From: Podarcis tiliguerta
Taxonomy: Eukaryota
Length of the DNA stretch: 64,000 bases
Direction: 5' to 3' (one strand)
NCBI GenBank assembly: GCA_965153285.1
Contig: OZ229116.1
This document shows positions 1 through 64,000 of the stretch, one piece after another. A program made the position numbers and the translations under genes. Below the pieces are notes generated by a model, which was given only the letters and a program-made list of their open reading frames with translations, was not told the DNA's origin and searched no databases. Within the stretch, counting starts at the first letter, position 1. Every line of letters begins with the position of its first letter.

Positions 1-3000
1 CTCCCTATTTCATAATGACATAATGATGATGTCATTTACTGAGGGCAGCATGCTTTTCTCAAAGGAAACCTTCCAATTAAGCTAAGCTTTGGAATAGGTA
101 GATTGCATTGGCAAGCATGTGTAAGTGTCAAACAGGCATTTAAATTTTTTAAAATCCCGAAGTCCTTTCATTACGACCTTCAGAAATGAGCAAGCTTTTG
201 AGTCAACCAGAGCTCTTCATTAGACTGAACGTTATGCTGTGCAGGTGGGAGTAAAGCTATGGTGTCTGCCACTGGCCAAAAAAGTCCATTTTTGATGTAC
301 AGTTTTAGAAATGGTGTGGCTATGGGGTTCTCATGAAGCACGCTTGCACTACAGTACTTGCTTGGAGGGGTGTGTGTGCCATGTGGCACTTGCCATTTTA
401 GCTCACTTTCCCCATGCTGCAATACTAGAGACACGGAAAATGAGCACCCCCACATCCCAGATCATTTCTCCCAGAATGATAGCAATTGGGTTGGTTTTAG
501 CTTTTGAAGGGGGGATTGAGTCTTGCTGATGGCTGATTTTGTGTCTTTTTCCCCGCCAAGTTGAATTATGTCTTTGTCCTCTTTTTCCAGGACACATCCT
601 GTTTTTCATGGGCATGTAAAACAAGAGTTGTCATAGCCATCCATAGTTAAAAATAGAAGTCGGCAAATGTGCCCTCTTTTTTGTTCTTCAGAATATGGCA
701 ACCCTAGTTTTGCTCATATTGTTGAACTGTTGCTGGTGTGGCATCATTGTTTTATTACTGAACTGCTGTAGGTGATTTTTTGCCCCACCCCCCAGGCCAC
801 CATGGATAGGCTGGATTTGAATCTGGGTTTGGTGGGAACCCAGAAGGCTTTGCAACGGCCAATGGGGTGGAGCAATGGTCAACAAAACAGTGAGGTTCCA
901 AAAGGACAGGGAAGCCATGCGCCGGGCCACAAACCTCGCCCACCTCTGGACAGAGTGAGCAGCCGTTAGATTCAATGGCGCATTAGACTCAAGTAAATAC
1001 GGCATTTATTTAGAGGCTGCCCTTCAGAGTGGTTTCTCTCAGAGCCACTCTCTACGTGTGAAAAACAATGATGTATATATTAAAAACATCGCAAATCATA
1101 AAGCAATAAAACAGGCTCTGAAGCACAATGACACATCTACAAATCATCACCCCAGGAGATAAAAACAGACTAAAATAATGCAAATGTAAAAAAAAGAAAA
1201 GAAAAAGCAGAGAGCAAAAGCAGAGCATTAAAAAGACCAGAAGCAGGAAAGTATCATATTGTTACAAAATGTGGGTACCACCCGTTCCTTGGCCTAGCGG
1301 TGGCAAGATCCCAAGGGGCTCCATGTGCTCACCCAGGGTCTTGTGTTCCAGCGAGAATCAAGGCAGGTGGAGACTGCCGTAGTTTTAAGAAATATGACTT
1401 ATTCCCCTATTTACACCTGAGTTTGGAAGGAAGGAGTCCAGATCTTACAGCATGGTCCTCTCAAGAGTGCAACACTGGAGTCCAAGGCATCTCTTCCAGC
1501 CTGCCTCCAGGCAGCCTGCCTAAGATGGATTTCCCTCTCTGTTCTCTACCTTCTTCTTCCCAGCACACCTTGCTAAAAACTCTCATTTCCTGTCACTTCA
1601 CACCCAGTTACCTGGCAACCTTCTGTTTGCCCAGCCCCAAGAATTCCTCTCAGTTGGGCCATCAATACCTTTTGTCAAGATAACGCTTCTATCTATCCTA
1701 GGTCTAGGCCTTGGCTTGGAAAGGAAGCTTAGTCTGTATTCCCCCCCCCCCAACTCGATTGCAATCTTCGCTTCAGTACTCCAAATAATTAAAATCCTAT
1801 TGTTTATTAATTTCTAAGGTTTGGAGGCATCTCACCCACAGACCTATAACACCATTTATTTAACTTTTGTGCTCCGTTTTGAGGTTTCAAGGGTAGAGGA
1901 GGTTGTTGTTGAGCCTACTTTTTTTGAGCCCCAGGAACAGCACAGCCTCTTTCCCACCCCTCCGCTTCATACAATTATGGACAAGAGGAGTTTTGCATTC
2001 AACTTGCCCACTCTGTTTGTATTGGAGGCTATTATTTTACCTGTTTTCCAATGGTGGAACAGGATTAAGGAGACTAAAAATAATTTCTAAATGGCACTTG
2101 AGCGGTAAACACTACAATGAGAGGGGGGGGGGACTCAGTATGCATGATTTTTTTAAAAAAAGCACTAATTCACATTCAGAAGGGAGCCTGCTGGCTTCCT
2201 AGAAAACATGGAACATATGAACTGAAGTAGGAAATAAGATGGGGAGTATATGGGCAAAGGCACTTACAGATTTTTTTAAGGCAGGGTGGAAGGTGTCTCC
2301 TCTATGTACTAAGGCAGCAGAGAGTGAAAAGGAAACTGAAGGAAGGTTGTTTTTGTCCTAGTTTGGGACAGATGCATACCGTCCATCTAAATCACATCCA
2401 ACACATGTTTAAAGCACATGAATGCCCCCCAAATAATGCTGGTTACTGGAGTTTCCTGCAGCCAATTGGAAGCTGCGCCTTGGTTTCCGAACGTTTTGGA
2501 AGTTGAACGGACTTCCGGAGTGGATTCCATTCGACTTCTGAGATACCACTGTACAAGGAAAACAGAGCTTAGTCGTTATACAGAAAAGAAATAAAAATGG
2601 TGGCTGCATTTGAAGCACATCCAACACACATTTATAGCATGCTATAAACTCATTCTTATTGGCACCATTAGCCATTGAGAATGAAAGATAGCATATGTTG
2701 TTGTTGCTGGCATCCGCCTTTCTCATGGAGTGCACCTCCAGGGGTGAAGTCAAATCGCTGCATTAGCAGCACAAAAATGACTTCTCTTGGGCGCAAGCCT
2801 GGGCCGTATGTATGGAGGTCCTGAACTGTCCAAACACCCCCCTCAGCCTTGCTGTTCTTGTCCAAAGGAAAGCAGAGCACTACTTTTGGCACCAGCTTGT
2901 CTGCAGGAGTTGCTGGAAGGAGGCATACAAAACACTATCCAACCATCTTAGAGATAATATATATGTCAGGGGCATTAAGAGAAAAGTGTTTATTTGATTG

Positions 3001-4151
3001 TTGCCTCTCACTCTTCCCTTTTTCCTCACCCACTTTATGTTTTGGCCCTGTGGTAAAGAAATCTCCAAGTCATTTAGAATGTTTTAAAATCTCTCATTAT
3101 AACATAATGTCCTCAGCTTTCCTTTCATATACTGGAGGGAATCCAAGAAATTTGTTGGGTTCTTTTGTCAGGCAAAACAATATGAGGGAAATAAGACTCA
3201 AGCAGATCAAATGAGCAGTGAAAAACCCTAAAAAACAACAACAAAAGCTGACATAAAAGTCTGGCAGGAAATGTTTTGCAGTTCATTAAAAAAGAAAACC
3301 AAATAAATATTCTAAAAGCTTTTCAGAAGAAAGCCATTTACATTTTCTAAAATAGCAAAATATTATGTTGCACAGTTCTGCCTGAAAAATAGGCAATGCA
3401 TTCTAAGTAGACGAGATGGAAAAAATAATCCACTTAGAGATTTCAGTAAATAAAATATCCTTTTAGAAAAAAATAAATCGTGTCAAAGGAGAATGAATAG
3501 ACTAGGGGCATACCAGAAATTTGTTCTTAAAGCCAGCCATACTGTATGTATATTTTCCATACAATGAGTTTGAAAAACAAAGGAACCCTTTTTGATATAC
3601 AAACTCTCTTAAGAAGCCAGAGAAAGAAAGACCCAAAGAATATAGAAGAATAACAATGCAAGTGAAAACACACATAAAAAATGGCTGTGTTTGTTAGTTC
3701 AGACGAAGGGTATGAATTGCCTTCCTTCCAAGTTATTTCATACCGCAGACAGTTTTCAAGACGGTTGTTTTCTTCCTGGGGCTGGCCATCTCATTAACAG
3801 TGTCATGTTTCATTTTCCCACTCAGAAACATCTTAACCACTTGCCCCCACCACCTGGAAGTGGGCAGGCAAAATAAATATTTTAAAAACTCATAAACATA
3901 GACTGTTGATGTCCTCTGCAGACTGGTTCATTTAAAAGAGGGCATCAGTGGTAGCACCAGGCAGAATAGTGGGATAGGAATGCATAGAAGGGGCAAATCA
4001 TGTTCTGGGAAGAGTGGAAGGTTTGTCTCATGCATCGAATTTCTGAGACAGAAAATAGCTGTATATTTCACATGAATGCTCTCATCCTAAACATATTTTC
4101 TTTGAAGGAAGTCTTATTAATCTTGAGGGAATTAACTTCCAAGTAGGCATT

Positions 4152-4286
4152 CCAGACCCTCCAAGTGTCCCTATTTCCAGGGGCAGTCCTGGATTTACAG
4201 AAGCCGTCCCAGTTTCTGATTTTATCCCAGAATGTCCCGCTTTTCCTTAGGACGTCCTTATTTTCATCAAAATGTTGGAAGGTATG
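4152..4286. mobile_element. Short MITE, inverted homolog at about 17107-17245
   Basis: CAGACCCTCCAAGTGTCCC...ATGTTGGAAGGTATG aligns with the reverse complement of 17107-17245. Confidence 0.75.
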
Positions 4287-5687
4287 AAGCAAATATGATA
4301 CTGATAAGTTCTGAAGATGTGTACACATCAGAGCGCATCCAATTCAGTGTGTTTGGATATGGTTGCTGCAACTGAGCAACGCTCAGGGATATATTTTGCA
4401 TAATTATTTCTAGTCAGTTGGTTTGATGTTCCGGAAACTTGTTAAATAAACCTTGTTCTGTTGCTTATAGGTTTAGTTCACAGCACTACAGTATATAAAC
4501 AGTTCTTGAAGGCGGAGATGGGCTAGACATTCTCCATCTCTGGTTTCAAAACTACTGGGGTCAGCATTATTTTTGCTGCTGCCTAGATTGTGTTCTTGTA
4601 TATTTTTATTGTGAATTGTCAATGGATTGTTTAATTTTATTGAATTGTATCCAATGAGAGTCCAATTCAGAGTAAAGCCATTAAAGTCTAATAGACATGA
4701 CTAACTTTGGTTCATTGATTTAGATGGGTTTACTCTGAGTGGAACTTAGTTTCATACAACATATTGTAGGTTTATTCATTTGAGATGTTTTCATTAGCCT
4801 AATGTTATTTTGTTGTGTCTTGTAATTGTCCTTTGTTTTAAACTCCTTTTTAATATTGTGGGGTTTGGTTTTTTTAGATTGCTGTGAGCCATTTTGAGCA
4901 TGATTTGCCATGGAAAGTAGCATACAACTAAAATGACGATGATGAGAAGAATCCACAAAGTGTTCACCTTGTTGGGATTACACTCCTCCCGTGCTGCAGA
5001 TACGTGGGTTTGCTTTTCATCCCCCTGTTCCGACACACCTAAGATATTGGTGGTGGCTGAGGTAGAGGGAAATACAACGGTGGTTCCACTGCCTTACACT
5101 TTGCCCTGCTAGCCTGGAATCGGCAGGGCCAGAGCAACACTATTGCGTTCCTTTGTCTGTTTCCTTTTTTGCTTTGTTTTTAAATTAGCGTTTTGCCCTC
5201 CTATTTGAAACAATATTAAATCATGGTATGAACCAACGATGATCCCAGCATCTGCATCCCACAAGCAGGAGGTTGCAGTTGCCCAGATGATCCTCCAGAG
5301 CCCAGCGCCATAGCCAAAGCAAACAAAGACTATAATTCAGCCATTCATCATCCCTTACGCGTGAGTGGTTTTCAGTCAACAAGCTTATCCTACCTTACTT
5401 AAACCAAGTGTCCTTTGGGCATTGCTAGGAGAAGTCTAAGCTCTTTCAGCAAGAGCAAGTTGACTGCTTAAGAATAAGACTTGAGGGGTGAAAGGTTGGC
5501 TTGGGTTAAGCCCTGTGACATGACACTTAACTGGCATGACTCAGGATGCCCCCCAAAATTCCCCACATGTATCCTTTGTCATATAATGGCTCATACGTCT
5601 AAGTCCACACTTTGTTAAGGGGGAAAAGGCCCTTTCATATTCCATGATCAGCTTTTCCTGTAACGGGGCGAACATTGCATCCCGTTA

Positions 5688-5761
5688 TGGGGATTCGAAC
5701 CGCTGACCTTCTGATCTGCAAGCCCTAGGTTCTGTGGTTTAGACCACAGTGCCACCTGTGT
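5688..5761 (-). mobile_element. Sauria SINE 5' fragment
   Basis: Reverse complement of the head of the 6217 copy. Confidence 0.75.
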
Positions 5762-6216
5762 GGAGCCAAATGCAAAAGTGGATAGAGTCTGAAGAAGTGG
5801 GAAGGTCCAAATATGTGGCTCTCACTTCTGCATCGTAGGCTACATTGCTGAGAAATTGCAGCCAGAGGTTTTTGCACATATGCAAACACATCTCTCCATC
5901 TCTCCAAGCAAGCAAGAGGCGTTGCCACAATTCAGTGACACATTCTAGCACTTGAGGATGACATAGCCTGTGAATGCTATGCCCTGGGGAGGCTGGATGC
6001 CCTGGAGAAAGTCCTCAGGGCTGGATAGAGAGGCCTGGAGGTCTGCACCTAACCACCCCTCCTTACAAGAAAGCTGCAGGATTATAGCCACTATCGCACT
6101 CAAGAATTATTCTCTCTCATGCATGTCCTTTTTTACACAATCACAGATTTTTTTAAAGAAAGAAAACCAAAAAATCCACTCATTGTTTATATTTAGGCAC
6201 CTGGTAGCCTAGAGCA

Positions 6217-6560
6217 AGGACGTGGGTGGTGCTGTGGGTTAAACCACAGAGCCTAGGACTTGCCGATCAGAAGGTCGGTGGTTCGAATCCCCGTGACGGG
6301 GTGAGCTCCCGTTGCTCGGTCCCTGCTCCTTCCACCCTAGCAGTTCGAAAGCACGTCAAAGTGCAAGTAGATAAATAGGTACCACTCCGGCGGGAAGGTA
6401 AACGGCGTTTCTGTGCGCTGCTCTGGTTCACCAGAAATGGCTTTGTCATGCTGGCCACATGACCCGGAAGCTGTACGCCGGCTCCCTCAGCCAATAAAGC
6501 GAGATGAGCGCCGCAACCCCAGAGTTGGTCACGACTGGACCTAATGGTCAGGGGTCCCTT
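6217..6560 (+). mobile_element. Sauria SINE (Squam1), full length
   Basis: GGACGTGGGTGGTGCTGTGGG head, B-box GGTTCGAATCC, typical body; 12-bp TSD TAGCCTAGAGCA (6205-6216 / 6561-6572). Confidence 0.92.
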
Positions 6561-6570
6561 TAGCCTAGAG

Positions 6571-6685
6571 CAGGGCTGGCAAAGCTGTGGCCCCCTCCAG
6601 ATACCATTGGACTCCAACTCACATCAGTCCCAGCCAGCATGCCCAATGGTCAGAGATGATGGAAGTTGTAGCCCAAAGGCATATG
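6571..6685. mobile_element. Abundant ~110-130 bp non-autonomous DNA-element family (also about 24790-24905, 35185-35300, 36345-36450, 52240-52370, 55490-55620, 63640-63770)
   Basis: Shared self-complementary core GACTACAACTCCCATCA...TGATGGGAGTTGTAGTC. Confidence 0.7.
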
Positions 6686-9109
6686 GCCTACATCTCAAAA
6701 ACAAAAATACTAGTGTGGATTGAGCTAGTCCTGCTGCTCACTAAACAATGTTTCACTTCTTTTCCTGTCGTACTCTCCTTGTTGGGGGTCCCTTTGGAGC
6801 CCCCTCTGCAAATGGCTCCTTGTGGCATGATGTAATTTTTTAAAGGATGCAGTGAAAATGCAGGTGCAGCTAATGGGAGCAAACTGATTGTGCCTCATTA
6901 TCTCCTGGAGTCTCTGACAAAAAAGGGGCAAGGGGACTTTCACGGCTGTGTTCTATGGTGTAATTACACAACAATGCCCCATTAAAGGCTTCACTTTATA
7001 ACAGCAACGTTCTCTTCTAAATCAGATTATTGTTACGATTAGCCGTCCATTTAAAGAGATAAATACCGGTAATTAGGGTGTTCCTCATGATGGATTGTTA
7101 TTAATAGGTGGCAGATGCTCAGTGATACTCCTGTTGGCAGCTTCCTAGACAATTATTTTCATTAACGCCAACAATATTTTCTTGCAACACAAACAAAAAA
7201 AGATATACCCAACCATGCAGACTAATCAAAATATTATAGCATTTTTTTATGTTCTTGATTGTGTTTCTGGATGCTGTTCAGACCAATACTATATATTCAA
7301 GAGTCAAATAATAGAATACAGAAGATACTCCCTTTATGCTTACATGTACTCCAACTATCATCCCCTTTTAATATATATAAAAACCACTGACGGTTTTTAT
7401 TTTCTAGCAATTGCCCCAGGTAAACCACTGTCCTGATTTTGCCTTTGGGAGGTTATGAAGGATCACTGAGAATCTACCACATCTCTCCTGCGGAAATGCC
7501 ATTCTTGGTTTTTCACAACAGGGAAGGAAAGCATTTTCTCTCTCAGGGGCCACACAGGGGAAAGTAAGGGGGGCAGGTTTTAGGATTGATTGGCATTCTT
7601 GTCTTCATTGGACCATCTGGGTGCATCACTTCCTCTCTTTCTCTTTGTGCTTCCCCCTTCCATCTCTCCATCCAACTAGGCTTTACTCCCCTTTCACCAA
7701 TCCAATAAAAGAGGTCAGAGCTGATTGCATGCATTTGCCTCTTTCCATCACTCCATCCATTTTGGCTCTATCCATTTCTGTTCCCCCAACTCTCCTCTCC
7801 AGGCCTCTGTTTCCTGTGGCTCACTGCAGGGGGTTTTCTGTTCTGGGATCACTGCGCATGCCTCCTTCTATACCTCTGATGCACACCCACGCCTTAGAAG
7901 AAGCAGAAGCAATTCCCCAAAGGATGGAGGTGGGTTTGCAGTATCTGGAGAGCTGCATGAACTTAGGGCGGAGACTTTGGGTATTTGACCACTGCTCTAG
8001 ATCAATGTCTGAAGGAATCGAGAGAGATGCCAGGGTGGGGGGTGGGGAGAAGAGGCCCAAGGAGGATGACCAGGATGACCAGGAGCCTGGAAATCAAGTC
8101 CTTTGCAGAATAGTTGACAGAGCTGAGTATGTTTAGCTTGGAGATCCTACATCATGCAATGCTTTGACCTTCCAAGTCCCCATGCACCTTCCAAAATGTT
8201 TTATTCTGTGCTGCTATTCTGTAACAACTACAACCAGGTCCATTACTGGAGTAAACATAATAAAAGTGGGGAGTTTTTTTGAGGGGGGGGTAGAGAAAGA
8301 AACAAGTAGTTTACTAGAACAGCAGACACACCAGCAGAGAAGTGGGGCTTGTTTGTGGGGTTTTCAGGCACATTCTGAACTGGAGTCATTCTCACACAGC
8401 CATAAAGCACTGCTTTATCAAAACTGTCAGGATGCCTTATCCAGAAAGCCATGCTATGGACGAAAAACAATAAATCCAAATAAACCCCATCTCTAGCTAT
8501 TATTGTTGGAACAGTATTTGCATCCTCCTCTAAGGGAGAGCCATGTTTTAAAATACTGGGAGACCAAGTTTCTGGAGTCTTCCAGTAGCGTAATAATAAT
8601 AATAATGGCTGACAGAATTCCATAATAGACTGAAATGGGCCTGCCGCCTCTCAGCATTTACAAGTGCTCTCAGCTTGTGGAGATAAAATTGTCAGAGTAG
8701 CTTTAGCAGTAGCAATGACTGAAGTATCTGGGGGAATAATGAGAGATAGTCTCTAGAGAATTGAATATGCACTTTCCACAATATGGTAAATATTTGCTGG
8801 CCATAAGATCAGTTTTGGGGATGGCTCATTTTTTTAGGCCAAGATTTGTGGAATGCTCTCCCCAGGGAGGCTCACCTGGTGCTTTCATTATACATCGTTA
8901 GGCAATATGTGAAAACAGTCCTCTTCAATCAGGCCTTGGGCTGATTAATATTCTAGGGCCTTTTAAATGTGTTGGTGGGAGGGGAGAGAATTGTTTCATT
9001 TTAACTAAAACTAGTACAGCTTTTAGCCCCTACTTTTATCTTGTGACCTGCCCTGAGATCTTCAGATGAACGGTGGTATATAATAATATATACCACTCAT
9101 AATATATAT

Positions 9110-9348
9110 GAGAGCCAGTGTGGTGTAGTGGTTAAGAGCGGTAGTCTCATAATCTGGTGAACCGGGTTCGCGTCTCCGCTCCTCCACATGCAGCTGCTGG
9201 GTGACCTTGGGCAGTCACACTTCTTTGAAGTCTCTCAGCCCCACTCACCTCACAGAGTGTTTGTTGTGGGGGAGGAAGGGAAAGGAGAATGTTAGCCGCT
9301 TTGAGACTCCTTAAAGGGAGTGAAAGGTGGGATATCAAATCCAAACTC

Positions 9349-9378
<30 letters not shown>
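9110..9378 (+). mobile_element. MIR/Ther1-derived squamate SINE (Squam3-like) with (TAA)n tail
   Basis: A-box GTGGTGTAGTGG, B-box GGTTCGCGTC, CORE-like GTGACCTTGGGCAGTCAC, L2-like 3' end, microsatellite tail. Confidence 0.8.
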
Positions 9379-9379
<1 letters not shown>

Positions 9380-12300
9380 TTGACTTTATTTTTTCTTTTT
9401 ATAAAGTGAAGGGAGGGATGTGAGAAGGCACTGATTTCTGTTCTGACCTGTGTTGCTCGCATGCAGTGCTGTCTCAGTTCTGCTGCAGTTTGGCCTCCAA
9501 GAAAAACAGGGTTCCTTGTCATGCTGTCTGCTGTGATGGAATTTTACACCCTTAATTACATTAATGAATTACAAAATGAATTAGGTGGTTTGAAGCTGAC
9601 TTATTTCACACAGATCATATTTAAGATCTGTTAGGTTTGGACAGTACAACTAGCTGCAGTAGTTCCTTTCCAAAGGGAGTGAAAACTTTCAAACTCCTCC
9701 TTGCAGCAGAAGCAGCAGGAGAAGCGAAACAGCCTACAACACACTGAGGCTCATTCTCATCTAGTCCTGGGCCCCATGAAGGGAACATGTAGTGCAGACT
9801 TTGGCATTTCCTATGTCTACTGCATCACTCTGGTTGACCTTTTATTTTAGAGGTTTGAATTCAGACTTACTTAGAGTAGCCCCACTGGAAACCATGGGTC
9901 TATGCTAAGTCTGATTCAACCCCATAGTTCAAAGCACATGGCAGATCAGATGCTCTGTGACTTGCTGCAATTAGAGGCACAATTAATCAGAAGCAGGGGA
10001 AGGGAAAACCACGCTGGTCTGTGCCAACCTCGCTAGAATCATCACAATTCAGGCTTCTGGACTAGCTGCTTTTACACTTGCAGTTGATGGCATTTCTGGC
10101 TCCTGATTATGAAGGGTATGAATGCCGCTGTGATGTTTCTGGGAAAAAGCCAGAACAATATCCCAGCTTGCTTTGGCTTTGTTCAACAACTGGTAGCAAT
10201 GTTGCCACGAGGGCTTACTTGGAAGCTTTGAAGGCAAAAAATGAAATGGAAAGTTGGAACATGCTGTTCAGTAAACAAAAATCCTCTCTGTGTTTCTGGG
10301 TTGTTCAGCATAGCAGGATAACCATCTGTGTTGCTAGGGAGAATCTTACAAACAAAAAAACTGCAAAGCAGGGTGGGGGGAGCCCCCCCAGTTTTTCTCC
10401 TCCCCCCTGCAAGACTCTTATCAACAAAGCAGCTCATAGTTCTCAATGGGTTGGTTTTTTTGCTAAGTTTTCTTTGTGCGTTGCAGATTTGTAATACCAG
10501 GAAGCCCAGATAATTTTAGTTTCTTCATATTTTAGACAATTTAGCTAAACAATATATTGCTTCTGCTTCAGAAAATGCATTATTCTTGACACTCTGCTTG
10601 ACGGGAACTATTGGAGGCTTTCCCAACAGTTTCAGAAATGAATTTGGAATATTTTTCATGGATGTTAGACTTTCATCCCATCACACCGAAAAGTTGATAT
10701 GGACAGGCAGGCAGCAAATTGAGTGTGGCCGAGACAGCCATTGACATTTGGATCTTATCCACCCCAGATGGCTTGTGAAAGCTACTCTTCTCCCTTAGCC
10801 ACAGCGGCTCTACTGCAAAATGGACATGTTCTAAGTTTAAAATTCAGTTGCTGATCCACTTAACTTCAATACATGGAACGGGGAAGGAGGTACCATCTTG
10901 TCCTTTGCCTGAGGTGGCAAAATGTCTAGGACCAGCCCTACGAGTTAATAAGGTTCTTTTAGGTACAATTTTAATCTGTGTGCCATTTTTTAGGGATAAG
11001 GCATTGGGAACCAGTCACCTATACCTGTTTGTATGCAGTTGAACTGAAACTGGATTTCCATTTCCCACAAGTATGCCATTTAGGAAAGAAGGCATTCTCC
11101 CATTGTGCTTTCATATCCTGTCCAGCAATTCCTAGAAGGCACATATATCTATTGCCTGTGCATGTGCGGCATTTTGCATGTGCGGCAATTATTTTTGAAA
11201 TAAGCAGATTACTAAGGGCCTCTCCAGACTGCTTTTTTAATGATATATTTTGCAACATGTCATTGATACAATAATAGAGCATTAGTGGTGGATTTCCAGT
11301 GGACCATCCACACACCTGTTTGCTTTATTAGTTGTACACTCGTGCACTATAACACAACAAAAGTGTGACAACTCCTCCATTTGCCCCCCCATTCCCCTCC
11401 CAAAAATTGTGGTGTGAAAAGTTGCAGGATCTTAGCAGGAAGTTATGGGATAGACACTGATTGACAACGTAAAAGTATGTCTGCCTTGAAACATTTGCAG
11501 GTGCAAACAGTATTGAAAGGGGATCACATGTAACTGCCCCAATACCATTATGAGCACAAATCATATTGAATGCAGAGTAAAAAGAACATCTGGAGGAACC
11601 ACAATTATGCGCTAGGAATGCATGCGAAGGGCAAAGTCCGTTGCCTGTGTAAGAAAGGGCAAGACAACCGATCTGTGTTCATAACATATTCTGCGGTGTT
11701 CAAACAAGGCGAAGAAGGAAATAACTTTGCCATGTGTCTTCCCCTCTTCCTGAAATGATAGTCCCTTTTCTGCCCACCAAGGTTTCCCAACACTCAATTA
11801 TTTTACAGCTAGAAGCAGTTGTCTTGAATTTTAAAAACTTCTAGCCGAACTTCAAATATGTACCAGGTTTTGAAAGTAATCCCTCTTGGGGGCCATATGC
11901 GAAAATTACTTAAACCTCCCTGATGTTTTTCCTGGAGATGAAAGCAATCATATTTCTTATGTCCATTTGTTTCCTGTCCTTCCTGCCGGTAGCATAGAGC
12001 AATCTAGGAAAGTTAGTGTCTTTGCCCTCCAGGTCTCCAAATGAACTTCAGAGCTGGTGGAGGGTGGGAGGGAACTGGACATGGGTTTTGCACATCCAGC
12101 CCAACACCCTGGTCCTTAGCCCACCTGCTGCTCTCTCCAGATGTTCTTGGCTTCCAACACCTATCAGCCCCAGCCAACATCTGGAAGCCACCAGGTTGGT
12201 GGCTACTGCTCTAGGCAGTGCCCCATACTGGGGAGTTTTGCTGGCACTTCTTCTGATTTTAAATTTTTTGAAAAGAGAAAAGATTTTGCCTGGTTACAAA

Positions 12301-12947
12301 AAAAGGTGAAATACATTTCAGTCCCAGTCAATGTTTAAGTGAGCAATGCTTAAATTTTACCTGGATTGCAGCCAATCTGTTTGGCTCACAGTGAAGGCTC
12401 ATGGAAGGTGGAGAAAAGCTGCAGCTGGTTAAATAGAGAGGGAAGCAGTGAATAACATCATGAACAGAGCCACAAAACCAAATCTTTCCCATTCTCTCTA
12501 CTGGCACCTTATATAACTGGTTGAGCCAAATGAGGCCTTTGCTTTAAGTCTCCTGTTTGGCATTCTATTTGCTTGTAAGCCTGGTTTGTTTGCAATAAAA
12601 CAACTCCCTTGTATATTGAAATGTCATAGAGGCATGTGTGGTATGCACATTCAGGACACAAACCCATCTTTCAAGTTCAAATAGCAGCATGACTTCAATT
12701 GCCATCATCAGAGTTGGGAACATAAAAATGCAAAAAAAGTATTAGCGGTGGTGAAAAGGGGAAAGGAAGAGGCAGTTATCTTTAATTCCAAATTATTTTG
12801 GAACCCAGAAGTGTAGACCCACTGGAATCAATGGACTGAACTAACAAGCTGATTTATTTGAAGGGCTCTGCTCTGAATGTGACTAACTTCGATGCTATCC
12901 AAAATATATTAGACTTACATTGTATAGAAATGCAAAGGTTAAAAAAA

Positions 12948-13311
12948 GTTAAAGGTAAAGGACCCCTGGACAGTTAAGTCCAGTCAAAGGCAACTATGGG
13001 GTGTGGTGCTCATCTTGCTTCAAGCTGAGGGAGTCAGTATTTGTTCACAGACAGCTTTCCAAGTCATGTGACCAGCATGACTAAACCGCTTCTGGCACAA
13101 TGGGACACCGTGATGAGTGCCAGAGTGCACACAAACGCCATTTACCTTCCCGTCGCAGCGGTACCTATTTATCTACTTGCACTGGTGTGCTTTTGAACTG
13201 CTAGGTTGGCAGAAGCTGGAGCAGAACAACAGGGGCTCACCCCGTTGCAGGGATTTGAACTGCCAACCTTCTGATCGGCAAGCCTAAGAGGCTCAGCGCC
13301 ACCCGCTCCCC
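12948..13311 (-). mobile_element. Sauria SINE, older/diverged copy
   Basis: (AAAGGT)n tail and body alignable to the other copies; small deletion near the 5' end. Confidence 0.88.
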
Positions 13312-13423
13312 TCATACAAATGTACCTGCTTGTGACTCAGCTAGGATTTACAAAGCCGTAGAAAAGAATATGCTATTGTGCCTTAAAGTAGGGAAAAGCA
13401 GAATGGATGGATTCAAGCATATA

Positions 13424-13663
13424 AAGGTAAAGGGATCCCTGACCATTAGGTCCAGTCGTGGCTGACTCTGGGGTTGCAGCACTCATCTCGCTTTATTGGC
13501 CGAGGGAGCTGGCGTACAGCTTCCGGGTCATGTGGCCAGCATGACTAAGCCTCTTCTGGCGAACCAGAGCAGCGCACGGAAACGCCGTTTCCCTTCCCGC
13601 CAGAGCGGTACCTATTTATCTACTTGCACTTTGACATGCTTTTGAACTGCTAGGTTGGCAGGA
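13424..13663 (-). mobile_element. Sauria SINE, 5'-truncated
   Basis: 13-bp TSD ATTCAAGCATATA (13411-13423 / 13664-13676). Confidence 0.92.
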
Positions 13664-14048
13664 ATTCAAGCATATACTGGACCTCAAACGTCTTGCACAA
13701 AAAAGAGCTGGAGGGTTTTCTTTTTTTGAAAAGAAAAAGTTGGAGCATTGTCAATGATCACTCTATGGGTTGAAGCACACAAGAGAGATGGCTCCCACTA
13801 GAAGGACAGGAGATGGAGCAGAGACTTGATCTTAAACCAGAAAGACTTGGGACCCTTGAAATGAGACCCCTTGATCAGGATCAGCTTTGGTGCCAAGATT
13901 AGCACCACTTGGGGGGATATTTCTGTCCAGCCAAACCTTTGCTGTTTTCCAGCTTTGTCCTCCCCTGCCATTTAAAATCAGGGTGGAGGGTGTTACATAT
14001 TATAAGTAATACACACACCAGTTGTGCTCTGATTTCTAAACGGTTGCT

Positions 14049-14054
14049 TTTATT
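14049..14054 (-). terminator. Likely SCGN polyadenylation signal (AATAAA)
   Basis: TTTATT on + strand about 500 nt downstream of the SCGN stop, followed on the minus strand by a GT-rich stretch. Confidence 0.6.
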
Positions 14055-14558
14055 CTTTTACAAATACACTGCCTCCAACACCATCAAGCTTTTGTGCCTT
14101 AAAAAAAAAAGGGGGGGGGATACTGTGAGTATCACACACTACACCGTTGTCACAGACATGGACTACCAAGAAGGAACCAATAGTTTTAAGGATATAGCCT
14201 AGGGAGCAGAGTACAACAAAGTGTGATGCTATATAGCAGCAGTCCTGGTACAATGGCCACGTAGCATTCTGACAGACTGGGTAGTTTGTAGATATGAAAC
14301 ATGTTTTAAAAATGTGTAAGAAACCCCACAGATGAGATCTCCTTTGGAACAGCTTGTGTGTCGTTACTGTTCATTACATGTATTCTGCTGGGCTGAAGAC
14401 TTGCAAATGAAGATTCTCATCTGCACTGTGAGTTGCCTCTATCTTCTAGGCTCAGCATAACAGAGGTTATTAACATAGCACTGGAAATGTTCTACCAGGA
14501 CCAGCAGGCTCTCACAAAAGACAATAATTGGCAAGCCACAGGAGAAGCACATTCAGGT

Positions 14559-14687
14559 CTATGGGGCAATTTTGATTCCCAGACACAAGGCGAGTTCGGA
14601 TTTCTGAATTTTCCCATCCTTGTTCACATCGCAATGGCGAAGCAGGATCTGGCGGAACTTATCCAGGTCAGTGCCACTGATGCTGGG
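14559..14687 (-). CDS. SCGN: SCGN exon 11 coding part ([42 protein letters not shown])
   Basis: ttgtag acceptor, 129 nt to TAG, EF-hand 6. Confidence 0.96.
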
Positions 14688-15417
14688 CTACAATGGGAAG
14701 GAGGGGAAAGAGAGAGAGAATTACTTTCAGAGGACAAAATATCCATTCTCAGGAGTTATTTTTTCTAACATCAAGCATGGACAAGAATTCCACAGCAAAG
14801 AACAACAAAGAAGACAAAGGAGGAGAAGAGCCAGCGAATAGGAAGCCTCAGTACAGCTTGAAAGAAGGAAAGAAAGAAAAACAAAAAGGAGAAATAATGG
14901 ATTTGTGATCTGCAGCAGATGGTGGCGTGGCAGCACTTAGCTGATCTCCTGACAGCTGAATCACTTTTGCTTAACATGAGGTGGAGGAGAGAGGTGGCAG
15001 TGAGATTGGCACAGTGCAAACACAGCAGCACCAGACTGGCTCTGCCAGCGCATTTGCACCACGCAGACCTTCTCACTGCCTTGCCCCTCACTGTCTCAGT
15101 AAACAGCAGCAGCTCAGTTGACAGGGAGTCGGGTAAATACTGACACCGCACTCCACTGTCTGCTATCTAAATAGAATGATGCTGTGTGTGTCTTCTCTAA
15201 ATGTATAAACATGAATCTGGCCAAGTTTTTACTACTAGTCCTTCACTTGTGTGCCCAGTTTGGAGGATTTGGAAGAAGGGGTAGAGGTGATGATGGTGCA
15301 AGGTATGTACAGCAAGAGAACATGGCCAAAGCCCTATGGGACACAGAGCTCTAGATGGGTCAGTGCTTTCCATCCTCTTCTATAATGGAAAATGCTCCAC
15401 ATGGCACAAAGCGTGTG

Positions 15418-15462
<45 letters not shown>

Positions 15463-16819
15463 TTGGAACACTTCCTGGTTCAATGAAATATTAGGAAGCT
15501 TTTTGTACCTGGAAAACCATGTGCACCTCAGAGCTGCTGTATTGGGTCTATTACATTCATAAATCTGCCACAAGGAAAGCTAAGTCCACATCATAATTTA
15601 TCACTTCATTAGGTTACCCAGGCCCCCAAGTTAACAAAGTGATGTTCCTTATTCTTTATTGTTCCACAAAAGACCTGGAGTCAGTTATTTGTTTTGGTGC
15701 CTTATGCTTTTAAGCTACTGAAACCAAGCCACATTTGTCACAAAACCTATGGGAAACAAAACATGGAAACCACTAAGTAGTCACCTTGACAAGTTCCATC
15801 ATATCTTTTACAAATCCGTCCACTTCTGGGCCTTCAAGTGCTCCTGTCTTACTCTGGAATATATACATGTAAAAATCATACAGTTTTGCAGACTAGAAAC
15901 ACATCCATCCATGAATACTTGGGTGCCTGTTCTCTTTCTGGCAATATTATCTCCAACCTTCCAAGCTATATGCCTATGGACATTCCAAATCATATGGAAA
16001 ATCCACTGTGTTCTCCTTGTTGTTTTGATAAGGTTTTGTCATGGCAACGACGCTACAAGGAAGGTGGTCATCAGAGCTGATTCAGACATTCTGATTCAGA
16101 AGAGAACAAGACAGCTGTAAACCTAGTTGTTCCGACTTCTGCTACAACGGGTCTACTTGTGCATCTCACAAATAATCTGCCAGCGGCAGATTGTTCCCCA
16201 CCTGTGCCCCGGGCATGCACCAGGGCACACCATGGGGTTGGGGCCGTGGGTGGAGCACGCCACTGCAGCAGCCCCTCCCCACTGTTGAAAAGCAGGCAGT
16301 GGCGTAGCGTGGTGGGTGCAGGGGGGGCTGGTCGCACCCGGCGCAACATCAGGGGGTTAGGGTTAGGGGGCGCAAATCCACGGGTTAGGGGGCGCAAATT
16401 ACTTGCCTTGCCCCGGGTGCTGACAACCCACGCTACGCCACTGAAAGCAGGGTGCATGCCTGCTTGCGGTGCCCCAAGAGCCCTGTGTTGTTTTTGCAAA
16501 TCTTGCAAAAATTATGCTGGGTTCACAGGGCGCCATGATCAGGCATGTGTCCTGGCCCCTGTGAGCCCAGCACGATGGCTATAGAGTTGTTTAATGGTTT
16601 TTACTAATAGATTTGTTGTTTATTCTCATTGTAAATTGCTTTGAAGGTTTTCTTAAAAAATAACAATCAAGCTGTATATATATTTTAATGAGATAAATGA
16701 ATCCACTTGATTTCCTTGCATGCTATTCTAATGCAAAGTCTGTAAAGTCTGATGTGCCACTTGATCAACAATAACATACCCTCCAACAGTTCTCAGATGA
16801 ACATAGGGACTTCCTATTC

Positions 16820-16867
<48 letters not shown>

Positions 16868-19800
16868 TATTATTATTATTCTACCCCACCCATCTTATCG
16901 CATTGCCCCAGCCACTCTAGGCGACTTCCAATATATATAAACACATCATAAAACATTAAACATTAAAAAAAAACCAGGTGTGTCTTCAGATATCTTCTAA
17001 AGGTTGTATAGTCACTTATCTCCTTGGGTTGTTTTGTTGGTGTTGTTGGTTTTTTGCAAAACTCCATCGCTTCAACATTTCTTTAATGAAAATAGGGGTG
17101 TCCTACCATACCCTCCCAACATTTCTCCGATGGAAACAGGGACATCCTAAAGAAAAGTGGGACATTCCGGAACCAAATCAGAAACTGGGGTGGCTTCTGT
17201 AAACTTGGGACTGTCCCTGGAAAATAGGGACACTTGCAGGGCTTGCAATAATCCCAAACCCATGAAAGAAACAAAAAATCATCTTACAACATCATAGTGT
17301 GCAAAGATTTTCTCAAAATCTCTCTTCCTTTCTTCTGTACTACAAGCCTGAATGGAGGAGAAAAAATATTTTAAAATGTTTGGGGTTGTTTTTTTTTTTT
17401 AAGGGAAAAGGGGGAAAGGTAACTAAATGCACTAAAATTACTGTACTTACATCCAGTTTAAACTGAAGGAGAAAATTTTCCTGAAGAGCCAGAATTCTAA
17501 ATGGAAAGAGACACATGGTCATTTTCTCAGATACCAGTTATACAGAGATAGGCATTTCTGCCTGATAGATCTCACAAAGAGGAAAGATGAACAGTCTGAG
17601 AAACAAAAGCCTGTAACATTATGAGTAGGGTTGTCGTTTTTTCTCTCTAGACAAATTCTAGAAGTGCTGGTTCCTTGTGACAGGCAGGAATTCAACAGAT
17701 TTAGCATTTAGGGTAGAGGGAAGACACAGCAATGAGGAAAGTTTTGCCTGTTGAAGCTACCACAGATTCAACACTCCCTTTCTGAATAAGCTGAAGAATC
17801 ATTAGAAGCTACCTTGCTAGGTCATTGAGATCCAGTCGTCCATCTTTATTTTTGTCAAAGAGCTTCATCTAAAAAGCAAGATAAGAAAGCCTTTATGAAA
17901 CTGTCATTAATATAGGAAACCTGGCATACACAATGAGTCAATATACAGGGGCATTTTACTATTCATATTGTGGAGTCCACATTGTGGAGTCACATAGCCT
18001 TGATGGGCATAATGTCAGATTTGCCAAGGACTGGACAAGCAATCCTCTCTCCTTCTCAGATTTTATCATGGGACATTTGCCCAGATCGCAAAACAGTTTT
18101 GAAAGAGTGCATTGTGTGCCTGTTGGATGTATACGCGAGAACGATACCAACTTCCTTCTGTCTTTCCCAATTTTTATGGAACTGTCCTTGGAAAACATGG
18201 TGGAGCACTATCCATCTTCCTTCTGATAGACAGATAAGTGAGTGTTTGATCCGACTCAGTTTCGTGATGAGTATGTTTGACAGATGGCCTTCCCTCCATA
18301 AGCACGTGCTTCCGCTGGGAAATTTCAGGCTCTTAATGTCAGAGCACTCATGCTGATGACTGTAAGAGGTTCTCCCCGGTATATTCAGATTTTCCTGAAC
18401 TATATTTTGATTGCTCCCCTCCAGGCTGAATCACTTCTCTTCAGAGTCCCCCCCCCCCCCCCGGTCCTTTCGCAGCTATAGCCCTGTTGCTATAAAATGG
18501 CAATCACTTTCAGAAAGGAGAAAAGTAGCCTGAATAATTCATGATAAAAGAGGGTTGAGAAACTGAATTTAATTTTTTAAGGTGTTGGAATATGACTACA
18601 CAGTGTATCTCATAGATTAGCTGTAAAATATTCACCACCGGGATAGAGTTTAACTTCTCTTTTATGAATGCTACCTCTTTTGGAATGATGATGCTCTGAA
18701 AAACCTACAGGGGGAAATGTTATTGTGTATGTGTTTGTCTACACACACCTCAAGATGCATAAGTAAATATCTCACCCTCCCAGGTTGTGAGGCCAAAATT
18801 TGGTGTCCCTTCTAACTCTTGCCATCTGTTCTGCTCAATTCATTGCATCATAGTTGTGGTGCCCTCCAGCGCCCCCTAGGCTCAGGGTCCAGTGCGACAG
18901 AACTGGTTGAACTGCCCTAAATCTGCCTCTGCTGTGTCAACTGTGGTTAACCTTAACTAAGCTCCCTTCAAACCATAGTTTACAAAGCCTCTATCTGGCC
19001 AAGAGGTTCCCCATCCCAGGATCAAGCAACAGCTCTCTCTCCTTTTCCCCACCCCTGAAATTTGAAAGACCAAAGTCTACCCCTGGACACAGAAAGCTGT
19101 AGTTAAGTTACAATGGAGGTAAAATATCCTGAACTTCCCACTGGGAAAGTCATGCTGAAGGACAAGGGAGAGGACGGAATGTGGAAGTCTTGGGGAAACA
19201 AGACTCATTCTCATAACACTAAACTATGGTTTAGATTCACCTCCAAGCCAGCCTAATATGAGCAGGACAATTTCTTCCCTGCCCCCTCCCAACACATTCC
19301 ATAATTTTTCACAAGTTTCGTTTTTTTTGCTAGTGTCATGGGAACTTGCTGCTCACAGTGTTTTCCCATGCAACTGTGGCAAGAGCTTGGTTACAAAAAA
19401 CAAAGGCATGGTTTAATTTGAGTCGGGGCTCATCTCCAGAACCTGTTTTGCATGCCTGGAACCCAATATATCCAGTAACAAGCGTAATCAACAAACATTT
19501 GGACAGATGTGGAGACAGCAAGGGAAGGAAGACATAGGAAGCACGGAGTTAATCCAAACAAAACCTCCATGGAAACATAGCACATGGATTTTTCATATGC
19601 CTTAAACTATCTGTGATTCTGTAGACAAACTAGTTGCTGTTTTATTCAGTGGAAGCATATTGTGTGGTGCAAATGAAAGCCCAGCACTGACAGCTTGTCT
19701 GATATTATCATGACCTCCTACTCTAGCCAATGAATAACAATAGCCTTAGCCAGGATATGATAATTTTGGCAGGCTAGGTAATATGATTTGCTGATGAATA

Positions 19801-22800
19801 AACCAGTAATGAGCTTGCCTTGCATATGGCATTGACAAGATGTAGCTTTGTGAACTGCAGAATTTAAAAACATACTGGTGATTTAATAATGACTGTATGC
19901 TCTAATTTATCCGAATGCGATTGGGGAACATTAAAAACACTTCTAAAATCTGGAAGTCAGATGTAAGGAAGTAGCATTTGAACTTAGAAATTAAAAAGGG
20001 TTACACTGATACAGGGCACACTGGGATACAATAAGGGACATAGAGACAGTCAACAGAGCTAAGTTTCCACAAAGTGAACTGGATACATTTCTGAGTGGTT
20101 TTGAGTGATAACACCCTATAACCTTTTAAATATGTTTGGGGTGGGAGTGGGAATGGGATGGGGTGGTGTTATTGGTTTATTTTTTTATGTTTTTTGGCGT
20201 TCTTATGTTGTATTTTAAGCACTATAGAAATGATCCCTAAAAGTACAGTCTTTTTATGTTGTATTTTAATGTTGCAAAATCTATGATGATCTATGAATGA
20301 AGGGCAGGACACTTAATAATAAGAATAATTTTAAAGTAGGTTTCCTTCTTCCTAGTTGCATGATTAGAGATAGAACTTAAAGGTGACATGTGGGACATGA
20401 CAGATGAATGCTAATGGCAAGGCACTTGTTGTTCATTTACCAAACCTTTTCCTTAGCTGATTTTCACTCCTGGAACAACATGGTCTTCTCTTCTCCTTCA
20501 GCCTTTGATACCACTTAAACTGAATGATGTGCTTAGAAACACACTTGCCCTCTAGAATTCATCCTCTCATAAGAGAGTTTCAACAGGTATTGAAGGATAA
20601 TTGCTCGTCACCTCTTTGGGACCTTTGTGGTAGGATTCCTTCCCTTGTCATCTCTCTTGTGCAATGTATACTTGAGGAGGCCACTTGACAAGGTCAATTT
20701 CGCAATATAAGGTCAAGCTTGTGTAACAGCTGCTTCCCATTTGCATGAAGTGCCTCAATGGCTCTTCCTTAAAAACAGTACATCTCTGGGGAATGAGCCC
20801 TATCTGAAACCAACTCTCCTGTGGACCAATAGGTACTGGAACAACTTATTGAACGACACAAGAAATAGAAGGAAATCACAAATACATGATTTAAAGCCTA
20901 CTGAAATCAGCCAGGTTGCTGCAAGATTACAATGTTAACATATGCAGTAACTCAACAGATGGTATCCAAAAATCAGTTGTCTGGGCATGGATAGAAAAGA
21001 TTTAGTGCCTGTTCAAATCCTTCTTGTGTATATAACAAATATTCTTGTAAAGTATAAGTTTTCAGTCTAGCCTAAATAGGTTATAATGGGTTCTATCTTG
21101 ATCACAATGCAGTTTATTTTTTAAAATAGTTTTTTGGGGGGTCCATGAAATTGTAGTCTGTGCTTGTGACGGAGATCATGCTAAGTCCAGGCTGAAAACA
21201 ACTACATAGGCCATGAACAAGGCATATGAGAGAAAAAAGCCACACTAAATCTCAGTCAGATTGGGCCTGTGGGTTGGTGTGGAATATGGGAGCAGTACAC
21301 ACTGCAATAGTTTTATGATAATTGCTCTCAGTTCTTTTGCTATGATTTAATGTTTGCTTATTTTTCTGCTTTTCTTTTCCCCCTCTCATAATCCGGATGA
21401 CAGAATCCCTTTCCCCCGAGCAGGATGTTATTCTGAGGTACAGTCCAATTACTTATTCAAAAGCAAAACACAAGTCATCATAAAATAGAATAGGGAATAA
21501 ATACTGGTAGTTGGTACCAGATGACGTCTGAGCACAAAAGAGGTAACTTCTAAACACCAGTGACATCAGCTCAAGGCTGGGATGACAGGCTTCAGGGACA
21601 ATGGCCACATTGGCCTAATTGGACCCCCTAGCTGGCCAAGAGGTTCCCCATCAGAGATGAAGCAACAGCACTCTCTCCTTCTTTCCCCCACCCTTTAGAT
21701 ATCCCCTGACCATCCTTTGCAATGTTGGTCCATCTTGTGCGACTACCATATTGGCTATTTAGAATTCCTGAGAATTTCTATAATAACATAAGTATTTGAT
21801 CATATGCACTCTGCTTACCATGGTTTCTGTGTATTCTTGCAGCTTTGCCTTAGAAATGGTTTTTCCATGCTGCCGGAAAAGATCTTGCAGAAAGTTCTTT
21901 GTCAGGAAAGGAGAGAAGTAGTTTTTACTGTTTCAGATTCATACTAGGAATAATATAAAGGAGTCAAGGCCTGTTTCATCAGACGCTTCACAAAAACTAA
22001 GGCAGTTGCTTGAATGCACTTAATATGTTTTATATATGATCAAAATATACATATTGAGTAAAGAAGGCATCTGGATAAAGACTCCCTAGAGAACTTACTC
22101 TGAGTTCGGCAGCTGAAATAAAACCACTGCTATCAACATCATATTGGCGCCAGATCTAAAGGGGGGGAAATGAGTGAACAGTTATCATCTTCAAATAGAT
22201 GTTCAATACGTAACTATATCTCAGTCTCATTTATGAAGTGCTATAGAACATAGCAAATGTTTGGATAGCGGGAGTTTGGATAAGTGATTATATTTTTCAC
22301 AAGGGTTGCAACCAACACGGGAAGGATTTCAGACGATGGGAGTCTGTTGCAGCCCTTCAGTGGGCTCACCATGTGGCAATTGTATGCCCACTCTCCCTTG
22401 TACTTCAGTCATGGGGAACCACAGCAGAAAGAACGGGCTGCTCTACAGTATCAGATGGAAAGTAGCCACCATCGCATCAGGCCCATTGCTCATGAATCAG
22501 ATAGTTTGGGAAGGAGATTCTTCTGGGCTCATGTTCCTTCAGGCTGCGCTGAGTCTCCTAGTAGATGAACATGCCAGGCTCATTTGGAGCTATCCAGCAG
22601 CAGGTCAGATTCAAAAATACGCAGGTAGGTGGAATTACAGATTTGCTTTTCTAAGACTGAGCATTTATTTAGCTTGTTCTCTAGATCTTGGCTATTACCC
22701 CACCATCTCTAAAATGAACTGTTTGATGTGTACACATGCATGCGTGCACATCTAGGGCTGCCATATTTTGAAGAGCAAAAAAAGAGGACACATTTTCCGA

Positions 22801-25800
22801 CTTCTACTTTTAACAATGGATAACTATGATGACTCTACCCACAAAAAAGAGGATGTGTCCTGGAAAAAGAGGACATATGGCAACCCTAAATGGCTCATCT
22901 CAGCATTGACATCGTGGAATTATTAACTAACATTTTGTTTCTTTCCAAAATATTTAGAAAACAAGGATTTTGAAACCTGGAAAAAACCTTTTGTGTCACT
23001 GACAAGGTCCATCTGAAAGAAGTGTGTAAACAGACTTAAATTAATTTTCATCCTTAACCTGGACATGTCGTTACCATGGCTGCATATTCAGATTCGTTAT
23101 TTGTTATGTAAACAACACAGCCAATCAAGGGACTAAGTGGCTATTTGTATTCCTATTTGTATCCCCTTGTTCTTAGTCATCCTAAGGTGGTAGTTGACAT
23201 TAGATGGTATTTTTAGATTGAAACACTAGGCCCAGATTAGAAGAGATTTTATTTTGTAAAAAAAAATTCCCAGTGCACTTGATGGTACCCACCTGGAGCT
23301 AATTGATAGTATCACATTGGAAAGGGCAATATAAACAACTCAATGCATCAGTTACAAAATTACAGGAGCTGAGTATTTCCTCTGTGGTGTTGTTCCAATT
23401 TATTAATTTTTTTGCTGCCCCTTCACTATGAAGCTCCAGTGTGGGTTATAACAATTAAAAATATAATAATAAAACAGTTAGAACAAAGTACAGTCGCGAT
23501 AATAGGCTGGGTCCTAAAGTATACATCTCAGATGTCAAAAGGCAGGGTAAAAAAAGGTGCATCTTCAGCATTTGAGGAAAGTGACATAATGAAAGTGTTC
23601 AACACACTTCTGTGGGGAGGGAATTCCACACTTCAGAGGCTACCACAGAGAATGTCCTCTCCTGGGCCACCAGTGTGAATTTCTGAGGGCAGTGGAATTC
23701 CCAAGAAGGCCCTCTCTGCTGATTGTAAGACCTGAGAAAATCTGTAGGGAAGGAGGCTGTGAGTCAAATTTGGGGCCTGGGCCATTTAGGATTTTAAACA
23801 CTAATTTGGACACCTTGAATATGGCCCAGAAGCAAACTGGCAGCCAAAACAGGGTTTGTGTGAATTCTAAATGTAATCCCAGCCAGTAATCTGGCCACTG
23901 CATTTTGGACCAGTTGAAGTTTCCATCTCATTTTTAAGTATTGCTTAAAAAAGAATCAGGAGATTCCTCAGAGATCTCTTTGAGTAATGTACAGTTTGGC
24001 CTAGTGCTCACAACGGAACCATTCTTAGCCAGGACTCCAGAATGGCCCTCCTTCAGCAGCTGCAGTGTCAATCCCATGTTTTATATTGGACTGAAAAGAC
24101 AGAGAGTGATCTGGGAAGAAGAATGAGAGTTGTTAGCTAGATGTTTATATGGTGACTTGAATCATTAACCTAGTAGGTATATTCTTTTAAGCATCAAGCC
24201 TCATAATCTCATTTTTCAGGTTCCAAAGGCACACAATACTTAACAGCTTGTGTTATGTAATGAAAGCTGATAATATTATTCTTGAATTTAATAAGCAGCT
24301 GTGCAAAGGATCCCCACAGACCATCTGTGGCCAAAAGCTGCACACTGCTTCTTCCATGGCTGATAAGTTCCGCATCATGCAAACTAGGCCATTGTGCTTC
24401 ACAATGGAGAAGGATGCTGAGGCTCAACATGTATGTGATGGAGGGGGCAAACTAGAGATAAAGCAGGAGAAGAAGGGTCTACTTTTGAGAGCAAAGGTGT
24501 GGGTGTATGGGAGGATTCTGAACCTGCCCCACACCTCTCCCTCACTTACTTACTTCCTTGCTCTCTATCACCTCCAGAGCTCTTTCCTGGACCAAATTCT
24601 AATGTTGGAAGTGAGTGCAACTGGGGAAAGCCCTGGTTGGGTGGACTGCAGAGTCAAGGAAGTGATAGGTACAAGGAGCAAAGTACCAGGTCACACTTCC
24701 TGGAGCCTTTTCTTGGGCTCCCAGAATCTGATCCTCCATCTCATGCTTTGTACTTGATTGGGAAAGACCTGGGTTTAAACCAAGTGTAGGGAAGCTATGG
24801 CTTTCCCAAAGTCATTGGACCACAACTCTCATTAGCGCTGGTCATTGGCTATGCTGGTTTCTGGGGCTGCTAGGAATTGGAGTCCAATAAATTCTGGAGG
24901 GCTACATGTTAGCTACCCCAAGGTTAAACAAATGTGAGCCTCAGCGTGTGGCCAATACATGCAATGCAAAATATGAAATGCAAAATACTTTGAAAGATGG
25001 AAACAGTATGCAATGCAAAATACTTTGAAAGATGGAAACAGACAGCAGGAAATTACACCCACCCGCATGAATTCCACGCTGTTGTCCAAAGGTGTTTCTC
25101 TTCGGAAAAGAAGCAGGAAGTTCTCATCCTCCGGCAAGAGTATACTTGCAAGCTAAAGTTTTTTTTGGAGGGGAGGGGGGGGGAAAGGTTACATTTCTCA
25201 AGCTGTTCTCTATGCAGTTATTTTCATCATCATCATCATCAATGTTATTATTATTCGGAATAAATTGCTATACCACAAGGACAGAAGCCGGGCAGAGCAG
25301 AGCAAAACTACAAAATCTAGCAGCAAAATCCTGACAGGTGCTTTTGTCAAATGGACATTTGGACAAAAAGTTCCAATACTACATTATCTGAACGAACCGG
25401 TGAACCCACTCTTTGTAACAGTGCAGTTATTATTCCTCAATTGCCTGTTATCTATTTTCTAACACTGCAAAATAAAAGGCAGCTAGGTACCTCTTGTATC
25501 TGTAAGCGTCCATCTGCAGTCACATCGTAGGCTGACATAAATCGTTTTTTCACCCTCTGCACCTTTTCCTCTGTTACGGGGCTCTGTGATATGAAAAGCA
25601 ACAGGTTAAGGATAAAACCGATTTCCCCGAATACAATGTGTTCTCTCCCGTCTCTTTTAAGACCAGCCATGCAGGACCTGCAGTGAATGTCTCCCTTAGG
25701 CTGAAAGGAGTGGAGCCTGCAGCAAGAGCCATTTTGTTCTGGTTTCCTAACACCCTGCCTTGAAGCCATCTTTGGAAGTGATGTGCACGCACACACATAA

Positions 25801-28800
25801 GTTATCAGAAGCGACTTGTTCCTTACCCAAATGACAATAGTCCAAGAGCACATGGGGCCACCACCTAACTAACATTAAGCAGGAGTGGGTCTGATCAGTG
25901 CCTGGATGAGAGACTTCTTGGAGGCCACATGGATGCCATCTTGGGTTCCATGATGGAAGAAAGGCAGAATATAAATGTGAGAAAGGAAAAAGATTATCGG
26001 AAGAAAAGACAAAGTCATGGCCGCTAGGCGCATTGACCTATATTGCAGTTAGCTTAGCTAAGATTGGGAGCAGTTGGTGTCATGGAAGGCTCTGGTGAAC
26101 AACAAGACAATAACCTTATTTAGACAAGAATAGAATAGTGGCAGGAAACTCCTGACCATACCCAGATATAAATTAAGTGGAGTGCCACTTCGTGACCAAA
26201 CTAGACACTCGCATTATCCATACAGATAGAAACAAGAGCTTACACGTTTATATGAAAGGTTCAGGACCAGACAAAAAGAGGAAGATATCAACATGGTCTC
26301 TGAAATCTTCAAAAAGCAGATTGAACTCCTGGCTGGGGACCATTGTGGCTAAAACATAGAACAGCACTCCAGGTGATAGTTGCAAAGGAAGGCACCTAAA
26401 GGCAAAGCAATACTGCTGCTTCTGAAAAGGATTCGCTGCTCATATGCATCCACCCAGAGCAGTATGATGATGTAGGTATATGTAGCTGCCTCTGTGTTTA
26501 AGACAACCAACTCACCTTGCAGGTACAGCTAGGGATCTCTGCCTGAAACAGTGAACAACTTTTTGCACCAGAAGGGTGGGATATAATTGCTCAAATAAAT
26601 GTCACCAGGCAGCCAAAACAACAATTTCACTGTATTACTATGTTCCACACCGTACATAAGAGGACTCCTTATGTACCAAAAAGCTGATGACAGCTTGTAG
26701 AAATAAGATGGCCTAAATATATTATCAGTAGCCTTTAAAGCCAGTCAGAAGAATATCAGACTTCAAGTTCAGACACCCTGAGCTCTGCCTCTGCTCCAAA
26801 AGTTAATTCTATGGGAGCCAGGTGAATTAAACTTCATGACACTTCCAAGATATTTTAATCCACATAAAAAGATATTGTCTGCTTTAAATTCTTTGAAGAA
26901 GTCATTAAAATCATCCTGCATACAACTGAACAATATACCGGGGGTTTTTTAAAAAAGAAAAAGAAAAAAGGCAAGCTTGGTTTCCCTAGTATCTTTTTTA
27001 AAGAATACCACACGTTATTATAGTTCAAAAATTTCCAATGTGAGACTGTAACAGAAGTTTAATACTAATTTAAAAACCACCAAAAAAGTAAAATAATAGT
27101 GAGAATAGAATAGTACATATTCAAATAGACCTTCCTTTGTAGAGTCATCTTGGTCTTTTAAATTTAGCTTTCTTCCCGCAATGCTACGTGTATTCCATCA
27201 GCTAGTAACAACCAGAAATGAAAACAAACACAGACTCCTCCATTTCCTCATTCATTCCACCCCTTTCCCATTTTGCATGCCCACTGAACTCGGTCAGTCT
27301 TTTGTTCTCCCAGCTGGGGTTCCTTTTCTTGCCTTTAGCATTAGTTGAGAACGCTTCAGAGCAGATGAAAGAGAGGCAGGGGAAACATAACACTAGAGAC
27401 TACAGTGGTCATTAGGGAGAAATAACAACAGGGTGCACAGAGGTTAAAAACAACAATTATGGAACAGTTTGCTATTCAAACAGAGACAACTTTCGGAGTG
27501 CATAATAACTATTCATTTTATTTCATCCAACACTTTTAATCTTCAAAGCATATAAGTAGAAATGGTTATTGTTGACAACAACTTAGTTAGCTTGCTTGGT
27601 AAGCAGGATCGTCTCATTCTGACGCACACCAACACGGTATGACAAATTCATAACTCAATAAGTCACTGTAAAACAATCCCCACTGGGAGATGCTCTTCCA
27701 GCCTCCAACTCGCTGCTCTTACAGAATTACAACATTGTTAGAGTCTACACTACAGAACTCTGCAGAACATCAAGGAAAGGCAGAAGTGGTCCACACAAGA
27801 GGTGTGGCAGAAGGAGCACCAAGACAATGGAGAACAGGGTCACAGGATGGCACTTGGGTGAAGATCAGTGAGCAAGCAAGAAGGAGGGATGCTTTATCCC
27901 CCAGATGCCAGTCATGTCTCGCCTGCAAATGCCAGCATTGGCTTTTCAAGAGGCCTAGGAGAGGCAGAGGCAACCTTAGGATCAGGGGCTGAATGTGCCC
28001 CCTGGCTTCTTTAGCCAGCCTACCTACTCATAGGACATTCCCCAGGCCATGTCCCTCACTGGTCCTGCCCTGTGTCCTTCTCAAGAGCAATTGCTGGGCC
28101 AGGATGTGTCCTTGAATTGTGACAATGTCTCTTGTTTGGCTGGATGAAGGTGTTTGTAAGGGTAACCTTTGAGTTTTGCATGGATGGTACAACGATGACA
28201 GTCTACAGTCTTGCTTTGCCCACTTGCCCCTGGCTCCACCACTGTCCTGTGACCTCTGCAAGCTTGCCCAGGGGGACAGGCAGTCCTTAGGCTGAAACAG
28301 TTCCCTGCTCCTACCCTGGGGGGCTACCTTGTCCCCTGCAGGATCTTACTTCCCACAAACACAAGCCTGCCCTATTCACCCTGCCCTTTAACCTTCATGG
28401 TGCCTGATGTTTGAGGGGAGGAGAACAACACAAACATAATAATGTAAGAAGAGGCACCTGGATCCGACCAATGGCCCATCTAGTCCAGTATCCTGTTCTC
28501 AAAGTGGCCTGTCGGAAAGCTGCAAGCAGGACCCAACCACCAGAGCATTCTCTCTTCCTTTGGTTTCCAGCAACTGGTACTCAGAAGCATTCCTGCCTCT
28601 GACTGTGAAGGCAGGGCATAACCCTCATGGTTAGCAGCCAGGGGAAGGCAATCTTCCACACTTTCCACCCAGTCCAAGAGATGAGAAGCAAATGATGTAC
28701 TCTGTGCTTTCTCGCAGTCTGACTTCCTTTACTTTCCCTCTTCCAAGTGTTTGGTAGGGAAGTGTTTAAGAAAGCAGGGCTTTGTTATTGAAACAGCAGA

Positions 28801-31735
28801 AACCCATTAAGATGTAGAGAATCACCTATTGCTCATATATTATGAAATGCATCCTCCCCTTTAAGAAGAATACCAGCAACTCAACATAGTGGGAAATAAT
28901 GTCTGAAGCAGCTTGCAGTGTTTGCTATGAGTAAGTTGAGCCCACTTCACCTCATTGGAGGTACTAAACCTATTATCAGTCATTCTAAGGTCACATAGTT
29001 GCAGTTCAGAAATAATTTCTAATCATCCAGGGGTCTTTCCCATCTTCCTTTAACTTACTTCTCTCTCATGATTTTTCCTTGGATAGTAAAAGAGAATCCA
29101 AAGAGTTAAAGTTTTATGAAGGCAGGATATCTGATCACAAAACAAGATCACAGTAATCAGAACTCATTTCCTTTTTTGGTGGTTTATGGCAACTGCAGAT
29201 AGTCAGATAATAGACAGAAGAAAGTAAGCACAAGTTGAGAGCATGGCTTTTTGCTAGTGGCAATCAAAAATAAAGGGGCAATATGTCAGGGGAAATGAAA
29301 CAGAACCGCAAAGAACAGGACATGCAAATAATTGACAGTGCTGTTGATTCTACCGTTCATTTTACAGCTGTTTACAAGCAGATCCATTTTCCTAAGCAAG
29401 TGTCAATTAACTCTGGAGAAAGACCCATGTTAATTGATTTTGGAAAGCAGAATTTTGCATCTGCAAAACTAATCAGCAATGTTTTGAATAAGCAAAAGAC
29501 ACCTGCTGCCCTAACTCCCTTCATCCAGATTAATGTCTATGCAAACCTCTTGACTCACCTTCATTAATCTAAATGTGTTTTTTTGTCAGTAGCCTAGCAT
29601 TTGCTTCATGCCAAAATTATGGCCAGTGAGTGGGTGGCCAATGCAGAGGGACTCAGAACACAAACAGTGATAAGAACGTTGCCACACCTGTTGCAAAAGG
29701 AACCTGAGCAAAACTCTCACACAAAGAACAACATTATTTACCTTAGAATGTTGTTACTAAGAAAAACAAAGTAGATGGGGAGAAAATATGGTTACACACT
29801 CCTGGCTTGGTCTAAAACAGTATGGACAGCATTGCCAGTGCCATGCATGGAGAGTTCTCTTTCTCTCTCTCTGGGTAGAATTTATTTATTACTGCATATT
29901 GCATTTATACAAAATATTCAACTTTTCCCCAAGGAGCTCAAGGCATACAGCATGACTCTCCCTTTCTCCATATTGCCTTCACAATACGAAGGTTAAGTTG
30001 AGAGTTGGTGACTGGCCCAGGGTCACCCAGCAAGCTTCATGGCTGAGTGGATATTTCAACTCCCAGGTACTAATCCAATGCTCTATGTGTCTGATACGTC
30101 TCATCAGGTGTTGGGCAGGAAGGAGAGAGGTGGGTCACATCCACACCATACATTTAAAGTGCATGGCTTCCCTCAAAGAATCCTGGAACCTGTAGTATGT
30201 TAAGGGCGTTGTAGCTCTAGGAGGGTTCCCCCACAATTCTTTGGGAGAACCATGGGCAGACTTTAGTAAAACGGTGCCCTGAGCGAGGCTAAAATTTGGA
30301 ACCTCCTAATGGATCTTTTCAATTATAGATCTTCTCAGTTTTGCGCCCCCTCAGCTCAAAACCCTGTACAGGGAAACCTCCTGCACTGCCCTAAATTTGG
30401 TGCTGGAAGAAGCCATGTTATTTAAATGTACGTTTTGGATAATCCATGTTTCTCCTCCCCCTCCCAAACAGCTGAGTGGCAGAATTCTCATCTTCCTGAA
30501 AGTGCCCTGCAACAAGGAACCCCAGTTCTTGGAACTATGTTCAATATCAATTTGCAGAAAACTTCTGCGTATGCTCATGGTTATATTTGCATGCAGAACA
30601 TAAGACACAGTACTTACTTCACTGCCCAGTGTCTTCAGCAGATGATGGAAAAAATTATCAAGCTCTTTCCCTTCTATGTAACCGTTGTCTAAAACCGATT
30701 AAAAACATATTACTGAATATTGTACCATTAATGTTCGGAATCTAAACTGAAGAAATAACATGCAACATAAACATTTCATAAATCTAGTAACAACTCAAAC
30801 ATTTAGCCAAACTGACAGACACACACAAAGAAAATGTGAATGTTTGTTTTTTCCTTTGATAGATTGTTTAAATATGCAGTTACTTTATTCCAGCTTTCTA
30901 AGTTGAAATATTCCTCTTCTTCAAATAAATAAGAGATATGAAACTTTGTCCCAAATCCACCAAGAGCTTCTCTTGTTTCAGCCTCCTTTGATATCAATCA
31001 GATAGCCAAGAACTGTATTGATACAAAGGTTGGAAAACATAGGTACAAGGTGCCAGGCTGCCTATGCCAGAGCAGGCCTACAGCTTTAGACTGCAGGCAC
31101 ATACACTTTGAAGTACACAAAAGAGGAATAAAGTTTTCATGCATGTATAAATGCATAATCAGAGAATTAACATGTTTATTTAAAAACAGAATAAATATGT
31201 CTAAATAAAAACAACAATAACAATAATAATTTATTTATACCCAGTCCATCATGTTCCAGGTTGTACACAATCTAGGGTTACAATAATGTATTAAGACATT
31301 TTGGGATGTGTTGTTTTAGTGTGATGTTTAATGAAGAAGAACCATTTAAATCAAACGTGCATCAACTTGGAAAGCATAAATGGCAAACAACTGCAGGCAG
31401 GCAAATGAGGGGAGTAGTGCAGAGGTCTCCCCACTTTCTCGGTCTCCAGCATAGAAATCAAGCAGACAGCTGGAAGGAGAGTGGGATTCTGCATTCCTCC
31501 TTTGCCAGCCTAAGTAGGCTGGTATTTTATTATTATTTTTTGCATGGTAGTAACTTTGGGGGTCTAATTTACAAGACTGGTTGAGAGTGTAAGCTCGTTG
31601 GAGAAGGGACCTGTCCTTTTGCTTGTGCTGCTCAACATCATGCACACTGATGGTGTAAAACAAGAACAATAAGTTCTTCAGGATTAAAATCGGTATTGAA
31701 ACACAACAGTGTTTCTTTTAACCAGCAAATTAATA

Positions 31736-31778
<43 letters not shown>

Positions 31779-32270
31779 TATTTATATCCTGCCCTCCCAG
31801 CCGAAGCTGGGCTCAGAGCGGCTAACAACAGTAAAATAATACAGCATTCTAAAATCAATAATAGGTGAAAAAAGTCAGCTGATCGAGGTCCACGAGGATC
31901 TGTAATTAGCCTTGCTTCTCAATTAAATGGCTTCAATCAGACCCACCAACCACCCTAATGTCCTCTGCACACCCATGAACACAAGACACTCTGAGATCAC
32001 GGGAATACAAGCTAGTCGAAAATCGCATTGGAACGTGCAACTTGGAAAAGCAAAAACTTCCTTGCAAAGCAGAACGAGAAAACTTGGACAAAGAAACACC
32101 CCAGCTAGTGCCCATGCCTACCGCCTTTTCTAGGTGCGCTCCGTCCCTTCCCTATTTAACTCCCAGAGTGGAAAGAGCTTCTCCCGGGCGCACTCACCGT
32201 CGGCGTCGAAGCGCTGCCAGAGTCGCAGAAAGGCAGCCGCCTCGAGGGAAGGCAGAAAGTCGCTGTCCAT
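14559..32270 (-). CDS. SCGN: Secretagogin (hexa-EF-hand Ca2+ sensor), complete 11-exon CDS, 273 aa
   Basis: Eleven GT-AG exons (73+71+93+90+57+78+56+46+60+69+129 = 822 nt) splice into one open frame from a Kozak ATG (CACCATGG) to TAG. Peptides such as [38 protein letters not shown] and [20 protein letters not shown] are diagnostic of secretagogin. Lies next to CARMIL1 as in mammals. Confidence 0.98.
15412..15460. repeat. (GT)n microsatellite
   Basis: Seen directly. Confidence 0.97.
15785..15853 (-). CDS. SCGN: SCGN exon 10 ([23 protein letters not shown])
   Basis: ttccag acceptor, GTGACT donor, 69 nt. Confidence 0.96.
16297..16443. mobile_element. hAT-type MITE, young
   Basis: Perfect 16-bp TIR CAGTGGCGTAGCGTGG; 8-bp TSD AAAGCAGG (16289-16296 / 16444-16451). 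Confidence 0.92.
16815..16880. repeat. (ATT)n microsatellite
   Basis: Seen directly; adjoins a reversed L2-like 3' end. Confidence 0.95.
17288..17347 (-). CDS. SCGN: SCGN exon 9 ([20 protein letters not shown])
   Basis: ttcag acceptor, GTAAGA donor, 60 nt. Confidence 0.96.
17451..17496 (-). CDS. SCGN: SCGN exon 8 ([15 protein letters not shown])
   Basis: catttag acceptor, GTAAGT donor, 46 nt. Confidence 0.96.
17813..17868 (-). CDS. SCGN: SCGN exon 7 ([19 protein letters not shown])
   Basis: ttttag acceptor, GTAGCT donor, 56 nt, EF-hand 4. Confidence 0.96.
21819..21896 (-). CDS. SCGN: SCGN exon 6 ([26 protein letters not shown])
   Basis: acaaag acceptor, GTAAGC donor, 78 nt. Confidence 0.95.
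22099..22155 (-). CDS. SCGN: SCGN exon 5 ([19 protein letters not shown])
   Basis: ctttag acceptor, GTAAGT donor, 57 nt, EF-hand 3. Confidence 0.96.
22754..22888. mobile_element. Short MITE with TAGGG(T/C)TGCCA termini (inverted homolog at about 565-707; relative at about 34694-34818)
   Basis: TAGGGCTGCCATAT...ATATGGCAACCCTA termini; body alignable with the reverse complement of 565-707. Confidence 0.75.
23400..23925 (-). mobile_element. L2-type LINE 3' fragment (related fragments on + at about 8835-9085, 20095-20320, 54378-54600 and 57740-57985)
   Basis: CAGAAGCAAACTGGCAGCCA motif (HWLPV.F...FK frame on the minus strand) and shared T-rich 3' UTR ending GCCCTGAGATC...GAAGGGCGG. Confidence 0.6.
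25063..25152 (-). CDS. SCGN: SCGN exon 4 ([30 protein letters not shown])
   Basis: ctttag acceptor, GTGGGT donor, 90 nt. Confidence 0.96.
25491..25583 (-). CDS. SCGN: SCGN exon 3 ([31 protein letters not shown])
   Basis: cacag acceptor, GTACCT donor, 93 nt, EF-hand 2 loop. Confidence 0.95.
25872..25980 (+). mobile_element. 5S rRNA-derived SINE (SINE3-type) remnant
   Basis: TAAGCAGGAGTGGGTCTGATCAGTGCCTGGATGAGAGAC resembles the 5S internal control region TAAGCAGGGTCGGGCCTGGTTAGTACTTGGATGGGAGAC; followed by an AAAGGCAGAATATAAAT L2-like end. Confidence 0.6.
28443..28650 (-). mobile_element. CR1-type 3' end fragment
   Basis: GGATCCGACCAATGGCCCATCTAGTCCAGTATCCTGTT, reverse complement of the end of the 44490 element. 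Confidence 0.6.
30618..30688 (-). CDS. SCGN: SCGN exon 2 ([24 protein letters not shown])
   Basis: ttttag acceptor, GTAAGT donor, 71 nt, completes EF-hand 1 loop. Confidence 0.96.
31731..31775. repeat. (TAA)n microsatellite
   Basis: Seen directly. Confidence 0.95.
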
Positions 32271-32570
32271 GGTGCTGACGCCGGAGAGCCCGCGATGGGC
32301 AAAGGTCAGCGCGTCGCGTTGGCAAGTCCAAGTGGGCTGCGCGGCGCTGGGGCTGCTGGCCTCGAGTGCCCAAGAGGCGGGCGGGTTTTCAGAAGGCAGC
32401 CCAGCCGGGGACACGCCCAGGCTCCCCCCAAGATCCCACCTGCTGCCTGGAGAGAAGGTCGGAGCGAGCCAGCAAGCGAGGCAAAGTCGGCTGCTTGCTG
32501 CCCCCTCTCGTGCCAAAGTTTCCCTTGTCACCTGCTTGGAGGAAGAGCTGCTGGGCTCGCCCTTGAAATG
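32110..32570. promoter_or_regulatory. CpG island over SCGN promoter/5'UTR/exon 1
   Basis: Sharp local rise in GC and CpG density in an otherwise CpG-depleted window, overlapping the first coding exon; CCAAT (minus strand) near 32647-32651. Confidence 0.85.
32198..32270 (-). CDS. SCGN: SCGN coding exon 1 ([24 protein letters not shown])
   Basis: ATG at 32270-32268; donor GTGAGT; phase 1. Confidence 0.96.
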
Positions 32571-33302
32571 AGACTGCTGCCACCAACTTTTGTTGTTTTT
32601 TGTAAGGCTATATCCTTGTAAGTAAGGCGAGAATATAAGGGGATTTATTGGTGCACGGAGGTGCAAGATGGAATTTAGAAGGCAGAGTTACCAGCTTAAA
32701 GGGACTTTGAAGAAGCTTCCTCAGAGAAAGTCGAAACAGCTGCAGTATTAAAAGCGGTTAATGAGTAGGATTAATTCAGAACTGCATTCGCGGCAGGCAG
32801 AAGGGTCGGTTTGAAAGCTCGCTTTGCATGGAGCTCTCTCACTTTTTCTTCTTTTTATATTGCCAGAGTTTCAGAGTTGCAACCCTTTCTAGAACTACAG
32901 CAGCTGTAGAGGAGCTAAACATGCATTACAAAGGAAGCCTATGGAGCTGTTGCTACTTTTGGAAACAATCTAACAATCACCTGAAATGAATAGAATGAAA
33001 CCCATAGTGGTGACTTTAAATCAAGATTGATTTATTTTAAATGAGGAATATAAATTAGTTATTTACTTCACAGAAAAGTACATTGTTAATTTGTGATGGG
33101 CAAGGGGGTGTGCATTGTTTTTGTTTTTTGTTTTTAAAAACCCCCTCACAGAATTAGGGGTAAATATATATTACATAATTGTAATGTTGCTCATGCACAC
33201 AGTGAATTATTCATGAGTTGCTCTGAAGCACCACCTCTGTTTTTAGTTAGTTTTCAGAGTGGCATCAGAGAAGGATATAGCTGTTGTGCCTGTTTTTCAG
33301 TA

Positions 33303-33527
33303 CAGTGGTACTTCGGGTTAAGAACGTAATTTGCTCTGGAGATCCGTTCTTAACCTGAAACTATTCTTAACCTGAGGTACTACTTTAGCTAATGGGGCCT
33401 CCCGCTGCTGCGGCGCCGCCACCACACGATTTCTGTTCTCATCCTGAAGCAAAGTCTTAACCCGAGGTACTATTTCTGGGTTAGCGGAGTCTGTAACCTG
33501 AAGCATCTGTAACCTGAGGTACCACTG
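33303..33527 (+). mobile_element. Tc1/mariner (Tigger-like) MITE
   Basis: TIR CAGTGGTAC.TC.GGTTA / TAACCTGAGGTACCACTG; TA target duplication on both sides. Confidence 0.88.
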
Positions 33528-36105
33528 TATTCCTCATTTGAAAAGCTTGCAGGTTTTATGAACCACTGGTGGTAGACTGAAACAGACTTATTATCTATTG
33601 CTCGGGGACAAACTGACCATGGGTTTCTGCAAATTATGGCAAACCTTGGTTCTTACGCTTTGATTATCAACTGGTCTGTGAATGCAGAAGATAAGTTATT
33701 AATGCCATATAACTCTTTTCCCACATACTGGTGTTTAGAATTACATTAGTATCTGAAAGAGGAAAAGGCAAAACAACAACAATTACCTGTAACTTTTCCA
33801 TTCTACATATCTGTTAGTGTTGGCAAACCTTAGCAGTTTTGAAGATTAGGATGTGAAATGGCATTTCCAAGTTAGAAGGGATGGCAGAGTAATGCATTGC
33901 AGGGGGTTGGACTAGATGACTCTTGGGGTCCCTTCCAACTCTACAGTTCTATGCTATCTCAGGCAAGCATCCTGCAGAACTGTACTTTGTGAACACATTT
34001 GCTCTACTACAGTTGCATTATGCACAAGGGCATCTGCAATATTACCTAATGCGCAGAATATTGTTGTTATTAGGGGTAACAACATCAAATTTCTCTTGAG
34101 TGGATCACTAGTCTAGAAAGTCTAAACATACACAAGCACACAAACAGATGAATTAAATCTGCCCAACATATATTAATTTGTCAATTTGGCCCGATTGATA
34201 GCAAATGGTAAAAAAAAACAAAAAACCACCCCCTATCAAATTACACAAATAATGACTGGTGTGATATAGAAGCTTCTGAAAACAGGCACAAAGTCAATGT
34301 TGCATATTGAGGTGTGTGAGAGGGATTCTTAGCAGCATGGCTGCAGTTAAAAGCTTGACTTGCTCCCTTCTTGCATGGCAACTGCCTATTTGAAAAGAAA
34401 GAAAGAACACCACCCTTTCCCCCTTCCAATATTCATTTTGACAGTGAAGCTTAATTTTTAAAGGCACCCTTTCTCAAAGGCTGACAGTTAATTGAAATAC
34501 AATGGAAGTGTTGAGACAGCAATACAAAAGATTTCTAAATGAAAATTCCAGAAAAGCAAAAGTACGTACACAATGCAAGTCCACGTTTGTCCAGCTGCTT
34601 ATCCAGTTGCTTCATGCATAAATGAGCAAGCTCCATTTGCAATTTTAATAACAGCTTTATTATATTTGGTGTGGCTCAGGGGCAGCTAACTAGTAGCGTT
34701 GCCATACATCCGGAATTTCCCAGACATATCCGGGATTCATCTGTAGAAAATAGCGTCTGGGCAGAATTCTCAGAAACCAGTTAAAATGTCCTGAAAAACC
34801 TGGGCATATGGCAGCCCATATCAGAAGTGTTGGAATTTCATTTTGGGGGGAGATTTTGCAAAACAACAACAACAACCCACCCCTGGTCTGCATGATGATG
34901 CAAAACATTATAATGGACAGGTACACACCTGTCCATTTCCATACGATTAGAACCTTGTGTTCCCTGCTGGCAATTGGGCAACTGTTTGTTGGAATGTCTA
35001 AAATACCCTGTGGTTATTACTTTTACACTGTTGACACCAGAGAGTAACCTGTTAGGTTCCGAAGGTATTTAAGAACTAGTGGCAAGTGCCCATCACAGAG
35101 ATTTGCCTCTGGGCAGGTTAAAGTTGGGAAATGGCTGGAGTCTCACTGGTACTGAGCTTTGTAGTGCACTCAGAACCTATATCCCTCCAGATGCTGCTAG
35201 ACTACAATTCCCATCATCCATGTATGTAGACAATTATGGTTGGAGCTGATGGGAGTTGCAGTCCAACAACATCTGGAGTGCCACAGGTTTCCTGTCCCTG
35301 CTATATAAAAAAAGATAAGGGCCAATGCAATAGACCCAGCTTTGGATCTTCTGGGTTCCAGTAACACTGTACTAGCATTCAGTGGCAAATAGCTGTCAGC
35401 TCAAAGGCTGTGCCAGAAGCCTGCATTCAAGAAAATCTTGGAGCAAGTTTGGCAGAAGTAATAGTTCACACAGAGCCCCCATTTTCTCACACACCAGCCT
35501 GCTATGACAGCTCCCCTGCATTAACATTTTAATAAAAGAAATATATAGAAATAATAGAGCTAATCTTAAGTCAATAAAACCCACCCAAACCTTTTATGCT
35601 CATTGAGCGGAAAGCATGTGGTTGTTGAAGGCCATTAAAGAGAAAGGAAACTTGCCACAAGAACCGAAGCATTCAATTAACCCCATGAGGTCCCAAACTG
35701 ACTAGAATCACTATTGTGCTCTGGGGTAAAGGGTTTCTGAAATACTAAAAGGGATGTCTCGAAAAACAATTTCCTCCACATCTAATGAATGGGCTGGAGC
35801 AAACCCTTTTCATAATTCTCCACTCCCAGTTTTCAAGAGTGGGAGAATGGCAGCAATGGGGGAAGCTAGAGGAGAATAAAGAGGAAGGGATTGGGAGGGG
35901 GCCACGGAATCAGGTAGTTTTGCTTAAGGGGTCATTTGTGGCATCTACAAAGTTTGCTTTATGTCAAATATGGGAAGTTCACACACACACCCCTATTTCA
36001 CATTTCCCTTTCCCCACAGTAATTACCATGTGGGCTTGAGCATCCAGATTCTAATATATCTCTTCATGTGCTCCAGTTCAGTGCAAGGGCTCTGATAACT
36101 CTTCA

Positions 36106-36250
36106 GCACCTGGATAGCTCAGCTGGTTAGATAGTGGGGCTGATAATGCCAAGGTTGCAGGTTCAATCCCCGTAAGCGACAGCTGCCTATTCCTGCAGTG
36201 CAGGGGGTTGGACTAGATGATCCTTAGGGTTCCTTCCAACTCTATGATTC
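36106..36250 (+). mobile_element. tRNA-Ile-headed SINE with CR1-type 3' tail
   Basis: Head aligns to tRNA-Ile (TAGCTCAG.TGGTTAGA...CTGATAA.GCCAAGGT.GCAGGTTCAATCCCCGTA); tail GGGGGTTGGACTAGATGA...CTTCCAACTCTATGATTCT. Confidence 0.82.
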
Positions 36251-37274
36251 TCTTTCGCCACAGTCAACACCATTGCATCATGCTACGAACCACTGATCCT
36301 GAAACATTTTCATACAGATTAGTTGTTAGGAACATTTGACTGCCCAGATGTCGCTGAACCACAGCTCCCATCATCCCTGGCCATCAGCCATGCTTGCTAG
36401 GGCTGATGTAGTACAGCAACATCTGGAAAGCTAAAAGTTCCCCACTCCTGTGTTAGAAGAACCAAAGAAGGCCTCAGATTCAATATACCCATCTTGTGTA
36501 TGGCTTTTTCTCCACACCACCCACCTAACCCCACTTTAGCAAGGTACTTCATTATTACATGAATAGAATGAAGATTATCACTATCATTATTACTATAAAA
36601 TGTATTGTTAAAATTCTTATAGCTCAATCTGAAAAGAAATATTTGAAATAGAAAAGGTATTCTGAGTTTTAAATTTAACAAGCGTTATGTTAAAGCCTGC
36701 AAAATACATTTAAGTGCATTGAAAACTGGATAGGCTATTATGAAAGAAAATAAAAGGTGCTAACTAAATTGTCTACATTTGGTTGTCTCAGTTATTGACT
36801 TATTTTGTCTTCATGATTGTATAGTAACACAATGCAAACAAGCTAAGCTTCTCGCACAGTACTGAACAATAAGTATTGACAAAAATGACTGCGGTTGCCA
36901 CACCACATTCTATTTGCTATTTTGTAAGAATGTTCGCAATCAAATTCTCTTTTCGCAAAAGAAAATGACTGCCTCACAGATGGATAAGTAAAGCCTTAGC
37001 CAACCTCCCAACCTTCAAATAATCAAAAGCTGTTACAAGTTTCAACAAGCTTTTCTTCAAGCTGTAAGATGTTGCTAGAAGTAGAGTGAAGCTTTTATAG
37101 GAGTACTGAATTGTTCAGCATTCAGATCTGCCTTCCGTTGAACAAAAGCTTTCGATAAGAAGTACTGCAGGAGGCCTGGAATCCTAGGACTTGAACCCCA
37201 AATTTAGGAGGTCAGAGGGTAGATTCCTCTCCCACCCCTGAGGAACATTGTTTGCTTGTAAATATGTGTAGTAC

Positions 37275-37322
37275 GCGTGCTTCGCGTGTACGAGGCCACG
37301 GGTTCAATCCCCGGCATCTCCA
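37275..37322 (+). pseudogene. 5'-truncated tRNA-Ala(CGC) retrocopy (positions 26-73) followed by trailer GGTG-TTTT
   Basis: Anticodon arm CGTGC-TTCGCGT-GTACG, variable loop AGGCC, T-loop TTCAATC, 3' acceptor strand CATCTCC-A; no D-arm or A-box. Confidence 0.85.
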
Positions 37323-37330
37323 GGTGTTTT

Positions 37331-37694
37331 GGGACGTGGGTGGCGCTGTGGGTTAAACCACAGAGCCTAGGACTTGCCGATCAGAAGGTTGGCTGTTCGA
37401 ATCCCCGCGACAGGGTGAGCGCCCGTTGCTCAGTCCCAGCTCCTGCCAACCTAGCAGTTCGAAAGCACGTCAAAGTGCAGGTAGATAAATAGGTACCACT
37501 CCGGCCGGAAGGTAAAGGGCGTTTCCGTGTGCTGCTCTGGTTTGCCAGAAGTGGCTTAGTCATGCTGGCCACATGACCCGGAAGCTGTCTGCAGACAAAC
37601 ACCAGCTCCCTCGGCCAATAAAACGAGATGAGCACTGCAACCCCAGAGTCAGTTACGACTGGACCTAATGGTCAGGGGTCCCTTTACCTTTACC
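37331..37694 (+). mobile_element. Sauria SINE, full length; shares one TSD pair with the upstream tRNA fragment
   Basis: GGGACG head, (ACCTTT)n tail; TSD TATGTGTAGTAC at 37263-37274 and 37695-37706. Confidence 0.93.
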
Positions 37695-40600
37695 TATGTG
37701 TAGTACAAACACATACGTGAAGTCAACATACGTGAAGTCCTTTGAGCATGCAGGAAAAAGTAATTATTTTTTGCTGAAAGGCAACTGTGGTCTAAATGAT
37801 TCCACCACCATACAGAGCTCTTAAATATGGATTATGTCCATGGCCTAGGTCAGCATATCACAAGGTGTGAATACAAGGTCAGGTCAATAGCTGTGAATAC
37901 CAATACTAACTTTCTTCAACAGACATACTTGTTAAGGGGAATAAATATAGCCCAGGATAAGTATCACAAATAGCCTCCTAAAGTTCAAACAATTCAGACA
38001 TACAACTGAATGCAAAATTATGTGGAATTTTAGTTTTAACTTCATAAATGTGGAATGTTCAATGATAATATACAATTGCATGTCTGATGGATGATTTAAG
38101 ACTACAAAGAAAACACGCTTATCTGCCTCACAGCATACAATTTAAATTGAACCTGACACACATGGTTCTGCCAAACAAGCCTTTTCAAAGCAGCTGAGAA
38201 GATATTTGATAGGAAAACAGGCAGCAGCCCACTAAGGGGGTCTTTGAACGTTGAAATAAACATTCAAAGTTGGGGAATTGATCAAAGACATGCTGATAGC
38301 TGAACAAAGTTGACACATCACTTTCCAGTCAGACCCTGCTATGCAAGAACAGCTAAAATAAAAATTTGATTCTGTTGTGTTTAAAAAATGATCAAACCCT
38401 AACCTTATTTTATTTGTAATATTTATGCTGAGCACCTGTGGTCTGAAGAATAGAAAGATATAAAAGCCTGCAACATTTCCACAAACATATTTCCTGCATA
38501 TCCAGCAACAGTGAAAAGCAATTCACCAAGGCAGCTACCTTGAAGAAATATGTAGAGTGGAACTCATGGCTAGATGCTGATGATGAAAATGAAAATGTAT
38601 TAGGCACCTCTGGGTAACTTTGGGTGGAAGGTCCTTTGAGTACAAATATATCCCAACCTACAGACAATGCCATGGACTTTTAGCTAGGGTGCCACAAACT
38701 TGTCTACAATGCTTTTATGCTGAAAGGAAGTAAAAGACTGGTCACAAGGATGCAATACCATGTAATGTGGGATAGTGAAGATGACTGCAGTGTGTGTGTG
38801 TTTCAATGAAGCTACATTGGTGCAACCCACAATCTGCCTCTGTTCATACTCTTAGTCCATTCACTCCATTCTGTGTTGTGGCTTTGGGTAGAGAAATCTT
38901 AGTCACACTGTCTACAGGCAGTGTTTTAGCTCCACCCCCTAGTGATGCTCTTACTAGAAGACTCCTGTCTGACAACCAAGAGGAGGTACTTCCCAGAATT
39001 GAAAGAATGCCCCATCCTAGAACTACTAGATAGATCACTCTGTTACTAGCCAGCCAGGCAGGGATGAGTTGGAAAGCTGGACAGGCCCTCCCCATAGCAG
39101 TTCAACACTACCTGTAGCCAAGAGTAGGTTTGACTGCAGATGGAAACAACTGCCTTTGCCAGCAAACTTCATAGGAGAGAAAGGGAGTCTCTGCCCTTCG
39201 ACTTGCCTGCTGATCTGAATTATGCTTACACAAAGGAGAAGCCTTTTTTCTGTAGGAACTGCCTGACTTTGAAATACCCTCCCTGGAGAGGTTCAATTGG
39301 CATTATCATCTTTTTGATGCCTGCTTTTTGCTCATGAAGTTTAAAAGGGTTACACTTGTTTTTGATGCATTTTTTTTTAGCTGTTGTCTTTTAGTTTTGT
39401 TTTTGCTGGGGTTTTGTTTTTTTAATGATCATGCTTCACTTTTATTTTATTTGGTTATTGTTGTCAATTTCCTTGGAATCTGTTTGGATGAAGGGTGGCT
39501 TAGAATGTAATTAATTAATTAAACCATTTTTTCTACCATAGCTCTGGAAGGGGAGAAGTGCAACAATATAAACAAGCGTGGCCCCTTCCGTTGTTGGCTC
39601 AGGAACCACATAAAGGAATCAGCAACCATCCCACCAACTTTTAAATTTCAAGATTAATGTGGCACTGAAACATAGTACTCTATGGACACTGATGGGACAA
39701 TCATATTGGCAAGCCTGTTGGGTTTTACATTGACTGGTAATGTAACAAACATCTATGCCACTGTCCCTTTGCCGACCTATAATGCTCCAATCAACACTGC
39801 AAGCTGCATTAACTTCCAAAAGGGTTTTTTTCTGCCAGAGGGTTTTGGAGAAAAAAAGCTTATGGGAAATGGGGGGATAGACTTACTTCATTTCCCCCTC
39901 TGTTGTGCCTTTCAGCAGTCATTTAGAGAGTTAACTTTGCTGAACTCAAGCAAATTGGATTTGTGCAGATAGCAGCCCTATCCCTTTCCTGGACACGGTC
40001 AATCTAATTAAAACAACAGTTCTTCTAAGAGACCTTTTATATCCTTCCCTGGTTCTACATGTTCACTTCCTCATTGGAAGAAAGAAAGAAAAATGACTCG
40101 AAAGATGGAAAAACCCAGGGTCACTTTGCTTTGCTCACCAGATATGGTTACGAACAACCTTCCTGAAATAATATTACCTAAACGATTATTGTAGAGAAAA
40201 AGATTAACGTTTTGAATGTTTAACCTTACCTTTCTGGTTCACTTGATCCCATTTATTTTCATAGAACCCACTTATACTAATAATAATGGCTGTGGCATAA
40301 TAGATTAAATAATGGTAGAGCTGACCTCTGCCTTCTTAACGTGTTGAATTACTTCATTCGCTGTATATTATAGGCTGAAAGAGAAGCTTAGCAGTAGTCC
40401 TCTAAGGTAAGGACTTGTCTTGAGGGCAAACCATGTTACACGTAACTGTCTGAACAGTCTTTATTTTTATTTTTTAAAGCAATTTTAGGATTCTACATAT
40501 TTTAGCAGAGGATATGATACTTAAAAACTCATCCTATCCTTTGCTAAAGCTATCCCTCTTTATGCAATTGCAGATGCCTATTTATAAAAGGAAATTACAT

Positions 40601-40862
40601 ACTGGGACCTTGCATGAAGGAAGCAATGCAAAGGGGCAGTGCTGAGCAGGAAAGGGTTAAGCATCACTCATTTTTCCACTCAAAATGGCATGAATATTTT
40701 TCATTTTTTTAAAAAAAATGCAGTGGATTCACTACTCTCATTTGCATGTAACATGCCTTTTAACTAAAGCCAGGGCAACCCTGCACACAGGCCCCCCCCC
40801 CCCTTTCCTTAATTTAGCCTCTGTTAGTTTTGATATTTGGTTAACAGTTACATTTTTGGGAT

Positions 40863-41223
40863 GGGACGCGGGTGGCGCTGTGGGTAAAAGCCTCAGTGCC
40901 TAGGACTTGCCGATTGAAAGGTCGGCGGTTTGAATCCCCGCGGCGGGGTGCGCTCCCGTTGCTCGGTCCCAGCGCCTGCCAACCTAGCAGTTCGAAAGCA
41001 CCCCCGGGTGCAAGTAGATAAATAGGGATCGCTTACTGGCGGGAAGGTAAATGGCGTTTCCGTGTGCTGCGCTGGCTCGCCAGATGCAGCTTTGTCACGC
41101 TGGCCACGTGACCCGGAAGTGTCTGCAGACAGTGCTGGCCCCTGGCCTCTTAAGTGAGATGGGCGCACAACCCTAGAGTCGGACACGACTGGCCCGTACG
41201 GGCAGGGGTACCTTTACCTTTTT
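40863..41223 (+). mobile_element. Sauria SINE, full length, distinct CpG-rich subfamily
   Basis: GGGACGCGGGTGGCGCTGTGGG head, ACCTTT tail, TSD ACATTTTTGG (40850-40859 / 41225-41234). Confidence 0.92.
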
Positions 41224-41679
41224 AACATTTTTGGTTACTGTTGGTTAAGCAAACCAATTAATGAACAGATACACATCGGTGTTTGATCCCTTGGTGATAG
41301 AGAAAGGTAGATGTGTGTGTGGGGGGGGGAATCTGTTGATTCACTGGCAGAAACAAACAGAAAGCATCACAATAGAATAGTGTAAAGATGATAGGTTGTT
41401 TTGCAGCAATATGCCTCATATTCTGCAATGTTACGTTCAGAAGAAATGATTGACTTTAAAAATAAAATAACGGAGATTTTTTTGTCCACATGAAGTTACT
41501 TGCTACATTATGTACAAAAATGATTTGAAATAATTTAAATGCGAAGTTTGCCTATATTTAGGGTTTGGAAAAAATGTACTGGAGTATGGAACTATAGATT
41601 TATAATTTATAAATATACAAAGGTTTCAAGAAAGTATTTCTTTAAAATTAGAAATTCAAATTCCAGTTGTAAAATCATT

Positions 41680-41685
41680 TTTATT
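41680..41685 (-). terminator. Candidate CARMIL1 polyadenylation signal (another AATAAA at 42110-42115)
   Basis: TTTATT on + strand at the end of an AT-rich ~0.9 kb 3'UTR-like stretch. Confidence 0.5.
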
Positions 41686-42586
41686 GGTACAAATATACAT
41701 TATGAATAAACTCCCTTCAGCGTGTATTATAAGCGGATGCCTGTGAAATATGCAAAGGAAAAAAATGAAAAATTGCTTTTACAGACAAGAATCTACTTTT
41801 CTTTCAAAAGTACATGTTAGAAGCTAGAGTGAATGCAGATTGACCCCCCAAGGTGCCCTCTAGAAAATACCAACAGTAATAAAATGTCCATTGCCCTCAT
41901 TCCAATCAACAACAAACATTTACTTATGGATATGGAAGCATATCAAGTTATTAGTAATTCTGGGTTGTTGTTTTGTGCTTTAGAACAGTACACAAAATGT
42001 AGGATATTGTGTTCTTATATACAGTACAACAAACGAGAAAAAAGGTCTCCCAAAGGAGAATGTAAAAATCATATCCAAGCATCTAATATATATTATTTAT
42101 ACAAATTATTTTATTAGTGTGCTCTGTTGATATAATTACAATGTGCAATTGCATTCAGCAAGAATATATTTATAAAGTAAGTTGCGTGCAAGTTTGACAC
42201 ATTTACATTCAGCAGTACAACACCTCTCATGCTGTACAGTGTGGGTTAGTGTAAGAAATTGTCCAGTTCTTTTGCTTGGGGTTTCCTCCCGCAAAGCCCC
42301 GCAAAGCAAGGCATTATTTTTATAGCTGCTTCAGAGAAATTCAAGTAGAAGACATGAAAAAGTTGCTGGCTTTTGCAAAGGCGTGAAAGGGAATGTCTGG
42401 AATCGTAAAGATCAGGAAGAAACAAAGGATCAGAGTCATGAAGTTCAGTTACCAGTGCAATCACCGACACTCCCCCCCCCCAATTTCCAAATGCTCCTCT
42501 ATAAAAGGAGAGTAACTGATCAAAAAGAGGGATAAGCGGTACCCTTATTGTTACAAAAGAGCACTGCCAAATACATGACCAACCAA

Positions 42587-60374
<17,788 letters not shown>

Positions 60375-60739
60375 CTATTATGAAGTCAACACAGCTGTGA
60401 AAGATGGAGCAAAAGCAAAGCTCGTTTAATTCTGGATCAGAAATCAAGTGATCTGTTAATCAAGTAACAGTTAATTAAGCTTTCTGTCTTCAGAATCATT
60501 CATAATGATCATTTATTGTGCTGGAAAGCATTCAAACCTGGTGTTCAGACTTTATAATGAGTCTGCAAATTCATCACATTTGATGAAATGTGGTTGGAAA
60601 AGGAGCAATGTCACATCGTGCCATCTGATTTTTAAGAAGTTACTGAGATTTCACAAAAAAGTATTATTATTGAACAATGGAAGCATTATCCTAAGCATTA
60701 TTTTTAGTCAAAGCTACCTTTGAATGGTGTTTTCTATTT

Positions 60740-60872
60740 NNNNNNNNNNNNNNNNNNNNNNNNNNNNNNNNNNNNNNNNNNNNNNNNNNNNNNNNNNNNN
60801 NNNNNNNNNNNNNNNNNNNNNNNNNNNNNNNNNNNNNNNNNNNNNNNNNNNNNNNNNNNNNNNNNNNNNNNN
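60740..60872. other. Assembly gap (133 N)
   Basis: Run of N. Confidence 1.
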
Positions 60873-63800
60873 AAATTGTGCAGAGAGTTATTTTTGTGAA
60901 TTTATCCAATTTTGGGGATAACGTTATACAACGCTTTGGGGATTGACTTATTGTAGTTTTAAAATGCTACAATAAAATAAACCTAATGATTTATACTCAA
61001 AGCTGACCCTTGCCACAATATTCACAACTTTTCTTCCCATCTTTTATGAATTATAACAATATATGAAATACTCATTTTATTAGGCAGGCTCAGCACAAAG
61101 GGTTTCAACTGTAACTGGTTAGTAGTTCACTGTGTACACCATTACTTAAACCTGTGCTTTTGGAATCACTGTACTTGAAAACAATACATTATTTACTTTA
61201 AAAATAAGAGTAGAGTTCACAGTGATAAATCAAAGCCTGAATGTAAAGACCAAGAAGAAATTAATGAAACGATGGACCTACAAATATACTTGTTACTCAT
61301 TCTAGAACCCAATGAACTCTGAGTGGGAGTTTCCTCTTTGATATGACAATCTAGCCTCCAGTTTGGTTGATCTACCTGTTCACACCAGCTGAAAAGAGAA
61401 ATGAAGCCCTAGGGGATGACCTCTCTTAAGTTTTTCTTGCAGATCAGACTGGTGAATCTCAAGCCTAGCTAGAGCTTTTTCAGCTGTCAGTGCCATTAGA
61501 AGGGATAATGAACTGAAATTCCAAATGGCTGAATAAATAAATAAATGCTACTACTGCCCAACGATGAAAGTATTGCTAGGTAGAACTATGCATTCTTTGT
61601 TTTAATCAAATGTAAGTCATAGTGGAGAAAGCCAGCACAGAAAGAAGTTGTTGAACAAATTTCACTTCACTTCGCTTCATACAAAGTTTATCTGGCCAGT
61701 TCACACCTAAGCATGAACATCTGAGGGTGTGCATACTCACAACAGGAACTGTGGTTGCTTTGTTCCTCCCCTGGTCCTCCTGTTGTGGTGTGACCTAGTT
61801 TGGCTTAGTGCTAGGACTTAAGCACTTAAGTTTGTTCTTGGCCTATCTACACCCCCTCCCCCAACCCCCCCCCAAATATAAATAAAGCACAGACAAATAA
61901 AGAAGGCAAAACACCCTAAACAAACAAAAGCCAAAGGAAGGAATCCAACTCCCTCAAGTAAAAAACAAAGAAAGAGCAAACACCATAAAATAGGGAGGGG
62001 CAGGTGGAGGACCACAAATAGGGTATCAAAGGAAATTGTTGTGCCCATCAGCACCGTGCTGAGAACGTCAGGTATGCACCATCATCAGAATAATCTCATT
62101 ATAAACAACAGTAGTACTCAACAGGGAAGAGCTTCAGGTGAAACCCCTAAAATAATCTAGTTCATACTACTGTGGCAAAGACAAAAAAGCCACAGAATCA
62201 AAATAGGAAAGGATACAGATTTAGGGTGGGGGGTGGGGGTACATCTTCTGTAAGCTTGATGAGCCTATTCCTATTATCTTGTTGTTGTCTGGGTAACCGG
62301 TTCCTGAACCAAAAAGTACAAGTGAAAAGAAACTAAATGATGCTAACCAGTTAATTAGAATCTGAGGTACTTTGGTGTGCAACAATTAGGAAGGAGAACA
62401 GGGTCTGATTAAATGCACACAGAGAGCCCTCAGTCCCCCTGCCCAAATTTTCCTCCTTGCTCCACATGAATCTCTTTTGTACTGCCTTCCGTTCATGCAA
62501 CACAACATGCTATTTTATGTTTACAGTTGTTTCCCTGATACTTCCCATGTCAACCCCACCCCCAACACACACACACTCACTCCATGTACCCTCCTTGAAT
62601 CTTGCCTCTGATAATTCCCCCTTCTGGTCTCAGCTAGTCACCAGGATCTACAGCTTCCTGGCTCTTATGACGCTACATTTACGACAATGTCCAATATATT
62701 GTTAAAGCCATGCAAAGTAAACAGATAATTAAACAAAAGCCTAGATTGAAGCAATTTCTTTAATGGGCACTGAGAGGAACATTCCTGCTTAGTTAACTGA
62801 GCTTTTGATAGCAGGCGGATGGTGGCTATTGGACACGCTCCATCTGCTTTGAGTAGGATTGAAGAACGTTGTTAGATAGCTGGACTGTGGTCAATGAAGG
62901 AAAAAGAAAAGGAGGGCTTGATAAACACACTGTTTGCTTTTGCAGGACTGAATGCTGCCTTAATTATTAGCACCATATCTGGGTGCATGTTCCCTTGTGC
63001 ACAGCTTGCACATTTATAAAGAAGCAGACATTCCAAGCATGCCGAAGGTCTTCAGTACTGCCTTGTAACAATAAGCCAGACAGTGTAAAAGACTTCCCCT
63101 AGAGCTTTCTACTGCTTATGGAAGTGGGGATCATGAAACAATATTATTATTCTAACTGACTAAACCTAAGAGTAGTGGCAAGGCAGAGACAGTGATTGTG
63201 TCCTACAGCCACCAGGGTGGAGCAATTAATAACTGTTACACTGGTACACTGATAAATTTGTCCCAACCGTACAAAGAAAGCACAGTTTATCTAACTTATT
63301 TCATTAATAATTTCTGGCACAAGATCATCTACACATTTTCTTAGTGACTTTGAATCGATAGGACAGTTTTAGTTGGTTAAATTGAATGCAAGTAATCTTT
63401 TAAGACATGCTCAATGCTGCCATAATTGAAGATTGCTGAAAACGGCAACTCTTCCATTTTCAGCAAAATGGGATTGGGGGGGGGGGGACTTGTGTTTACC
63501 TATCCATGGCAACTATTATGTTTTGAGTGAATATGGTAATGCAGTGTATACAAGATAATCTATTTTCTACCTAATTACCATTTTGGTACCTGCAGAAGCT
63601 CATGTTCAATCCATTTTTTACCTACATATGTTAAGACAGCCTTCTCCAACTTGATGCCCTTCAGTGTTTTGAACTATAACTCCTATCGGCCCCTGTCTTC
63701 TCTAGCCAATGTTCATTGATGTTGAGAATTGTAACCCAAAACGCCTGAAGGCTGCCAGGATAGGGAAAGCTGTGTTAAGACATTCTTCTTAAAAGTTCTG

Positions 63801-64000
63801 CCCATACAGCTGAATTGAAGTGGCATTTGGTTCCGCAGAAAGATTGACAGATAAGCAGACACCATTCATACATACCTAAAGGCAACCCAATTAGTATGAT
63901 TTTAAAAGATATTTTCATTATTAGTCTACTGTACATTAGTCTAGTGTAATGTAGGTTGCATGAGAATGCACATGTCTGCTCAGTTTTCGGGATGCAGTAT

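Follow-up and report, generated by a model that had tools for sequence, protein, structure and literature searches.

Chimeric retrocopies are the main natural evidence for template switching by LINE reverse transcriptases, and template switching has been invoked for the birth of SINEs as well as for changes of their heads and tails. To our knowledge, nearly all documented chimeric retrocopies are L1-driven and mammalian. The closest described systems are the U6/L1 and other small-RNA/L1 chimeric retrocopies (Buzdin et al. 2002, as cited in PMC5729268; catalogue in PMC13174262) and the tRNA/LINE-1 chimeras of primates (n = 21), which have TSDs of 9-19 bp and carry mostly antisense 5' halves (positions 1-37), attributed to twin priming with tRNA halves (PMC13174262). 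Template switching has also been described before as a source of SINE heads: in the CR1-mobilised PittSINE, derived from TguSINE1, a complete, promoter-bearing tRNA head replaced the old head, in an inferred founder event that is known from its descendants only (PMC5729268). Finally, tailless retropseudogenes of unprocessed tRNAs (Schmitz et al. 2004) are, in the description given in PMC5322556, stand-alone, L1-primed copies that are 5'-complete and 3'-truncated.

Here we describe a locus in a 64-kb stretch of Podarcis tiliguerta DNA (contig OZ229116.1; hereafter the window) at which part of a tRNA-Ala(CGC), a short trailer and a Sauria SINE lie end to end within one pair of TSDs. Its features are the following.

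37251..37253, + strand: TTT stretch, the 'Tn' of the Tn-TA target signature, 10-12 nt 5' of the TSD start
37263..37274, + strand: 5' TSD TATGTGTAGTAC, beginning with TA; exact 12-bp repeat
37275..37322, + strand: tRNA-Ala(CGC) positions 26-73; 44/48 identical to a real gene
37323..37330, + strand: 3' trailer GGTG plus T4 Pol III terminator, comparable to the trailers of real tRNA-Ala genes
37331..37694, + strand: full-length Sauria SINE, which aligns with four other copies in the window
37681-37694, + strand: (ACCTTT)n tail of the SINE, the tail repeat being read as (CCTTTA)2.5
37695..37706, + strand: 3' TSD TATGTGTAGTAC, exact copy of the 5' TSD

The tRNA piece is 48 nt long and contains the anticodon arm, the variable loop, the T arm with the B box GGTTCAATCC, and the 3' acceptor strand with U70 and the discriminator A73, without CCA. 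The last T of T4, at 37330, is the final letter of the tRNA-derived part. The SINE part, in the same orientation on the + strand, starts with the letters GGGACG at the family's first base, has a tRNA-like head of its own that contains A and B boxes, and finishes in a Bov-B-type 3' end and the (ACCTTT)n tail, with tail and partner LINE as described for Sauria SINEs (PMC13295347). The final C of the 5' TSD could equally be tRNA position 25, which would make it a one-base overlap. The three parts that the initial annotation had distinguished (tRNA positions 26-73, GGTG-TTTT and a Sauria SINE) stand as described, and only the start of the SINE had to be moved, from 37332 to 37331.

In its overall plan, the locus resembles the U6/L1 chimeras: a small Pol III RNA is followed on its 3' side by a retroelement of the same orientation, the two share one TSD at a LINE endonuclease motif, and the junction lies at the oligo-U 3' end of the small RNA. 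It differs from them in that the setting is RTE-clade Bov-B in a lizard rather than L1 in a mammal, in that the first template is a complete SINE rather than a 5'-truncated L1, and in that a pre-tRNA, which is 5'-truncated in its turn, is the second template. With the primate tRNA/LINE-1 chimeras it shares the co-insertion of tRNA sequence and retroelement within TSDs, whereas the tRNA sequence here is a sense 3' part (26-73) with its trailer. The proposed jump of the reverse transcriptase from SINE RNA to tRNA during TPRT, and the tRNA-SINE fusion within one TSD, are common to this locus and PittSINE; unlike PittSINE, the present copy is the raw product of a single event, in which the whole old SINE is kept, the tRNA is truncated and a terminator stands between the two. 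The tailless tRNA retropseudogenes, as far as the cited description goes, likewise show a LINE reverse transcriptase reaching nuclear unprocessed tRNA transcripts, although in their ends they are the opposite of the present piece.

The 12-bp direct repeat around the chimera, reported in the initial annotation, is exact and correctly placed; TATGTGTAGTAC occurs only these two times in the 64 kb on either strand. It cannot be extended, since A faces C on the 5' side and G faces A on the 3' side. Of 200,000 random placements of a 364-nt element in this window, 105 showed recurrence of a 12-mer at up to 200 nt upstream; abutment of the repeat to the tRNA homology was not among the conditions of this test. 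Only the outer borders of the chimera carry the repeat, and the two parts lack separate TSDs: at the internal junction, where GGTGTTTT meets GGGACG, a matching repeat is absent on the 3' side. The TSD opens with TA and is preceded by TTT at -12..-10, the Tn-TA target signature that has been described for Sauria SINEs and Bov-B (PMC13295347, PMC6007223), and the Tn-TA spacing recurs, with TSDs of 10-12 bp, in the remaining two intact SINE copies of the window. The 12-bp repeat begins at a canonical nick signature and stops exactly where the tRNA homology starts.

The identity of the tRNA piece is indicated by a CGC anticodon in a 7-nt loop, by U70 of the G3:U70 identity pair, and by A73. When the piece was compared with 29 ARAGORN-confirmed tRNA-Ala(CGC) genes from environmental eukaryote contigs, the best gene agreed at 44/48 positions. 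Two of the four differences form a compensatory 28:42 pair, and the other two are G37 and A49; A37 and C49 are present in all 29 genes, and the pattern with which the genes were searched left both positions free. Within the window, neither ARAGORN nor Rfam called a tRNA at this place, because tRNA positions 1-25 are absent; from Rfam came no more than a truncated match, of the T arm and acceptor, with the alanine-tRNA-like end of tmRNA. The Rfam matches to SNORD37 and STnc490 in the window were rejected as chance-level.

A tRNA-Ala-headed SINE also occurs in the window, at 58300-58470, and a better fit to such a family had been named in the initial annotation as grounds for abandoning the tRNA reading. 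This SINE agrees with the piece at 31/42 positions only, against 44/48 for the true genes. Squamate SINEs of this type have a CCAGG/CCTGG T stem, and their head continues into a CTCCAG-body with GAGAGCC.YTGCCAGT; the piece has the (A/C)CGGG/CCCGG T stem of tRNAs and continues into GGTGTTTT, without a SINE body. On the identities, the T-stem type and the terminator, an origin as the head of a tRNA-Ala SINE family was rejected. In most of the 29 genes, a trailer of 0-5 nt is followed by T4 or more. The reading as a Pol III precursor, also proposed earlier, agrees with this, as the piece lacks CCA and has a 4-nt trailer ending in T4 as in real genes; to judge by these letters, the tRNA part resembles a Pol III transcript that had not been processed. 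An exact search for the tRNA 3' end plus GGTGTTTT gave no match in metagenome contigs, a collection that is the wrong place for a lizard gene. Contigs of the parent gene were not seen among the sequencing-run contigs, in which short contigs such as those of tRNA genes may be filtered out.

Alignments of other SINE copies, in the contigs of four species, start at 37331 for 478-834 copies per run and at 37330 for 164-255. Position 37331 is thus the normal first base of the SINE family. The letters upstream of these other copies agree at only 0.34-0.37, and in the same-species run positions 37277 and 37284 were covered at single-locus depth, by the contig of the locus only; a family of such chimeras is therefore absent, and a chimeric SINE subfamily was rejected, the upstream flanks of the other copies being unrelated. 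The 5' junction of a separate SINE copy, at 40863, includes three additional letters, GAT. The same-species contig stops at 37328, exactly 30 letters past the locus-specific A49; in a k=31 graph, such a stop is a hint of another occurrence of the T arm plus GGTGTT in the genome, whatever DNA may follow it there.

The 5' TSD TATGTGTAGTAC is present in contigs of organisms A, B, D and E, with no difference listed. In organisms B and E, two related species, the tRNA piece lies directly 3' of the TSD. The 2411-nt contig of organism D contains both flanks, its left alignment stops exactly at 37274, and 37277 and 37284 are not covered. Its flanks are separated by 408 letters, known by length only, which arithmetically fit an empty site (which would read as a single TATGTGTAGTAC followed by AAACACATACG) plus a 393-nt segment absent from the window. 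Roughly 393 letters of this kind lie at 37721|37722 in organisms B, D and E. This alignment pattern is the one expected of an allele without the tRNA piece, and organism D may carry the empty site.

The exact TSD, the Bov-B/Sauria signature at its start and the tRNA piece beside the TSD in two relatives bear out the view, already put forward in the initial annotation, that both RNAs entered together; a single insertion event is well supported. We consider it on balance probable that this was one Bov-B (RTE-clade) TPRT event with an end-to-end template jump from the 5' end of the SINE RNA onto the 3' end of a pre-tRNA. The endonuclease would have nicked the canonical TTT-N10-TA site, and the reverse transcriptase, starting in the (ACCUUU)n tail, would have copied a Sauria SINE RNA in full. 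On reaching the first nucleotide of this RNA it would have jumped, end to end, to a primary tRNA-Ala(CGC) transcript close by, at the 3' terminus (…A73-GGUG-UUUU) of the latter; being unprocessed, this transcript would have been nuclear. Copying of the tRNA would have proceeded as far as about position 26/25, where the cDNA would have stopped, and the cDNA end would then have been joined to the target, possibly via the one-base C overlap.

What we infer from this arrangement, at one locus, is the jump and which enzyme performed it. The junction is the meeting point of two natural Pol III transcript ends, the last U of T4 and the first base of the SINE. End-to-end template jumping is known for non-LTR reverse transcriptases (R2 RT). 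Untemplated nucleotides often accompany such jumps, and the junction has zero extra untemplated nucleotides, which counts against a jump. Parts in the same sense are expected of a template switch or of a ligation, and not of twin priming (PMC13174262).

An identical anatomy would result if a source Sauria SINE sat right behind a tRNA-Ala(CGC) gene, so that Pol III, starting from the tRNA promoter, read past a weak T4 to the SINE tail and the co-transcript was retrotransposed with 5' truncation at about position 26. In keeping with this origin, T4 is a leaky terminator, the minimal one for vertebrate Pol III, and the contig break at 37328 hints at a second locus with the tRNA 3' end plus GGTGTT. 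However, the source SINE would then have had to insert precisely at the terminator's last T, where the Tn-TA signature is missing: its own TSD would be TCCAGGTGTTTT, which neither starts with TA nor has an upstream TTT. Moreover, hundreds of SINE 5' junctions per genome included no further chimeric copies, and 37277 and 37284 were covered by the contig of the locus only in the same-species run. We therefore regard a read-through source as unlikely.

RNA ligation, in which the pre-tRNA, by its 3' end, is joined to the SINE RNA, by its 5' end, before both are reverse-transcribed as one template, would be equally expected to give a same-sense, end-to-end junction. RtcB acts on a 2',3'-cyclic phosphate or 3'-phosphate together with a 5'-OH; the 3' end of a Pol III primary transcript is a 3'-OH, and the 5' end of a SINE RNA is a 5' triphosphate. 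Although RtcB ligation is one of the two models already discussed for the U6/L1 chimeras (PMC13174262), both ends would be chemically wrong for the enzyme here without further processing, and we hold ligation to be rather improbable.

Filler DNA is known at LINE 5' junctions, and a tRNA-Ala-headed SINE family exists in the genome (58300-58470), but both an origin in two events (an older tRNA-Ala pseudogene or SINE head, then a SINE, with a fortuitous repeat) and filler-DNA capture during repair of the 5' junction are very improbable, as a separate TSD is missing from the SINE (GGTGTTTT versus TATGTG), the 12-bp repeat spans from the nick signature to the exact start of the tRNA homology, the piece is far nearer to true tRNA genes (44/48) than to the SINE head (31/42), and it stops at the T4 end, as an RNA would, and not at a random DNA break.

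The insertion had also been taken to show how SINEs could gain new tRNA heads, a claim for which this copy offers no working route. It has no A box because tRNA positions 1-25 are absent, and with the truncated tRNA and T4 between the parts the chimera is a dead end, unable to found a family. It is a two-RNA insertion of a rare but already known kind (U6/L1, tRNA/L1), and SINEs could gain tRNA sequence in this manner. As a clean single-event example for RTE/Bov-B in a lizard, it brings a further LINE clade into the phenomenon and puts the Bov-B RNP beside unprocessed nuclear tRNA transcripts. The worth of one dead-end locus is that of an anecdote and a search template for a genome-wide census, not of a new mechanism.

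Returning to the template jump, a further reading of the tRNA piece can be offered only tentatively, and we consider it doubtful: the retrocopy might be the fossil of a modified nuclear pre-tRNA captured by the RTE-clade reverse transcriptase, with inosine-37 of tRNA-Ala read as G and the 5' end at 25/26 left by stalling at m2,2G26. Taken with further Sauria chimeras, should these exist, it would mean that Bov-B RT passes routinely from SINE 5' ends to adjacent Pol III transcripts, a raw material for SINE head turnover in squamates. A stop at m2,2G26 was set aside as weak support, as G26 was copied, and maybe C25, and a hard stop would end at 27. Position 37 is G in the piece and A in 29/29 real genes, and in the relatives with the tRNA piece no difference from G37 is listed.

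The insertion at 37263-37706 was resolved into six adjoining parts.

Parts of the chimeric insertion (window positions)
37263-37274, 5' target site duplication (TSD) TATGTGTAGTAC, preceded by AAA
37275-37322, + strand, tRNA-Ala(CGC) piece, 48 nt
37323-37326, trailer GGTG
37327-37330, T4 (TTTT)
37331-37694, + strand, Sauria SINE, 364 nt, from its GGGACGTGGGTGGCGCTGTGGG start to its CCCTTTACCTTTACC end
37695-37706, 3' TSD TATGTGTAGTAC, followed by AAACAC

These coordinates agree with the initial annotation for every part except the start of the SINE, which lies at 37331. On both strands of the whole window, TATGTGTAGTAC occurs only as this TSD pair, and the repeat cannot be extended at either end. 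Of 200,000 random placements of a 364-nt element in the window, 105 had a 12-mer that recurred no more than 200 nt upstream, a test that did not demand that the repeat abut tRNA homology. The 3' TSD and its flank (37695-37715) also contain a probably incidental inverted repeat, TATGTGT … ACACATA, whose 7-bp arms enclose a loop of 7 nt.

Sauria SINEs end in (ACCTTT)n, and their TSDs begin with T and then A, about 10 nt downstream of TTT (Nakatsuka and Ohshima, PMC13295347; Nishiyama and Ohshima, PMC6007223). The TSD studied here opens with TA and has TTT at -12 to -10 (37251-37253), and therefore the outer repeat stands where a nick of the Bov-B type, Bov-B being the partner LINE, is expected; in both control Sauria copies of the window, TTT lies at -13 to -11. 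The junction between tRNA and SINE lacks these features. With one exact outer TSD at the expected nick and an internal junction of this kind, the proposal that both RNAs entered in a single event is well supported. The window holds four further Sauria copies, including the following two.

Other Sauria copies with TSDs
6218-6562, intact copy, 12-bp TSD TAGCCTAGAGCA
40863-41221, copy with 10-bp TSD ACATTTTTGG and three added letters (GAT) at its 5' junction

The GAT separates the TSD from the first base of the SINE at 40863 (regions 40850-40865 and 41225-41236) and is consistent with untemplated letters added to the 5' end of the RNA.

ARAGORN made no tRNA call at the piece because positions 1-25 are missing, and Rfam aligned 37296-37322 to the alanine-tRNA-like 3' end of tmRNA. 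For comparison with real genes, 28 environmental contigs were fetched by a loose pattern; ARAGORN called tRNA-Ala(CGC) in 27 of them, the exception being L019, in which the gene is cut at the contig end. The pattern itself, which left positions 37 and 49 free, marked 29 gene copies. The piece aligns to real tRNA-Ala genes from G26 through A73 and is identical to the closest, in contig L014, at 44 of 48 positions. Two of the four differences form a compensatory pair (G28:C42 in the piece, A28:T42 in the gene), and the other two are G37 and A49, against A37 and C49 in every one of the 29 genes. The pre-tRNA form that had been suggested is supported, since CCA is absent and GGTG-TTTT has the same form as the trailers of most of the 29 genes (0-5 nt, then at least T4). 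An old tRNA-Ala-headed squamate SINE copy at about 58300-58475 (head TTCGCATGCAGAAGTTCCCAGGTTCAATCCCTGG, body GAGAGCCATTGCCAGT) served as control (~58300-58470). The head of this copy and the piece agree at only 31 of 42 positions, and the head has a CCAGG/CCTGG T stem, against the tRNA-type CGGG/CCCGG of the piece. A SINE-head origin, the contrary outcome named in the initial annotation, is thus rejected in favor of a true tRNA. At 36110-36250, 1 kb before the chimera, stands a further tRNA-derived SINE-like element (GGATAGCTCAGCTGGTTAG…GGTTCAATCCCCG…GGGGTTGGACTAGATGATC).

Logan contigs from four species were aligned to 36900-38100 (1201 letters). Per run, 478-834 other SINE copies opened at 37331, which is therefore the normal first base of the family; another 164-255 opened at 37330. 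The sequence upstream of these copies is AT-rich, with an agreement of only 0.34-0.37 in the four species, which rules out the chimera as a SINE subfamily. Positions 37277 and 37284 show only single-locus depth in the same-species run. Position 37394, at which the B box (GGTTCGAATCC) opens with G in most copies of all four species, is T in this SINE, so that the Pol III promoter of this copy has probably lost strength.

Preference among the mechanisms depends on the tRNA/SINE junction, where the final U of a Pol III terminator abuts, in the same sense, the opening base of a Pol III SINE transcript. Exactly this junction is predicted by an end-to-end template jump, in which reverse transcriptase would pass from the 5' end of the SINE RNA to the 3' end of the pre-tRNA, and we moderately favor this explanation. 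Read-through from a tRNA gene into a SINE behind it is unlikely: the source SINE must have landed precisely on the final T, although that site (TCCAGGTGTTTT) lacks the Tn-TA signature, and the sibling copies expected were not seen. Slightly less probable is ligation of the pre-tRNA to the SINE RNA before copying, which would give an identical junction, but the 3'-OH and 5'-triphosphate ends have the wrong chemistry for RtcB. Two events or DNA filler are very improbable. Twin priming would yield opposite orientation (PMC13174262), and the parts here are in the same sense.

In architecture the chimera resembles U6/L1 and related chimeras, and it is another member of an already known type that joins a small RNA to a retroelement. 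The 21 tRNA/L1 chimeras recently reported are mostly antisense 5' halves (PMC13174262), whereas the present piece is sense-oriented and covers positions 26-73. Template switching has been proposed for SINE head replacement in PittSINE (PMC5729268), and no account of Bov-B chimeras came up in a full-text literature search. The suggested route to new SINE heads is closed to this copy itself, since the A box is missing and T4 separates its parts.

The locus was compared in four organisms.

Contigs at the locus
X15, organism A, same species (0.94 of sampled words): one contig, 36900-37328, zero differences
X2, organism B: one contig over 36900-37356, 11 differences, bridging TSD and tRNA piece
X9, organism E: one contig over 36900-37329, with 37277 G>A and 37284 G>T in the tRNA piece
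X8, organism D: one 2411-nt contig matching 36900-37274 and 37722-38100, with 408 letters between (447 in the window)

The contig of organism B reaches 26 letters into the SINE, under the 31-letter rule for the tRNA/SINE junction. That of organism A stops exactly 30 letters past the locus-specific A49, as expected in a k=31 graph if the next 31-mer recurs elsewhere; such a recurrence of the T arm, acceptor and GGTGTTT is a weak hint of a parent gene and does not discriminate between the models. In organism D, the left alignment ends exactly at the TSD end, leaving 37277 and 37284 uncovered. In B, D and E, the contigs of the right flank cease to align at 37722 and carry another 442, 408 and 391 letters, respectively, that do not resemble the window. 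By coordinates alone, this fits an extra segment, about 393 nt long, at 37721/37722, present in B, D and E and absent from this genome; for B, the sum 393 + 27 + 22 reaches 22 letters into the SINE tail, the point at which a k=31 contig is expected to end. Given that segment, organism D would be an empty site (393 + 15 letters). Flank differences give a near-star tree with an AB/DE split, and therefore carriers A, B and E and non-carrier D are possible by a single gain. A perfect 15-bp tandem duplication (ACATACGTGAAGTCA x1.9) lies just past the 3' TSD (37711-37739), and a run of 133 N, an assembly gap or masked, at 60740-60872.

Two features of the piece offer leads only. Because all real genes compared have A37, G37 may be inosine-37 of tRNA-Ala read as G. 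This is a single position, noticed in hindsight, and nothing comparable explains A49; position 37 shows no listed difference among the organisms carrying the piece, including organism E (37286). The 5' end, ambiguous by one base since the last C of the TSD equals tRNA C25, may reflect a stall at m2,2G26; G26 is present in the copy, and a hard stop there would leave the end at 27.
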